This document shows, piece by piece, positions 1 to 64,000 of a stretch of 64,000 bases of DNA. The notes below the pieces were generated by a model, which saw nothing but the letters and a program-made list of their open reading frames with translations, was not told where the DNA came from and searched no databases. A program made the translations under genes and the position numbers. Where the stretch lies: positions 32,110 to 96,109 of IMG/VR virus record IMGVR_UViG_3300037054_000079, one strand, 5' to 3'. Each line of letters starts with the position of its first letter. Within the stretch, counting starts at the first letter, position 1. The DNA comes from a virus.

Positions 1-471
1 TGTCGGACTTTTGGACCGGCGTTTTAGCCCCGCGCGCCACTTTGGATTATGCTTCATTCGCTCGCGTCCTGCTGCATAAGCTGCGCGCCACTTTGGGTCC
101 TGTGCGTTGCGCCTATTTGCGGCTAGATTATTTGCACGCCATTTTGGACTGCGCGACCTGCGCTTAACTCCCGCACGCCATGTTGAGCAACTAGGATCAC
201 AGCCACTTCCTGTCCTTGTCAAGTTGTAACCTTGAGGCACGTATGTCTTGAGCCGAGCAATCATTGCTCGTTCAAGCACGTGAATAGCTCTCACGGTTCG
301 CCGCTTTGCAAGCACTTTAAGTGTGGATGTGCCGAGTCCATGTTTCCGAATAGCCCGACCAAGGGGTGACTTGGCGCGAGCATGATCTCGCAAGCGACGC
401 TGCGGATCGACCGCAGTTCCTATGTAGCTTTTACGGTTGACCGTAATCTTGTAGAGATAGTGCAGAGTCAT
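1..471 (-). CDS. GIY-YIG homing endonuclease (runs off left edge; not in supplied ORF track)
   Basis: Manual translation MTLHYLYKITVNRKSYIGTAVDPQRRLRDHARAKSPLGRAIRKHG...LERAMIARLKTYVPQGYNLTRTG shows YLY/YIG, catalytic Arg, Glu and GYN motifs, then basic PKWRA repeats; ATG overlaps the TGA of ORF 468..977. Confidence 0.85.
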   Translation of the reverse strand, partial: MTLHYLYKITVNRKSYIGTAVDPQRRLRDHARAKSPLGRAIRKHGLGTSTLKVLAKRRTVRAIHVLERAMIARLKTYVPQGYNLTRTGSGCDPSCSTWRAGVKRRSRSPKWRANNLAANRRNAQDPKWRAAYAAGRERMKHNPKWRAGLKRRSKSPT

Positions 472-977
472 TCATCAGTCTCTTGCGGTTTTAGTATTCG
501 AGCCGGAACAACTCCCGACCGGACGTATTCAGCCATCTCCATCTCGCTAACTCGAACGCCGCACAGTGTCAAGCCTCCGGTCTCGATACGATTAACGGCT
601 GCGACCTTCTCAGCGCGAGCAGCTTCTTCGGCAGTGATCTCGTTCTCGTGCGCAGCGAGGTCGGCGATCTGTTTTGTGATGTCATGCTCAAGATACTGTT
701 TGGCTTCGACGGCAGCAACAATGCGAGTGCCGAGCGCCACATCGCGCCGGGAGACGATGCGCGCCTGCGCCGGAGTCGCCATCTTCGGCTTGCGCTTCTT
801 GGCGGACTGTGCGCGAGCTTGCGAGATGGCGCAATCGACGCACCGGCCACCTTTTTGATACCTTGTTGTGCATCCACACCAACATGCAGAACCTTCGTAG
901 AACCGATCACCATTAAGTGCGGCAAAATCTCTATTTTTATTGCGCGGCCTACCGGCATTCATGCTGCAATACCCCAC
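468..977 (-). CDS. hypothetical phage protein with Cys cluster (CxCxC...CxxC)
   Basis: 169-aa ORF, stop coupled to downstream start. Confidence 0.55.
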   Translation of the reverse strand: MGYCSMNAGRPRNKNRDFAALNGDRFYEGSACWCGCTTRYQKGGRCVDCAISQARAQSAKKRKPKMATPAQARIVSRRDVALGTRIVAAVEAKQYLEHDITKQIADLAAHENEITAEEAARAEKVAAVNRIETGGLTLCGVRVSEMEMAEYVRSGVVPARILKPQETDE

Positions 978-1403
978 GATGAACTAGCGTCAAAGCGATC
1001 TCGCTGTGCTTATACATGTCGTACAGCTACTTTTGGCTTTACCCGTGCGCGCGTAGCCTCTTTCAAGATTTTGATCGGCGGCGGCGGCGGACTCTCTGCC
1101 TTCGAGCGTCGCGATCCCTTCGGAGCCGGACGGTTCAAGGGTGAGTTACGTGTTTTCATAACATCCACTCCGGATAGCAGCCGGGCGGGACCCAACTGCA
1201 CATCGACGGCGAGTCGGTGCGGTCGCCGAAGCAACCGTCGAACGGCGACCGCCACCAAGGCTTCCTGTACTCAGCATCCCAAGCGCGCGGGTCATAGATC
1301 ACCATGATGCCGTGCTCATGCTCGTAGAGCTTTCGTCCATTGTACGTCTCGCCTACCTTGTTACGCATTCGTATCTGCCAATCTCCATAAGGGTTGCGCC
1401 AAC

Positions 1404-1679
1404 TCACGGTGTTTCCTGTCCTCGGATGTATGCGGCGAGCTTGGCCTGATCCATCATCGTATTGTCGAGTCGCTCGACCATGCACGCGATGCGCTCGCGC
1501 TCGACCATGCGAGCGCGGTCATCACGCGCGAGATCGCGGACGGGATTGGTATCCCATCTTGCGGTGCATGTGCATGCGAGCACTTCCTCTGGAAAAGCGC
1601 GGGCGCGAAGAAGTTCGCAGGCGCTATCGTGGCGCACGCCGTCGATCTCGAACGGATATATCTCGTCGAGCACGATCAC
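1404..1679 (-). CDS. hypothetical protein
   Basis: ORF in a chain of overlapping minus-strand genes. Confidence 0.45.
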   Translation of the reverse strand: MIVLDEIYPFEIDGVRHDSACELLRARAFPEEVLACTCTARWDTNPVRDLARDDRARMVERERIACMVERLDNTMMDQAKLAAYIRGQETP

Positions 1680-1846
1680 GGCGTCGCTTCCTCGCTGATA
1701 AAGCAGTTCGAAACGTAGACATAGCTCGCAATGTCGCGGCGATGGTCAATCGCTTCGTCGTCGCTGTACGGCCCGGCGACAAGCTTCTGCGGCGCACCGT
1801 TGTTCATGACGGTGTAGTGCACGTAGAACTTTTTGGAAGTGTTCAT
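1676..1846 (-). CDS. small hypothetical protein flanked by a 21-bp direct repeat
   Basis: MNTSKKFYVHYTV... start overlaps stop of 1843..2919; stop overlaps start of 1404..1679. Confidence 0.5.
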   Translation of the reverse strand: MNTSKKFYVHYTVMNNGAPQKLVAGPYSDDEAIDHRRDIASYVYVSNCFISEEATP

Positions 1847-2919
1847 GTCTTTGATCTCGGCATCTCGTCGAGCACGATCACGCGGTAGTGTGGGTTCTGT
1901 GACCACCCCTCGTTATTTTCGAGCTTGATATCGCCAGCCTCATAGGCGCGGACAAACTCGCCCGGCAATAGGTGCAGCACGAGCGACTCCATCGGCTCAG
2001 ATATTGCTTCGAGCAGATCGTGCAGCGAGAAGCCGTTCGTCTCGCGCGCGGCACAATCCCGCAAGTGTTGTTCGACGGGGCCAATGATGACGGGGCCGAC
2101 ATGACCATCGCCGTGCAAGCTTAGCGGCTCGTCGCCTAGCAGCATGTCGATCACGGCTTCGATGGCTTTATGAGCCTGCGTACCACATTCAGCATTGGTC
2201 ATGCTGCGCTCGATGTCGCTAAGTTGACTGTCGAGAAGTTCGGCGATGGTGCCGGGCCGGTATTCGACAAAGCCCGCGCCGATGTCTGCCTTGCGCCATT
2301 CCTCACGACGTTTGGCAGCGCGCTCATGAAGCCACGAGGCGTCCGGCATTTCGCATGGCTCGAATAAATGCGCTCCCTCCATCCACTCGCCTTTTCCGAG
2401 CTTCAAATCGCCGCGACGCCAGCGGGCGCGCAACGCGGCATCATCGGCGGGTTCGTCGATGGGTCCGCCGCATATGGCGCAGTGCCGCGCGTCGTCAGGA
2501 TGCGGCTCCGGTTTGTGGATGTCCCAATCGTCTTCGCGCCACGAACGCGGCGGCTTGCTCGCAGGCGTTTCGTCGGCGAGCATCTCGTTTGCTATCTCTC
2601 GTTGCGCTTCCTCGTCGATGCCTGCGGCTCGCATCTGTTCGGCGATGTGCGCCGGGAATGGACTCACTATCAGGTCAGTGACGTGTTCGATGTGTTTGAG
2701 CCGGAGTAGTTCATCGCCAGCCTTGGTGAGACAGTCGTTCGCCGCACTGAGCTTGGAGATGGCATAGGTCAATCGCTGTTTGCGCGACTGCCCGTAGTCA
2801 AGTTTGAAAAGCGTGAGCAGGGTTTCGATGGTGTGCTCGCGGTCGGCGGCGGCTTTCTCGAACGCGACGTTGGCATCGTGCAGGGTCTTTTTGAATGTCA
2901 GCATAGAAGGGGACTCCAT
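1843..2919 (-). CDS. hypothetical protein (358 aa, CxxC)
   Basis: Long ORF with phage-like codon use. Confidence 0.7.
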   Translation of the reverse strand: MESPSMLTFKKTLHDANVAFEKAAADREHTIETLLTLFKLDYGQSRKQRLTYAISKLSAANDCLTKAGDELLRLKHIEHVTDLIVSPFPAHIAEQMRAAGIDEEAQREIANEMLADETPASKPPRSWREDDWDIHKPEPHPDDARHCAICGGPIDEPADDAALRARWRRGDLKLGKGEWMEGAHLFEPCEMPDASWLHERAAKRREEWRKADIGAGFVEYRPGTIAELLDSQLSDIERSMTNAECGTQAHKAIEAVIDMLLGDEPLSLHGDGHVGPVIIGPVEQHLRDCAARETNGFSLHDLLEAISEPMESLVLHLLPGEFVRAYEAGDIKLENNEGWSQNPHYRVIVLDEMPRSKT

Positions 2920-3899
2920 GTTTTGTGTGGATCAGTGCTTACCGCACGATCAGGATGGGTGAGTGCTGGCGATGTGACCGGCGGTCACGCGGCAGCGGCG
3001 AGTCGGTGTCGCCTCTGCGAGAGCGCAGGTTTCCCCACCTGTCAAAGATGGCGGAGCGGTCGCGGATTTTGGCGGTGCCGTCTTGACCAACGCTCTTACT
3101 GTGTCGGTGACGGAACGAGTCGCCTACGTCTTGCGAATTGTGGAGCTTGCCAGTGCGCCCGTTGCGATCAAAGTCTTCGAGTTCGTTGGTGTGGGTACGG
3201 TGCTTGAACCCCATCCCGAGCGTCTGTTCCGGTTGCCCGGCTGTCGCCGGGATTGTGACCGCTGCCAAGAACGCGGCGGCGAGAATTACTTTGAGCATTG
3301 GGTAGTCCTTTCGTTGTGAACTAGCGGTGAAGCATTTTTCGAAATGAATGTCAAGGTCTGCCATCTCTTGAGTGGATCACAGCGGGAGCATTCGACGCAC
3401 GATCCCGGCTCCGCAACGTAGCGTTCGACGGCGTGCCCGTGACGACATGGTAGGTCGGTGAAGTATCAAGGCAGTCCAAGAGCGCGCGCCTCGTCGCGGG
3501 TGATGTGGTCAAGCATACTGCTGCCTAGCATTTCGTTTTATCTCCTGTCAAGGGTTCGATTTCATTTCGTTTTATTTTAATTTCGAAGTATCACTTTCAA
3601 AAACTTGCGAGAGCGCGGCGCAAACTGCATATGACGTTTTCGCGATGGCATAGGAATTTGGTCCTCACCCCGTAGCTCATGGGGTCCCTCCTATTGCATT
3701 TCGAAACCAAGCAACTGACCCCAACCTTCACTGACGGCGGCATATCTTACTTGTGCCTGCGCTGCAATGCTTTCTCGTTGTCAACAGCAATCGTTGTGCA
3801 TCGTTAACGCACAGCGTCGAGCGGCTGCCACAACTACACTGTGTTGTCAAATCACATCTAACTACATGGTTAATAAGAACAATTCGAACTATTCATAGT

Positions 3900-4230
3900 G
3901 AGTAATTAAGGTTGACAGGCAGCGAGCGCGCAGCGTGCCATTCATGATGACGAATTAGGGTTACCGGGTGGTGCGTTAATGATGAACGCAGAGTCGAGCG
4001 CGCCGGACGCGCCGGTTAACCTTGATAAGTATGGTGAACGCGCGCATTAAGCTTGACAACCATAGCAACGTAGACAACAATTAAGGTTAGTCAGGGGTGG
4101 CGCAGAATGGTTACTGCATGGTAGTGAGTATTAGTAAGGTTAACCGGCGCATGGTGGCGACGCTGCGTGCCATTAACCTTAACAATACATGATGAATACT
4201 GGCGAAAGCGGTGCATTAAGCCTAATACAG
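3900..4230. repeat. array of about 8 imperfect 12-bp motifs (consensus ATTAAGGTTRAC) in the divergent non-coding region
   Basis: Copies at 3905, 3954, 4015, 4046, 4080, 4133, 4172, 4215. Confidence 0.6.
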
Positions 4231-4300
4231 CCTAGAAGTATGCTTAAAGTAACCAGTTTACCCTCGAAATTAGCCACAAATGAGGCAAAAATGATGTATA

Positions 4301-4341
4301 AAACATCAGTTTTGATGTCTAAAGCATCAAAACTGACGTTT
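4301..4341. repeat. 17-bp imperfect inverted repeat
   Basis: AAACATCAGTTTTGATG-tctaaag-CATCAAAACTGACGTTT. Confidence 0.75.
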
Positions 4342-4507
4342 CGTGCGCAGGCTATTAACTATAACATAGTTAACGCGGCCCTGAAAAGCCCTGTCATTTT
4401 GCATATTTCAATACTCCGGTGCTCGCCGGGGCAGAGTTTATCGCAATGTTGCCAAAACTTCGGGCGGAGCCGCCCGATCTGACTTACTCGACTTACTTAC
4501 ACGGCGG

Positions 4508-4595
4508 TTTTCCCCTTGCCCCTTTTTTATCTCTCTCTCCTTCTCTCCTTCTATCCTTCTCTCCCTCTCTCCTTCTATCATCTATTCTCACTCAC
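4508..4595. repeat. polypyrimidine (CT-rich) tract
   Basis: About 85 nt almost entirely C/T on the + strand. Confidence 0.8.
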
Positions 4596-4724
4596 CGACC
4601 TACTATTTAAGCAGACAACTAGACAACATGACGCATCCTATTGCTACACAATAATAATCCTGCCTGTCTCACTCTCAAATCAGCCTTGCCAGTGTAAGAC
4701 AGATCATGTCAATAAACTACATGC

Positions 4725-4753
4725 TTGACATCGGCGCGGACCGAGAGTATCGA
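4725..4753 (+). promoter_or_regulatory. candidate sigma70-type promoter for the early arm
   Basis: TTGACA-17 nt-TATCGA just upstream of ATG 4759. Confidence 0.4.
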
Positions 4754-4758
4754 ACCGG

Positions 4759-5077
4759 GATGACTGAAAAACGATGCACTTTCACTACCTTATCATTCGA
4801 AAAACGGCTGTTGACGTACCTCCGCAAAGGCGTCGATATGCCTGACTATCGGTTCGCCGAGCGGTCCGGTCATGCAGTCGGCGCGCTGCGGGCTGTGATG
4901 ATCCGAACCGGAGAAACCCCGCAAGAAATATGCGACCGACTCGAAATCCCGACCGAGCAGTGGAGTGTTTTGCAAAAAGCCATTGGTCCACCACTGACAA
5001 AAGAACTTCTCTTGAGCAAGAAAAACCCCAAACATATCGTGCGAGCGTGCCCACATTGCGGCGGCCCGCTTGACTAA
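4759..5077 (+). CDS. hypothetical protein, C-terminal CPHCG zinc ribbon, possible DNA-binding regulator
   Basis: First gene of the plus arm; CxxC motif. Confidence 0.5.
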
Positions 5078-6173
5078 CATCCCGAACTGCCCGCGATGCG
5101 GCGGCGAGTGCAGCCGCACAGTCCTTCATCGTTTACGTGAAGGCTTCGCAGTCGGCCCGTGGCGCTGCACCGAATGCCCTTGGGTCGAACAGCAACTCAT
5201 GCACAACGACGAGGACAAGTCATGACACCCGAACATGAAGCCGAACTACGATTGCGAGCGCGTGACAACACGGTGCTCGCGATGCTCGTCGATCTGCGCG
5301 ACAGCACAGCGTTTCATGAAAAGCCAATGGATGACGAGGACTTTTATCACGTCGCATTGCTGACGATGACTGATGTCGCGAACACATTCCAGAAGCTCGC
5401 GACCGAACAAGCAATGCGCGCGCCGCCCGAACCAATGATCTATAAAGGCAACGAGTCGTGATATATTATGAGGATCAATGTCCGCGCTGCCGCGTTCGGC
5501 GCACGCGACAGATTGACAAAACGTCAAGCACGTATTTTGTCACGTTTGCAGCGGCGTGTCCTGATAAGGATCGCTGTGAGCGCGAGATGATGGACGGCTT
5601 TGTGTTCACGAGTGATCGGTGCTACGCATTGGCATTGTGGGCACAAGGACCCGCGCAAATCGAGCTATGTGGCGACTGCGACACATGAAAAACCAATCAC
5701 CAATGCCGTTAACCGTAGAACTAGGAAAGCTGCGCATCGTTGTCACTGCGCCGGATTTCAAGTTGACACTCGAACAGGAAACAGCCATAGAGCAATGGTG
5801 GCAACGTCAGATCGACCGACTTGTCGAGAACGAGTTTCGGCACGTTGTAAGATTGCCCGATGAAGAAGCTGAGCTTCGCAAGCGAGGTCTTGGCGCATTG
5901 TGGAAATACTGAGAGGCACACTATGGACGCAGATAAATTCGCAAGCTGCAATAGAGACGCGCCCGGCTATGCCGACAGCGTGCGCCGTCATGCTGCGCTC
6001 GATCCTGAAACCATGTTGCCGCGCACGGCGATCTATCGAGCGAGCGGCAACTGTGTTTTTGTTCACGGCCAACATTTCTTGACAGTGCATCCGACAGATA
6101 GCGACGATGTGACTCCGGACGAACAGGCGAAGATATTAGCGGACCTGCTCAATCGTGAGTATAGGGCAGCGGC

Positions 6174-6446
6174 ATGAAGCAAGTAATCTGGAAATTCACT
6201 CTCAAGTTAGAAGGCGGCGTGCAGACAATGATGGCTCCGCGCGACGCGGAGATATTGTGCGCTCGCGAACAGCACGAACAAGTTTGCGTGTGGTTTAGGG
6301 GCGACCCAACTGCGTTGCAAACAGAACGACAGATCGCCATAGTTGGCACAGGACATCCAGCGCCAATGCGGGATGAAAGTCGATATCTCGGCACTGCGAT
6401 GCTGGACGGCGGCGATCTGGTGCTGCACGTTTTCGAGCGCACATGA
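6174..6446 (+). CDS. conserved small phage protein (IWKF...GTGHP...YLGT...LVLHVFE)
   Basis: Pattern typical of a widespread small phage family; coupled start and stop. Confidence 0.65.
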   Translation: MKQVIWKFTLKLEGGVQTMMAPRDAEILCAREQHEQVCVWFRGDPTALQTERQIAIVGTGHPAPMRDESRYLGTAMLDGGDLVLHVFERT

Positions 6447-7120
6447 CGCGCAACAATCTCATAATCAGTTGCGTGAGTGAGCGGTCAATGCACTACGCAT
6501 GGCTCGACGGCGATCCACAGCGCAATTGGGATTTGTGCTTGTCACCATATCGTCCTATCAGACCAGCATACTCTCACGACAGTATCCAAACCTACGGACT
6601 CAGAACCGAACCAAAGTTTGCTGCACTCCACGATCTGTTGACTCAAAATACTTGGTGGCACAGCTATCGCAACGTCATGCTTGTGGACGAAGACGTATTT
6701 GCGATGCCGCAAACGTGGTCACGCTTTTTCGACTGGATGGACAGAATACTAGCAGCAGAAATGGCAGCGCCAGCGTTGACGCCAAACTCGATCTTTTCAC
6801 ATCCGGTCACGGTGCAGCAGTTTAACAGTCGCGTGCGCCGCGTCAGTTTCATCGAGGGCATGATGCCATGCTTTCGCGCCAGAACTCTAAAACAAATGCT
6901 GCCGACATTTCTTGCCGATCCGACAGGCATGGGATGGGGCATTGACTACGTGTGGCCCAAGCTGCTCGACTATAAAGGCATCTATGTCGTCGATGATACG
7001 CCAGTCACGCATTGGCGTCCGGGCACCTACACGCGCAGCTATTGGCCGGAGGTTGAAGCCGTGTTGAAGAAGTACGACGCCGAAGACCGGCCCGAAGTGA
7101 CCTATGAGGTTGTGCTGTGA
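6443..7120 (+). CDS. GT-A-like putative glycosyltransferase (DUF707-like)
   Basis: LVDEDV (DxD), PALT, FIEGMMPCF and GWGIDYVW motifs. Confidence 0.6.
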   Translation: MTRNNLIISCVSERSMHYAWLDGDPQRNWDLCLSPYRPIRPAYSHDSIQTYGLRTEPKFAALHDLLTQNTWWHSYRNVMLVDEDVFAMPQTWSRFFDWMDRILAAEMAAPALTPNSIFSHPVTVQQFNSRVRRVSFIEGMMPCFRARTLKQMLPTFLADPTGMGWGIDYVWPKLLDYKGIYVVDDTPVTHWRPGTYTRSYWPEVEAVLKKYDAEDRPEVTYEVVL

Positions 7121-8575
7121 TCGACAGTCAGAGTGTAGCAATCCGCAGGGCAATGTCACTCGATGCCGAATGGCATCGCGCTGACGCACAGTTCCACGCG
7201 GCGTGCATCGTTGATGACCAGCCGGAGACGGGCCGCCAACGGCGCGCAGCTTGGCAAAAAGATTTTGATGCTCAGCCCGAACGACAAAAGCGGCGAGCCG
7301 CACAAAAGCGCGCGACACGCGCGGCTGCACGTACTGCGCCATGATACAAATCCGCGATCATACATTCGTCAATCACAAGAGCGACGAGCAAATCTGTTGG
7401 ACGTGCGGGTTCGTAATACCGCGCGGTCTCGACGCCGCCGGGATTGTAGCGGCACGTCGCTCGATATCGGGAACGACCTGACAATTGTCGCGCGCATAAT
7501 CGCGAGCGCCATCGGACTCGGCATCTTCATCTACGCGCTGCCGGTGAGGGTCAAGCTATGGACATGAAAGACAAGATCACTTACGCCATCGTCGCGGCAA
7601 TCGCGCTCGTGTTCGTAGCCATGTGGATATTCCTATGACCAAACTTGAAGAAGCAAATCTCCGCTGCGAAGCGATGATGCGAGCGACAGGAACCGGCGAG
7701 CTAATGGAGCGGCCACTACTTGCGCTTTTCGCGGTTCTTGCTGTAATCATAGCCTTAGCGTTTTGGCTATGACCGATCTTGGCAAAGTTTGCTACAACAG
7801 TTGGGTGCGTGAAGCAGGGTTCGGCAAGGATGCGCGCGTCATGGACTACTCTAAGCTCGCAACGTACATGCAAGCACGCTGGCGCACTATAGCCCGCGAC
7901 ATCATCAAAGCAAATGAAGCCAATCACGAACAGCGCACGTCTGCGGAGTACACTAGACGTGTCCACGCCGAGGTTGCTCACATACGCAAAAAGGAAACCA
8001 CCGATGCCAAACCAACACGCACTCGCGCTAAGAAGCCGCGCCGCACTGTTTCGCGAGTGGCAAAAGTTTGAACTCGGCATGACGCCGCCAGCGAAGCTTG
8101 ACTTTCACGTCACGGCGGAGATATGCGACGATGCTGCAAGCGAGATCGACCGACTCGATAACACTCAGGAAGCAAGCCAATGACAAAATTCACTGACTTG
8201 TCTGTATGTTGAAAAGGGCTGTGAGACAGCCTATACGCGCATGTATGATCGGTGCGAAAGTGGCATCACTCGATTTGAGTTGGGTGAGCAATTGCGGAGC
8301 GAGGGCTATCCGCCGGACAACCTGCAAACATATTCGCCGCGTCTCACAGACTTGGTGAAAGCAGGCCGAGCCATTATCCGGGGCAAGCGACGCGGCGATG
8401 GCCGGTGTAAACAGAACGTCTACATCGCCGACGATTGGGCCTGACACAAGATATGGTGCAATAAGGCCAGCCGCGCCTATCGTGTCTGCGCCGCCCGAGT
8501 CAAGCACGATGTTTCCTTGACGTTTCGTGCTGGCGGTGCTACTGACACACTCGCTCAGCAACATTGTAGGTCCCC

Positions 8576-10828
8576 ATGGCCCCATCACTAGACGCGGCTC
8601 TCGATTACCTCACATGGAACCCAACTCACAAGCTTTTCCCGGTTGCTGCTGGCCTCAAGCTGCCGCCGTGCTTCGAGGGCTATCAAGCGAAAGCTTCAAG
8701 CGACCCCGAGCAAATCACGAAATGGCATACGCGGTATCCCGGCTGCTCGTGGGGCGTTGAGCCGACGAACAGCGGCATAGTTGTGCTCGATGCCGACTTG
8801 AAAGAGGGCAAGCACGGTCAAGCAACTCTCGACATGCTTGAGTTAGAGTATGGGCCGCGTCCAGCAACATCCACCGTGATAACGCCCTCCGGCGGCAAAC
8901 ATTTCCGCTTTAAGGCGACGGCGAAAGTCAAGCACCATTTCCGCATCAACGGCTTTGGCGAGCATCTCGATAGCCCACACTATACCATCATTCCGGGCTG
9001 CATCATGCGCGACGGGCGCACGTATGAATACGAGAACGATATCGAACTCGCCGACGCCCCGGATTGGTTTTTGAAACTGCCCGCGTGGTCCGCGCCCGCG
9101 CCAGCCGACCGCATGAACTCCAACGCGGAAGAACAGGTAGAGTTGGATCAGCCCGCGAATGTGAAGTGGGCTATAAACTTTTTGAAGAACGACGCGCCGG
9201 ACTCTATCGAAGGTCAGAACGGCAACAACACGACATTCAAAGTGGCATGTGAGTTGCGCAGTCACGGCGTCTCCGAGACCAACGCAAAGTCGCTGATGGA
9301 TACCTATTACAATATCTGGCCCAAGTGCGATCCGATTTGGGAAGTTGACGGTGACCTCGGACTCTACAAGATAGTCACGAACGCCTATGCCTACGCCAGT
9401 CTTGAAGCCCCCGGCGGCGCAACGGCGGAGTCTGATTTCGACGATGACCCACTTCCCCCATTGACTCCCAAAGAGAAAAAGAAAAGCGATAAGGCTGCCA
9501 AGGATAACAAAGCAAAAGCTGCTGCTGTGAGCACTCTGCCCCGGATGCTAGACCCAAGAACTTATGCCCCGGCAAAGGAAAAACTGCACGATCAGTGGGT
9601 TTGGTGCTCCACTCAAAAACAGTTCGTTCGGCGCTATGACGGACTGCTGTGGGATAAAGAACAGTTCGACTCGAATTTCAGTTATTTGTACGGGGGAAAA
9701 TCACCATACAAAGAGCTAGGGAAAACAGCGGGGAGCATCAGGCGTTTGGAGGGATTGAAGTTTGTGCCCGGACAGGCGGAGATAATGGATGGCGATATCT
9801 ATAACATCTGGCGGGAGTCCGAAATCACACCCAAGCAAGGCGACGCTACAATCTGGAATGAGCACATTGCATATCTGTTTCCCGACGACGAACAGCGAAA
9901 CCACCTTCTCAACTGGCTCGCGTGGGTCTACCGCAATCAAAAGCTGAAACCAAACCATGCGCTGCTTCTCGTGGGTGAAACACATGGCACCGGAAAGTCA
10001 TGGGTCGCGCGCGTCATGTCGCACTTGATGGGACTTAAAAATACCAAGCGCCCCAAAAACAGTTCGCTCAAGGGTGACTTCAACGGGTGGGCGCTGCAAT
10101 GCAAGTTTGCTATCATCGAAGAACTCATGCAGATCGGCAAGCGGGAAGTCGCGAACGAACTGCGTGACGTTATCACTGAGCCGACCATTGAAGTGAACAT
10201 CAAGAACGTCAAGGCTTTTGAGATCGACAACTATCTAGCGATGATGGCGATCTCAAACCATCCCGACGCACTGCCACTGGAAGAAAGCGACCGGCGGTGG
10301 CTCGTTCTCATGACGCACGCGCAAACGCGAGCGGATCACGACAGCTACTATTCCCGGCTGTTCAAGGTGCTCCACAATCCGGACGCACTCGCCGCCATTG
10401 CTGCCGAGCTTCGCGACCGAGATATTGGAAAGTACGACGCCCGCGAAAACGCGCCGATGACGCTCGCAAAGGGCGACATGATAACGTCCGGCCTCTCTGA
10501 TCTTGAACACTGGATGATGGATCACAGCGGCGAATACCCGCTTAGTGGTCGCATCATTGCTGTGGACGATGTGCTGACGGCTGTGCCCAACCATCTCTCG
10601 CGCTCGCGCCGATCCGCTGTTGGGTCAGTGCTGAAACACCGCTTTCGCGGAGTGCCACTAGGTCAACACCGACTAGCCGGTGGTGATCGAGCGATGCTGT
10701 GGGCAATCAACGGGACCGCCGCGACCAAGATCGAGGGTGTCAAATATGCGGCGCTCTATGAGCAAGATCGTAAAGATGCGGGAAGTGGCAAGAGCGTTAA
10801 CACGGCAGCCGAAGACTTTTCCAGCTAG
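8576..10828 (+). CDS. bifunctional primase-polymerase fused to NTPase/helicase (DUF5906/SF3-like)
   Basis: VVLDAD, TPSGGKHFRF Prim-Pol motifs; Walker A GETHGTGKS, IIEEL Walker B, SNH sensor, DRRW. Confidence 0.9.
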   Translation: MAPSLDAALDYLTWNPTHKLFPVAAGLKLPPCFEGYQAKASSDPEQITKWHTRYPGCSWGVEPTNSGIVVLDADLKEGKHGQATLDMLELEYGPRPATSTVITPSGGKHFRFKATAKVKHHFRINGFGEHLDSPHYTIIPGCIMRDGRTYEYENDIELADAPDWFLKLPAWSAPAPADRMNSNAEEQVELDQPANVKWAINFLKNDAPDSIEGQNGNNTTFKVACELRSHGVSETNAKSLMDTYYNIWPKCDPIWEVDGDLGLYKIVTNAYAYASLEAPGGATAESDFDDDPLPPLTPKEKKKSDKAAKDNKAKAAAVSTLPRMLDPRTYAPAKEKLHDQWVWCSTQKQFVRRYDGLLWDKEQFDSNFSYLYGGKSPYKELGKTAGSIRRLEGLKFVPGQAEIMDGDIYNIWRESEITPKQGDATIWNEHIAYLFPDDEQRNHLLNWLAWVYRNQKLKPNHALLLVGETHGTGKSWVARVMSHLMGLKNTKRPKNSSLKGDFNGWALQCKFAIIEELMQIGKREVANELRDVITEPTIEVNIKNVKAFEIDNYLAMMAISNHPDALPLEESDRRWLVLMTHAQTRADHDSYYSRLFKVLHNPDALAAIAAELRDRDIGKYDARENAPMTLAKGDMITSGLSDLEHWMMDHSGEYPLSGRIIAVDDVLTAVPNHLSRSRRSAVGSVLKHRFRGVPLGQHRLAGGDRAMLWAINGTAATKIEGVKYAALYEQDRKDAGSGKSVNTAAEDFSS

Positions 10829-11070
10829 GCTTGACACATGAAACTCTATGTTGCATTCATCACTCAAGGCGGCGACCGCGCTCGACACATAACCGGGCGC
10901 ACAGTCCTCAACGATACGGCAATGCCGGTTTTTGAGGCTGACATAAAGCTGATCGAGGACGAGATCGAGCGCCGCACCGGCTCCGATGTTGCCTTCATCA
11001 CTTTCATGCACCCATTAGAGGAAGATATCGACGACCCGGTATTAGCTTAACCCACGAAAGGAAGTCTCCA

Positions 11071-11328
11071 ATGGCTAGGAATGACAAACGCATTGACTCT
11101 TACCTCGCAATCGACAGCGAGCGCGACTTTCAAGACGAGAAGTTTGCAGGCCAGCTCAATCTCTCAATCAGTGAGAACCTTCACGTTATGGAGAAGTTAC
11201 TCTCAGACGCGAAGACCAAATGGTATTATGGTGACTCGGAAGACGCGCTCAATCATGTGCGCAAGGTCGCCGCAGTTGCCACTCGGACTATGGAAGTCCA
11301 CGGTTCACCGCTTCGCAAACCGGCTTGA
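11071..11328 (+). CDS. MazG-like all-alpha NTP pyrophosphohydrolase-like protein
   Basis: ERDFQDEKF...RKVAAVATRTMEVHG pattern. Confidence 0.5.
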   Translation: MARNDKRIDSYLAIDSERDFQDEKFAGQLNLSISENLHVMEKLLSDAKTKWYYGDSEDALNHVRKVAAVATRTMEVHGSPLRKPA

Positions 11329-11353
11329 CAGGCGCATGCGGTGCGCGTAAAAG
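11325..11353 (+). promoter_or_regulatory. candidate sigma70 promoter
   Basis: TTGACA-17 nt-TAAAAG upstream of gene 11394. Confidence 0.4.
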
Positions 11354-11393
11354 CGCACCACCTAACCAAAACCCAAACCAAGGAAGTCCCCAC

Positions 11394-11936
11394 ATGAGCG
11401 ATGATCCCAAAGTCAAAGCACTCGAATTGGCAATCCACGGCGGCGGCGATCATGCCCAAGTCGTCGCCCGCGCGGCTGCCTATCACTCCTACCTAACCGG
11501 CGGTAAGCTCGCGCCAGTGGCTACTACAGCAGGCAAATCCGGCACTGCACCAGCCGCGACCGGCAAGCCTGCGCCTGCTGCGACGACTGGCAAGCCCGCA
11601 CAGCAGACAGCCAAGCCCGGCGCTGCGACCGGCAAGCCCGCACAGGCGGCCAAGCCCGCTGCTAAACCTGCTGCGGCAGCGGCTCAGGCTGGAAAATACT
11701 CGATTGACCAAGTTCGCGAGATCATCAAGAAGGTCGTCGCGACCGATGGCCTTGGCAAAGAGATGGCCGTCGAACTGCTCGACACCGAGGGCGGCGTCAA
11801 GAAAATCAGCGATCTCAAGCCCGCCGATTACGACAAGGTGTATGAGGCGTGCGATGGTGCGCTTCACGGTGGCGAAGCCGGTGCGACCGGCGACGCAGGC
11901 GCGGTCGAGTTCGACGAAGACGATCCGACCGCGTAA
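11394..11936 (+). CDS. replication-associated protein with TGKPA/AKPA linker, small helical C-domain and acidic tail
   Basis: Low-complexity linker, KKISDLKPADYDKV domain, tail EFDEDDPTA; type of gene commonly found near DUF2800/DUF2815. Confidence 0.75.
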   Translation: MSDDPKVKALELAIHGGGDHAQVVARAAAYHSYLTGGKLAPVATTAGKSGTAPAATGKPAPAATTGKPAQQTAKPGAATGKPAQAAKPAAKPAAAAAQAGKYSIDQVREIIKKVVATDGLGKEMAVELLDTEGGVKKISDLKPADYDKVYEACDGALHGGEAGATGDAGAVEFDEDDPTA

Positions 11937-12105
11937 GCGGTCGGCCTATGCACGGTTAGGGGTCGTGTGAAACCTGAGCCGAGTCTATCCCCGCATCGCC
12001 GCAAGGCGAGAACTCGGCTTGGGACCGTCTTACTTATGGGGCGGGTCGTAATCCTCCGTGATGCGACATGCAAACCGCTCCATAAGTAAGACGGCTCACA
12101 TGGAG
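11925..12105 (+). ncRNA. candidate structured RNA element
   Basis: Three consecutive stems, two with GNRA loops, plus a 20-bp stem CCGTCTTACTTATGGGGCGG/CCGCTCCATAAGTAAGACGG. Confidence 0.45.
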
Positions 12106-12111
12106 GTTACG

Positions 12112-12441
12112 ATGAAAGTTTCACGACAGGTCACGATCACCGGCTCGACGTTCTACTTGAACGCGACGGCGTACATCAAGCGGCTTCGCCCCGGCGATCC
12201 GCTGATCCTCAAGCGCGAACCCGAACTCAAGTATGACCCGAACGCGGTCGCGATATACATGCCATCAGGATTTGGCGATAAGCAACTCGGCTATGTCCCG
12301 CGCGGACTCGCCGCCGAGCTTGCGCCGATTATGGACGCAGGAACGGAAGTGGCCGCTGTGCGCGCGCGCACCGCGCTCGAAGGCGTGTTGCAATTAACTT
12401 GGGATGATGGCACGCCCGAACCAGAACCGGAGGCTGCATAA
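12112..12441 (+). CDS. HIRAN-domain protein
   Basis: LKREPELKYDPNAVAIY...QLGYVPRGLAAELAPIMD. Confidence 0.9.
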   Translation: MKVSRQVTITGSTFYLNATAYIKRLRPGDPLILKREPELKYDPNAVAIYMPSGFGDKQLGYVPRGLAAELAPIMDAGTEVAAVRARTALEGVLQLTWDDGTPEPEPEAA

Positions 12442-12442
12442 C

Positions 12443-12739
12443 ATGGCAACGAACAACAGTTCTTCTAGCGGCGGCATCGGCTTCCTTGGCCTGCTCACCA
12501 TCCTATTCATCGGACTCAAGCTCACGCACTATATTGATTGGTCGTGGTGGTGGGTCCTCGCGCCGATTTGGGGCGTGTTCGCGGTCGTGCTCGCCGTTCT
12601 CGGAGTTGGCGCGTTTGTCTATGTTCTTGGCTTGGGCGCTCCTATTACGCTCGACGCTTTTGCGAAAAGAAAGAGACGAGCGCGGCGAGATGAACTGGAT
12701 CGCTTGATAAAGGCGTCGTCAAAAGCTGACAAGCCATAA
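12443..12739 (+). CDS. membrane protein
   Basis: GIGFLGLLTILFIGLKL...IDWSWWWVLAPIW, common phage transmembrane family. Confidence 0.75.
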   Translation: MATNNSSSSGGIGFLGLLTILFIGLKLTHYIDWSWWWVLAPIWGVFAVVLAVLGVGAFVYVLGLGAPITLDAFAKRKRRARRDELDRLIKASSKADKP

Positions 12740-12849
12740 TGCCGGAAGACGAGCGCCCATGGTGGCCGGTCCCGTCCGAGGTAGTTGAGCCTAGTGGAGT
12801 CGATCACGAAGACGAAGCCGACAATGCGTACATGGAGAGTGAGTGAGTC

Positions 12850-13371
12850 GTGACCACAGTTGCATACAAAGCTGGCATTATGGCGTGCGATAGTTGCTAC
12901 GCCGAAGATGAAATGCTTATCACCCGCCGCAGCAAGATCACGCGCCTTGCGTCCGGCGCACTGCTTGGCAAAGCAGGCGACTCGGATGACCGGCACGTCG
13001 AGGCGCTATTTGCCCACGTCAAAACCCCGCGCGGGATGCCGACTCGAAAACAGATTTTAGAGTTGCAGATTGACTATTATGGATTGTTCGTGCTGCCGAA
13101 GGGCCGCATCTTTCTCATAACGATCACTCCGCCCAATAAAGACAAGGGACATGATCATTGGTCCGGCGGCATCGACGAGATCGGCGAGAGCTTCTATGCT
13201 ATCGGCACAGGCGCGGCGCACGCGCTCACTGCAATGGAGTGCAATCGGTCAGCCAAGGAAGCGGTCAAGTTCGCATGCCAGCGTGACTTGAACTCACGCC
13301 CGCCGATCCATGTCGTGCCGCTCAAGAAGCCGCCACGCGCGGCGAAAGTCAAGCCGAAGCGGAGAGCATAA
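12850..13371 (+). CDS. Ntn-hydrolase (HslV/proteasome-beta-like) peptidase
   Basis: N-terminal TT, MACDS, KI, GxAG, YAIGTGA, AVKFAC..D. Confidence 0.7.
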   Translation: MTTVAYKAGIMACDSCYAEDEMLITRRSKITRLASGALLGKAGDSDDRHVEALFAHVKTPRGMPTRKQILELQIDYYGLFVLPKGRIFLITITPPNKDKGHDHWSGGIDEIGESFYAIGTGAAHALTAMECNRSAKEAVKFACQRDLNSRPPIHVVPLKKPPRAAKVKPKRRA

Positions 13372-15210
13372 TGCCCTTGGACTTGCCAGCCTTTTCGATC
13401 AACCCCGCAGCCGTTAAAGTCGTGGATGCGGCGTGCAGGCTTGTCGATGGTGGCGTCGGCAATTTTAGGCAGACCATGGTCGATTGGGACGCGCTCGTTA
13501 AGGCTGTTGCCAACTATCGCACCAGCCCTGATCCGAATGCTGCTAAACGTAATCGCGACGAACACGGGCCGGACATCCCGACTCAAGACCTCGATTGGAG
13601 AAGCAGACAGTGAGCCAAATGCATCCGATGCTCGTGCCGCTCTTGAACAAGTGCGAGCCGCCTGCTCGCGTGGTCGCGTTTGCAGTCCCGACGCGCATCC
13701 TGCGCATCCTGCAAACGGACGAGGCCGGGTGTACTTTCCGAGTCGAGCAACTCGTCGAGCACGGCGGCTTTGGCGGCCCGGAGCCAAAAGGCGACTGGAA
13801 AACCCTATCGACGCACGGCAATCAAGTACCGGGGCAGTCCCTTAGTGTTGCATTCGAGGCGCTTTGGAAAGCGCAGACAAACTTGATCTATAAACTCAAG
13901 AAGCGTATGGCATCGAAATTCCCGACCGTAGCGCAGCCGAATGGGGCCGTAAAATGAAACGGGTCAAGACAATAATCGCGACCGATAATGGTGGCGATGT
14001 TGAACTCCACATCGCGATCAAAGTCATTGTCAAGCACCGTGCTCTCACGCGCGGCGAGAGCCGAACCTTGCTCAACAAGCTTGTCGATGATATGATGTTC
14101 AACGTCAAGAACGCGCCGTACATCGACACGAGCTATGCGGAGATGGCCCTCAAATGAGCAAAATCAACGTGCTGCCCGGCGACGAGCCGCCAACTCCCGA
14201 AGTGCTGGCGCAGGCCATCGTCGATATTGCAGCGGGCCTGAAGAAGCTCAATGCGTCTCGACTGAAAAGCAATGCGGTCGTGCTTCTCGTGCACGAGGCC
14301 AGCGGCGTCGGCAAGCCAGCAGTGCGCGCAGTTCTCGATGCGCTTGCCACTCTCGAACAAACGTATCTGAAACCGAAAGACCGGAAATGAGCATCGCCAA
14401 AGTCGAGCCGGTTAGCAAAGATCGCATCGTGATCCGTATGTCCCCCGGCTATAAAGCCGTGACGTTCAAGCTTGCTGACGGCGGAGCCGAATGTGTGATA
14501 CTCGACAAGGACTCGACCGAAACAACACGGCTAGGCGTCGCGCCACCGCAGCCCGGCCACATGCTAGAGATCAATCATATTGACTACGGCGTCGAAATAG
14601 TATACCGAGCCAAACCATGAAGCCCGAAACAATCAGTACGCTCGCGCTCGTTATTGTGGTCGTTATCATGCTGAGCGTGATCGCGCTTTTCGCGCGCGGA
14701 GTACTCGTCTAATGCTCAGGAAATGGATTGACATCTGGCTTGAGTGGCTCGAACAGTTTCGGCGCTTGGTCGTGCCAGATAAGGATCGCGACAATGGCGT
14801 CTCGTAGAGTGGAAGAATACGCCCACCAATACGGACTGTCCAACCGCCAAGCGAAGCGGCGCATGGGCGGACGCCGGTCCGAGTCCGGCGTTTTCCAGAT
14901 CGCGCGTGGCGCTGCGGTGCAGGGCACCGGCAAAAAAGGTAAGAGTGCAAAGAAAGGCGCAGGCGGAGCATGACAAAACAGACAGTAAGGACAACGACAA
15001 AGCTGGCGACAAAGCCCGCACCGCAACAGACCACGCGGCACTATGGTCCGTGTCCGGCTTGTTCGGGCAGCGGCAAGCTGCGCAATTTGGTGCGGGCGCG
15101 CAACGTGAAACAACTGCGGAGCCAAGTGCCTGCGGCGGAGCGCAACAGAATGTGCAATATCTGCGGCGGCAAAGGTCAAGTCATCACAAGGGAAACGACA
15201 AAGAATTAAC

Positions 15211-16548
15211 ATGGCAGACAACGGACACCGGAAGCTATCCCCCTCAAGTAGCCATCGTTGGATGAACTGCGCCGGGAGCATCGCGCTCATTGGCGACGAG
15301 TCATCGTCCGCCGGTATGCCCGCGATGATGGGCACCGCCGCGCACAAGGTCATCGAGACGATGATCTCGAACAATGAGCATGAGGCTCGCGAGTATCTTG
15401 GCAAGGTCGTTCTTGTCAAGCAAGCTGGCGACGAGCCATCCGAACTTCACGACAGCGCCGATCCATACATGCTCAACACAGACGGCACGACGCGCGCCGG
15501 GTGGTTCGCGTTCCCGGTCAATGAGGATATGGTCAGAAGCGTGCAAGTCACCATCGACGAGTGCGACCGCATCATCGCCGATATGTTTCACCCGGAAATC
15601 TTCGCCGAACGCTTCCTCGATATGTCGTGGCTCGATCCGCGCTGCGGCGGCACCGCCGACTTCACCGCCGTCGAGCCGTTCGGTGTCGCGCACTTGGTCG
15701 ATCACAAGAATGGCCGCGTCGTCGTCGAGGTCGTGGACAACGATCAGTTGAAGAACTACGCGGTGGGCGTGGCGCACGAACATCCTGACTGTGAAAGCGT
15801 GCGCGTCACGATCTCGCAGCCGAACGCGCCGCATGCGGAAGGCGCGGTGCGCATGGTCGAGTTCACGCGCGACGAACTGGCGATCTATGAAATCGAAATC
15901 AAGAAGGCTGCCGACGCCACGGCGATGCCGAACGCGCCACTGCGCGCGGGCGATTGGTGCGAGTGGTGCCCGGCCAAGACGCGCTGCCCGGCGTTCGAAG
16001 CAATGGCGATGGCTGAGGCTGCCGAGGACTTTGGGTTTAGTCCGGCTGAGGGACGAATGCCGGAGACGTTCGATGTGCTAGGCGAACTGGACGTTCCCAC
16101 GGTCAACACCGAGCGCACCGACGATCTCTATCGCAAGCGCAAGCTGATCCCACTGCTCGATCAGTGGTCGCGTGAGGTTGACTCGGCGATCCTGACGCAT
16201 CTCATGAACGGTGTGCCAGTCGGCGATCTCAAACTCGTGCGCGGCAAAACGAACCGCAAGTTCATCGTCGATAATGTCGAGGTCGAACAGCGGGTCAACA
16301 AGGATGTGCCGGGTGTCGCTCTCGTTGACTTGTGGACTGAGCCGAAGTTCAAAGGTCCGGCGCAAGTCGAGAAGCTTGGCGCGGACAAGGACGAACGCAA
16401 GCTCATGAAGGCCATCGTCGCCGAACTCGCCGCGAAACCGCCGGGCAAGTTGTCTGTCGCGCTCGCGAACGATCCGCGTCCGGCGGTCGATCCCGCCGAA
16501 GAAGCGGCGACTGAGTTCGCCGCCGACCCAATCGAGGGAGAGGATTGA
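15211..16548 (+). CDS. DUF2800 PD-(D/E)xK (Cas4-like) exonuclease
   Basis: HRKLSPSSSHRWMNC, GTAAH, GGTAD, VDHKNG, NDQLKNYA, GDWCEWCPAKTRC. Confidence 0.9.
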   Translation: MADNGHRKLSPSSSHRWMNCAGSIALIGDESSSAGMPAMMGTAAHKVIETMISNNEHEAREYLGKVVLVKQAGDEPSELHDSADPYMLNTDGTTRAGWFAFPVNEDMVRSVQVTIDECDRIIADMFHPEIFAERFLDMSWLDPRCGGTADFTAVEPFGVAHLVDHKNGRVVVEVVDNDQLKNYAVGVAHEHPDCESVRVTISQPNAPHAEGAVRMVEFTRDELAIYEIEIKKAADATAMPNAPLRAGDWCEWCPAKTRCPAFEAMAMAEAAEDFGFSPAEGRMPETFDVLGELDVPTVNTERTDDLYRKRKLIPLLDQWSREVDSAILTHLMNGVPVGDLKLVRGKTNRKFIVDNVEVEQRVNKDVPGVALVDLWTEPKFKGPAQVEKLGADKDERKLMKAIVAELAAKPPGKLSVALANDPRPAVDPAEEAATEFAADPIEGED

Positions 16549-17422
16549 TGCCTAGCGCCGCCGATGAAAGCTTCGAGCAGAGTCGCGGGGATGTGCACGC
16601 GAAACCAATTCACGCTGACATTACGGAGGGGATACACCTATTGTCCCGCTCGAACTTCTATTTAGCCGAGGACGCGCGCCGACCGGAGGGTCCAAATATC
16701 GGGTCGAATGGCGAGCACCTTACCATCTCTTTTTTATCGCTCAACCGGACGCACCTTGCCGAACGGCTGGGCGCACTGGAATGGTTGAATGAGAGGGCTA
16801 GGATATGAGTAGCATCCTGTCTACCGACGATGAAGCTCTTGTAAAGCGCATTCGAGGTCCACAGCGAGAAACGATCAATGCAGTCGCCGACGAGCATACC
16901 CGTCAGCTACTTCTTGCGGCGTTTGGTTTTCGCAATTCGACGCTTGGGCAACGCCGCGCGGTATCGCGCCGAATAACTCTGGCGCTGAAAAAACAAATTC
17001 TTGCCTATCCGGCGGGAGTGTACGACCGCACAATCGCGCAACAGTTGAATGTAGCGATCAATCCTGTATCGCGGCTACGTCGAGGGACTCGAAAATGAAG
17101 CCAGTCCCAACAAAAGATGCCACGCACAAGTTTGCCAAGCCCGCGAATTGGGACGACGAGGCGAACGGCAAGTGCGGCGATCTGTCCGTTCGCGTGCAGA
17201 AGTTCGGCGCGACCGAACTTATTGAGTGCGTAAGCACGTGGGCACCGACAGAGGCAGAACTCATACTGCTCTTGCGCGGCGGAGTCGTAGTTCTGAGCAT
17301 CGTCGGAACGCAGCCGCCGGTCGCAGTCACCGCCGAGGATTGTCCGCACATGGTCTTCGACGACAGCACTGCGCCGCTGCCGGATGAAGACAGTCTCGGA
17401 CGCGAGCCGGAGGCGGGCAACG

Positions 17423-18046
17423 ATGGTGGCTAAACCTTACAAGTGCATCGTCTGCGGCAACACAGACCCGGACACGTTCGCCCGATGCTATCATCCGGGA
17501 TGTCCGGACGGTCACGATCAGCCGGGGCGCTTCCCGAGCTATCCGCCGACGCCCCTCACAGCCGAGGACCGGCGCGCGGGCCGCGTGATACTGCTCATTC
17601 TTGCATTCTTGCTTATCAGCATGGTCTACGCCTGCAATCTCGTTCTGAGTACAGCGCACGCAGCCGATCACGGTTATGACCACTCCGCGCCGGTCGTGCA
17701 GTGGTTTGACGGCCTGTTGCAGCCGGATCGGCCAGTCGCCGCGACCGATCCACTCCTATACGGATGCTGCACAAAGAGCGACGCTTACGAGGCCGACATC
17801 TATGACGTGGAGGGCTACAACACAGGCCGAAAAATGTGCAACGCGACGATCACAGAGGGCAGCGAGAAGAAGTTTGCGGATAGCAGCACTCGTACAGCCA
17901 TCCCGAACGGTACAAAGATTGAGTTCGCTTGCTCTAAAGTGAACCCGCCAAAAGACGGCAACCCGACAGGGCACGCATGGATTTTTGCGGCTGCTAGTGG
18001 CGTTCATACCACGTTCTGTTTTGTCCCACTACTGCCGGGGTCGTGA
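17423..18046 (+). CDS. membrane-anchored/exported Cys-rich protein
   Basis: Hydrophobic segment with AHA signal-like site; CC..SDAYEAD; GNPTGH...FCF. Confidence 0.6.
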   Translation: MVAKPYKCIVCGNTDPDTFARCYHPGCPDGHDQPGRFPSYPPTPLTAEDRRAGRVILLILAFLLISMVYACNLVLSTAHAADHGYDHSAPVVQWFDGLLQPDRPVAATDPLLYGCCTKSDAYEADIYDVEGYNTGRKMCNATITEGSEKKFADSSTRTAIPNGTKIEFACSKVNPPKDGNPTGHAWIFAAASGVHTTFCFVPLLPGS

Positions 18047-18246
18047 CATGAGTTGTGAGGGCTGCAAAGAGCGTCGAGAAGCGGCTGCGGCGCTGCTGCG
18101 CGAGATGCGCGACTCATTCCTGCGCAAAGTAGGCGTCATACACATGCCGCCGCCAAAAGAAATTCAACCGCCGAAGGTTGACTCGCCGAGCGGGCGGTGA
18201 TAAGTCCCGCGTGCCACTTAAAACCAAAACCATGAAAGGATACAAG

Positions 18247-18882
18247 ATGGCAACGAAAGCAGCGACGCCCGCAAAGGCGTTAAAAACTCCGAGGTTCCGC
18301 GTGAGCTTCGAGAGCGTGTTCGAAAAGTCCGCCTTTGGCACCAGCACTCCAAGTTGGTCGCTTACCGGGCTGTTCTACCCCAAGACTTTCACCGACGACG
18401 AGAAGCAAAAGTGGATGGCTATCCGCAAGCAGCTTGACGTTGTGTCGCTGGAAGCTTTCAAGAAGCCGATGAAAGAACTCGACCGGGGTCTCTACAAGAC
18501 GCCGTATCACAAGGGCAACGAAAAGTCCTATGAAGGCTACGGCGATCCGGATATGGTCTACTTCCGTATGGCAAGCGCGCTGCGCAAGCCACAGATCGTA
18601 GACTTGACCGGCAACGCGATCACCATCGAGAACCGAGAAGAATTTTACTCGGGATGTTGGGCGCGCGCTTCGGTCAACGTGTTCGCGAGCGTCAAGTGGA
18701 AGTCCCTGTCCATTGGTCTCGGTAATCTGCAAAAGATCAAGGACGATACATCGTTCATGGGCGGTACATCAGCCGAGGAAGATTTCGGTGGTGACACGCC
18801 TGAGTTCGAGACGGGCACGGATGACACCGATTTTGGTATCGGTGGCTCTGCGGCTGACGAGGATGACGATCCGACCGCGTAA
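18247..18882 (+). CDS. ssDNA-binding protein (DUF2815 family)
   Basis: RVSFESVFE, KPQIVD, FYSGCWARASVN, GLGNLQKIKDD, acidic tail. Confidence 0.9.
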   Translation: MATKAATPAKALKTPRFRVSFESVFEKSAFGTSTPSWSLTGLFYPKTFTDDEKQKWMAIRKQLDVVSLEAFKKPMKELDRGLYKTPYHKGNEKSYEGYGDPDMVYFRMASALRKPQIVDLTGNAITIENREEFYSGCWARASVNVFASVKWKSLSIGLGNLQKIKDDTSFMGGTSAEEDFGGDTPEFETGTDDTDFGIGGSAADEDDDPTA

Positions 18883-18915
18883 GCGGTAGGCTAGGCGGCG
18901 CGAAAGCGTGAGCCG

Positions 18916-18960
18916 ATCCTCGGCGAACTTCTCCATGGCTCGCCGGGGATTTTCTTCTTT
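18916..18960 (+). terminator. intrinsic terminator after SSB gene
   Basis: ATCCTCGGCGA...TCGCCGGGGAT stem followed by TTTCTTCTTT. Confidence 0.6.
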
Positions 18961-19252
18961 GCAAAGGACAAGAGATGTTCACACGAAATCCGCCGCCGCC
19001 CCCGGCTCCGCCGCCGCCGGTTATCACCAAGATCGAGTTACTCGCCGACGCTATAGAGGCCATGGTGGTCGCGGTGAACGTCGCGCTTAAAGACCCGCCG
19101 CCGCGTAACGCATACGTCGCGGTTAAAACAGCCCGCGATGAAATGGCGACAGCCTTGCGAGAGTTTTTGCTGCCCACATTGCGAGTTGTCGGCGGACGGG
19201 ATATGGATAGTTTCATAGATGATCCATTCCAGTTTGGGCCTCCGAAGAAACA

Positions 19253-19753
19253 ATGAGGGACCGGCTCACAGTTTTTCGAGATGATAAGCACCGACGCGGT
19301 GTCGAGTCAGCCCGACGATACCGCGCGGCGCATCCTGAGCGCGTTGAAGGATCGTTCGCCCGCTGGCGTAAAGCTAACCCTACAACTTCGGCTGAGCGCC
19401 GCCGCGCCGATATAGCATGGTGCAAGAAACATCCTGTTCGCTACCTATTACGTGGCGCGCGTGCTAGGGCTAAGCGCAAAGGCATCCCGTTCAATTTATG
19501 TGAGGCTGACCTTTTACCCGCGCCAAAATGGTGCCCCATCTTAGGGCTGCGTCTTATCTACGGTGTTGACGGCAAAAGCCGACACCTGTACGAGAACGGA
19601 GCCGCAGCGTCACTAGACCGCATCAAAAATGCACGGGGATACGTGAAAGGAAATGTCATCATCATAAGCTTGCGTGCTAATCTTTTGAAGGGTCAGGCTA
19701 CATTGACTGAACTCAAAAGGATCGCCGCCTTCTATTCACGGATAGGAGGCTAA
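19253..19753 (+). CDS. HNH-type homing endonuclease
   Basis: RARAKRKGIPFNL, CPILG, ASLDRI...RGYVKGNVIIISLRANLLK. Confidence 0.85.
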   Translation: MRDRLTVFRDDKHRRGVESARRYRAAHPERVEGSFARWRKANPTTSAERRRADIAWCKKHPVRYLLRGARARAKRKGIPFNLCEADLLPAPKWCPILGLRLIYGVDGKSRHLYENGAAASLDRIKNARGYVKGNVIIISLRANLLKGQATLTELKRIAAFYSRIGG

Positions 19754-19754
19754 A

Positions 19755-22700
19755 ATTATATTTTTAGATTTTGAGACGAGGGGTGTGGTCGATCTGATAA
19801 AGGTCGGGCAGACTCGCTATGCAATGGACGAAGCAACACAGGCGCTTTGTTTTTGTTGGTCGTTCGATCAAGAGATCAAAGTCGATCTGTGGCACCGCGA
19901 GCATCCGTGGATCGTCAAGAGCACATTCCCCCGAGAGTTGTGCGAGCGCATCGCCAGCGGCGAGCTAGTCGAGGCGCATAACGCGGGCTTCGAGTTTCAT
20001 ATTTGGAATTTAGTGCTGTGCCGGGAATTTCCCGAGTTCGCACCATACCTCTTGAAGCTTGAGCAAATGCGCTGCTCAGCCGCGAAAGCCTCGTGTCTCT
20101 CGCTGCCCCGCGCGCTAGGCGATGCGGTGAACGCAGTCAATCTTCCGCAAAAGAAACTGGCGGACGGTCGCCGACTCATAAACAAGCTCAGCAAGCCGCA
20201 TATCCGTAAGGTCAAGACGGTCGATCAGGGTAGGATCGACCTCGGCTACAGCAAAAAAGAAGCGACCACGGTCGAGAACGTCACCGAATGGTGCGAGGAA
20301 GAAGCCGAGCACCGCAAGAATTGGGTCTACTGCGCGCAGGACGTGCGCGCCGAGCGCGGTCTCTCGAACTTCTGCCCCGAGATGACGCCGCGCGAACTCG
20401 AATACTGGCAAATGGATTTTCGCATGAACGAGCGCGGGATCACGCTCGATCTCCCCGCTGCCGAAGTGGCGCTCGATCTTGCCGCTAAAGAGACCACGCG
20501 ACTCAACACCGAACTGCAAGAGATCACGAGCGGCACCGTGCCGAAAGGTTCGCAGCGCGCCAAGCTGCTCAAGTGGATAAATGGTACGTTGCAGGAAGTT
20601 GTAGGTGAGCAGGTAGCCGGATTAGCCAATACCAAGGCAGATACGCTTTCCTTTTCGCTCCACGGCGTGCCCACAAAAGCCGGAGAGGAAGCTAAAGCTG
20701 CTGCCAAACCGGAGGTCGATGCGAAGTGGGAGGCCATCGGCATCAACGGTCTTCCGATACGCCGCGTGATGGAAATCTGCATGGAAGTCAACCGAACCTC
20801 CGTGTCAAAGTACGATCAAATGGTCAACAGCGTTTGCCCGGACGGCAAGCTGCATGACATCATGCTCTACAACGGCGCGGACCGCCCGGTAAGCGGCGAT
20901 GCGGAAGTGCTGACTCGCCAAGGGTGGCAGCGGATTGATGAATGGCAGGGCGGCGAGATCGCTCAGTGGGCACATAAGAAATTCAGCGCGGGTGAGATCA
21001 CATTCGCCCCCGCAACGCGCGCGGCCTTTGCATACACCGGCGATATGGTACGGATGGTCGGCCCGAGTACAGAACTGCTTTGCACGGTCGATCATAAAAT
21101 CCCACTCATTAGCTGCCGAGACAATCTGACGGACTTTGCAGCAGGCGAAGTCGGTCGCTGTAATTGGGCGGCCCCTCTTGCGGGCCATTATACAGGCGCG
21201 CCTGAGCCGCACCCCCGCACGCGTCTCATTGTCATGTATCAGGCGGATGGCCGCACTCCCGAGGGAGCCGGAGCGCTGACCCTCCACTTTCGGAAATCAA
21301 GAAAGATAGCGCGGTGCAAAATGCTGTTACAGGCGGCCTCGTTGAAGTTCATCGAGCGGGTTGACGGAGATGGCTCTACCAATATCAAGATCGTTGCTGC
21401 GCCCGGATGGCTGCGCCGCTCCAAAGAATTTGGAGCTTGGCTACTAGATCATGATCCAGTGGTGTTCGTTGACGAGCTAAAGCACTGGGATGGCTGCACC
21501 GATAAGCGAAACATAGCTCCGGGAACCTCCTACTCGACATGCTCTAAAAACAATGCTGAGTGGGTGCAGACAATGGCGTCGCTCGCGGGGACGCGCGCAC
21601 ACATTGAAGATCGTGGCACCCGCAATGAGAATTGGAGCCGAAGTTACCGCGTGCATGTCCATAGCGCAGGCGCACGGAGTTGGCTTAAGAAAGGATGGAC
21701 GTTTGAGCGCGAGCCTAGCACGGGAGAAGTCTACTGCGCGCGAACGGAAACTGGCTATTTTCTTGTCCGCTATAACGGGACAATTCAAGTAACTGGGAAC
21801 ACGGGCCGATGGTCCGGCAAAGGTGTGCAGCCCCACAACTTCGTGCGCGGCTGGACAAAGGATATGTCTTCCGCATGGGAAGACATCATGTCGCTCGACC
21901 TCGACCTCATTACGATGATATGGGGCGAGCCGATGGTGGTGCTCGCGAAAGCGTGTCGCGGCGCGCTCATAGCATCCGAAGGCAATGAGTTATACGCCGC
22001 CGACTTCAACGCCATCGAAGCTCGCAAGCTCGCATGGCTGGCAAACTGCGTGAAGCTGCTCACGCTGTTCCTGAGCGGCGGCGATCCGTACATTGAAATG
22101 GCGTGCGCGATCTATCAGCTTCCGCTTCCGACAACTAAAGCGGAGCGCGACCTCTTTAAGAAAGAGCACAAGAGCGAGCGCAATCTTGGCAAGAAGGCCA
22201 TTCTCGGGCTAGGCTACGCAATGGGGTGGGAGAAGTTTCAGGCGACCGTCTATGCTGACGAGGGCATATGGCTCGAAGACGAGTTCTGTCAGCGAGTCGT
22301 GCGCATTTATCGCAAGGAAATGTACCCTGAAATCCCGGCGCTGTGGGCGAACACCGGCATTGCAGCCATCGGCGCGGTGCAGGAAGGTGGCGAGTGGTTC
22401 GTTGGCGGCGACGAGCTTGGAGTCGGTGGCGTCAGCTACTTCATGAGCGATGACAGGAATTTCTTGCACTGTTGGTTGCCTAGCGGTCGCTTACTCGCGT
22501 ATCTATATCCCGAAGTGCATGTGCGGGTGAACTACCGCTTCGCCGCCCTCAATGAGCGCGGCAAGCCGACGATGGTTATGTTCCCGGCGAAGAAGAACGT
22601 GCCGATGAACCGCGTGCGCTATCACGCCGAGAAGATAGCGGAGAAACAGCATAAGCGGCTGCTCGACGACAAGCCCGCGAGTTTCCTATCGCCGCACCTA

Positions 22701-23003
22701 TCATTCATGGGCCGCAATATCGTCACTAAACAGTGGCAGCGGTGCGGCACCCACGGCGGATCGCTCGTCGAGAACTACGATCAGGCGTCGTCTCGCGATC
22801 TGCTCGCCGAAGCAATGTTGCGCGTAGATCAAGATGAACGATTTGGGCTGTTGCTCTCGATCCACGATGAAGTGATCGCTGAGGCCCCTATTGGCACTTG
22901 CTCGCTTAAAGAGTTCGAGGATATGATGGCTATCGTGCCTGATTGGGCACCGGGTATGCCAATCGCCGCTGAGGGTTGGATAGGACCGAGACTTAGAAAA
23001 TGA
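19755..23003 (+). CDS. family A DNA polymerase with 3'-5' exonuclease, intein-containing; probable non-canonical ATT/ATA start
   Basis: Exo I FLDFETR upstream of the track's GTG; AHNAGFE; YCAQDV; motif A ADFNAIEAR; motif B RNLGKKAILGLGY; motif C IHDEV. Confidence 0.95.
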   Translation: MIFLDFETRGVVDLIKVGQTRYAMDEATQALCFCWSFDQEIKVDLWHREHPWIVKSTFPRELCERIASGELVEAHNAGFEFHIWNLVLCREFPEFAPYLLKLEQMRCSAAKASCLSLPRALGDAVNAVNLPQKKLADGRRLINKLSKPHIRKVKTVDQGRIDLGYSKKEATTVENVTEWCEEEAEHRKNWVYCAQDVRAERGLSNFCPEMTPRELEYWQMDFRMNERGITLDLPAAEVALDLAAKETTRLNTELQEITSGTVPKGSQRAKLLKWINGTLQEVVGEQVAGLANTKADTLSFSLHGVPTKAGEEAKAAAKPEVDAKWEAIGINGLPIRRVMEICMEVNRTSVSKYDQMVNSVCPDGKLHDIMLYNGADRPVSGDAEVLTRQGWQRIDEWQGGEIAQWAHKKFSAGEITFAPATRAAFAYTGDMVRMVGPSTELLCTVDHKIPLISCRDNLTDFAAGEVGRCNWAAPLAGHYTGAPEPHPRTRLIVMYQADGRTPEGAGALTLHFRKSRKIARCKMLLQAASLKFIERVDGDGSTNIKIVAAPGWLRRSKEFGAWLLDHDPVVFVDELKHWDGCTDKRNIAPGTSYSTCSKNNAEWVQTMASLAGTRAHIEDRGTRNENWSRSYRVHVHSAGARSWLKKGWTFEREPSTGEVYCARTETGYFLVRYNGTIQVTGNTGRWSGKGVQPHNFVRGWTKDMSSAWEDIMSLDLDLITMIWGEPMVVLAKACRGALIASEGNELYAADFNAIEARKLAWLANCVKLLTLFLSGGDPYIEMACAIYQLPLPTTKAERDLFKKEHKSERNLGKKAILGLGYAMGWEKFQATVYADEGIWLEDEFCQRVVRIYRKEMYPEIPALWANTGIAAIGAVQEGGEWFVGGDELGVGGVSYFMSDDRNFLHCWLPSGRLLAYLYPEVHVRVNYRFAALNERGKPTMVMFPAKKNVPMNRVRYHAEKIAEKQHKRLLDDKPASFLSPHLSFMGRNIVTKQWQRCGTHGGSLVENYDQASSRDLLAEAMLRVDQDERFGLLLSIHDEVIAEAPIGTCSLKEFEDMMAIVPDWAPGMPIAAEGWIGPRLRK
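20886..21800 (+). mobile_element. 305-aa intein with LAGLIDADG (DOD) endonuclease in DNA polymerase
   Basis: Interrupts YNGADR|TGRWSG; block A PVSGDAEVLT, block B TVDH, block F VYC, block G VTGN/T; DOD motifs YQADG and HWDG. Confidence 0.92.
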
Positions 23004-23485
23004 CGCCACAGCAAAAATGGTACGCTTCACATCCGCCGGAGTATCATGTGTGGAAAGACATGATCTCCCGGTGCTATACACCAACTCGGAAAAACTTTGC
23101 TTATTATGGCGGTCGCGGAGTGACGGTGTGCGCCCGCTGGCGGAAATCTTATGCGGCGTTCTTTGCGGATATGAAGCGGCGACCATCGGCGCGACACGAG
23201 CTAGACCGATATCCCGACAAGAATGGCCCCTATGCCCCGGACAATTGCCGGTGGGCGACGAAACGACAGCAACAGCAAAACATCCGCACAAATCATATCT
23301 TAGAGTTTTGTGGATTGCGCCAGTGCATCACTGAATGGGCGCGGCAAATCGGGATTAGCCCGCAGGCTCTATATTATAGGTTGTCCCGTTCGCAAATGTC
23401 TGTTAAGGAAGCATTGACTCGTCCCCCGCGTCAGTATGGAGGACAGCTATGCAGACCGAAACTAAGTCAAGGACTTCTCAGGTGA
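23000..23485 (+). CDS. HNH homing endonuclease
   Basis: WKDMISRC, YYGGRGVTVCARW, LDRYPDKNGPYAPDNCRWAT. Confidence 0.9.
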   Translation: MTPQQKWYASHPPEYHVWKDMISRCYTPTRKNFAYYGGRGVTVCARWRKSYAAFFADMKRRPSARHELDRYPDKNGPYAPDNCRWATKRQQQQNIRTNHILEFCGLRQCITEWARQIGISPQALYYRLSRSQMSVKEALTRPPRQYGGQLCRPKLSQGLLR

Positions 23486-23846
23486 CGCGGCTCAATCGCG
23501 TACAGGCTGACGAGATCGCGCAGACGCTTGACACGCTAAGTGTCATTGCGCTCGATCATCCGGACACTGTTGACTCGGATAGTCAGACCTATGCACAGGC
23601 GTTCACAAGCGCCGCCGATGCCATTCGTATTCTCTCGAAACAGAAAGCCTTGACACCGGAGGTCAATGAGGCGTATCAGGCCACCGGATATCTGCTTGAT
23701 CTGGACGAGGAAAACCACCGGCTGCGACTAGCACTTTATCAGGGCGATCCAAAGAATGTGCGCAGTTTCCTATTGCTCGACTCGCCCGAGGTCTATGACA
23801 CAGCGCAGCGCCTAATCAGGAAGTATGACATCCTTGAAGGGATAAA

Positions 23847-24710
23847 ATGATGATCGAAGCACAGTCCCCCGTGCCTCTCTCGAAAAACGTCCCCGGCCTA
23901 CCGACAGACACCGCATACCGTGCGGCGGAGTTCATCGAGACATACACTGGCCGAGCGTTCTACCCACTCAACCCGCGCCAAGAAGATATCTCGATCATCG
24001 ACATCGCTCACGGCTTGTCATTGCAGTGCCGGTACGGTGGCCAGATTACCGACTTCTACTCCGTCGCCGAGCATTCCGTGCTGCTCGCAATGTACGCGGA
24101 GCAAGAACTGCACGCAAACGTCATTGACTGTTTGCAAATCCTCATGCACGACGCGCCCGAAGCGTTCATGACTGATATCCCGCGCCCGGTCAAACAGTAC
24201 ATGCCCGAGTACCGCAAATGGGACCACGGTATCGACGAAGCGATCCGCACGTGGCTGAGTCTCGAAGGGGTCAAGCGCCCCGACTTTCAAGACGAGATCG
24301 ACAGCCGTATCATCGTGGACGAGCGCGCCCAACTCAAGAGCGATAGCGGGCTTGATTGGGGCCACAACCTCGAGGCGCTTGACCTCGAAATGCAGAAGTG
24401 GGCACCGCGCCGCGCCGAGATTGAGTTTCTCATGCGCTATACCGCGTACACCAACGCGCTCTTTCATGCGCCACAGTACGCGCGCGAAGGGTGGAACGGT
24501 CAATACGTCCGGGCTATTCATTCCGACGCTGGCAGCGACGATCCGGCGATAGTCGATGTGGTCGAAGTTGACCTGCGCGGCGGCGTCGCCCGCGTCAAGC
24601 TGCGCAGCGATGACGGGATGCTCGTGCGAGATAAAGAGCGCGGGCGCTTTCCCCGCCCCGCGTGGAAATGGATGCACGGCAAGTTCGCGCTGACAGAGGT
24701 CGGCCTATGA
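23847..24710 (+). CDS. HD-domain phosphohydrolase (YfbR/YfdR-like 5'-deoxynucleotidase)
   Basis: DIAHGLS..CRYGG, YSVAEHS, LMHDAPEAFMTDIPRPVK. Confidence 0.9.
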   Translation: MMIEAQSPVPLSKNVPGLPTDTAYRAAEFIETYTGRAFYPLNPRQEDISIIDIAHGLSLQCRYGGQITDFYSVAEHSVLLAMYAEQELHANVIDCLQILMHDAPEAFMTDIPRPVKQYMPEYRKWDHGIDEAIRTWLSLEGVKRPDFQDEIDSRIIVDERAQLKSDSGLDWGHNLEALDLEMQKWAPRRAEIEFLMRYTAYTNALFHAPQYAREGWNGQYVRAIHSDAGSDDPAIVDVVEVDLRGGVARVKLRSDDGMLVRDKERGRFPRPAWKWMHGKFALTEVGL

Positions 24711-25352
24711 GCATTGGGCTTCCCTATGAAGAAGCTAGAGTCGCTCTCGTGAGGGGCGGCTGCATACGTCACTCGACGATGCCAAAAGAGCAGGCGCTAA
24801 AGTTGGCTTGCTGGCCCGGAATTGGAGTTCCGGTTTTGGTTGACAAAGCTGGCAAGATTGTAGGAGAATTTAAGCTGACTGAAAAAGAGTGCCGTTCATT
24901 TTTGTGGGAGATCGTGTAGTGAGCATCGAGCGACCCGAACAGGGCATGTTGGTGATCCAGTGCGATGCGTGCGAGGATCACATCGACTTCACCGCCGACG
25001 AGGGGCAGCCGAGCAGCGATCCCGTGGCCTGTCTCAAACTCGCCAAGGAACTCGAATGGCGGTCCTATAAGCAGACGGGGTTCGACTGGCAGCACTTTTG
25101 TCCGGTGTGTGCCCCGGCGGCGGACGCGGAGGCGCAGCGTAAGCATAAGAGCGATGCCGAGCGAGAACAGATCAAGCAACGCAACGCCCGTGGCTGAGGA
25201 TTTAGAAACTGAGGCTCGCCGACGCTTCCCGTGGTGCTTCCCGCCGCAGACCAACATTGAAGACGCGGATCGAGTGGCTCGCGGTAAGCCAATCAGAGAT
25301 TGGGAGTTGACTCGGGCAAAAGCTCGTGCGCAGGTTTTAGCGGAGCGCGCCC

Positions 25353-26807
25353 GTGGCTGATTGGTTTCATCAGGCATACGAATACAAGATCGGGAAACAA
25401 AAGCGCGGTCGTGGCTTGCTTTGGCCGATGCGGTCCGGCAAGTCCAAGGGCATCATCGACAAAGCCAACTTCCTTTTCAAGCACAAAGAGATCGAGGGCG
25501 CTATCGTGCTCGCGCCGAACGGCGTTCATATCAATTGGTCGGCCAACGAGATACCAAAATGGTCGTGGCGCGAGAACGGGCGGTTCGGCACCTTCGCGTG
25601 GAGCACACCGAAGCGCGGCGACCTCGCGCGCATCAATCGGTTCTCTCGGTTACTGCACTTTCAAGGCATGAAGTGGTTCACAGTCAACAAGGAAGCCTTG
25701 AACCATCCCGAATGTCAGGCGGCTCTCCGCAAGTTTATGGTGTCGTGCCACAACAAGTTCATGCTGATCGTGGACGAGAGCCATCACTTCGCACGCCCCG
25801 GCGCGAAGCGGACGCGGCTCGCGCGCGGACTCGCTAAGAAGGCGGTGTACCGCGAAATCGCGACTGGCACCGTCATCCTGAATAGCCCGCTGCGGGCGTT
25901 CTCGCAGTTCGAAATCTTGCAAGAGAGCGCGCTTGGATTTGACAACTACACCGATTTCAAAGAGCGATACGCTATCATCGAACAGCGCAGCATCCCCGGA
26001 CGCCGCCGCACGCGCGAAGTCATCACCGGCTATCAGAACATGGACGAGCTTCGCGAGCGCATGGCGAAATGGTCGAGCGTCGTCGTGCGCGAAGATATCC
26101 ACGACATGCCCGAACTGCTGCGCACCGAGCGCCCGGTCATCATGAGCGAGAAGCAGCGGTTCGCCTACCTCGAAATGGTAAGTCGTCATATCGTCGAGAT
26201 CGGCGACGATCTAGTCGGCGCGCGGGACGGCGGCGCTCGTGTCACTAAGCTGCATCAAATAGCCAACGGCTACATCGTTGCCTCGGATACCGGGCAAATC
26301 CATACAATCGACGATGAAGCGCCGATATACGAGGCAATGCTCGAACAGGTCGGCGGCACGCTGCCCGGCAAGTCGATTGTGTGGTGCCGCTTCCGCGAAG
26401 ACGTGCGCCGAGTGGTGAAGTACCTCGAAACCCACGGCTACCCCGGCAAGGTGCTGACGTACTTCGGCGACACGCCGATGGACGAGCGCGAGCCATTGCG
26501 GGTGCAGTTCAACACGGACCCGAACATCTTCGCCCTCGTGGGCACGCTTGGGACCGGCGGCGAGGGCCTCGACTTCTCCGGCGCGGACGCGGTGATCTTT
26601 TTCTCGATCCCGCCGAACACGGTGCAGGTCAAGCAAGGCGAGGAACGCGCGACGGCGGTCGGCGGCAAGACAGTGACGGTGGTGCGGATAACGACGCCGG
26701 GAACGGTCGTTGACCGCCTTTGGAGTATTATTGACGGGAACTCGACCCTCGCCGACTCAGTGTCCGGGCGCGGGCTGCGCGATCTGCTGCGAGCGACCGA
26801 TATTTGA
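25353..26807 (+). CDS. SNF2-like superfamily 2 helicase
   Basis: MRSGKS, IVDESHH, ATGT, GGEGLDF, Q.EERA. Confidence 0.9.
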   Translation: MADWFHQAYEYKIGKQKRGRGLLWPMRSGKSKGIIDKANFLFKHKEIEGAIVLAPNGVHINWSANEIPKWSWRENGRFGTFAWSTPKRGDLARINRFSRLLHFQGMKWFTVNKEALNHPECQAALRKFMVSCHNKFMLIVDESHHFARPGAKRTRLARGLAKKAVYREIATGTVILNSPLRAFSQFEILQESALGFDNYTDFKERYAIIEQRSIPGRRRTREVITGYQNMDELRERMAKWSSVVVREDIHDMPELLRTERPVIMSEKQRFAYLEMVSRHIVEIGDDLVGARDGGARVTKLHQIANGYIVASDTGQIHTIDDEAPIYEAMLEQVGGTLPGKSIVWCRFREDVRRVVKYLETHGYPGKVLTYFGDTPMDEREPLRVQFNTDPNIFALVGTLGTGGEGLDFSGADAVIFFSIPPNTVQVKQGEERATAVGGKTVTVVRITTPGTVVDRLWSIIDGNSTLADSVSGRGLRDLLRATDI

Positions 26808-27347
26808 TATGCGGAAAGTATCAAAAAGTGCGACTTTGCGCAAGTGAGATATACCAAAGAGCAGGGCCGCCCCAACACCAGCCGGGACGGCCCTCAATTT
26901 AAGTGTCAAACTTGGGTTGGTATGTCGTTGTGTGTTCTCCATAACCTACAGCGAGCGGACGCGCTTTCGCGGGCCCAAACATGATACCTATGCGCTATTT
27001 CATACGAGCCTCCATAGCCGTTCGCGGCTTTGAACTTGAGCGATGACCGAAGCTAAGCACTAGACAGCCGCCGGGCCAACTGCTAAGTGGGGCGGTGGTT
27101 AAAGAAGGGTTACGGACCTTATGAACGTTAGCGATCTTATCGGCGTGCTCAGTAAGTTTGATCCCGACCTCGATCTCACGGTCGCCGGGGTTGACTTCGT
27201 CGTGATCCACGAGCGCACGGGCGGCTGGACCGGGCACACTCCGAACACGCATCAAAAGTGGATCGAGATCAACCCGCCGGAGACAGTCGAGCCGGTGGCC
27301 ACCGAAATTCTCGAACGGATGCGCGACAGATTTAGAGAGACCAGCGA

Positions 27348-27590
27348 ATGACGCTTTATGCTCTTGTCTTCGCCGGAGCCTTCATTTTAGATTTTGTGTG
27401 GGCGCGTTACAACCTTGCAATCTCGCAACAGCGCGTGATAGCCTCCGGCGTGTTCGCCATGCTGATCTATGTGGGCAACAACAGCATCGTGATTGGCATC
27501 GTGAACGATCCATGGCTGCTCGTCCCCTCCGCAGCCGGAGCGTTTCTCGGAACAATCTTGAGTGTATGGATGCACAAGCGAGGACTGTGA
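27348..27590 (+). CDS. small three-TM membrane protein
   Basis: Hydrophobic segments; AAGAFLGT motif. Confidence 0.6.
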   Translation: MTLYALVFAGAFILDFVWARYNLAISQQRVIASGVFAMLIYVGNNSIVIGIVNDPWLLVPSAAGAFLGTILSVWMHKRGL

Positions 27591-29051
27591 TGACTGACGC
27601 AATAATAGCGATTTTTATTATAGCTGGTGCTTTCACAGCGTTTGCAATTTTCGTGGTTGCGACATTAAAAGAGGGAGGATGGTGGTGATGACTGAAAAAC
27701 CCTTTGTAGAGTTCTCCAAAACCGACGATGGCGTCGTAGTCGTCCGGCTCACCAACGAGGGCCTCGCGCTCGTTGAGGATCAAGCCGCCGGTCGCATTAT
27801 CCTCGATCCGTTCGATAAGGCACTCGAAGGCTGCGTCCGAAAAGGTCTCATGCGCATCGTGCCACTGCCGGGCGGCGGCGAGGGAGTCGAGATCACCGAG
27901 CTAGGCCGCCAAGTTGCCAACGCCGCGCTTGAGGACAAGTGATGGCTACCCGCAAGAAAGGGATCACAGTCAAGACGCCGCAATGGTGGCGGCACTTGCG
28001 CAAGTATGTGCATCGACAGTTCTGGAAACGCCAGCGCCGCGCCGATAAGAAGGAACTGAAATCCAATGACTGATCTGAGAGTCGTCAAGTTCCCCGCGCC
28101 CGACCCGCGCAGTGCAAAAGAAATCTTGGAGCAAGCACTCAAGGCCAACTTGACGAACGTCATAGTTCTCAGTCAGCGTGAGAACGGCGACATTTATCAC
28201 GAGGAATGCGACGGCATGACGTTGGGCGAGATCAACTGGATCATCGACAGCTATAAATTTTGGCTGATGAAGAAGGCGGACAAAGAATGATTAAGTACGG
28301 CTCGATGGTGGACCGGCTGACTCGCCAGCTAGAGGCGAAGGGCGTGCCGGGCGCGCGAGCCGAAGCGGTCGCGCACTTGCGCGAGCACGGCGTGATCGAC
28401 GCCGCCGGACGACTGACAGCGAAGGGGCGCTCGCGCACGGCTATGGGGCCAGCCGGTCGCGCCAAGGACCGCGCCGCGCAACAGACTGGCCACAAGAAAT
28501 CCGAATACAAATACAATCCGCGCACGAACAGGGCGACACTCAAATGAGAATGCCACAAGACTTCGTTGATGCGATCAACACCGCCGTTAAGGTGGTCAAC
28601 CCCGAGGCTGGACATAGGACTTCCGGCTCGATGACATTGGGCACCGACTTTGATGAATGGCTTGGTCCCGAAGCGATGCTGAAATATGGCTTTGGCCCGA
28701 TCCCCGCAGAGGCGGTCGCCGCATTCAATGCTAAGTTTGCTGAAAAGCGGGACGAGTTGAAGGCGGCGGTGGTAGCGTCTTCGGTTGAGGTCGAGAGAAG
28801 GCGTATGAAATGACCGACACTCTCGACAGCGTGCCGCGCGACAAGTTCGTCTTCTTTCATGACGGGGACTTCCATCCGGTCACAAATATGTGGGACAATG
28901 ACGGCGACTTAATCGACGATCCCAAACGTGCATTTCGAGCGGTCATCTATCTTGGACCCGCTGAATGGCTTGCCACCCGCGTCTCGCCGGGTGAGATCGA
29001 ACGACGCGACACAGTAGAGGCGAGACTCAACACCAAACTCCGGAGGATAGA

Positions 29052-29378
29052 ATGAAAAAGTTGTTACTTATTACGGCGGCGCTCATGTTCTCGACAGCAT
29101 TAGCGTTTGCCGAACCGTGTGGCGATCATCGTGGGGATGCCGGAGTTGGCATCAATATCGGTGGCGCGCATATCGGCGTCGGCGTTGGCGGGCGTCACGA
29201 GGATCGCGGCGAGCGTCGCGATGGCCGTGACGAGCGTCGCGGCGAACACCGTGACGAAAATCGTGGCGAACATCACTTCCATCGTGGCTTCCATGGTGGT
29301 CACGACCGCGACCTGTATCGTGGCGATCCCTGCTGGAATTGGCTTCCGGTCGCCGGATGGGTCTACATCTGCGACTAA
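29052..29378 (+). CDS. exported Gly/Arg/His-rich protein
   Basis: Signal peptide MKKLLLITAALMFSTALAFA; SD GGAGG. Confidence 0.65.
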   Translation: MKKLLLITAALMFSTALAFAEPCGDHRGDAGVGINIGGAHIGVGVGGRHEDRGERRDGRDERRGEHRDENRGEHHFHRGFHGGHDRDLYRGDPCWNWLPVAGWVYICD

Positions 29379-29448
29379 CCTGCGATCTCCCGGTCGAGAG
29401 ACCGGGAGACGTTTCCGCGCGAGAGCGCACATCACTAGGAGAACTACA

Positions 29449-29769
29449 ATGCTACTCAAGATCATGAGCGCCGAAAACGCGGCGGACGATGACAGCCGAA
29501 AGACATTCCAACTTCACGATGGAGTCTCGACGGTAAGCTTCGAGCGCGAGCCAGACGGACTCAATCCCGGTGGCGAGCAACGTGCCCAAGCCCACGCCAC
29601 TTTTGCTGACAACACGACATGCGTATTCGACGTGCCCGGCAACGCCTACGTGATGAACGACAACGGCAAGACGGTCGCCAGCTTTGGCTCCGCCGGGTTG
29701 CCGGGGCACTATCGCGTCGATGAAAAGCGCGAGCCGCGCAAAGGCGACAGAGGGCCAATCGAACGATAA
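29449..29769 (+). CDS. hypothetical phage protein
   Basis: SD AGGAG; AYVMNDNGKTV motif. Confidence 0.6.
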   Translation: MLLKIMSAENAADDDSRKTFQLHDGVSTVSFEREPDGLNPGGEQRAQAHATFADNTTCVFDVPGNAYVMNDNGKTVASFGSAGLPGHYRVDEKREPRKGDRGPIER

Positions 29770-30491
29770 TGGGCGCGCACTACACCAAGCATGAAGTGTT
29801 CGCGAGCGGCTGGACCGGATGGGTTTCAGCCGCTCGCCTCCATAAGATTGCGTGCTGTGATTGTGGCCTGATCCAAGACTTTCGATTTCGCGTCCGCGAT
29901 GGCGTGATAATGTTCAAGGCCCGACGCAATGTCCGCTCGACCGCGCAGCGGCGGCGCACCCCGCAAGAGTTTAAGAGGCGACGCCGATGATCGAGATAAA
30001 CGTCCACCTGAGAAGTGCGATTTCGAAGACCCGAGACCGGGAGCTTGCGCGCTTTGTGATCTGCAATACCAACGAGGACGCGCCGCCCGGCGAGGGGCAT
30101 TATTACGTCGAGTCTTACCGGGGCCGCTCCACGGCGGCGCTCGACCGGCGGAAGCCTAGCCGGTCCGGCGAGGTCCGCCATCACCGCCGGGAAGCCGAAC
30201 ACGTGCTCAATCTAGTCGCCAAGGCGCTACAGGCCATGGGATACGGGCAGGCCCCGGCGGAGCCGCGCGCCGCTGCGCCCCCGGATCGGGCGCGGCATCG
30301 GACGCCCGATTGCATCAAACCTCCTAGAAACACGTTTCTAGGTCGCCACGGGCCTGTTTTTCAGGTGTCGAGCGGCGGCCCCTAAAGGCTCGATTTCAAC
30401 ACCGTATCCCGGATACGGGTCTAAGCTGTTGAACCTATTGATTTTTCCACCGGAAAGCGCCAAAACCGGCCCGGCAGTGGAAAAGGCCCTG

Positions 30492-30510
30492 TTAACCGGG
30501 CCTTAACCAT
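30492..30510 (+). promoter_or_regulatory. CtrA-binding box
   Basis: TTAA-CCGGGCC-TTAACCAT matches TTAA-N7-TTAAC; lies upstream of a TTGCAT...TATGTT promoter-like element. Confidence 0.65.
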
Positions 30511-30626
30511 CGCTTCAACTCGTGCCATTTTATTCTTGCATTCAAAATCCAATGAGCTATGTTCCGGTCGTGGCCGCTACCGGCCCGGAACAGAGGGCGA
30601 TCTCGCCCCATAAAAGGACTACTTCA

Positions 30627-31658
30627 ATGGCTGACAATATCGACTTCTCAAACGACCGCGCAAACATCGCCTACCTCGGCTCGCGCAAGGACGTGTGGCA
30701 TCATCACGGTCAAGAGATGCTGGCGGGCCAAGCGACCGCCGAATGGCGCAAACAGGCTGGCCTCGAATTTTCGGCCATCCTCACTCCCGTCTTCACCAAC
30801 TTGAACGGCCCCGACTTCGCGCATATCGCCGCTGATAAACGCATCGTCGAGATCGACAACAAACGCGCTATCGTGCGCAACGACACTGGCGCGGTTCTCG
30901 GCTTCGCCTCTGACGGCTATCAGCCCCACCAACCTTCGGAAGTCCTCGATTGGTTTGACCGTTACATTTCGGTCGATGACCGCTTCCAACTCGACGTTGC
31001 CGGTTCGCTCAAGGGCGGCGCGATCATTTGGGCCACTGCCAAGTTCAACGGCGAACACACTGTCGCTGGCGAAAAGCATACGGCCCGTGTGCTCATGTCC
31101 ACCACGTTCGACGCGACTCGTGCGACCATCAACAAGATGACCGAAACCCGCGTGGTCTGCAATAACACTCTCGACACCGCGCTGGCCGATGGCAACTCTT
31201 GCATCCGTACCACGCACCGCTCGAAGTTCGATGCGGCCCGCGTCGGCAAGGAACTGGCCGTGCTGGCTCAGGGCGTCGCGAACTACAAACAGATCGGCGA
31301 TGCGCTGGCGCAGAACGAGATGGCGAAAGAGGAAGTCGCGCAGTTCTTCAAGACGCTGCTCGACATCCCCTTCGATCAGGCGAAGGAAGATACCTCGACC
31401 CGCAAGCTTAATCAGTTCGCGGCGTTGAACCAAGCCTACCGCACCACGGTCGGCGAGCGGAATGGTCAGGGCGGCGACGCTTGGACCGCTTTGCAGGCGA
31501 TCACCCGCTACGTCGATCATGATCGGTCGGCGCGCGGCGACAACGAGAGTGAGGCCCGGTTCGCCTCTGCTCAGTTCGGCACGGGAAACGTGATGAAGGG
31601 GCGCGGAATGCAACTTCTCCTGCCCCGCATCAAGGACAAAGTATTGATCGCAGCCTAA
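30627..31658 (+). CDS. DUF932 (LGT_TIGR03299-like phage/plasmid) protein
   Basis: VWH..G, AGL, AGSLKGG.IIW, RVVCNNTL, AWTALQAITRYVDH. Confidence 0.9.
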   Translation: MADNIDFSNDRANIAYLGSRKDVWHHHGQEMLAGQATAEWRKQAGLEFSAILTPVFTNLNGPDFAHIAADKRIVEIDNKRAIVRNDTGAVLGFASDGYQPHQPSEVLDWFDRYISVDDRFQLDVAGSLKGGAIIWATAKFNGEHTVAGEKHTARVLMSTTFDATRATINKMTETRVVCNNTLDTALADGNSCIRTTHRSKFDAARVGKELAVLAQGVANYKQIGDALAQNEMAKEEVAQFFKTLLDIPFDQAKEDTSTRKLNQFAALNQAYRTTVGERNGQGGDAWTALQAITRYVDHDRSARGDNESEARFASAQFGTGNVMKGRGMQLLLPRIKDKVLIAA

Positions 31659-31665
31659 ACACAAC

Positions 31666-31697
31666 GGGGGGCCATTGAAAGTGGCCCCCCACTTTTT
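31666..31697 (+). terminator. intrinsic terminator
   Basis: GGGGGGCCA-ttgaaag-TGGCCCCCC-ACTTTTT. Confidence 0.8.
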
Positions 31698-31709
31698 CGG
31701 ATAGAGATC

Positions 31710-32534
31710 ATGTGTCGAGCAGACCGAATTAGTTTCTCAGTGAAAACCGCCCCGCGTATAAAGCGCCGGGACAACTTCACTTGCGTACTCTGCGGGCGGC
31801 GCGGCGTCCCCCTCGATGCCCACCATATTGAACCGTACATTGCTAATCCGTCTCGCTTGCACGATCCGGCTAACTGCGTTTCTCTTTGCGTAGAGACATG
31901 CCACCTGCTCGCGCATGATGGGCACTATAAGCGTATTGATAAAGAGATTGCCGTCAAATTATCCGAGTACACTGCCCGAGTTCATAGTCCGGAAGCTTGG
32001 GCTGAGATTGCAAAGCAAATCATCATTGAGGACGGGATTGCAAAAGAGCGCCAAGCGAACGGCTTTGACCAAGCATGGAAACACTGGCGAGAAAAGGTTG
32101 CGGACCGAAAAGCAAGAGGCTGGCCGGAAGATATGTTAGATGCTCCTATAGGAGCGCGTTGTGTTTCGCGCGGCCACCCCGATAGTGTATCAGCCCGCGC
32201 CGTGGTTGCAGGGGTCAAGCCGCTCACTGCTCTGCGGCGCATGAGAGCCGGTGCGCCGGAGAACGAATGGTACTTATCGGTTGAGGCGTATCGAAACCTG
32301 CACGCAGCGACTCCCGAAGAAAAAGCGGTTGGTGAAGCACGGGCTGATTGGAATGAGATTTATAGAAAGCGCGTCGAGTGGGGATGGTCAAAAGATCGTC
32401 TCTATGATAAGCCGGTAAAGACTCCGCCGCCGAGAAACAATGGTAAGTCGCACTCCGAAGAAACTAAACGGCGAATGTCTGTTTCTTGTATTCGTTTCAA
32501 CGCCGAAAAGGACAAGGTGTTGATCCCGGCGTAA
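31710..32534 (+). CDS. HNH endonuclease with NUMOD3-like motif
   Basis: RDNFTCVLCG...LDAHHI...NCVSLCVETCH; GKSHSEETKRRMS. Confidence 0.85.
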   Translation: MCRADRISFSVKTAPRIKRRDNFTCVLCGRRGVPLDAHHIEPYIANPSRLHDPANCVSLCVETCHLLAHDGHYKRIDKEIAVKLSEYTARVHSPEAWAEIAKQIIIEDGIAKERQANGFDQAWKHWREKVADRKARGWPEDMLDAPIGARCVSRGHPDSVSARAVVAGVKPLTALRRMRAGAPENEWYLSVEAYRNLHAATPEEKAVGEARADWNEIYRKRVEWGWSKDRLYDKPVKTPPPRNNGKSHSEETKRRMSVSCIRFNAEKDKVLIPA

Positions 32535-32539
32535 CAGCT

Positions 32540-32950
32540 ACCGGCGACGGCGGGGTCTACTGGCCCCGCCGATCTCTGGAAACTCGGCGGGGCCTATTCG
32601 CGATCTGGCCCCGCCGAACTTTATTCGCGAACGCGCATAAACTGATTTTATACGCGATAGCGCATAGGTCACGCCGCCTAACCAGCGGCTACTTGATGGT
32701 CACGACATCTAGGATCGAACCGGGAAGGTCCCCGGAAACAACGTGGCTAGGCTTGCAGTGTGGATCGGCCCGCTTGTGGAAAGCGTAACCGGGGCAACGT
32801 GGAGGGGAAGGTTCGAAGCCGACTCCCATGAAGCGACCCCGGCCACTTGACTGCCCCGGCAACCAGTGCTACGCACCGGCATCGCATGGCACTGGCCGCG
32901 AGGCTTAGGACGCGATCTAACGGGACCCCCAAGCCACAAGGGTCCCGGCC
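32540..32950 (+). ncRNA. candidate large structured RNA / hairpin-rich intergenic region
   Basis: At least six stems, no convincing ORF. Confidence 0.4.
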
Positions 32951-33286
32951 TTTGGAGGTCCCCGAATGCCCAAACTCAATCAAGCTCAGTACGCGATTGG
33001 CCGCACCGCTTATGGCGCGGGCGAAGGCGTCGCCTCGATTGCCGCGCGTGCCGATCTGCTCACTGGCCCCGGTCCGGCGCACACCGACGATGAAGACGCG
33101 GTGCCGAGTCTATTCTGCGGCTTCCTCGACGGCCTGCTCGCCGACATCCGCAAGATCGCGGCCTCCATCCCTTGACCCGCGAGCCTCTCGCAGAGATCAA
33201 GTCATGGCCGTGCGCTCTCGGCGCGGCTTGCCATTGCACGTACAGCACGCACTTCAACTGTCCCCATAATGTGAGGCCCACATCCA

Positions 33287-33709
33287 ATGACAACACACCG
33301 CCAAAAAGCAAAAGCGAAACTAAGAAAGCTTCTTAGCGCGCCGTCTGTACTCGAACCCAAGCCGTACTTCGCCACCGACTACAACGAGCGTAAGGGCATC
33401 CCGATTGTCACCGGCCTGCTCGACTACTTTCCGCTCTCCGCGATTGAAGTTGCCAAGGTCAGCGCGGCGGGGAATGCGCAGCACAATCCCGGCGAGGAAC
33501 TGCATTGGGCGCGCGGCAAGTCGATGGATCAGTGCAACACTGCCGTCCGGCACATCATGGAGCGTGGCGGCTGCAAGCGCCTCGGTCTCGACGGCAAGGA
33601 CACGGACGGGACCTATCATCTCGCGAAAGCGATCTGGCGTCTCATGGCGCAGCTTCAACTCGATCTCGAAGAAGAACGCGGTCTCGGACCGTCGCGAGCG
33701 TCAAAGTGA
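33287..33709 (+). CDS. dATP/dGTP diphosphohydrolase (DUF5664-like)
   Basis: YFP.SAIEVAKVS..GN.QHNPG..LHW, RH, D.DG.YHLAKAIWR. Confidence 0.8.
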   Translation: MTTHRQKAKAKLRKLLSAPSVLEPKPYFATDYNERKGIPIVTGLLDYFPLSAIEVAKVSAAGNAQHNPGEELHWARGKSMDQCNTAVRHIMERGGCKRLGLDGKDTDGTYHLAKAIWRLMAQLQLDLEEERGLGPSRASK

Positions 33710-33892
33710 GTGAGTCGGCAAAGCTATCGCCCGAACAGATTGCCGCTTTTCGCGTGCAAGCCGTGACGCGCGAGATCACCAATCGGCAGATCGACGCCGC
33801 CGTCATGACGGGGCTGCCACTCGCAAAGGGGAAGTGGCTGCTCACACCGATGGCCGGGACGACTCGCACAATCTACCGGCACGTGAAATAGC

Positions 33893-34333
33893 ATGGCGCT
33901 AGAAAAAAGTCTGTGGCAGCGCGTGAAGAAGGGCGGCGTCGCGTTGAAGCTACTCGGCCATCGCGTCATGCTGACACGCATCGAGAACATGGTCGATGAA
34001 GGCACGCCCGATGTAGAAGGCGCTATTAACGGGCAGCAGATATGGGCTGAGTTGAAATCATGCGCTCGACCCGCCAAGGCCAAGACTCCAATCCGCCCGA
34101 AGTCACGCCCATCGCAATCGGATTGGCACCGCGAGCGCACCGCCGCCGGGAGCCGCCACCACTATGTGCTGATGCAGGTCGGTGAAGCTAGTCAAGCAAA
34201 ACTTTACCTCATACCCGGACGCGAGTACGATAATATCGTAGCGCCGGAGATTGACCTTGAAATCTTGAGCGTTCTCGGCTATACAACTGAGCCGATGACG
34301 CAAGTGCTTTTACGGGCGGCGGCAGGATGGTAG
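33893..34333 (+). CDS. PD-(D/E)xK nuclease (VRR-NUC/resolvase-like)
   Basis: LEKSLW, GTPDV, WAELK, RPSQSDWH. Confidence 0.8.
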   Translation: MALEKSLWQRVKKGGVALKLLGHRVMLTRIENMVDEGTPDVEGAINGQQIWAELKSCARPAKAKTPIRPKSRPSQSDWHRERTAAGSRHHYVLMQVGEASQAKLYLIPGREYDNIVAPEIDLEILSVLGYTTEPMTQVLLRAAAGW

Positions 34334-34770
34334 GCATGGCGCGCAAATATAAAACGGTTAAAGAGTACGCCATCAAGCTTCTGCTCCATCCTGTCACCCT
34401 TGACACTGGCCTTGGGACGCGGCATATCGGCTATAGTTACCTGCAAATTCTCAGCAAGATCAGACAGCGTTTTCCTATCGTCATATACGGCGGCCCACAC
34501 AAAGGGAAGCCGCTTCGCATGACGGTCAAGGACTTGCAGAAACTTGCGTGCAGTGTCAATCAGGATGATCCGACTGCGCGGCTACCCGTTCGTCCTCGCC
34601 ACAAGAAGCGTCGCCGGAAGAAAAGAGCTTGAACAAGTATGATCGCTACAATTGCAGTCCGAAAGGGCGGGAACGCCTGCGGCGCTATCGTATGACTACC
34701 AAGTATCTCGAACGCAAACGTGCCTATAGCAAATCGCCGAAGGGCCGTGAAACAAGAAGGAATTACGTCA

Positions 34771-35910
34771 ATGCCGAGCCAACTAAAATCAGACGCCGAG
34801 CGACTCGCCGACGCGGAAAAGCTAATCCGCCAAAAGAACACACGGCTTATACAACTCGAACGCCTCGTCCGAGAGACGACGCAAGTCAATGACAGCGCCG
34901 AGAAGGTGCGGCGGGATATTTTCCAGCTTGAGGAATACTCGCCGGAGCCGCCTAAGTGGCTCAACCGTGAACCGGGCAAAAGCTCGACGGGCATTCCACT
35001 CATTTGTTTGAACGACTGGCATTGGGGCGAGATCGTCGATCCCGATCAAGTCGGCGGCATCAACAAGTTCAATCGGGCCATCGCGCGCAAGCGAGTGCAT
35101 GTGCTGAGCGATACAGTCATCGACCTTTGCTTCAATCACATGACGAACCCGAACTATCCGGGCGCGGTCGTCGCCATTCTAGGCGACATGATAACCGGCA
35201 ACATCCACGAAGACCTGCGTGAGACCAATGACGGGCCGATCATGTGGTCAGTCAACGAGGTCGAGAACCACATCATCGGTCTGCTACTCTCATGGAAAAA
35301 GAAATTCAAACATCTCGCCATCATCTGTGTGCCCGGCAATCACGGGCGCAACACCGTCAAGCCGCGCATCAACAACCGTGTCTATGAAAGCTACGAGTGG
35401 CTGATCTATTGCCACATCGAACAATACTTCCGCAACGATCCGGATGTGAGCGTGTATGTGCCGAACGAGGTCGATGCTCACTTCTCGATCTTCGGGCACC
35501 GCGTCATGGCGACTCACGGCGACACACTCGGCGTCAAGGGCGGTGACGGCCTGATCGGCGCGCTAGGCCCAATCGCACGCGGCGCAATGAAGATCGGCGC
35601 GCAGCAACGCCAGATCGGGCGCGACTTCGACACGCTCGTCATCGGCCACTATCACTTCTACTTGCCACGCGGCGACGGGACGCCCGTGCTGCTCAGCCCG
35701 GCGCTCATGGGCCACAACACTTACGCGCACTTGCAATTGCGCGTGAAGGCGTCTAGGCCATCGCAGGCGCTCGCCTTCATCCATCCGAAGCACGGGTTCA
35801 CCGCGCAGTGGCCGATGTACCTCGACGAGAAGCGGCTCAACCCGAAAACGACCCCATGGTTCGTATGGGGCGGCGCGCGGACCAATCGCGATCTCGGACT
35901 CGACGTGTAA
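34771..35910 (+). CDS. calcineurin-like metallophosphoesterase
   Basis: DWHWG, LGDM, PGNHG, THGD, GHYH. Confidence 0.9.
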   Translation: MPSQLKSDAERLADAEKLIRQKNTRLIQLERLVRETTQVNDSAEKVRRDIFQLEEYSPEPPKWLNREPGKSSTGIPLICLNDWHWGEIVDPDQVGGINKFNRAIARKRVHVLSDTVIDLCFNHMTNPNYPGAVVAILGDMITGNIHEDLRETNDGPIMWSVNEVENHIIGLLLSWKKKFKHLAIICVPGNHGRNTVKPRINNRVYESYEWLIYCHIEQYFRNDPDVSVYVPNEVDAHFSIFGHRVMATHGDTLGVKGGDGLIGALGPIARGAMKIGAQQRQIGRDFDTLVIGHYHFYLPRGDGTPVLLSPALMGHNTYAHLQLRVKASRPSQALAFIHPKHGFTAQWPMYLDEKRLNPKTTPWFVWGGARTNRDLGLDV

Positions 35911-36210
35911 TTCGGAGGAAGACATGAACTTAAAAACGTGCACCCGCGCCGAATGGGACGCGGAGAAGATCGAGGAAAACCGGCGCACGGGCGCGCACGG
36001 ATTTGACCCCGGTATGCCGTGGCACGTCGCCAACTGGCGCGAGCGCATGGGGATAGCTCTATTTTGGGGCATCATGTGGGGCGGCGTATTTCCTGCGATG
36101 TTAATCGGCGGCTTGATGTTCATCGGCCTGATCTTCGATGGGGTAGCCATCACATCCGCCGCGCACGATAGCTGCTTAAAGCGCGCGACGAACGGCTACG
36201 AAATTCGGGC

Positions 36211-36552
36211 GTGCCACTAATGACTCCGATTGTAGGCTCACTCGTTTCGTTCTTCGGGAGCATATCGCTCCCGGACCTCGCCAATGGCGTCTTCGAAGGC
36301 GGTCTCTCGATATTCTTGTTCAAGGGGATATTGAAACTGCGCCATGACCGCAAGGTCCTTGGGTTCTACTGGCCCACGGTCTTGTGGACATCGACGTGGG
36401 GGATTTACAATTTATATTTCTACCCGCATCTCGGCCAGTGGTGCTCGTTCACTGGCGGCCTATTCGTCGTCGCCTTCAATCTGACATGGCTTGCGCACGT
36501 CGCCTATTACGCCAAGCAAGCGCGCGAGCAACAGACGTGTATGCCGGGCTAA
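36211..36552 (+). CDS. small membrane protein, PQ-loop/SemiSWEET-like
   Basis: Three hydrophobic helices; K...G, WG..N pattern. Confidence 0.45.
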   Translation: MPLMTPIVGSLVSFFGSISLPDLANGVFEGGLSIFLFKGILKLRHDRKVLGFYWPTVLWTSTWGIYNLYFYPHLGQWCSFTGGLFVVAFNLTWLAHVAYYAKQAREQQTCMPG

Positions 36553-36583
36553 AAGAAAACGCGGAGACCTTGCGGTCCCCGCG
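36551..36583 (-). terminator. intrinsic terminator ending the late arm at the convergence point
   Basis: Minus strand CGCGGGGACC-GCAA-GGTCTCCGCG-TTTTCTTTT. Confidence 0.85.
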
Positions 36584-36643
36584 CTCTCCCTTCGGTTCGG
36601 GTGGTGGGCCTTGGACGGCCTCCTGCCTCCCTCCCCAAATCAT

Positions 36644-37030
36644 TTACGCCGTAAGCGGGGTGCCGGACGCACCGGGATCGGCACCGGACGCACCGGACGC
36701 GCCGGGTACACCGGACGCTCCCGTAGCCGCGTCGGCGACCGCCGCAGTGGCAGGCGCTAGAGCGGTGCGAGCCGCCGCGACGCCGGTCGCCAGCTTGGCG
36801 ACCTGTGCCTCAATCGCCGCCGTGTTGTCGGGCGCGATGTTCGCCAGTGCGGCGACATCCGTTTCCAACTGCGTGACGATGGTTCCGATTTCGGCGAGCG
36901 CGTCAGTGACCCCCGCCGTGAGGTCCGCAACTGCATCTACCATAGCCATGTTCCCTTCTTGAATGACGACTCGAAGACGATCCGCGAGCCGTTCTGCGAT
37001 CTTGTCGATGTCTCTATCGTGCAAGAACAT
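36644..37030 (-). CDS. Ala-rich coiled-coil protein with GASG repeats
   Basis: ORF with SD; low-complexity tail. Confidence 0.65.
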   Translation of the reverse strand: MFLHDRDIDKIAERLADRLRVVIQEGNMAMVDAVADLTAGVTDALAEIGTIVTQLETDVAALANIAPDNTAAIEAQVAKLATGVAAARTALAPATAAVADAATGASGVPGASGASGADPGASGTPLTA

Positions 37031-37104
37031 TGGATTTCCTCTCGGTGATGCGAGTTTATAGCACGAGCGCATTGTGCGTCCAACCGTCTTTTTGAAAATG
37101 TTTT

Positions 37105-37944
37105 TTAGCGGGTTGGTCGGCTGCCTTTGCGCATATTATCAACGCTCCACAGCGGTTGGTAATTTGTGAAGTGACATGCTTGCAGAAATTGTGCGCGATC
37201 AGTCAGATCAAATTTTGCGAGTGGAATTATGTGATCGAGATGCCACCCGTCGATTGCCCAATTATCCCACGTCATGTCAGGCTGCCATTGTGCCTCAATG
37301 TAAAGTTTGAACTCCCCTACCGGGCAACCAAGATCGCGGACAGCGGAACCGCCCCGCTGGCCATTTCTGATGATTTTATGGACACGCTGGCGAAGACGAG
37401 TGGCGATCCTGCGGTGTGCGCCTCGATCTAAATGAGTAAACCGCCAAGTACCGTAGAAAGTTCTATAGACCGGCTTTTCCTTGCCCTTAGCGCGCGCCTT
37501 CCGGCACGCCAATGCGTATGCTTTTCTGCAAGCGGCGGTGTTTAATTTCTTTTTATCCTTGCGCTCTCGCTCAGGATCACTCATAGCGTGCTGCAACCGC
37601 CATGCTTTCGCTTTTTCTTTTGCCTTTGCTTTCCGAGCACGCAGTCGCGCTTTTCGTCTCCACGGCTTCTCAGCCATAGCGAAGTATGCTTGTCGCGCGG
37701 CCCGCCGCGCCCCGACCACAGGCATTGACCGTCGCGCTTTCCGTCGCGTAGACCCGAGTACCTTAGCCCGTGCCTTGGCCTGCTCTGGCGTTAGCTTGAT
37801 GCCAGCCTCAATGAGATCATCATGGATTACTCCACCACTGGACGCTATTCGTGTCGCAATTTTGCGACCACGATTTTGAACTTGGGCTAGTCGCAGATTA
37901 TAGGGGTCAATGGGATCGCGGATCATATAGCTTGAATAGCACAC
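37105..37944 (-). CDS. HNH-type endonuclease
   Basis: LGC, MTWDNW, WHLDHIIPL, CHFTNYQPLW..DNMRKG. Confidence 0.85.
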   Translation of the reverse strand: MCYSSYMIRDPIDPYNLRLAQVQNRGRKIATRIASSGGVIHDDLIEAGIKLTPEQAKARAKVLGSTRRKARRSMPVVGARRAARQAYFAMAEKPWRRKARLRARKAKAKEKAKAWRLQHAMSDPERERKDKKKLNTAACRKAYALACRKARAKGKEKPVYRTFYGTWRFTHLDRGAHRRIATRLRQRVHKIIRNGQRGGSAVRDLGCPVGEFKLYIEAQWQPDMTWDNWAIDGWHLDHIIPLAKFDLTDRAQFLQACHFTNYQPLWSVDNMRKGSRPTR

Positions 37945-37974
37945 TAGCGTCGCCGAGTCTACAGTGAACCGTTT

Positions 37975-38220
37975 TCAGTGGAGAGTATCGTAGTGATCTG
38001 CAAAGTAAAATTCTTTTCCGCCGAGTCCGTGCATCACCGTGACCGAATGAAGGGGACCGTCGAGCTTCGTCTGCCAGAACAAAATGAACTTGCGCAGGCG
38101 CGGGAACACGGGCGCGGTGTCCATGTCTTGCCAAATATATTCTTGGAGAAGCCACAGGTGATCGGGCCGACGATAGCGGATCAAGGCTGTGGTGAGATCA
38201 CTTTTCAGCAACGGGGGCAT
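37975..38220 (-). CDS. usg: Usg-family protein
   Basis: LTTA.I.YRRPDH..LLQEYIWQD.D.AP.FPRL.KF..FW...LDGPLHSVTV. Confidence 0.85.
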   Translation of the reverse strand: MPPLLKSDLTTALIRYRRPDHLWLLQEYIWQDMDTAPVFPRLRKFILFWQTKLDGPLHSVTVMHGLGGKEFYFADHYDTLH

Positions 38221-38710
38221 TTTCGCCGCCTCCCCTTATCGTCGCGACAACAAACGGTGCTGTGTAGCTGTAGTGGAAGCGCCACACTGCCCATTGCAGG
38301 CCGTTGCACCACCGCTGGATATCCGAATGATAGGTCGCCGGGCCTCCCGCTATCCCGAATGGGATGGTGAACTGTTTCACAAACTGTCGTGAAGTCTTCT
38401 CTAATAAAGCAGGATAGATAGTTGGCTCCGGAGCGAAGGTAAAGACGCGCCCTGACGAGTCCTCTACCCACCGATGTACGTTGCCCTCGCAGGCGCGGAG
38501 TTCGCGAGCTTGGAAGATTATATAGGACGCCTCGCCCGGTCGCACAGGCGACGGCGTGATAGTCAAGCTGGATATATCTAAGGGTTCGCGGCGGTCGCAT
38601 ATCATGATAGTCGCGACCCCGAGCAAAGTCGCAAGAATGGGCGGCAGTGCCCGTGCGACTATGACCTGATACATCGCAAACATGCGATCTAGTTCTTGGC
38701 GGATAGGCAT
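38198..38710 (-). CDS. membrane-anchored protein, paralog of 38934..39413
   Basis: TM then DR, VHRWVEDSSG, FTIPFGIAGGPATYHSD. Confidence 0.7.
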   Translation of the reverse strand: MPIRQELDRMFAMYQVIVARALPPILATLLGVATIMICDRREPLDISSLTITPSPVRPGEASYIIFQARELRACEGNVHRWVEDSSGRVFTFAPEPTIYPALLEKTSRQFVKQFTIPFGIAGGPATYHSDIQRWCNGLQWAVWRFHYSYTAPFVVATIRGGGENAPVAEK

Positions 38711-38933
38711 TTTAAGACCTCCCCCTGTTTATTAGAAGGAAAAGATCGGGCGAAGGTCTCAGGTGTGCTCGCGGATTTTGAGAACGCATCAACGATACCC
38801 CGGCAGAACGGTTTGGTATTTCGCTCGCGCGGGATTTGACGGTGATGGTGGTGAGACGGCGAGCAAAAGAATAAAAAGCACCGCGCCTCGGCGCTAGACG
38901 GCGAGAGCAAGAACGCCGCCAACATGAGGACAG

Positions 38934-39413
38934 CTATTTTATTTTGCATCTTCCATCTATCGGACGACGAACGTCAAAGGAGTAGGAGTAAAGGTTCTTC
39001 GTGGGAAAGGCCCATTGCACATAATTCCACTTCTTGTAGAGTTCGGCGTCAGAATAATACTTCGCGGGGCCGGGACTCATGCCATACGGGATCGGGAACT
39101 CCTTGATGATCTCTTGTTCAACGTTGAGCTTCTTGATTTGATCGTTCACAACAGGGGAGTCCGAGAGGTAGAAGATAACTCCCGCGCTATCAATTAGGCT
39201 TCGATGAACAACGCCGCCGTATTCAGAGTGTTTGATTTGCCCGTAATGAAAGGTCACAATCTGCCCGACATCAACAACTGGCGGAATGACCTTGCCCCAT
39301 ACCATTGTGCTTGGTGATGCGCGATCAATCGCCATGATGGCAGTGACGCCGAGAAACAGTGCGAAAGATGCTGGCACGACATGGGAATAAAAGATTGCCA
39401 TTGCCCTGTTCAT
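38934..39413 (-). CDS. membrane-anchored protein, paralog of 38198..38710
   Basis: TM then DR, VHRSLIDSAG, FPIPYGMSPGPAKYYSD. Confidence 0.7.
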   Translation of the reverse strand: MNRAMAIFYSHVVPASFALFLGVTAIMAIDRASPSTMVWGKVIPPVVDVGQIVTFHYGQIKHSEYGGVVHRSLIDSAGVIFYLSDSPVVNDQIKKLNVEQEIIKEFPIPYGMSPGPAKYYSDAELYKKWNYVQWAFPTKNLYSYSFDVRRPIDGRCKIK

Positions 39414-39641
39414 TTGGGAGTTCCCGGTCCTGTGAGCATGTGAATAATCGTCCATACAGTTAGCATGGCTGTTGGCAAGCCAATGAGCCACACGCCCCAA
39501 AGGCGCACTAAGTTGTGCCAATGTATGCGGCGCTCGAACCACCGGAGAACTCGGCGCGTGATGCGCCGCTCCTGCGGATCGAGTGGCCCCGTAGATAGCT
39601 CGTCGTCCGGGTCCCATGCCATTCCCCTACCCCTAATGTTT

Positions 39642-39887
39642 CTACTTGTATTGAGGACACCCGAGATTGACGCCGACTTGATTACGCTGCTTCAAATCCA
39701 TAGCGAGAAGCGCGGCGGCGAACCGTTTTGACATCGGGGACTTCAACGTGGATGTGTACTTGATTGGCCCAATCAGCGCCCGGCAGATCGGCGCGATGGA
39801 TGACGGCGGTAGTTGTGACTTGAGATCGCAACCCGCAAGCAAGAGCGTGGCGCTGGCGACGGCGAAAATTACGATTTCTCTGCGCAT
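39642..39887 (-). CDS. lipoprotein, putative o-spanin
   Basis: Lipobox LLAG-C; position downstream of endolysin. Confidence 0.65.
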   Translation of the reverse strand: MRREIVIFAVASATLLLAGCDLKSQLPPSSIAPICRALIGPIKYTSTLKSPMSKRFAAALLAMDLKQRNQVGVNLGCPQYK

Positions 39888-39889
39888 GT

Positions 39890-40270
39890 TTAATTCTCCG
39901 GATTATCCCATGGGTCCTTGGCGGCGCGAGCCGCCGGAGTTTTGGTCTTAGCGACTGCCTTGTCGGTGACGTTCTCAATCACGACCGTCTTTGCTACGCA
40001 CTCTTTGCGGGCATCAACCGCGCCGACGTATTCGGAGACGAGAATAACGCCCGCGATGAACGCCACCCACAGCAAGTCTTTGCGCAGCGGCTTGAAGAAA
40101 GCGGCGAGAGCCGGGCCGACCGCAGGGATGCCCGCGAGCAACTGACTGCCGACTGCGAGGAAGATGCTGGCGGCAATGACACCGTACAGGATGCCCTTGT
40201 GCCAGATACTCGACCACGCGCCCGCGAAGAAAAGCTGCGCCGAAGTCATTAGATGGTCGATGGCCCACAT
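39890..40270 (-). CDS. membrane protein, putative i-spanin
   Basis: TM helices plus periplasmic helix; precedes lipoprotein. Confidence 0.55.
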   Translation of the reverse strand: MWAIDHLMTSAQLFFAGAWSSIWHKGILYGVIAASIFLAVGSQLLAGIPAVGPALAAFFKPLRKDLLWVAFIAGVILVSEYVGAVDARKECVAKTVVIENVTDKAVAKTKTPAARAAKDPWDNPEN

Positions 40271-40271
40271 C

Positions 40272-40637
40272 TTATTCCCCCGCTTTGTCGAGATATTCTA
40301 TTGCAAGCCGTAACAGGGTTTGATTGTCTTTGAAGTGACCAAGCCCATGATTGCAGTTGTTGCACAGGATACCGCGAACCTTTCTTGTTTCGTGGTTATG
40401 ATCGGTCGCCCATGTAGGCATACCATTTCTTCCAGCCGTTCCGTTCGGGGTTGGGCTTTTGCAAATCGCGCAAGCCCGACCCTGTGCATCAAATAGGTCT
40501 TCCCATGCTTCAAGTGTCAGACCAAACTTGTGCTTGATATGAAATCGACGCATATAGTTTGTCCGCGCTACTTTTGCGGCGGCGCTCGAATAGGGGCGCT
40601 TCTCGGCGGCGCGGGAGTTTTGGCGTTTCGTTGTCAT
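40272..40637 (-). CDS. endonuclease VII-like homing endonuclease
   Basis: QGRACAIC, DHNHETRKVRGILCNNCNHGLG. Confidence 0.9.
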   Translation of the reverse strand: MTTKRQNSRAAEKRPYSSAAAKVARTNYMRRFHIKHKFGLTLEAWEDLFDAQGRACAICKSPTPNGTAGRNGMPTWATDHNHETRKVRGILCNNCNHGLGHFKDNQTLLRLAIEYLDKAGE

Positions 40638-40641
40638 CTGA

Positions 40642-41337
40642 TTATTTTTCCATAAGCCAGCCGAGGAACCCGGGCTTAGGTTCGGGGACCGGGGGCTTCA
40701 TAACTGGCTCTCGCGCGGGCGCGGTCAGGTCAACCTTTTTCATTTCCTTGATGGCCGTCGCCTGATCGACGTTGACGTGCGGCTCCCTCATGACTTCCTC
40801 GTCGGGGATAGGCGGCTCGTTCACATTGTAGCACATCTTGCGTTCGGCCTTGCGACGGCTGACGAGACCCGGCAGGACTCGGCCCGCCGCCTTGTCGTAC
40901 AGCAACAGCGCATCGCAGCCCTTGTTCGGCTCACCAGCGTTGATGTAGCGCGCCATGCTCGACTTGCACATAGCGCCGCCGCCAATGTTGTAGGTGGCCG
41001 AGAGCATAGCCGCGTGCCTGTATCCCGGCATGGGAACATGGATGCAACGCTCAAGCATCTTCTCGTAGCGCGGCAAATCATCCGCGAGCATCTTTTGGCA
41101 CTGAATTTTTGTGTATGTGTCACCGATCTTCACGTTCTCGATGTGGCCGTAGCAGACGGTGTTGACGCCTCGCGGATCGAAGCTTTGATGCTCACCGACC
41201 GACTTGCCGCCGTGCATGTTCGTCATACCCTCGACAACAACGAGGAACGCAACCGTGACGGCGACCCACCCGCCGCGACCCTTCGGGTTGATCTTCGTAA
41301 CTTCGGTGTCGAGAGCGGGGTTGTTCGTGTCACTCAT
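40642..41337 (-). CDS. endolysin (GH24 lysozyme), possible SAR type
   Basis: N-terminal hydrophobic segment, EG...D..GVNTVCYGH, YNIG, GLVSRRKAE. Confidence 0.9.
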   Translation of the reverse strand: MSDTNNPALDTEVTKINPKGRGGWVAVTVAFLVVVEGMTNMHGGKSVGEHQSFDPRGVNTVCYGHIENVKIGDTYTKIQCQKMLADDLPRYEKMLERCIHVPMPGYRHAAMLSATYNIGGGAMCKSSMARYINAGEPNKGCDALLLYDKAAGRVLPGLVSRRKAERKMCYNVNEPPIPDEEVMREPHVNVDQATAIKEMKKVDLTAPAREPVMKPPVPEPKPGFLGWLMEK

Positions 41338-41662
41338 GTGGGTTATACCTAGTGTGCCGCCCTTTGCGGGTATTTTTGAAGATGGTCAGTATTTCACGTA
41401 TCCGGTTTTGGCGGTACGGCGACAACAGGGGGTAGAGGGTCATCATTATAGCAGCGGCCCGATAGCCTGCTATCGACCAAATAAAGAGTGGTTTTTTCCG
41501 GCGCAAGCATATATTTCCGTACCCGAAAATACGTTTGAGCTTTTCAAGCGACGGGCTATATTTTTGACCGGAGGACACAACTGGCGTGCGCCTGCTAAGA
41601 GTAAAACACCCTTCGCCATCTAAAAACCCCGCCGCCCAATGAAGATCATGTGTGGAAATCAT
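41330..41662 (-). CDS. free-standing single-motif LAGLIDADG endonuclease
   Basis: WAAGFLDGEGCFTL. Confidence 0.8.
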   Translation of the reverse strand: MISTHDLHWAAGFLDGEGCFTLSRRTPVVSSGQKYSPSLEKLKRIFGYGNICLRRKKPLFIWSIAGYRAAAIMMTLYPLLSPYRQNRIREILTIFKNTRKGRHTRYNPHE

Positions 41663-41970
41663 AGGTCAACGCCCTTTTGGTTCATCAAGCGGAAGATGCC
41701 GCCGACAAAGACGATGAAGATGACGATGGCCGCGAACAAGCGCGGCGGGAGCCACGACATGAACGCAGGTACGATCATGTACGCGGCGGTGAAGGCCATC
41801 AACACGAATTGCGCCCGCATTGACCACAGCTTGTGAAAGTCTCGCCAGTTCGGATCGAACCACAACTGCGCTTGCTGACGCGGCGTCTCTTTCCCGATTT
41901 GCGTCGGGTCAGTCTGCACCACGCGAGCGGGTGCGACTTCGAGAACAACTGGCGCGGCGGGTTCGGTCAT
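41659..41970 (-). CDS. putative holin
   Basis: NWRDFHKLWSMR followed by two TM helices, upstream of endolysin. Confidence 0.7.
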   Translation of the reverse strand: MTEPAAPVVLEVAPARVVQTDPTQIGKETPRQQAQLWFDPNWRDFHKLWSMRAQFVLMAFTAAYMIVPAFMSWLPPRLFAAIVIFIVFVGGIFRLMNQKGVDL

Positions 41971-42214
41971 ATTGAAACCTTTTTGGCTAAGAACCGTGTC
42001 ATGCCTTCTTCCGTGTCGCATCGGCTGTCTATAATCACAAGGGCGACACCCTTGTCCAAAATTATCTTCATGTCCGCGAGCAGTGCGCGTGGCTTCTCAG
42101 CCTCACATTCTGCAATCGAGCCGAAGGTCTTATCGTGCACAACTGCCACCGGGTCACCGGGACCAATAGGCGACAGAAGCAAGTACAGATAGACGGCGGA
42201 CGGCGACATTACGC

Positions 42215-42505
42215 TTACGCCGCCGGTTGAGCCGGGTTCGGATTGACAAGTGGAGCCGGAGTGAGGGGCTTCACAACGACAGGCATCGCGGGGCTGATGG
42301 TCTTTACCGCATCGGCAACTACCTTGGCCTTCGCGGTGGCCACATCGGCGGAAGCTTTTGTTTCGAGCGCCCGGAGCGCGGCCCGGAGATCGGACGGGAC
42401 TCCGCTGATTTTGTCTTTGATGTACTGAGACGAGAACACACCGAGCAGGAACACCGCGCCAAGTGCGCCGAGTAGCCAAAAGCCGTCAAGAGCGAGTTTA
42501 AGCAT
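42215..42505 (-). CDS. membrane protein at head of lysis region
   Basis: N-terminal TM; SD GGAG. Confidence 0.6.
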   Translation of the reverse strand: MLKLALDGFWLLGALGAVFLLGVFSSQYIKDKISGVPSDLRAALRALETKASADVATAKAKVVADAVKTISPAMPVVVKPLTPAPLVNPNPAQPAA

Positions 42506-42544
42506 GGGAGGTCTCCGGGGGAAGGGGGTTAATGTATCCCGTTA

Positions 42545-42571
42545 ACTATACGAAACTGCCCCGTTTGTCAA
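42545..42571 (-). promoter_or_regulatory. candidate promoter for lysis genes
   Basis: TTGACA-15 nt-TATAGT on minus strand (short spacer). Confidence 0.4.
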
Positions 42572-42596
42572 CAAAAGGATTGACGAGGGTCTAACT

Positions 42597-43184
42597 TCAA
42601 GCCTTCATATGGTAATTTCGGCTTGATCGCGACGGTGGGCGCGGGTCCGGGATGTCGGAACGCAGCCATTCGAGCGTTGGCGCTCCAAGTATTTCTTGCG
42701 TCCAGCCTGACATGCTACGCACGAATGGTGCGAGTTCCCGAATGTGCGAGAGCCACGAGCGCCGAAATCCGTGCGCATTGACCCACGGTATTTGACGTTT
42801 GAAGTGCAGCCCCTCCGGCTCCATCGGAACTCCGCAACAGATTATTTTCCGATACTGTTCTTCGCGCGCGATCTTGACGGCGAACAGACCAACCGACCCA
42901 AGCCAGTCGCGGGTCCACTGATCGACGTTCGCGTAGCCTCGATGCGCCCACAGGACAGCGGGGCGCGCTCTCCCGGCAGCCTCACGACGCGATAGCCACC
43001 CGACGAGATTGTCCGGGTGCAGAGTGACACCGTGGTCAATAGCGGTGGGGAAGTCCTCGATCATGGTGTTGCAGACGAAAACCTTCCACGGCAACCCGGC
43101 GGCGGCGCACAGCTTGAGCGCCGCGACGTATTCGGCGAGCGGATCATTGCCGCCGCCTATGACCAGCGCGACGGTATCGGTCAT
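42597..43184 (-). CDS. putative glycosyltransferase-like protein (Rossmann start, MptE/GT29-like pattern)
   Basis: ALVIGGG, VFVCN, GSVGLFAVKIA, KIICCGVPM, HF. Confidence 0.5.
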   Translation of the reverse strand: MTDTVALVIGGGNDPLAEYVAALKLCAAAGLPWKVFVCNTMIEDFPTAIDHGVTLHPDNLVGWLSRREAAGRARPAVLWAHRGYANVDQWTRDWLGSVGLFAVKIAREEQYRKIICCGVPMEPEGLHFKRQIPWVNAHGFRRSWLSHIRELAPFVRSMSGWTQEILGAPTLEWLRSDIPDPRPPSRSSRNYHMKA

Positions 43185-43391
43185 TGCCGAACTCGGAACG
43201 TGATCTCCGGAGTGGAAGCGTAGAACACCGGACCGTGACTGTCCGGGCCGCCCTCGCGCCATATCAGGTTGCCGCCGGGCATCCGATGATTGCACATATA
43301 GAGCGTGGCGGCACTTTGCGCTTCCTCATATGTGCCGCACAGCACTTCGATCAAGAAGAACTCGTCGTTCTGCGCGTGAGCAAAACGCCCC

Positions 43392-44342
43392 TCAACTATC
43401 TTTCCGCTTCTCCGCAGCATTTGCGTTCTCCCGATACCAATCCCAAGTTTCCTGTAGCCCCCGGTCGAGCGAGTATTCCGGCGCGAACCCAAGCCCGCGC
43501 AGCCGACTCAAGTCAAGCGTGCAACACATCCGCCCGTTCGGCATATTGGTGTCGTACTTCACCCGGTCGGGCGATACGCCGCTGATCGCCGACAGTTTCT
43601 CGACGACCTGCTTGATGCTCCATGTTGTGCCGTTGCCGATGTTGATAGCCCCGCTCACATTGGCCATCGTGATATGCACGATCCGAGCGAGGTCTTTGGA
43701 GTAGAGGAAGTCACGCTCCGGCGAGCCGTCGCCCCACAACTCGACTGACGTGCCCAATTTCTCCGCCATATCAAATTTCCAGATCAGCGACGGCAGCACG
43801 TGCCCGTTGACTGGATCGAACTTGTCGCGCGGCCCGTACAGGTTGCCCGAGACGAGGTAGACCCAATCGAGGCCGTAGCTGTCACCGTAGGCTTCGAGCA
43901 TGGCGAGCATCCCGCGCTTGGCGTGTGCGTAGGCGCTCTCCGAGCCGTGCGGGCGACCGTCGAAGATAGTTGACTCAGGGATCGGCGTGACTTTAGGCGG
44001 CCACGCATAGATCGCGTTCGTACCCATGACGACAATCTTTTTCACGCCGACCTGCTTCGAGGCGTCGATCACGGCGGTATTTATGAGCGTGTTTTCGAGG
44101 TATGCGAGACCTTGGTGCTTCATGTTGCCGATTATCCCGTAGACGCGGGCGGCGGCATGGAAGACGTAGACCGGGTGAACCTGTTCGAACAATTTGGCGG
44201 TGGCGTTGAAGTCGCGCAGATCGCAGTTCGACCGTCCTATGCCGACTACGTTGGAGAAGCCCTGAGCTTCGAGATGATCGACAACGGCGGACCCGGCGAG
44301 GCCAAGCGCGCCGGTCACGAGAATGGTGTCTGACTGTTTCAT
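43392..44342 (-). CDS. GDP-4-keto-6-deoxymannose epimerase/reductase (Fcl/GMER-like SDR)
   Basis: VTGALGLAG, HAAARVYGI, YAHAKR, NLYGPRD.F, HVLPSLI, WGDGSPERDFLY; GSSC replaced by GTNA. Confidence 0.88.
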   Translation of the reverse strand: MKQSDTILVTGALGLAGSAVVDHLEAQGFSNVVGIGRSNCDLRDFNATAKLFEQVHPVYVFHAAARVYGIIGNMKHQGLAYLENTLINTAVIDASKQVGVKKIVVMGTNAIYAWPPKVTPIPESTIFDGRPHGSESAYAHAKRGMLAMLEAYGDSYGLDWVYLVSGNLYGPRDKFDPVNGHVLPSLIWKFDMAEKLGTSVELWGDGSPERDFLYSKDLARIVHITMANVSGAINIGNGTTWSIKQVVEKLSAISGVSPDRVKYDTNMPNGRMCCTLDLSRLRGLGFAPEYSLDRGLQETWDWYRENANAAEKRKDS

Positions 44343-45265
44343 GCTTTCCCTCGGGGGTTCATAGCAGCGATGTGGGCGCGACGCTGCAACATCAAGCGTT
44401 GCGTCTCCAAAATTGACTGTTGATGCGATGGACGGGGACTGCGACCCGACCGCGCGAGAGCGATTTGTGCTTCGTCTCGCATTAGCTGAGTTCGTGAGTG
44501 ACTCTGTTCTTTTGACCACGACATAGCCGGGGGCATCGGCGGTGGTGGCGCAGACTTGCCAGCGAGATAAAGTTCGCGTGCCTGCATAAGAGGTCGCCAG
44601 AACTCCGGAGCCTTGACAGAGTGGATCATGACCGCCCCGCGCAGAGCCGCGTTCCACCCCAACTCAAAAGACCGGCGGTCCGAAGAAATTGGTCCAGTAA
44701 TCCCATCGCTGAAATTCTTCCACGGGACCCCGGCTTTGACCGCCAGTTGCACCATGTAATGATCTATGAAAGGAAGCGTCGGGTTCATGTCGAGGTTCTT
44801 GTCCATGATGGGGGCAAGTAGTCGCTCGATCACTTTTCGGCTCATGAAGTACGGCGGCTGGAAAGCGAGCCGTGGAAATCCATCCATGTAGAACCCGAGT
44901 TCGCGCTCCCGCACGTTATCGACGACTAGGTTTGACCACAAGAAATCCGGCTCAGCGTAGAGGTAGTCCGGGATTTTCGGCGAGAGACAAACGCTATCCG
45001 AGTCGTGGCACAGGAAAAAGTCCTCCGGGTACTCCAACAGCATCTTCAAGTGCTCGTACTGACGGTCGAGCGAAAGCTGCCCGGTGTACGCGCGCTTGCC
45101 GCCGAAGCGGCTCTCGATGCCGGGCTGTTGAATTTCGACTTTCGAGTCTATCGGAGACATGATGGTGACCGGGCACTCGTGGTGCAGATACATCTCACGA
45201 GCCGAGGACACTTGAGCAAGGTCCCCTGCGTAGCAATGCACCGAAACGCGCGTGTTCTTATTCAC
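44339..45265 (-). CDS. putative GT-A glycosyltransferase with C-terminal extension
   Basis: HDSDS (DxD), FQPPYFMSR, IDHY, HSVK; paralog of 45262..45963. Confidence 0.65.
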   Translation of the reverse strand: MNKNTRVSVHCYAGDLAQVSSAREMYLHHECPVTIMSPIDSKVEIQQPGIESRFGGKRAYTGQLSLDRQYEHLKMLLEYPEDFFLCHDSDSVCLSPKIPDYLYAEPDFLWSNLVVDNVRERELGFYMDGFPRLAFQPPYFMSRKVIERLLAPIMDKNLDMNPTLPFIDHYMVQLAVKAGVPWKNFSDGITGPISSDRRSFELGWNAALRGAVMIHSVKAPEFWRPLMQARELYLAGKSAPPPPMPPAMSWSKEQSHSRTQLMRDEAQIALARSGRSPRPSHQQSILETQRLMLQRRAHIAAMNPRGKA

Positions 45266-45963
45266 GAATGATCCCCGTTGTATAGCTTGTGCGCGTGCAT
45301 GAGGCACATCAAAGTCTCTCGCGTCTTGACTGCGTGAACAAAGGTCGTTCCGCGATAGCGCACGGCATCCCACGCGGCTCCGGCGAAGAAGGGATCGTAA
45401 GTCGGGAAGCTGACCGCTTCGGGAAATCCCTTCCAGTGCAGTCCGGCTTTGATCGCCAATTGGATGAGCCAGTAGTCGATGAACAGCATCTCCGGGTTCG
45501 GGGTAACACCATCGGCGACGGCGAGCAATCCCTCGATTGTCTTGCGTGACATGAACCACGGGGGATGAAGGGCGATGTGGGGAAATCCTTCGGGATAGAA
45601 TGCTTGCTGTTGCGGGATGTCATCGAGCTTGAGGTTTGTCCACAGCAGGTCCGGCTCCGCATAAAGGTAGTCAGGAAGTTTCGGCGTGAGACAGAATGAG
45701 TCAGCGTCGTGGATCAAGAAGAAGTTTTCCGGGAAAGTCAGCAAGATTTTAAGATGCTCTCGCATACGAGTGATTGCTTTTTCCCCAATATAGCAACGCT
45801 CGCCACCGAAGCGCGTCTCGACATCCGGTATCTCAACCTTCGAGTCTTCGGGTGATAGGACTACGAGCGGACAATCGTGGTGCAGATAGATATCGAGAGC
45901 GTTGACGACTTGTTGTCGGTCACCAGCATAACAACACACAGCGACGCGCGTGTCTTCGTTCAT
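45262..45963 (-). CDS. putative GT-A glycosyltransferase
   Basis: HDADS (DxD), [16 protein letters not shown]. Confidence 0.65.
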
Positions 45964-47003
45964 GGCTTGGTTTCCTCTGCAACATCATGCGCGACCATCT
46001 CGCGCACGAGTTCATGGAAGCTGACTTGACACTTCCATCCAAGCTTCTCAAACGCCTTCGACGGATCGCCGAGCAGCGCATCGACTTCGGTCGGGCGGAA
46101 ATACTTTGGGTCAACATGAACGAGCTTACGGCCAGTCTTTCTTGAGAAGCCGTATTCGTCTACGCCATCTCCCATCCAGCCGATCTCAATCCCGATTTCC
46201 GCAAACGCCAGTTCGACGAACTCCCGCACCGAATGCGTCTCGCCACTGGCGATCACATAGTCGCCCGGCTCCGGTTGTTGTAGCATGCACCACATCGCTC
46301 CGGCGAAATCGCGAGCATGGCCCCAATCGCGCAGGGCGTTCAAGTTGCCGAGATAGAGACAGTCTTGCTTGCCTGCGCTGATCGCGGCGACCGCCCGAGT
46401 GATCTTGCGCGTCACAAATGTCTCACCGCGCCGGGGCGACTCGTGATTGAACAGGATGCCGTTCGAGGCATGAAAGCCGTAGGCTTCGCGGTAGTTGACC
46501 GTGATCCAATAAGCGTACAGCTTCGCCGCGCCGTAGGGGCTGCGTGGATGGAATGGTGTGTGCTCGTTTTGCGGTGGCGGCGAGTTGCCGTACATCTCGG
46601 ATGTTGAGGCTTGATAAAATCGGGTGTCACATCCCAATCCTAGAATGCGCAGACCTTCGAGCAGGCGCAGCGTTCCCATCGCGTCCGAGTTCGCGGTGTA
46701 CTCAGGCGTCTCGAAGCTCACATGCACGTGGCTTTGCGCGGCCAGATTGTAGACTTCGGTCGGCTGCACTTCTTGCATGATCCGAAGTATACCCGTGGAG
46801 TCCGTCATGTCGCCGAAGTGCAACGTGAACTTCGCGCCGCGTTCATGCCGATCATGTTGTAGGTGGTCGATGCGCGCGGTGTTGAACGACGAGGACCGGC
46901 GCTTGATGCCGTGGACCTCGTAGCCCTTGTCGAGCAAGAGTTCGGCTAGGTAGCTGCCATCTTGGCCCGTCACGCCTGTTATAAGAGCGACTTGCTTTGT
47001 CAT
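45960..47003 (-). CDS. gmd: GDP-mannose 4,6-dehydratase
   Basis: [64 protein letters not shown]. Confidence 0.98.
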
Positions 47004-47839
47004 GCTTTTCCTCTTTGGTATATTTGCTTCTGGAAGATCGTTGCGCGCTCCGCCCGGATACGGTCCACGGTTATCCGGTTGTTTTGAAGTTGCGGCGAGG
47101 GTGACAGGCGGAGCCACGGAGCGGCGCGCATAAGTAGCCCCACTTTATTCCGTCCGGGCGCACTCGCCCCGAGTAAACTCGCGCGGGCAATCAGGTCATC
47201 TCGGGTCAAGATAGCAGGCCAGTTGGTGACACAATGATACCCAAAGCTGCGGGGTCTTGCTGTCGGGATGATTGGACCACGTGAAGTCCAACCTTCGTAA
47301 GAGAAATCCCGAGCGACATCCTCCGGTGCCCACTTGAAGCCGCCACGAGCTTCACACTCTCCCCGATAGGTCTGCGAGATTTGCATGTCATTAAAAATCT
47401 TGAACTTCTCGTCGTAACAAAAATCTATGAGTCGCTTTGTTACCAAAGCGAAGCCGCCGTTGCCGACTTTACATCCGGGCCAGTTCTGACACATGCCAGC
47501 GCCCCACGGTGCGCCGATGTAGTCGTACTGCAAAAATTCGTCCCGCCACATAGCCGGATCGCAGACCCCGGCGTCCCACTCCATGAGCAGGGCGTGCGAC
47601 GTTTCAATGCCGCGCGCTGCTTCGGTATAGTAGAATGCGCCCGACACTCTCTTATCCGGCCAGTCGGCGACCTTGACGTACCGAGCGCCGGGCACGGCGA
47701 GGCGTTCGCAGTCATCCGTATAGATCAGGACGCCCCCGCCGAAGTTGACCTTGCTTATGAGATCGAGGACCGTGATGCGGGTCAGATCGTGCGCGCGAGT
47801 CGTCGGAACGACCAATGTCACGTTCGAGATTTCGGTCAT
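47000..47839 (-). CDS. DUF5672-like putative glycosyltransferase
   Basis: [32 protein letters not shown]. Confidence 0.75.
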
Positions 47840-48903
47840 GCGCGCATTCCCATGTTCGCGCGAGCTATCATGGCGCGCTGTAATTGAAGCTGTTGCCCGG
47901 AGAGAGTTGGGCGCGGTGTTGTCTCCGCCGGGTCAAACATCTCTGAAAGTGGTGTCCGAATTATGTGGTCGTTTTTCGGACAAATCGTGGACAAAAACTC
48001 GCGCAGTTTTGCAGTGGCGACCGGCATGTCGAGAACTTTCGCGCAATACCTACCACAAGAACCCCCGCAACTGCAAGGCTCAATTGGCTCGATCCCAAGG
48101 AACGGCGAGAAGCGCGCTCCGGCGCTCGCCCACGAGGCGCGCTCATACCCTCCGATGATTGACACCACAGGGGTCTCAACAGCCATGGCTAGGAGCGTGC
48201 CGAAGCCGCCGGACGTGAACACGAGGGCCGCGCGCGAGAACAATGCCGCAAGCTGTTCGAAGACAAGCTCGCCTTTGTGAAAGGTCACGTCCGCCTTGAG
48301 TTTTGGCCCGACGATCCACTCGCGTCCGGGCACGAGGTCGGCGACCGACACGACAAAGAAATCGTCACGGATGGTGGAGAGCAGTTCCGCGTATTGCGTC
48401 TCGTTGGCGTTGCGCACCGCGCCGCCCGCCCACTCAGGTCGGGCGGTGAGCGGTCTATAGACCATGATTGGTTTCACTGTATTCCACTCTTTCAGCATTT
48501 GTTGAACAGGCGGTTTCCAGTGATCGGGCACAGGCATGCGGAAGTCAGCGGCGGCGAAATCGCAGCCGGTAGCAGCGCACAGAGTTTCAAGGATTGTCTT
48601 GCTTGGGGTCGAGCCGATGCTACGCCCGTTATAGGCGACGCCTATTGAGCGGATGCCCGGCGGCGCGGCACGCGAGAACTTCGCAGCCTCGCTTGATCGC
48701 GCCGCATTCTTCGTTTGAGTGCGGAGATTGACTCTCTTAGACAAGAACTTTACATCGGTAAAATCATCGTAGATGCACGGCCAAGAAGTTTCGAGCCACA
48801 CATCATGGCGCTGCCTAAGCTGATGGATGATCGCCCTCATGTGAAGGCAATCACCCATGCCGTGAAATCCACGGATCAGTAATGGGGACTTCGCTTCCGC
48901 CAT
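47836..48903 (-). CDS. GT9-like (GT-B, heptosyltransferase-type) glycosyltransferase
   Basis: RGFHGMGDCLH, LAALFSRAALVF..G...LAMAVETPVVSIIG, PC.C...C. Confidence 0.75.
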   Translation of the reverse strand: MAEAKSPLLIRGFHGMGDCLHMRAIIHQLRQRHDVWLETSWPCIYDDFTDVKFLSKRVNLRTQTKNAARSSEAAKFSRAAPPGIRSIGVAYNGRSIGSTPSKTILETLCAATGCDFAAADFRMPVPDHWKPPVQQMLKEWNTVKPIMVYRPLTARPEWAGGAVRNANETQYAELLSTIRDDFFVVSVADLVPGREWIVGPKLKADVTFHKGELVFEQLAALFSRAALVFTSGGFGTLLAMAVETPVVSIIGGYERASWASAGARFSPFLGIEPIEPCSCGGSCGRYCAKVLDMPVATAKLREFLSTICPKNDHIIRTPLSEMFDPAETTPRPTLSGQQLQLQRAMIARANMGMRA

Positions 48904-48920
48904 GGCACGGCCTTTTATTA

Positions 48921-48998
48921 TGGTCAGGGCGACAGGATTTGAACCTGCGACCTCCTGTATCCGAGACAGGCGCTCTAACCAAACTGAGCTACGCCCTG
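48921..48998 (-). tRNA. tRNA-Pro (anticodon CGG), CCA encoded
   Basis: Cloverleaf CAGGGCG/CGCCCTG-A-CCA, D-arm GCTC/GAGC, anticodon arm CCTGT-CTCGGAT-ACAGG, T-loop TTCAAAT. Confidence 0.96.
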
Positions 48999-49004
48999 AA
49001 ACCT

Positions 49005-49382
49005 TTAGCCGTGCGTGATAGATGCAGCGGTTAGGGTAACTGGTTGGCCCGCGACAATCGAGACCGAGGACAGAACGATGTCGGTGGCGCTCAGGCCGAC
49101 CGTGAGGCCGGAGATGATGACCGTGCCAGCCGCGTTGAATGCTTCGGCGGCGGCGGCGGTGCCCGAGTTGGCTGCGGTCGCGCAAGTGAGCGGCAAACTG
49201 GAAAACGATAGGACGCCGGAAGTGACGGTGCCGCACGTAGCCGCGAAGTAGATCGTCGCGAGCACGAGGCCCATCGCGGTCGTGCCGATTTCGAGATAGC
49301 CCGGAGGCGTACCGGCGTCAATCGCGGTGACCACATCGGTCATGCGAGTCGTTTTCAGCGTCGTGTTGTATGTGGCAGTCAT
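49005..49382 (-). CDS. virion structural protein (tail fibre-associated)
   Basis: Thr/Ala-rich beta protein, SGTAAAA..F...G motif. Confidence 0.7.
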   Translation of the reverse strand: MTATYNTTLKTTRMTDVVTAIDAGTPPGYLEIGTTAMGLVLATIYFAATCGTVTSGVLSFSSLPLTCATAANSGTAAAAEAFNAAGTVIISGLTVGLSATDIVLSSVSIVAGQPVTLTAASITHG

Positions 49383-49404
49383 GGTGGTCTTCCTTTCGTG
49401 GAGG

Positions 49405-50967
49405 TTAGCAGACGAAAAACACGCGCCGCAGGGTTGTCAACGCTGCACCGCTGCCGAGAGCCTGAAATATGTCCGGGGCTTCAACAACAGTGAACGTGCC
49501 TGAGACTGGCGTATAGCCTATTACGTTAACCACGTCAACTGCTTCAATTGAGGACCATCTTCCGCTGACTCCCGGCGTGGTGGCGAGAGCCGCGAAGATG
49601 TCCTTGGCTTCGGTGACGGCGAGGGAACCAGTAATCGGTCGAATGCCGTAGGCCGAGAAGATATCCGGGGCTTCGGTCGAGAGCCACGTGCCGAGAGTAT
49701 GTATGTAGCCGGTGGCCGCGAACGTATCTGCGTTCTCAGTCACCATGAAGGTCGCGGTGATCCCCGCCGCTACGCTCCATCCCGCCGCCGCGAACGTGTC
49801 GGGGGTGTCGGTGACAGCCATAGTGCCCGCAAGGCCACCCGGATCGACAACGATGGCGTCAACGACCATGCCCCAATCAAGTTCGCCTTCGGTGAACGTC
49901 TCAGTCTCGCTAGAGAGCGCCGCGATAGAACCCTTGTAAGCGGAGTGCGTGTACTCCCAATCGGTGCCCAAGGTGTTCGACACGTGGTCGATGATAGTGA
50001 AGCCGGTCGGCGGCGTGCCAACTGCGTTCGAGTTGTTGCCCGAACCCCAAAACGCAATAGCCATGACGTTCGAGCCATTGGTCGCGACGCCGCCCACGGA
50101 AGGATTAGTTGTGCTTCCGGTTACGTCAGTGTTAGTTGCCGGAAGGGAGCCGTTCGTATCCCACGGCGCGGAGATAGTTGCGCCCGCGACGGCGAACACG
50201 GTGACATTGGCGTTGTCCATCGCCCCATTGAAGGTGACGGTAGTAACATCGGCGGTGAGCGGCGACGGCGCGTGCGCCCACCATATCTCGACTACTTGTG
50301 GATTAGTATGGCGACCGCCAGTGAACGTCAGACGCTTGCGAAGCCCCCACGTTAGGCCAGCGGTATTAGATATTGAGGATACCTGCGGCGAACCCGCAGC
50401 GGCTAGTTCCGCGCCGATCAGTGCGATAATGATATCATCGCTGCGCGTAGTCGTCAGCGTCGCGGCGGCGGTGGTCGCGCTGTGGCTGCTTCCGGATGCA
50501 AAACCATCCGGGATAAGCATCCGAAAGCCGCTGATCTTGAACTCGATCTCGCGTATGTATGGACTGTTGCTCGTCGAGCCGCCGGTTTGAAAGAGACCAT
50601 AATAGCGATAGCCAGTGCTGTTCGTATAGCCGTGAGCTTCCGAAGCCGATGTCCCGCCGAGATTGATACCTGTCGAAAGATCGGTCCACGTCGAGTTATC
50701 CGGCGATCCGCGCCACGACCACGTACCTTGTGACTGTATGCCGCTCTGATACCACGTGAACTCGTCAATGATAGGATGCTGACCAGCGCCAAAATCAAAT
50801 ATGACGCTTGCAGCAGTTTGTCCGCTGTTCCACCAATAGGCATCGGCCTGCGAGCCATCGAGCAGCGCCGTGCTGACGCCGGACGAGACCAAGCCGCCCG
50901 AAGGCGTTACGGTAATCGCCGGGTTGCGGATGCCCGTGCCGCCGAGATTGGTGTAAGCAGTCGTCAT
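49405..50967 (-). CDS. tail fibre / receptor-binding protein with discoidin-like domain and C-terminal repeats
   Basis: FDFG...GSPDNSTWT...YRYY...IREIEF; six TE..D.F.A.G repeats. Confidence 0.7.
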   Translation of the reverse strand: MTTAYTNLGGTGIRNPAITVTPSGGLVSSGVSTALLDGSQADAYWWNSGQTAASVIFDFGAGQHPIIDEFTWYQSGIQSQGTWSWRGSPDNSTWTDLSTGINLGGTSASEAHGYTNSTGYRYYGLFQTGGSTSNSPYIREIEFKISGFRMLIPDGFASGSSHSATTAAATLTTTRSDDIIIALIGAELAAAGSPQVSSISNTAGLTWGLRKRLTFTGGRHTNPQVVEIWWAHAPSPLTADVTTVTFNGAMDNANVTVFAVAGATISAPWDTNGSLPATNTDVTGSTTNPSVGGVATNGSNVMAIAFWGSGNNSNAVGTPPTGFTIIDHVSNTLGTDWEYTHSAYKGSIAALSSETETFTEGELDWGMVVDAIVVDPGGLAGTMAVTDTPDTFAAAGWSVAAGITATFMVTENADTFAATGYIHTLGTWLSTEAPDIFSAYGIRPITGSLAVTEAKDIFAALATTPGVSGRWSSIEAVDVVNVIGYTPVSGTFTVVEAPDIFQALGSGAALTTLRRVFFVC

Positions 50968-50970
50968 CGG

Positions 50971-51810
50971 TTAGCCTGTGATTGCCGCGCGCAGCGTTAT
51001 CGAGATATCGGCGAGGGTGGCGTCTTGTACCGCCGGGGCGTTGATCGTCAAGATATCGCCCGGAACGAACGTGACCGCTCCGGTAAACGAGAACGAGACC
51101 GCTCCGCTTGTGGGGAATATCACACTGCCGATTGCCGCGCCATTCTGAGCAAGCGGGAAAGTCGCAGAGGCAGTTGCCGCCGTGACATAATCGGCTTGCG
51201 AAGCGGTCAATCCACTAGGGAACGTGATAGTATCAGGACTCTTGTATCTAAGCACCAATTCGCCCGTATTTGGCATGCCCGAAATGAACAGCGCGAGGTT
51301 GCGATAGTCAGTGACCCATGCCGCATCGAAGTCGGTGCCACTGTTCTTGGCGAGTCGTTGTGCGATTGTGCCACCCGGCGTAAGCGCGTTCGTCGCTGCC
51401 GCTATCAGAAGTCCGTAGTAGTTGTGGCCGAGTCCATCGTTTGCGGAGGCACTAAAAGTGGCCGCGCTTGTGTGCGGAAACAGGATCATATAGGTCGCGT
51501 TCGCGTCCGTGACGATATCGTAGGGGGCATAGACGGTGACGGGTGCCCAAGGGCCTCGGAAATTCCATTGTGCAGTCGGCAAAATATACGGCCCGAGGAC
51601 CGCGTGGTTCGTGAGATGCACGAACATCTGATTGCCGTTGACGACGAAATAGTCGATGTCCGCGTTTTGTCCTGCGTGATCCTGCAATGCCGCGAGTTGA
51701 CTGGCGAGAACCCAAAAGTTGATGTCAATCTGATTTGCCGAGAGATCGGCTCCGAGACCGCCGCCCCATCGAGTTGCATCTGTTTCGCGGTAGGTGATTT
51801 GGTCAACCAT
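50971..51810 (-). CDS. tail protein / fibre adaptor
   Basis: RGPWAPVTVY..YDIV, GGTIAQRLAKNSGTDFDAAW motifs. Confidence 0.7.
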   Translation of the reverse strand: MVDQITYRETDATRWGGGLGADLSANQIDINFWVLASQLAALQDHAGQNADIDYFVVNGNQMFVHLTNHAVLGPYILPTAQWNFRGPWAPVTVYAPYDIVTDANATYMILFPHTSAATFSASANDGLGHNYYGLLIAAATNALTPGGTIAQRLAKNSGTDFDAAWVTDYRNLALFISGMPNTGELVLRYKSPDTITFPSGLTASQADYVTAATASATFPLAQNGAAIGSVIFPTSGAVSFSFTGAVTFVPGDILTINAPAVQDATLADISITLRAAITG

Positions 51811-51830
51811 AGCGGGTCTCCGTTGTCATC

Positions 51831-53564
51831 TCAGGAAAGGAGAATGGGGTTACCATCGCGGTCTCGGGGGCCGATGTAGACGGGGTTCTCGGGGTTAGTA
51901 GTGTCCCATCTTGCGGGGTTAAGTTGCCCGGTGTGCTGATAGGTAGCATAAGCCGGTTGAAAAATCCATAGCTCTCCATGAGAAAACCAGTAGCCCGCTG
52001 GAATGCCTGCGATGAACGTCCCGGTGTCAATGCCAAATTTGGGCGCGCTCACCGGAAAGCCTAGCGGTATATTCGCAAAAAAGGTTCTAGGATACGGGAA
52101 TTTGATCGGGTCAATAAGGAAGCCGGTGGCACCATCGGGTAGAGTATAGTAATAGCCCTCATATTGATTGCGCTCCATGCCGTCCATTGCCTGCTGATCG
52201 GCATTGCACGACGCCGAAGTCTCATTCCACATGATATCGTATAGGTACGCGACTGAGGCTGCTAAAGCCGGGGGCACTTTCGCGTCGGTTGGCGGAGTGT
52301 CGAGCGGTGATCCCGGAGGCGGAGGGATTTGTGGGAGGTTCGCGATGCCCGTGAGGTCCCATATATCCGGCGTCCCTCTCTCGCCCGGAGCGCACTTAGG
52401 ATAGCTGACTTTGAAACTGAGCACGCCCCATCCGGGTCCGTCAGCCTCTAATTCCTGCTGTTGCGCGTAGGTCGGGTTCGGGTCTTGGCTTATGAGGACT
52501 GCGTTATCTAACGATGTGTAGCCGAACGATGGAAGTGGAGCGCCGGGTCCGGTTTCCGTGGAAGCATTAAATATGCCGTAGTCAGTTCCGACATTTGGTA
52601 GACGGCGTGAGGCCCAAATCGCCTCGGCAAAGTTATTGTAGAGTTCTGGAAATTGAACCGTGTCTTGTGACCACTCATACTGTTGCTGCACAGGTATCCA
52701 CCAATACCACGGCCCGCTTGGAGCACTCGATCCGCAAATCCACCACAGCGGTCCCGGATTTAGCACAGCACTTGGGGCTTTGCCGAGCCACGGGCCTTTG
52801 CTGTCTTTTGGCCAGCGGACATAGGGATCAGGGTCGGTATTATCCGGGGGGATCGGCTTGCCGGTCTCGGGGTCCGTCACATATCTAGTCGTGTCAATAT
52901 CGTTTATACCAGATTGGGGAATGGACATGAGCCATCCATTGTGATTTGGCCCGAGAAACGAGATTGCGTCCACTCTATTATTGAGCAGAAACTTGTTAGG
53001 AATAGGGTCTGCTAATAGTCGTTCGGTGTTAGCATCAGTATCGGAAACAGTTCCGTCCACGAGTAGCTGTATTACATGAATATGCGACGAACGAGTTGTA
53101 TAGTCAGACGAGTCCGCCGTCAATCCGTTGCCGGTATGGTCTACAACAGCATCATGGATGCCCGATGGCGGCATCATCAAAGACATTTCGGTCTTGTTCG
53201 GGAGCACAAAACTGATGGCGTCAAGAGTTTCCATATCGAGCATCTGTGTCGGGTCAGTCGCACTTTGATAGCGAGTCATGTGACACTCGCGGGTATAGCC
53301 CTTTTGAGTCTTTGGGTCCGTGTTTGGGGGGTCTTGGATACTAGCTCCATCGCCGGTGTTGTCTATGACGCGGGGGTGGGAGTTTGTCTTGGCGGTTACG
53401 TCAATGATGTATTCCTCCGTGTTGCCCTGATTGTTGCCGCTGTAGTCATAGCCCTCGGATTTTGCCTTCGTCATTACGACAAGATCAATGACTTGGACAT
53501 CCACATATATAGTTTTGTCTTGCGGGTTCTTACATCGAACTTTGTGTGTGGAGCGCGTCGCCAT
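51831..53564 (-). CDS. putative tail protein (577 aa) with three N-terminal repeats
   Basis: TRxxH...D.ISF repeats; position in tail operon. Confidence 0.65.
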   Translation of the reverse strand: MATRSTHKVRCKNPQDKTIYVDVQVIDLVVMTKAKSEGYDYSGNNQGNTEEYIIDVTAKTNSHPRVIDNTGDGASIQDPPNTDPKTQKGYTRECHMTRYQSATDPTQMLDMETLDAISFVLPNKTEMSLMMPPSGIHDAVVDHTGNGLTADSSDYTTRSSHIHVIQLLVDGTVSDTDANTERLLADPIPNKFLLNNRVDAISFLGPNHNGWLMSIPQSGINDIDTTRYVTDPETGKPIPPDNTDPDPYVRWPKDSKGPWLGKAPSAVLNPGPLWWICGSSAPSGPWYWWIPVQQQYEWSQDTVQFPELYNNFAEAIWASRRLPNVGTDYGIFNASTETGPGAPLPSFGYTSLDNAVLISQDPNPTYAQQQELEADGPGWGVLSFKVSYPKCAPGERGTPDIWDLTGIANLPQIPPPPGSPLDTPPTDAKVPPALAASVAYLYDIMWNETSASCNADQQAMDGMERNQYEGYYYTLPDGATGFLIDPIKFPYPRTFFANIPLGFPVSAPKFGIDTGTFIAGIPAGYWFSHGELWIFQPAYATYQHTGQLNPARWDTTNPENPVYIGPRDRDGNPILLS

Positions 53565-53566
53565 GA

Positions 53567-53806
53567 TTATAAACTCACTTCCGTAAGCTTCAACTTTAGC
53601 GCCGCGCTGTTTGGGGCGCTCTCTTTATGGACTTCGCCCATCTTCGTGCTCACTGTCCCACTTCCGCTGTAGGCAAAGATTTTAGTCCCGCCGCGAAGCC
53701 CAATACTGAGTCGCACGGGCGCGGCTCCGGCGACGCCCGGCGTAATCACACGCACGGGCGTAACGTCTTCACCTTGGTATGGTCGGACGACTTGTTCTAA
53801 ACTCAT
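53567..53806 (-). CDS. small tail protein
   Basis: MSLEQVVRPYQ; coupled to upstream gene. Confidence 0.65.
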   Translation of the reverse strand: MSLEQVVRPYQGEDVTPVRVITPGVAGAAPVRLSIGLRGGTKIFAYSGSGTVSTKMGEVHKESAPNSAALKLKLTEVSL

Positions 53807-56484
53807 AGAGACGACTCCGCTGCGAGATCAATGCCCTTGTTGATGACGAGCCGACTCACGATGGGTGCGTAGGACCCCTCGAATGTGCCGCCGACCACGG
53901 GCTTAAAGAATATATTCCATGAAACGGGATTAGCTTCCATCACATATGGTGTGCTTCGTGCCGTATAGAAAAGTGCTTGCTGCACATTGTACCAATCGCG
54001 CGCTGCACTAAATCCGGTTACGGTAGTAATCGCGCCGCCGTCCCCGGTTTCCTGTTGCTGCGCTGGCGGAACTTGAAAATTGATCTCTGCCAAATAAGAG
54101 GCAACCGGGAATGAAGCTTCAATGATAGCGGCTTGACCAGTAGCGTTCATAAGTCCCGCACTATAGTTCCCTGTAGTCGGGTCGAATGTCCCATACCCCC
54201 TAGTTGAAGGGACACCCGCGCTCATGTTAAATTCGCCGTACGCGCGACCGCCGTTGCCGTCCGGGTGAGGCTCGCTGACTGAGCTTAGGTCGGTGATGGG
54301 GAACGAAATCCCGTCATCAAATGGATAGAACCTCGGGGGCGTGTACGTGACATCGCTAGTCGGGAACCCGATGATCTCCCCATCCATCTGTTGATAGTTG
54401 CTTTGCATATAGCCGCTGCTCGCGTACACTCCGACGCCGGGGTTTGTCACGATACCGCCTTCTAAGCCAACCGCGCACCCGATCTCGATGTGCCCAATCT
54501 CTTTTCCGCCCCGACTCGACAAGGAGTACGATATGATTTTGCCGGTAGCGGTGCCTCCCGGAAGTCGAGAGTCGTTAATTGTCGCGTTCATACGGCACGA
54601 CAAGCTCGTAGCTAAATCAAATGGGCAATCCCACCCGACCGTGACAGCGCGCGAACGCTTGCGCAACCGGGCGCGAGCTTTCGAGATCAGGTATTCGACA
54701 CTGTTCTGCCCGCGCTGAGTCGGGAAGTAGCATCGTGCGGGGACGTTCCCCGGCGTCCCGCCAGCGGGGATTTGGAGGATCGCCGGGCTGACACCGAGAC
54801 AGGTCCAGACGACCGAGCCGTCCGACACGGTAGCCCCATATGTCGTGGTGAAAGTGGGAGCAAATATGTGGTCTATGATGATCGGCGCGGGCGTCCCCTC
54901 GTCGCTCGTTTTGATCTCTGGCACATAGGAGTATTGTTCATTGACCGCGTTTGTCTCGCCGGGTGTAGTGCATAGATAGTAAGTCGTCTCGCCCGTGGGG
55001 TCAAAATTTCCGGTATTCAGATCGAACGTGACCTTTTGATAGCAGATTATCTCTCCGCGCGGCACAAAGGAGGCTTCTGCCCAATCCGGAGCGTGGGTAA
55101 GCGGCGACAAGCCCATGCTCGACCAATGCACGCTGCCGTCAACGACAACGGTGCCGGGCACATCGCTAAAAGTCGGCTCAATGCCACCAGCGGTGCCAGC
55201 CTGTACGCAGACTTGATGCGCTAGTCCGCCGGGCGTAGTTGGGTCGTTCGGGAAGATGATCTGTCCTAGACCAACGTACTTTCCGGCGAAGTCACTCCAT
55301 GCGTCAATCTGCTGTAGAGGTTCGCCGACATCCGTTCCTGAGATCGAGATCAGTTCACTATGTTGCGCCACGGTCGGCGAGGCCAAGACGCTTTGCGTGT
55401 CGGCAATCACATCGAACGCTAAAAGCTCCGAGAAGGCTCGTTTCGCGTCGTAGCGCAACGTCATATCGCACGCGAGGTTCCACAGCGGGACAGTTTGCCC
55501 CGCGAGGGAGTAGGTAGACGGGCGATTGTCCGGTGGATCGGAATATGGATCGCAGAGACCACCCCGGCCAAAATAAGTTAGCAGGCCGGAGAGAGGATTT
55601 GGTGATTGGAGTGCGGCATAAGAAAATGACTGAGACGAGGAAACAACTGAGCAGTCAAACTCGACCACATCCCCGTAAAAAGTTTGGCTGACACTTTGAC
55701 TTACAGTCGGGGTCTCCGCGACATGATAAACATCCGCGACGTAGGTATACTCGGCTTTCCACCCGCCACCTAGACTAGCGCCGCCTTTCGGCCAGTCGCT
55801 CATGAAAGTGTCGCCGGTATAAGAGGCAACATTCAAGATGGGCATCGAGACAAAGCCCGTTGCTCGCTGAGTCCACTTGACCGTTGCTTCAACGCGAACA
55901 TTCGTAAGGGGCGCTTCACCGATCTTGAGCGACAAACTTTTGTAGAACGCATCGTCCACGTCAAAGACAGCCGTACCGTCTTCACCGATCAAAATATCGG
56001 ACGCCGTTGTTGTGAGCGCGGTTCGGTCGATATGCCACAATGCCGACCAGCCTTCGAGCACCGAGTCCGGCTCGTCACGGTGCGCGTCATCCAAGAATAC
56101 GCCGTCATAGAACGGCGAGATTTTCATTGCCTCGGCGACGGCTTGCTTGTCTTCGATATAGGTATGCGCACGCGCGATGAACTTGAGCGTGATTTTCTCG
56201 TCGAAGATACTTGTCGGGATGCCGAGCAAAACTCCGAAGAACAGTGGGACTATGTGTCCGTTCGTCGGGTCCTGTCGTGCGAACCATGCCCACACCTTGC
56301 GACCCGGATTGAGCAGGCCAATGCGCGGATTGATGATCTCAAGGTCCAGTGTCGGGTGCTGCCCTTCATCGTGCTTGAGGTCGAACGAGAAAATATCCTC
56401 GTCCACAACAGTCATCGTGGTCGGATCAAACGTGGTTTCGTTTTCGTAGACCCACGCAAAATAAAAGGATGGAATAGAGGTCAT
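53803..56484 (-). CDS. tail tip / hub protein (893 aa)
   Basis: Position after Dit-like gene; inserted C..AGT..EPTF...DGSV.W modules. Confidence 0.75.
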   Translation of the reverse strand: MTSIPSFYFAWVYENETTFDPTTMTVVDEDIFSFDLKHDEGQHPTLDLEIINPRIGLLNPGRKVWAWFARQDPTNGHIVPLFFGVLLGIPTSIFDEKITLKFIARAHTYIEDKQAVAEAMKISPFYDGVFLDDAHRDEPDSVLEGWSALWHIDRTALTTTASDILIGEDGTAVFDVDDAFYKSLSLKIGEAPLTNVRVEATVKWTQRATGFVSMPILNVASYTGDTFMSDWPKGGASLGGGWKAEYTYVADVYHVAETPTVSQSVSQTFYGDVVEFDCSVVSSSQSFSYAALQSPNPLSGLLTYFGRGGLCDPYSDPPDNRPSTYSLAGQTVPLWNLACDMTLRYDAKRAFSELLAFDVIADTQSVLASPTVAQHSELISISGTDVGEPLQQIDAWSDFAGKYVGLGQIIFPNDPTTPGGLAHQVCVQAGTAGGIEPTFSDVPGTVVVDGSVHWSSMGLSPLTHAPDWAEASFVPRGEIICYQKVTFDLNTGNFDPTGETTYYLCTTPGETNAVNEQYSYVPEIKTSDEGTPAPIIIDHIFAPTFTTTYGATVSDGSVVWTCLGVSPAILQIPAGGTPGNVPARCYFPTQRGQNSVEYLISKARARLRKRSRAVTVGWDCPFDLATSLSCRMNATINDSRLPGGTATGKIISYSLSSRGGKEIGHIEIGCAVGLEGGIVTNPGVGVYASSGYMQSNYQQMDGEIIGFPTSDVTYTPPRFYPFDDGISFPITDLSSVSEPHPDGNGGRAYGEFNMSAGVPSTRGYGTFDPTTGNYSAGLMNATGQAAIIEASFPVASYLAEINFQVPPAQQQETGDGGAITTVTGFSAARDWYNVQQALFYTARSTPYVMEANPVSWNIFFKPVVGGTFEGSYAPIVSRLVINKGIDLAAESSL

Positions 56485-57005
56485 TACACTTTCCTCAAGT
56501 ACGTTCGATCAGGCACAACAGCTGAAACTTTGCCGCTGTCTTCGCCCGTGTTTTTGTAGTACAGGCCGCCAGTCATCGCTGCTTTGGAGCGCGCACGCCG
56601 ATTAGCGCCGTCATCCGTTGCCGGGCGATTGGCTGTGTTGTTCATGTGCCCGGTGATATTGTACTGCGCGACCGAAGGTTTTGCATCGAGTGGTACGAGA
56701 GTCTTGTCGTGCCCCATTGTCGGACGCTCAGTGGGACGCTCAGTCGGATAGTAATCGTTCTTCGCGATTAAGGTCTTGCCATATTCGCGGTCGCCGTTCC
56801 AGCCTTTGCCGTCTGCCGGGATGCCAATGCGCGCCTCAAGCGCGATCTTTGCCGCCGCAGCGGTGCCAACATGCACCGCGCCAGTCGGCCCCGGTTCGCC
56901 AGTTGGCGAACCGTGATACCACACAGGCAGCGTCAGCGGCGTGCGACCGATCTGATCGACTCCGCCGCCGTGCGCTGCGCTCCCATGTCCCTTGGCGTCT
57001 TTCAT
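56484..57005 (-). CDS. putative ADP-ribosyltransferase-fold protein
   Basis: WYHGS, VHVGT..AA, GLYYKNTGEDSGKVSAVV resemble ART-PolyVal-type motifs. Confidence 0.45.
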   Translation of the reverse strand: MKDAKGHGSAAHGGGVDQIGRTPLTLPVWYHGSPTGEPGPTGAVHVGTAAAAKIALEARIGIPADGKGWNGDREYGKTLIAKNDYYPTERPTERPTMGHDKTLVPLDAKPSVAQYNITGHMNNTANRPATDDGANRRARSKAAMTGGLYYKNTGEDSGKVSAVVPDRTYLRKV

Positions 57006-57231
57006 TTCGTCTCTCGTCTCTGACACTCGCATTCGACTTGCTTGTTCACCGTGCCAACCGACTCGCGCACGATGTAGCTGCCGCTGCCGGTCGTTATCAT
57101 GGTGCCCTTGCTATAGCCAACCGGGGCAGCGCGGACCGCGACGACCGAACTCGGATTGATTGCGATGGTGCTCCCGTCTAGCCCGGTGAAGTAGACAAGG
57201 TGCCACGCGATTAGGAAAATACTTACGATCA

Positions 57232-57696
57232 TCATTCTTCCTCAAGATCGAGGTCCCATCCGATAACACACTTCCATTCGTCAAGATGTAACGAGAGCGT
57301 ACCCACGAGCATGTTCAAGGCCGGGCGATAGAACGTGTAGTTGCCCTGCGTGTAGCTCGATCCGCTGACTTCGGGACGCCCCGGCGAGCCGGGGCTGCCG
57401 GTGAGATAACAGAGTTCGGCGGCGCAATGGACCGTCACGAGCATGCCGGGCCACAGATTGTCAAGCGGCGGCGTCGTGTTATCGGAACACGAGATTTTCG
57501 AACTGTACTTGCGGAATATCGGGTTCGAGATGTCCTTGAGGACGCCGTTGATTGTGCGTTCCTGTTGCTTGGCGTCATTTATCACGGCGAGCGTTTGCGT
57601 CAAGCCCCGCGCCTGCCACAGCATCGTACCGAGACCGCTGATCTGCAAGAGCGTGTCATTGTATATTGAAACCGGGACGATTGTCTCGAAGCTCAT
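57232..57696 (-). CDS. distal tail (Dit)-like protein
   Basis: ARGLTQTL, RTING.L.DIS...FRKY, LDLEEE; follows tape measure. Confidence 0.7.
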   Translation of the reverse strand: MSFETIVPVSIYNDTLLQISGLGTMLWQARGLTQTLAVINDAKQQERTINGVLKDISNPIFRKYSSKISCSDNTTPPLDNLWPGMLVTVHCAAELCYLTGSPGSPGRPEVSGSSYTQGNYTFYRPALNMLVGTLSLHLDEWKCVIGWDLDLEEE

Positions 57697-58031
57697 GGTG
57701 TGTCCTTATCTGACTTTGCGTCCGCCGGGCGGTACGGTGCCGCGACCGACACCCTCGCGCGGGTCGTTACCGCCGCCAGTCGTCAGCCCTTTGATCGGCT
57801 TCTTGGTCGTGAACGGGACGCCTGCGCGGATCGAGGCGGCTCCGGCGTCGCGCAGATCGGTGCGCATTGTCGAGCGCCCGCCGATGATGGCCGGGCAGGG
57901 GAGATCGGACCGTTTGCTTTCCATTGGAGTGCTCCTAAGTGGCGCGAAGCGCGGGAGGGGTGTGTTACGGTCGGCGCTTTCGACCGCGAAGCCGGTGGAG
58001 CGTGAAAGATTGGCTATGACTGTCTCGCGCA

Positions 58032-60506
58032 TTATCTCACCCATGAGGGCTTACGCCCGGCGGAAGAAGATTGCTGACTGATCGCATAACTCGTGAGCTT
58101 CTCCGCCACGTCCTGCGGTGCGTGTAAGCCGTCGAAGTGATGGCCGTCAATGCTCAAGTTCAAAACTGATCCGGCCTTTTGTGCCCCGCTCGCTGCCGGT
58201 CGTCCAACTCCGGCGAGCACCGGGCCGCCCATGGCGAAGCCGGGGAACTGCATATTGTTTAGTCTGTCGAACACATCCGAACCGTAAGCGCGCACAGCGG
58301 CGGCGCGCATGACGAACTCACCGTTCGAGAGTCGCGCTAAGATGCTGTCGCTTGTGCCACTGCCGGGTCCACGAATAGCACCGCCGTCAGCGTTACCGCT
58401 AACGGGAGCGGAGGCGGGCGATTGCGGTTGCGATTTCGATTGCGGTTCACTCCCGGCGGCGTCTATGATCCTTTTTAATGCGGCGGCGGCTGCCTGAGCC
58501 TGTTCTGAGAGTGCCGAAAGCGGCGCGATGGTCGCCTTGGCTTTTTCGCCAAGGTCGGAAACGGCGGCTGTCGCTGGTGCTTCCGGTGCTGACACTTTCG
58601 GTGCTGGCGCTCCCGATGTCGGCGCTGGCGCTCCCGACGCTGGCGCTCCCGACGCTGGCGCTGGCGCTGCGCCGTCCCGGAGCTTTTGCCAGTCAATCCC
58701 GTCAAGGACACTCATATGATCCCTGAATTGGCTTAATGATCCAGCGGCTCCGATGGCTTGCTCTTTGAGGTCCCCGAGCGGCTTGCTGTCCTCGGGCTTA
58801 ACCACCGGAGGCGCGTTGCCATCGACGTTCTGCCGTCGCTGCGCAGCCAACTCATGTAGCAGATTGGTGAAAAAACCCGCCGCTCCGCCAGTGCCGCCGG
58901 GGATGACATCTTTCTTATCTGCAACTACTTTCAGAACATCGGACCGAGCTTCCGCCCCTAAACTGGCGACCTTCGACACAATATCTGTGAGCTTCTGCAA
59001 CTCCGCGCCCTGTTGGATAAAGGCTGGATTTTTCTCTCCCTCTGAGGTTACTTTTTTAATGTCCAGATTTTCGAGGGCTTTCACAATCTCCGCGCTGCCC
59101 TGTCCTTGACGCCCGCCACCCCTTTGCGCGATCATGGCGTTCTTATCGGCTTCGGTCAATCCGCTCCGTGGATTTTGAAACAGCTTGGCCAGTTCGGCCA
59201 TGAAATCTTCCGGCGCAAATTTGCGACCTTCATCCCGCGCGCGCTGCTGAGCCTGCTCTTGAACGGCCTGATTTTTGTTCCGGGTTGATATATCGTCGAG
59301 ATGCCCGGCAAGCGGACCTTCACCACGCATACCCCCTTGTATGAGTCGGGGGTCTTTCAGCATCGTTTCGTATTGTTTTTCGGCAGCCTCTTTCACGTGC
59401 GTCAGCGCCATAGCAAGCGCGTTGGCAGCACGCGCCGGAGCAGTGAGGCTTTCGGCGAGGTCCTTGGTCTGTTTTTGAAGTGCTTGGTCGTAGTGAAGTT
59501 GTGCTTTCTCGACCGGAGAAACCGCTGTTTGATCCTTCGTCTGTTTCAACATCGAGTCGGAAAGAGACTGAATGCTTTTTGCAAGCGACTGCTGCGCTTG
59601 TTCCTGTTTCAAGGCTAAGTCGCGTGGGGCAGTCTCTTGTTTATAATCCGCGTTCTTTGACGCAAGCTCCGCCGAGTACACACTCTGTTGCGCGCGACGG
59701 ATTTGCAGTTGTTTATTCGCCTCTTTATTCGGCGTGCCGCTTTGCAAATCCTGTAGCCGCTGTTGTGCTTCCTCGACACCGAGGCTCGCTGACGTAGCGC
59801 CGAGATCGGCAGCGGCAACCGAGGTATCGCGCATCGCGTCGGCTAGAGCATTGACGGATGCTTGGACACTTAGCGCGGCGGAGCCAACAGAAAGCATATC
59901 ATTGGAGGCTGTCGATGCCGCGTCCGCAGCGGCAAACTGCAAAGTATGATAGGCGTCGGCGACCGATATAATATCTTCGCGAACTTTGAGTGCTTGATCT
60001 TGCGCAACCTCTGCGTTTTTGGCCTGTGCATCTTGGACCTCAAGATTAGCCGATACAACACCTTCGGCGGCTGACTCTTGCACAGCCCCGGAAGTACGCA
60101 TTATCCGATTAACTTCGGAGACCGAGTTGGCTACGCTAGTTGTCATACGCTGGACGGCGCGTTCCACCTGTTGCGGACCGACTCCAAACTTTGCGAAGGC
60201 TGCTTCCAGTCCTTGCATACCCGCTATATTAGTGCCGAAGGACTCTCCGAGGTCTTCCAACTTGACTCCGGTCTCAGCCGTTTTCTCCGCGAGTGTCGCT
60301 AACGCGACGCCCATAGCTGTAAGAGCGATGACTATACCGGCGGCCCCCTTGCCAAACAGCGCAAGGCCGCTTGATCCGCTTTCCGCAGCTGTGGCTATTG
60401 ACTCGAACGCACTCTCGGCCTCGTGCGCCATCGTGACAAAGGTCGCGCCGACATCACCGACGCCTTCGACGGATATGTGTTGAACAATGTCTTCAAGATC
60501 AGCCAT
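58032..60506 (-). CDS. tape measure protein
   Basis: Ala/Gln-rich helical 824 aa; GGAIRGPGSGTSDSILARLSNGEFVMRAAAV motif. Confidence 0.92.
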   Translation of the reverse strand: MADLEDIVQHISVEGVGDVGATFVTMAHEAESAFESIATAAESGSSGLALFGKGAAGIVIALTAMGVALATLAEKTAETGVKLEDLGESFGTNIAGMQGLEAAFAKFGVGPQQVERAVQRMTTSVANSVSEVNRIMRTSGAVQESAAEGVVSANLEVQDAQAKNAEVAQDQALKVREDIISVADAYHTLQFAAADAASTASNDMLSVGSAALSVQASVNALADAMRDTSVAAADLGATSASLGVEEAQQRLQDLQSGTPNKEANKQLQIRRAQQSVYSAELASKNADYKQETAPRDLALKQEQAQQSLAKSIQSLSDSMLKQTKDQTAVSPVEKAQLHYDQALQKQTKDLAESLTAPARAANALAMALTHVKEAAEKQYETMLKDPRLIQGGMRGEGPLAGHLDDISTRNKNQAVQEQAQQRARDEGRKFAPEDFMAELAKLFQNPRSGLTEADKNAMIAQRGGGRQGQGSAEIVKALENLDIKKVTSEGEKNPAFIQQGAELQKLTDIVSKVASLGAEARSDVLKVVADKKDVIPGGTGGAAGFFTNLLHELAAQRRQNVDGNAPPVVKPEDSKPLGDLKEQAIGAAGSLSQFRDHMSVLDGIDWQKLRDGAAPAPASGAPASGAPAPTSGAPAPKVSAPEAPATAAVSDLGEKAKATIAPLSALSEQAQAAAAALKRIIDAAGSEPQSKSQPQSPASAPVSGNADGGAIRGPGSGTSDSILARLSNGEFVMRAAAVRAYGSDVFDRLNNMQFPGFAMGGPVLAGVGRPAASGAQKAGSVLNLSIDGHHFDGLHAPQDVAEKLTSYAISQQSSSAGRKPSWVR

Positions 60507-60508
60507 GG

Positions 60509-61051
60509 TTATTCCCCGCCCCGGAACTCGGAGTCAAAGATTGAGCGAAAGTTGCCCATCACACTCTGCACGATCTCGTTTGTGTGGAAAAGTTTTGGTA
60601 TCGTTACGCTCTCGATGCCAAAATATCGCGGCAGTTTATCGGAGATTGCAAACAAGAGGGGGTGCCCGTACTTGCGCGGGTACTTGGCCGAGAATAGGCC
60701 GCCGTATTCACTCGGGCGGATTTTCTCCGCATCCGTCCCGGTAATTGGTATCCATAAAAGCGGATCGCCGTGAATGACGCCGCCGGTTTCGAACAGGGCG
60801 AGAGCCGGATCGCCGCCAATCAAACTCACTCTCATATTGCCGAGTGATCCGGGTAGCACTTTGACACCGATGTCCGTTGTCCACGCGCCGCCAAAACCTG
60901 CGCTTGTAATGTCGTCTTTGACCTGATCCAAGATCATCGACGCGGCCATATTTGTCGCCGCCGTGATCGCGCGGTCAAAGCGGTCTTTGAGACCCGCTAA
61001 GTTTCGCTGAAACTTTTTGGCGACTCCGGCCCCATCGTAGATAAATCTCAC
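60509..61051 (-). CDS. tail completion/neck protein (HK97 gp10-like)
   Basis: LFETGG.I, LWIP; GTG start overlaps TGA of frameshifted chaperone. Confidence 0.6.
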   Translation of the reverse strand: MRFIYDGAGVAKKFQRNLAGLKDRFDRAITAATNMAASMILDQVKDDITSAGFGGAWTTDIGVKVLPGSLGNMRVSLIGGDPALALFETGGVIHGDPLLWIPITGTDAEKIRPSEYGGLFSAKYPRKYGHPLLFAISDKLPRYFGIESVTIPKLFHTNEIVQSVMGNFRSIFDSEFRGGE

Positions 61052-61673
61052 TGGTCTCTCTCCCACATCTCAAGCTGTTGCTTGATCGCTTTACCGTCGC
61101 CGCTCGCGCTGAGCGAACCAATCGCGAGTTGACCGTGTAGATCACGTTCTTGTCGTCGAGCAGCGAGAAACGTGTAGGCCGCAATCTGGCGAGGGGTCAG
61201 TTTCCAGACGGCAGCGGTGTCGTGTCCAGCGGCAATGAGGGACTCAATGGCGGCTGCGAGTTCGTAGCCATCGCCCTTCCAAAGTTGACGGATGCGGCTA
61301 CGCTGGCGAGACCCGCGATCCGTTCCACGAAAGGGCCGAAGCCATCCTTGAACGTCAGCCGCATGACCGCTTCCAAGATATCGAGTTGAGTACCTACTGC
61401 TAGTTTAGCGGCGATCTGCTCTGTCGGTTCGTCTCTCGGTTTTCCGGTCGCACTTGCGATCATCGCCTGTAGCAACTTGGGGGCCGCCGCGAGCATCTCA
61501 TTCATATTGACAGCGCCGGGAGCCAGCCATTTTCCAGCTTCCGGAAATCGTTGCAGAAGATCAATCAAGCTATCAACTGATAGCCCGTACACGTCGAGCA
61601 TTTGATCGCCGACTGGCACTCGCTCATGCGGAGCGCCTATGTCGGTCAGGCTTAGTCCCTGTTCTTGAGCCAT
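61048..61673 (-). CDS. tail assembly chaperone long form via -1 frameshift (gpGT-like)
   Basis: Slippery C CCT TTC at 61329..61335; open -1 frame ...AVWKLTPRQIAAY...ERDQ*. Confidence 0.75.
61197..61673 (-). CDS. tail assembly chaperone (gpG-like)
   Basis: Between tail tube and tape measure; TF.DGFGPFVE. Confidence 0.8.
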   Translation of the reverse strand: MAQEQGLSLTDIGAPHERVPVGDQMLDVYGLSVDSLIDLLQRFPEAGKWLAPGAVNMNEMLAAAPKLLQAMIASATGKPRDEPTEQIAAKLAVGTQLDILEAVMRLTFKDGFGPFVERIAGLASVAASVNFGRAMATNSQPPLSPSLPLDTTPLPSGN

Positions 61674-61759
61674 GGGGGGAGTCTTCCTTGTGTGAGAGAG
61701 GGGAGGTTATACGCAATTCGCCGGGTGAGTTATACTCACCCGGCCATCGCCGTATTGAT

Positions 61760-61807
61760 GTTGCGCGAACGCGAACTTAGTTGCGCGAACGCGAACTTAG
61801 TTGCGCG
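61760..61807. repeat. 2.4 copies of a 20-bp tandem repeat
   Basis: GTTGCGCGAACGCGAACTTA x2 + GTTGCGCG. Confidence 0.9.
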
Positions 61808-62231
61808 TGGGGCGCAGCGCGATAGGCAATTTCGAGGGATTGATGCCGACACGAGCCGCCGCCCGCGCGAGTTGATCCGTTTGCGACTGTGCAGCCGGGG
61901 CCGACTTAGCAGCCGGATCGGGGGCCGGGGGCGTCGCCGGGGCTGCCTTAGCAGCCGGGGGCGTCGCCGGGGCCGCCTTAACTGCCGGAGCGGCCTGTAC
62001 GGATGCCTGAGCGGGAACATAGGGAGCTTTGACCGGGGGCGGAGCCGCCTTTTGTTCATCGGAGGCTTGCACAGGCTTTTGGGCTTGAAGGAAGCCGGGC
62101 AGGCCGGTCGCGCCTTGCGCTACTTCGTTCTTGAGTTCGATGATCCGCCCGGCGAGGACCGCGACTTCGGTCGGGTCTGTCTCGGCATCCAGCTTGGCTT
62201 CGACGGCGGAGAGTTCGGTTTGAAGGTCCAT
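61797..62231 (-). CDS. Pro/Ala-rich protein (KAAPATPPA repeats)
   Basis: SD GAGG; low-complexity repeats. Confidence 0.65.
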   Translation of the reverse strand: MDLQTELSAVEAKLDAETDPTEVAVLAGRIIELKNEVAQGATGLPGFLQAQKPVQASDEQKAAPPPVKAPYVPAQASVQAAPAVKAAPATPPAAKAAPATPPAPDPAAKSAPAAQSQTDQLARAAARVGINPSKLPIALRPTRN

Positions 62232-62260
62232 TGGAGTGTCCTCTCAGAATAAGAGTTCGA

Positions 62261-62506
62261 TCAGGCCGCCGGAGGCGCGAGCGCCCCGAGGGCTTGCTGA
62301 GCCGCCGCGAGTTGAACACCGGCAGCCGTCAATTGCTTCTCTTTGTTCGCCTTCATGTCGGCGATGGCGGCAGCGTGCGCGTCGTTGATCGGTTTGATGG
62401 CGGCGATCTGCGCCAACTGTTGTGTGGCTCGTCCGACTCGCGCGGTCAGATCGCGGATTTCGATGGTAAGACGAGCACCAAGAACGGCGGGGTTGACATC
62501 AGTCAT
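62261..62506 (-). CDS. small coiled-coil protein
   Basis: Ala/Gln-rich ORF after tail tube gene. Confidence 0.6.
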   Translation of the reverse strand: MTDVNPAVLGARLTIEIRDLTARVGRATQQLAQIAAIKPINDAHAAAIADMKANKEKQLTAAGVQLAAAQQALGALAPPAA

Positions 62507-62543
62507 GGGGGGATTTTCTCCGAAAAGGGGTTAGATCAGGCTG

Positions 62544-62575
62544 TGACCTGATAGCCCTTTCGAGCTATCAGGTCA
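62544..62575 (-). terminator. stem-loop after major tail gene (terminator or stabiliser)
   Basis: TGACCTGATAGC-8 nt-GCTATCAGGTCA. Confidence 0.5.
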
Positions 62576-62583
62576 AGCCCTGA

Positions 62584-63150
62584 TTAGTACGGCTTCGGTG
62601 AGTTCGGCAGCGACGCTTGCGCAGTACCGAAAGTCGCGAGTTGCTGGTCGTACAGCACGTCGCCTTCGAGGTCGATGGTGCCCCACGTGTTGCCGATCAG
62701 GCTGAGAGCCTTGTTCGGCGAGAGCTTCACGAGCGGGAAGTTGACGGTCCAGATCGGGCCGATGTCGTTGGTGCCGACGAACTGGACCGCTCCGTAGATG
62801 ACCGGATTGGCGAACACGTCGATCACATCCGGCGACGGCGATGGGCCGCCCGAAGGCAGACCGAGCAGCGCGAACCCAAGGTTGCGCGCCGTAAATTCCT
62901 CAAGAACCATCGTGAGGGAGCCGGAGATTTCGGTGACAGCGGTGAAGTCCTTGACCTTGACGCCGGTCCGCGAACTGTAGTGATCGAGTTGCGTGACTTT
63001 CGCCATGAACTCGAAGGTCGGGCAGTTGCCTGCATCGACGAAAGCGGACTCGCCAAGAAGCTTGATCGAGATCACGCCCTTGCCGATGTAATAGTTGCCG
63101 ATGTTCGGCGAAATCAGTGAGCCTTCGACAAGTTCGTTTCCAAGAGGCAT
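62584..63150 (-). CDS. major tail (tube) protein
   Basis: NYYIGKG, GNCPTFEF, LDHYSSRTGVKVKD, LEEFTARNL. Confidence 0.85.
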   Translation of the reverse strand: MPLGNELVEGSLISPNIGNYYIGKGVISIKLLGESAFVDAGNCPTFEFMAKVTQLDHYSSRTGVKVKDFTAVTEISGSLTMVLEEFTARNLGFALLGLPSGGPSPSPDVIDVFANPVIYGAVQFVGTNDIGPIWTVNFPLVKLSPNKALSLIGNTWGTIDLEGDVLYDQQLATFGTAQASLPNSPKPY

Positions 63151-63167
63151 GGTCGGTCTCCCTCAGT

Positions 63168-63659
63168 TTAGATCAATTCGCCGGGTACAAGAGGATAGAT
63201 GAAAGTAATCGACGCCCCAAGCTGCCCCTGCATCGTTCGGTTGCGCGCTAGATCGGTCACGCACCCGTCATAAGATATCTGCCCGTTGTTCCCAACTATG
63301 GCCTGCAAGGTCTTGTCGTTGAGAATTGTCCCCAAGATTGCCAACCTTGCCATGTTCAAATCTTCGCCGACATTCACGTTGTTCGGTTTCCGAACATCGA
63401 GCACCACGTAAATCTCCGGCGTCATTCGCATCAGCTTCGCGCCCGGCGGTCCGCCTCGTCCCGGTGGCGCTTGAATGCCACGCGGGTCGGACACTTCATC
63501 GGCATCGAGTAGGATGATGCCGGGGACCAATTCCTTTGGAAGCTCGTTGCGATTATGCACAAAGTTCTTCGCCGGAATAGTCCCATCCGAGAGCGTGATC
63601 GTCAAACCGTTGAGCAGGGTATGTACCTGCGCAAGAATATCTGTCCTTCGATCCCGCAT
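63168..63659 (-). CDS. tail terminator-like protein
   Basis: Position upstream of tail tube; RN..P.ELVPGIILLDADE. Confidence 0.65.
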   Translation of the reverse strand: MRDRRTDILAQVHTLLNGLTITLSDGTIPAKNFVHNRNELPKELVPGIILLDADEVSDPRGIQAPPGRGGPPGAKLMRMTPEIYVVLDVRKPNNVNVGEDLNMARLAILGTILNDKTLQAIVGNNGQISYDGCVTDLARNRTMQGQLGASITFIYPLVPGELI

Positions 63660-63660
63660 C

Positions 63661-64000
63661 TTAGCGCCTCACGGTGAACTCGTACAAAACGGTTATCCCC
63701 GCTGGCGCGTATTTCTTAACGGGGCACGTAAACGGTAGTACCTCGTTTTCGACGGGGACGGGCGCGGGGGGCTGCACGAACGTCACCAACTGATCTCGTT
63801 CATTATCAGGCGGCTCGCCATCGAGTCCGACTGCCGACATTATGACCTTGCGGTCGGTAGGGTTCGCCAACTGAGACGCGGCATCTTTTGGCATCTCGTC
63901 CACCACAACGACCCAACAATCTCGGTCACTTGGGGCGTCAGTCGTGCGGCGCAACTTCGCAGCCATGCCGAACTTCTTGACAAGACGATCTCCAATATCC
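63661..64000 (-). CDS. head-tail connector/closure protein (start beyond window edge)
   Basis: Open frame to the edge; PAGITVLYEFTVRR C-terminus. Confidence 0.6.
   Translation of the reverse strand, partial: DIGDRLVKKFGMAAKLRRTTDAPSDRDCWVVVVDEMPKDAASQLANPTDRKVIMSAVGLDGEPPDNERDQLVTFVQPPAPVPVENEVLPFTCPVKKYAPAGITVLYEFTVRR

Follow-up and report, generated by a model that had tools for sequence, protein, structure and literature searches.

The virion-glycosylating mycobacteriophages encode glycosyltransferases only, and to our knowledge virion glycosylation of tailed phages has so far been documented only in this group. In Che8, Corndog and Myrna, virion O-glycosylation involves glycosyltransferase genes located in or beside the virion structural operon, and the enzymes are soluble and cytoplasmic (Freeman et al. 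2023, Cell Host Microbe, as cited in PMC12619734). Chloroviruses and giant viruses, which are eukaryotic systems, encode a GDP-6-deoxyhexose pathway (Gmd and GMER in PBCV-1) together with soluble GT-A-type transferases, and their capsid glycans are N-linked (PMC9614988, PMC4691112). Maf and the TPR plus GT-B enzyme FlmG are soluble flagellin O-glycosyltransferases (PMC7591256). The tailed-phage locus analysed here resembles that of the mycobacteriophages in the placement of its genes and in the predicted solubility of their products, and differs in that its genes also predict a pathway for a nucleotide sugar, four mutually unrelated families of transferases and a tag that these families share. 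It shares with the chloroviruses and giant viruses the combination of a GDP-6-deoxyhexose pathway with GT-A-type transferases, but the enzyme families differ.

The phage is uncultured and is represented by a 96,109-bp IMG/VR record; because this record is about 90% complete, absences from it are not absolute. Positions are numbered within the window, i.e., the whole 64,000-nt stretch of DNA that was analysed (Table 1). The locus consists of eight minus-strand ORFs (42597-48903) between the last tail/virion genes, which include tail-fibre-like genes and a virion structural protein gene upstream, and the holin and endolysin genes. All seven junctions overlap, six by ATGA or GTGA, while the small ORF begins 29 nt inside fcl. 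This is the gene content and layout given in the initial annotation, with tRNA-Pro preceding the coupled genes and the tail genes co-oriented, and the late position proposed there is supported since the late structural strand has the cassette at its distal end, and no promoter or terminator signal above chance stands between the cassette and the tail genes. We favour, with a probability of about one half, the reading that an uncultured phage clade conserves on its late strand a cassette for glycan assembly, which combines a Cys-less sugar route with tail-guided transferases and whose acceptor is most likely a virion protein. The phages of this clade are tailed and apparently lytic, and the host is probably Gram-negative.

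Table 1. Features of the cassette and its surroundings (positions in the window).
Feature	Position	Strand	Evidence and remarks
Endolysin	40642-41337	-	PHROGs; downstream of cassette
HNH endonuclease	41330-41662	-	PHROGs; downstream of cassette
Holin	41659-42021	-	PHROGs; downstream of cassette
Maf/CstII/MptE-like single-Rossmann protein (P0008, 195 aa)	42597..43184	-	AF2 model; ends HMKA
Small ORF (79 aa from ATG at 43420)	43181..43420	-	29-nt overlap with fcl; ATGA coupling to P0008 gene
Fcl-like SDR (P0006, 316 aa)	43392..44342	-	PDB sequence matches, NF047922, catalytic residues
GT-A paralogue 2 (P0005, 308 aa, GTG start)	44339..45265	-	Identity to P0004
GT-A glycosyltransferase-like paralogue 1 (P0004, 233 aa)	45262..45963	-	AF2 model, Foldseek, VIA; C-terminal tag absent
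GDP-mannose 4,6-dehydratase Gmd (P0003, 347 aa)	45960..47003	-	TIGR01472, PF16363
DUF5672 protein (P0002, 279 aa)	47000..47839	-	PF18922
GT9-like GT-B transferase-like protein (P0001, 355 aa)	47836..48903	-	phrog_6804 (1e-35), RfaQ, Atlas model
tRNA-Pro(CGG)	48921..48998	-	ARAGORN; between last virion gene and cassette
Virion structural protein, 125 aa, Ser/Thr/Ala-rich	49005..49382	-	phrog_3758; last structural gene before cassette

Profile matches identify P0003 as a true GDP-mannose 4,6-dehydratase, as first annotated, with 579.8 bits against the TIGR01472 equivalog (cut-off 415, residues 4-342 of 347) and an E value of 2.6e-151 for PF16363. P0006 belongs to the same SDR subfamily as GDP-L-fucose synthase (Fcl/GMER/GFS): its top PDB sequence matches are all GDP-fucose synthases (2e-43), and it keeps the SDR triad and the general acid, T108, Y138, K142 and H181 aligning to S107, Y136, K140 and H179 of 1e6u/1bsv. 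It differs in that Ala110 aligns to the general base/epimerase Cys109 (E. coli numbering) and that its score against the GDP-L-fucose synthase equivalog NF047922 (203.4 bits) is far under the cut-off of 500. The Ala is found in 18 of 18 clade members, while the Cys is kept in 52 of 53 other phage Fcl-like genes. In human GFS, the C116A substitution abolishes activity (PMC12362431), and DdahC and MlghC, Cys-less members of the subfamily as P0006 is, are reductases only (PMC7949155). Because Ala replaces the epimerase Cys throughout the clade, the product of Gmd and the Fcl-like enzyme is probably a GDP-6-deoxyhexose other than L-fucose, and the initial proposal that Gmd plus GMER make GDP-L-fucose is not upheld by these residues and scores. 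The cassette contains no separate RmlC-type epimerase. Gmd would dehydrate host GDP-mannose, and the Cys-less enzyme would then act as a C4 reductase on the Gmd product and yield a GDP-6-deoxyhexose, for example GDP-D-rhamnose or GDP-6-deoxy-D-talose.

The paralogues P0004 and P0005 are 50% identical (E 1e-84). The AF2 model of P0004 (pLDDT 97.3) retrieves GT31 enzymes in Foldseek at E 1e-9, and its VIA Z scores reach 18.6 for CHSY3, 17.4 for B3GalT5, 16.5 for C1GalT1 and 14.9 for Fringe, against about 10-12 for non-GT31 GT-A families; the PBCV-1 capsid glycosyltransferase domain 2p6w gives 11.4. D86-x-D88 and H210 (P0004 numbering) are invariant across 50 sequences. On the model, both proteins are assigned a GT-A fold nearest CAZy GT31, with a DxD motif following beta-4 and a C-terminal metal-binding His, which substantiates the earlier view of two paralogous DxD proteins as GT-like. 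The family has no match in Pfam (E up to 0.1), NCBIfam (0.01) or PHROG (0.01) and no PDB sequence match at E up to 1; it is seen only in uncultured viral and metagenomic contigs, and no homologue was found in GTDB representative genomes. UDP-sugars serve as donors for the PDB neighbours of GT31-type enzymes, which was counted against the favoured reading.

The label GT9-like for P0001, a protein whose C-terminal part has an almost invariant CxCx3Cx3C cluster and whose basic tail ends in GMRA, comes with weaker evidence than the other assignments in the cassette. It is suggested by a weak match to RfaQ (E 0.005, residues 207-259), a weak hhalign match (E 0.03) to the same GT9-type motif of a PF01075-bearing protein, an Atlas model that aligns over 276 residues, with a TM score of 0.66, to a 100% PF01075 cluster, the name heptosyltransferase given by JGI to some homologues, and the GT9/GT-B annotation of homologues at 35% identity in D3-like phages. 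P0001 itself has no Pfam match, and PF01075 was found in only 1 of 56 relatives, at E 0.13. Canonical GT9 enzymes act on LPS core, another point counted against the favoured reading. P0002 matches PF18922 with 51.6 bits (cut-off 24.4, E 1e-13), and its tail ends RGKA. Among 4,220 representative DUF5672 relatives, four of ten long ones are DUF5672-TPR-Glyco_transf_9 fusions, which recalls FlmG (PMC7591256), except that the phage has no TPR; no profile links DUF5672 to the GT-A family. The small ORF has no family match in Pfam, NCBIfam or PHROG, and its homologues lie directly upstream of the P0008-type gene in three other loci, L006 (3e-17), L008 (5e-9) and L018 (3e-8).

The AF2 model of P0008 (pLDDT 93.4) gives VIA Z scores of 11.4 for the Maf flagellin glycosyltransferase 5mu5 (169 residues aligned), 11.0 for the CstI sialyltransferase 2p56 and 9.8 for MptE-like HPPK, the next unrelated rows standing at 7.5 or lower, and Foldseek matches it to CstII (probability 0.99, E 2e-3). 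By its model, P0008 is the Rossmann-like core of the Maf/GT42 (CstII)/MptE-like superfamily; it has no match in Pfam, including PF01973 (MAF_flag10). It shares the Maf core fold but corresponds to the central Rossmann domain only (195 aa versus 632 aa), and the phage has no CMP-nonulosonate pathway. The GT-like folds anticipated by the initial annotation are recovered in the models of P0004 and P0008, while the evidence for P0001 is weaker and the DUF5672 protein is a putative transferase.

The GT9-like, DUF5672, GT-A and Maf-like families are mutually non-homologous and share a C-terminal tag: G-x-[K/R]-A-COOH ends occur in 28 of their 67 proteins versus 0 of 385 other ORFs, and are absent from the Gmd and Fcl-like enzymes. 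The tails consist of a Pro-rich linker, a basic Gln/Arg-rich stretch and the terminal G-x-K/R-A, as in the 75-aa Pro-rich, basic tail of P0005, which ends RGKA; they are hydrophilic, with few large hydrophobic residues. This sharing between four transferase families is a new observation, and we know of no such tag in chlorovirus or giant-virus systems. MuA-type ClpX signals end in a small residue preceded by basic ones, and it is quite possible, if less than probable, that the tag is no docking signal and instead limits transferase lifetime as a degradation or remodelling tag, or is a relic of gene-end modules spread by recombination. Its extreme C-terminal position and basic context would suit this, and the shuffled gene order indicates that modules of the clade do recombine. 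However, a relic would decay, whereas four non-homologous families retain the tag, its terminal Ala being encoded by four different codons and followed by three different stop codons; moreover, its frequency is the same whether or not a downstream start is translationally coupled, and it is missing from 63 other coupled genes. More speculatively, the tails could be a phage-encoded localisation code that docks the four transferase families, and not the nucleotide-sugar enzymes, on one virion assembly intermediate, as a transient assembly line for glycosylation. An HK97-type capsid protein could be the partner, with the tails acting like encapsulin cargo peptides or the C-termini of scaffold proteins. 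In encapsulins, cargo targeting peptides (GSLxIGSLK, LTVGSLRR, etc., after a Gly/Pro linker) bind the HK97-fold shell (PMC10960027). Both cases present a short C-terminal G-x-hydrophobic-basic peptide, a flexible Pro-rich linker and unrelated enzymes; this is a resemblance only, as the phage motif differs, with G-L-K-A placed at the very end.

On synteny, put forward initially as a way of checking the cassette, the GT-A gene adjoins an Fcl-like gene in 72 of 76 viral loci, and every relative examined that has the same tail genes also carries the cassette, including those found via the virion protein and not via the cassette. As this holds despite a shuffled gene order and tail proteins diverged to 25-54% identity, the distribution argues for a core trait of the clade rather than a sporadic moron. 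The phrog_3758 gene precedes the cassette in 15 of 15 relatives where it was detected and is also found in many cassette-free phages. In relatives, the cassette is bordered by tRNA genes of other kinds or positions, or by none; tRNA-Pro is no conserved part of it, and, because tRNA genes also collect between the tail and lysis genes, this position alone implies no virion function. In D3-like phages, the gene of the P0001 homologue lies between head-closure and tail genes, and in Paracoccus phage Pkon1 the gene of a P0008 homologue (33% identical) comes directly after the major capsid gene, whose end it overlaps, contexts which favour a virion-linked role. This linkage to virion modules, in three phage lineages, makes it improbable that the acceptor is a non-virion protein, such as host flagellin, pilin, another receptor surface protein or a phage non-structural protein. 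General cytoplasmic protein O-glycosylation is indeed what the Maf-like fold and the DUF5672-TPR-GT9 fusions, similar to FlmG, point to (PMC7591256), but no TPR or other substrate-binding domain can be recognised in the phage, and late expression would leave little time to rebuild host appendages.

The maximal 19-residue hydropathy is at most 1.58 in all eight cassette proteins, compared with 2.61 for the holin, and no membrane segment was found in any of them; the proteins look soluble, and no flippase or Gtr-type (GtrA/GtrB/GtrX) membrane gene was seen, as the initial annotation had stated, nor any ligase or polymerase. Gtr-type serotype conversion was rejected on the lack of membrane segments in the cassette proteins and of an integrase. 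Lysogenic conversion is not indicated because the 96-kb record (about 90% complete) contains no integrase and GTDB representative genomes no GT-A homologue. The same absences weigh against a rather unlikely alternative, in which, late in infection, the cassette alters a glycan of the host envelope (LPS core, O-antigen, capsule or EPS), masking receptors against loss of progeny on debris or excluding rival phages, with the basic tails holding the transferases at the inner membrane near lipid-linked acceptors. The GT9-like similarity of P0001 and the restriction of basic tails to the transferases, as expected of peripheral membrane enzymes, speak for it, as do cyanophage gmd genes, which are usually read as auxiliary genes for the host surface (see also PMC9602691). 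However, the tails are hydrophilic, no prophage copies occur in GTDB representative genomes, and the cultured-phage homologues lie inside head/tail modules, which are silent in lysogens.

Glycosylation of phage DNA bases is very improbable. We know of no GDP-6-deoxyhexose DNA adducts, and the genes are on the late structural strand, not with replication genes. The absence of a base hydroxymethylase and of TET/JBP noted initially is supported by the 96-kb, about 90% complete record, which has no match to ThyA-type hydroxymethylase (PF00303) or to PF12851, although the PF12851 control matched no control genome either. In favour of DNA as the acceptor, a Mom-like DNA modification gene is present elsewhere in the record and phage glycosyltransferases acting in DNA hypermodification are known (Pyle et al. 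2024, as cited in PMC12619734).

Taken together, the probable function of the cassette is to build a glycan, for which the virus particle is the likeliest site. In the favoured reading, the transferase-like proteins would work in the cytoplasm and assemble a glycan of several sugars on a single acceptor, to which the shared C-terminal tail would bring them; this acceptor would most likely be a virion protein that is modified before the particle assembles or while it does so. No obvious Ser/Thr-rich extension that might act as acceptor was identified, a point against this reading. If true, complex and self-sufficient virion glycans would extend well beyond the mycobacteriophages, to a whole clade that supplies its own sugar nucleotides and has four transferase families, which would matter for the immunogenicity, stability and host-range biology of phages. 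The natural Cys-less Fcl homologue, a possible source of GDP-D-rhamnose or GDP-6-deoxy-D-talose, the GT31-like family, so far found only in uncultured viral and metagenomic contigs, and the short C-terminal tag, which might be portable for enzyme targeting, are all directly testable. A localisation code of the kind proposed would correspond, in bacterial viruses, to the retention signals of Golgi enzymes.

The parent IMG/VR record (96,109 bp, linear, about 90% complete by estimate, with the window at bases 32110-96109) carries on the minus strand at its start the genes for the portal and both terminase subunits, with that of a homing endonuclease between the small and the large one. Relatives of the portal come from phages that infect Roseobacter, Pseudomonas, Variovorax, Xanthomonas and Caulobacter. 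The eight-gene cassette that the initial annotation had placed between tail and lysis genes was confirmed as eight minus-strand ORFs, followed by genes encoding a 96-aa protein with one hydrophobic segment, the holin, an HNH endonuclease of mobile type and the endolysin. At the cassette junctions, the start codon overlaps the preceding stop codon as ATGA or GTGA; the small ORF is the exception, its start lying 29 nt within fcl. A scan of positions 41500-51000 found 7 promoter-like sites (3.6 ± 1.9 expected after shuffling) and 5 terminator-like sites (8.1 expected), neither clearly above chance. None of them falls between the cassette and the tail genes, so the late transcript probably includes the cassette. 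The record, at its estimated 90% completeness, gave no match to a tyrosine integrase, a thymidylate-synthase-type hydroxymethylase, TET/JBP, NTP_transferase, TPR or PDZ. A gene for a Mom-like DNA modification protein (phrog_1384, 2e-18) lies just upstream of the window, and the phage DNA may be modified by a route unrelated to the cassette.

Coordinates of the features discussed (window positions, unless preceded by the handle of a related viral locus or, for L078 and L079, of a stretch of the parent record)
Feature	Coordinates	Strand	Remark
Tape measure	58032-60506	minus	
Tail-fibre-like genes	49405-51810	minus	
125-aa virion structural protein	49005-49382	minus	
tRNA-Pro(CGG)	48921-48998		
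Cassette, eight ORFs	42597-48903	minus	
CxCx3Cx3C cluster of P0001	47836-48100		residues ~270-290
HNH gene	41330-41662		between holin and endolysin genes
Homing endonuclease gene	L078:12430-13302		phrog_314, 1.5e-39
Mom-like gene	L079:9924-10670		record 29924-30670
gmd in two pieces	L006:7962-9986		
Two DUF5672 genes	L014:11385-18163		
tRNA array	L018:13283-17542		directly after cassette
439-aa protein	L036:10971-12290, L026:12730-14055, L072:12937-14235		beside minimal module
~190-aa protein ending in K-A	L050:9432-9989, L056:9435-9998, L058:9420-9998 and similar		directly upstream of GT-A gene

An IMG/VR pattern scan with the GT-A family, to which the two DxD proteins P0004 and P0005 belong, returned 76 loci. 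About 17 of them combine the tail genes of the window with the full set (GT9-like, P8, Gmd, one or two GT-A, DUF5672 and Fcl-like), always after the 125-aa virion protein and, where visible, before the lysis genes, though the gene order takes several forms. The 125-aa protein served as query for another scan, independent of the cassette: every recovered locus with at least 57% identity carried the cassette, while loci at greater distance lacked both the cassette and the tail genes. Hence the cassette is coextensive with the clade, despite tail proteins that have diverged to 25-54% identity. The remaining ~59 loci belong mostly to 60-75-kb phages with a minimal module (GT-A, an Fcl-like protein that retains the cysteine discussed below, often Gmd), which adjoins the gene of a 439-aa protein, with collagen-like fibre genes a few genes further downstream. 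The 439-aa protein is 78-89% identical across loci, while the GT-A genes there are only 31-46% identical to P0004; PHROGs, Pfam, the PDB sequences and the deposited phages gave no hit that would support it as a candidate capsid protein. The GT-A family had no match in 50,697 deposited phage records, nor in a pattern-limited scan of 185,579 species-representative GTDB genomes.

Some relatives depart from the common layout. In L006, gmd matches in two pieces about 1 kb apart (residues ~1-54% and 53-100%), which could reflect an insertion (intron, intein or endonuclease). L014 has two DUF5672 genes; some 5 kb of inserted DNA splits its cassette, so that the second DUF5672 gene and fcl are set apart from the first part. 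An array of 31 tRNA genes follows the cassette in L018, and other relatives carry 1-3 tRNAs of differing identity at the cassette borders.

The initial annotation had cited GDP-L-fucose as the established product of Gmd plus GMER. P0006 aligns end to end with the E. coli GDP-fucose synthase (GFS; 2e-43) and keeps the reductase triad (T108, Y138 and K142) as well as His181, with Ala110 in place of the general base Cys109. In an alignment of 71 phage Fcl-like proteins, G-T-N/G-A occupies the Cys109 site in all 18 members of the clade of the window, and 52 of the other 53 keep the cysteine. According to published work, epimerisation by GFS is carried out by a Cys-His dyad, the C116A substitution abolishes the activity of the human enzyme (PMC12362431), and the homologues DdahC (Thr/His) and MlghC (Tyr/Arg) are C4 reductases without epimerase activity (PMC7949155). 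The cassette contains no RmlC-type epimerase. From these sequences, we infer that the Fcl-like enzyme is reductase-only, with GDP-D-rhamnose or GDP-6-deoxy-D-talose as product. L-fucose may still be formed if another base stands in for the cysteine; nevertheless, the sugar of the cassette is probably a different one, and its precursor GDP-mannose must be supplied by the host.

The identity of Gmd is clear (580 bits against an equivalog cut-off of 415). P0004 and P0005 share 50% identity. Their family comprises at least 173 clusters, none with a Pfam annotation, and D86, D88 and H210 are invariant across 50 sequences. The AF2 model of P0004 (pLDDT 97.3) has a GT-A fold and its best Foldseek matches are all GT31 enzymes (E 1e-9 to 1e-7). 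VIA-align Z scores reach 18.6 for CHSY3, 17.4 for B3GalT5, 16.8 for B3GalT6, 16.5 for C1GalT1, 16.0 for B3GNT2 and 14.9 for Manic Fringe, compared with about 10-12 for GT-A families other than GT31. The P0008 model (pLDDT 93.4) matches the Maf flagellin glycosyltransferase core 5mu5 (Z 11.4, 169 residues), CstI (11.0), an MptE-like kinase (9.8) and SteA, while unrelated folds score at most 7.5; Foldseek gives CstII a probability of 0.99, yet an E-value of 2e-3. In three relatives, a homologue of the small ORF immediately precedes the P8 gene; the ORF is thus probably genuine and its product a partner of P8.

P0001 has no Pfam match, including among 56 relatives, which show weak matches to the GT-B-type families Epimerase_2, PS_pyruv_trans and Glyco_transf_9. 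A local RfaQ match, the JGI names of homologues and a model from the Atlas (TM 0.66 to a cluster that is 100% PF01075) are suggestive of a GT9-like protein; a PDB profile search with the family returned no match. Near the C-terminus of this family lies a nearly invariant CxCx3Cx3C cluster, possibly a metal site, outside the part of P0001 (residues 8-252) aligned with D3-like homologues. P0002 scores above the DUF5672 Pfam cut-off; a reading of it as a diverged GT-A found no support, either from hhalign comparison with the GT-A family or from a profile search of the PDB.

The transferase-like proteins share a C-terminal tail. In 15 relatives, G-[LVIQ]-[KR]-A ends DUF5672, P8, one of the GT-A paralogues and roughly half the GT9-like proteins, after a linker rich in Pro and then 20-40 residues that are basic and rich in Gln/Arg, while Gmd, Fcl-like and virion proteins end otherwise. 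Counted over the record and the 15 loci, for ORFs of 80 aa or longer, G-x-[KR]-A ends 28/67 transferase-like ORFs and 0/385 others. In the 15 loci alone, transferase-like ORFs exceed all others both in [KR]A endings (34/58 against 3/258, Fisher p = 1e-26) and in G-x-[KR]-A endings (27/58 against 0/258, p = 3e-23). As the sequences are related, the counts do not represent independent events, yet four non-homologous families are involved. Outside the clade, the ending occurs at the background frequency of 2.4%. A Shine-Dalgarno sequence and ATGA overlap serving the next gene does not explain [KR]A, which is found in 22/39 transferase-like ORFs whose stop overlaps a downstream start and in 0/63 other such ORFs. 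Among uncoupled ORFs, 15/28 transferase-like ones and 7/322 others end in [KR]A (54-56% of transferases, coupled or not), and the terminal Ala uses four codons followed by TGA, TAG or TAA.

The tail is read here as a putative common recognition signal for the transferases. Docking to one platform would be the most parsimonious account, with a degradation tag as the chief alternative. The tails are hydrophilic with a net charge of +4 to +7, unlike classical membrane-targeting helices, and the phage record contains no TPR or PDZ partner. Their resemblance to encapsulin cargo peptides (PMC10960027) is a lead only. The GT9-like tail is absent in 8 loci where P8 directly follows and present in 7 of 8 others, a pattern that may point to a complex or simply to two sublineages. 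The gene immediately before GT-A in a further lineage encodes a conserved ~190-aa protein whose C-terminus reads TCPT(K/R/L)Y(N/T)KA, again with K-A.

Three observations together favour as acceptor a cytoplasmic protein linked to virion assembly. None of the eight cassette proteins has a membrane segment. In cultured phages, homologues lie in virion modules: a GT-B homologue between head-closure and tail-component genes, adjoining a methyltransferase, in D3-like Pseudomonas phages, and the sole cultured P8 homologue, which overlaps the end of the major capsid gene in Paracoccus phage Pkon1. Lastly, DUF5672 has 4,220 representative relatives, and ten long ones include four DUF5672-TPR-Glyco_transf_9 fusions, one DUF5672-TPR-methyltransferase and one DUF5672-TPR. 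The first of these layouts resembles the TPR and GT-B arrangement of FlmG, which with Maf represents the two known classes of soluble flagellin O-glycosyltransferase (PMC7591256). A virion protein as acceptor is given a probability of about one half; against it, tRNA genes surround the cassette in relatives (as many as 31), so that the slot is a general accessory-gene site. The 125-aa virion protein is not supported as a dedicated acceptor, being present in many phages without the cassette, and a composition scan did not single out any obvious Ser/Thr-rich acceptor candidate.

Phage glycosylation cassettes with nucleotide-sugar genes are of a known kind. What is new is the Cys-less Fcl across a whole clade, a GT31-like family seen in no source other than uncultured viral and metagenomic contigs, and a C-terminal tag specific to transferases. 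The earlier proposal of a self-made sugar and a multi-sugar glycan is partly supported. The sugar is probably not L-fucose, given the Cys-less Fcl; as known here from its genes, the cassette, found throughout the clade, is a real, conserved and self-supplied glycan-building unit.
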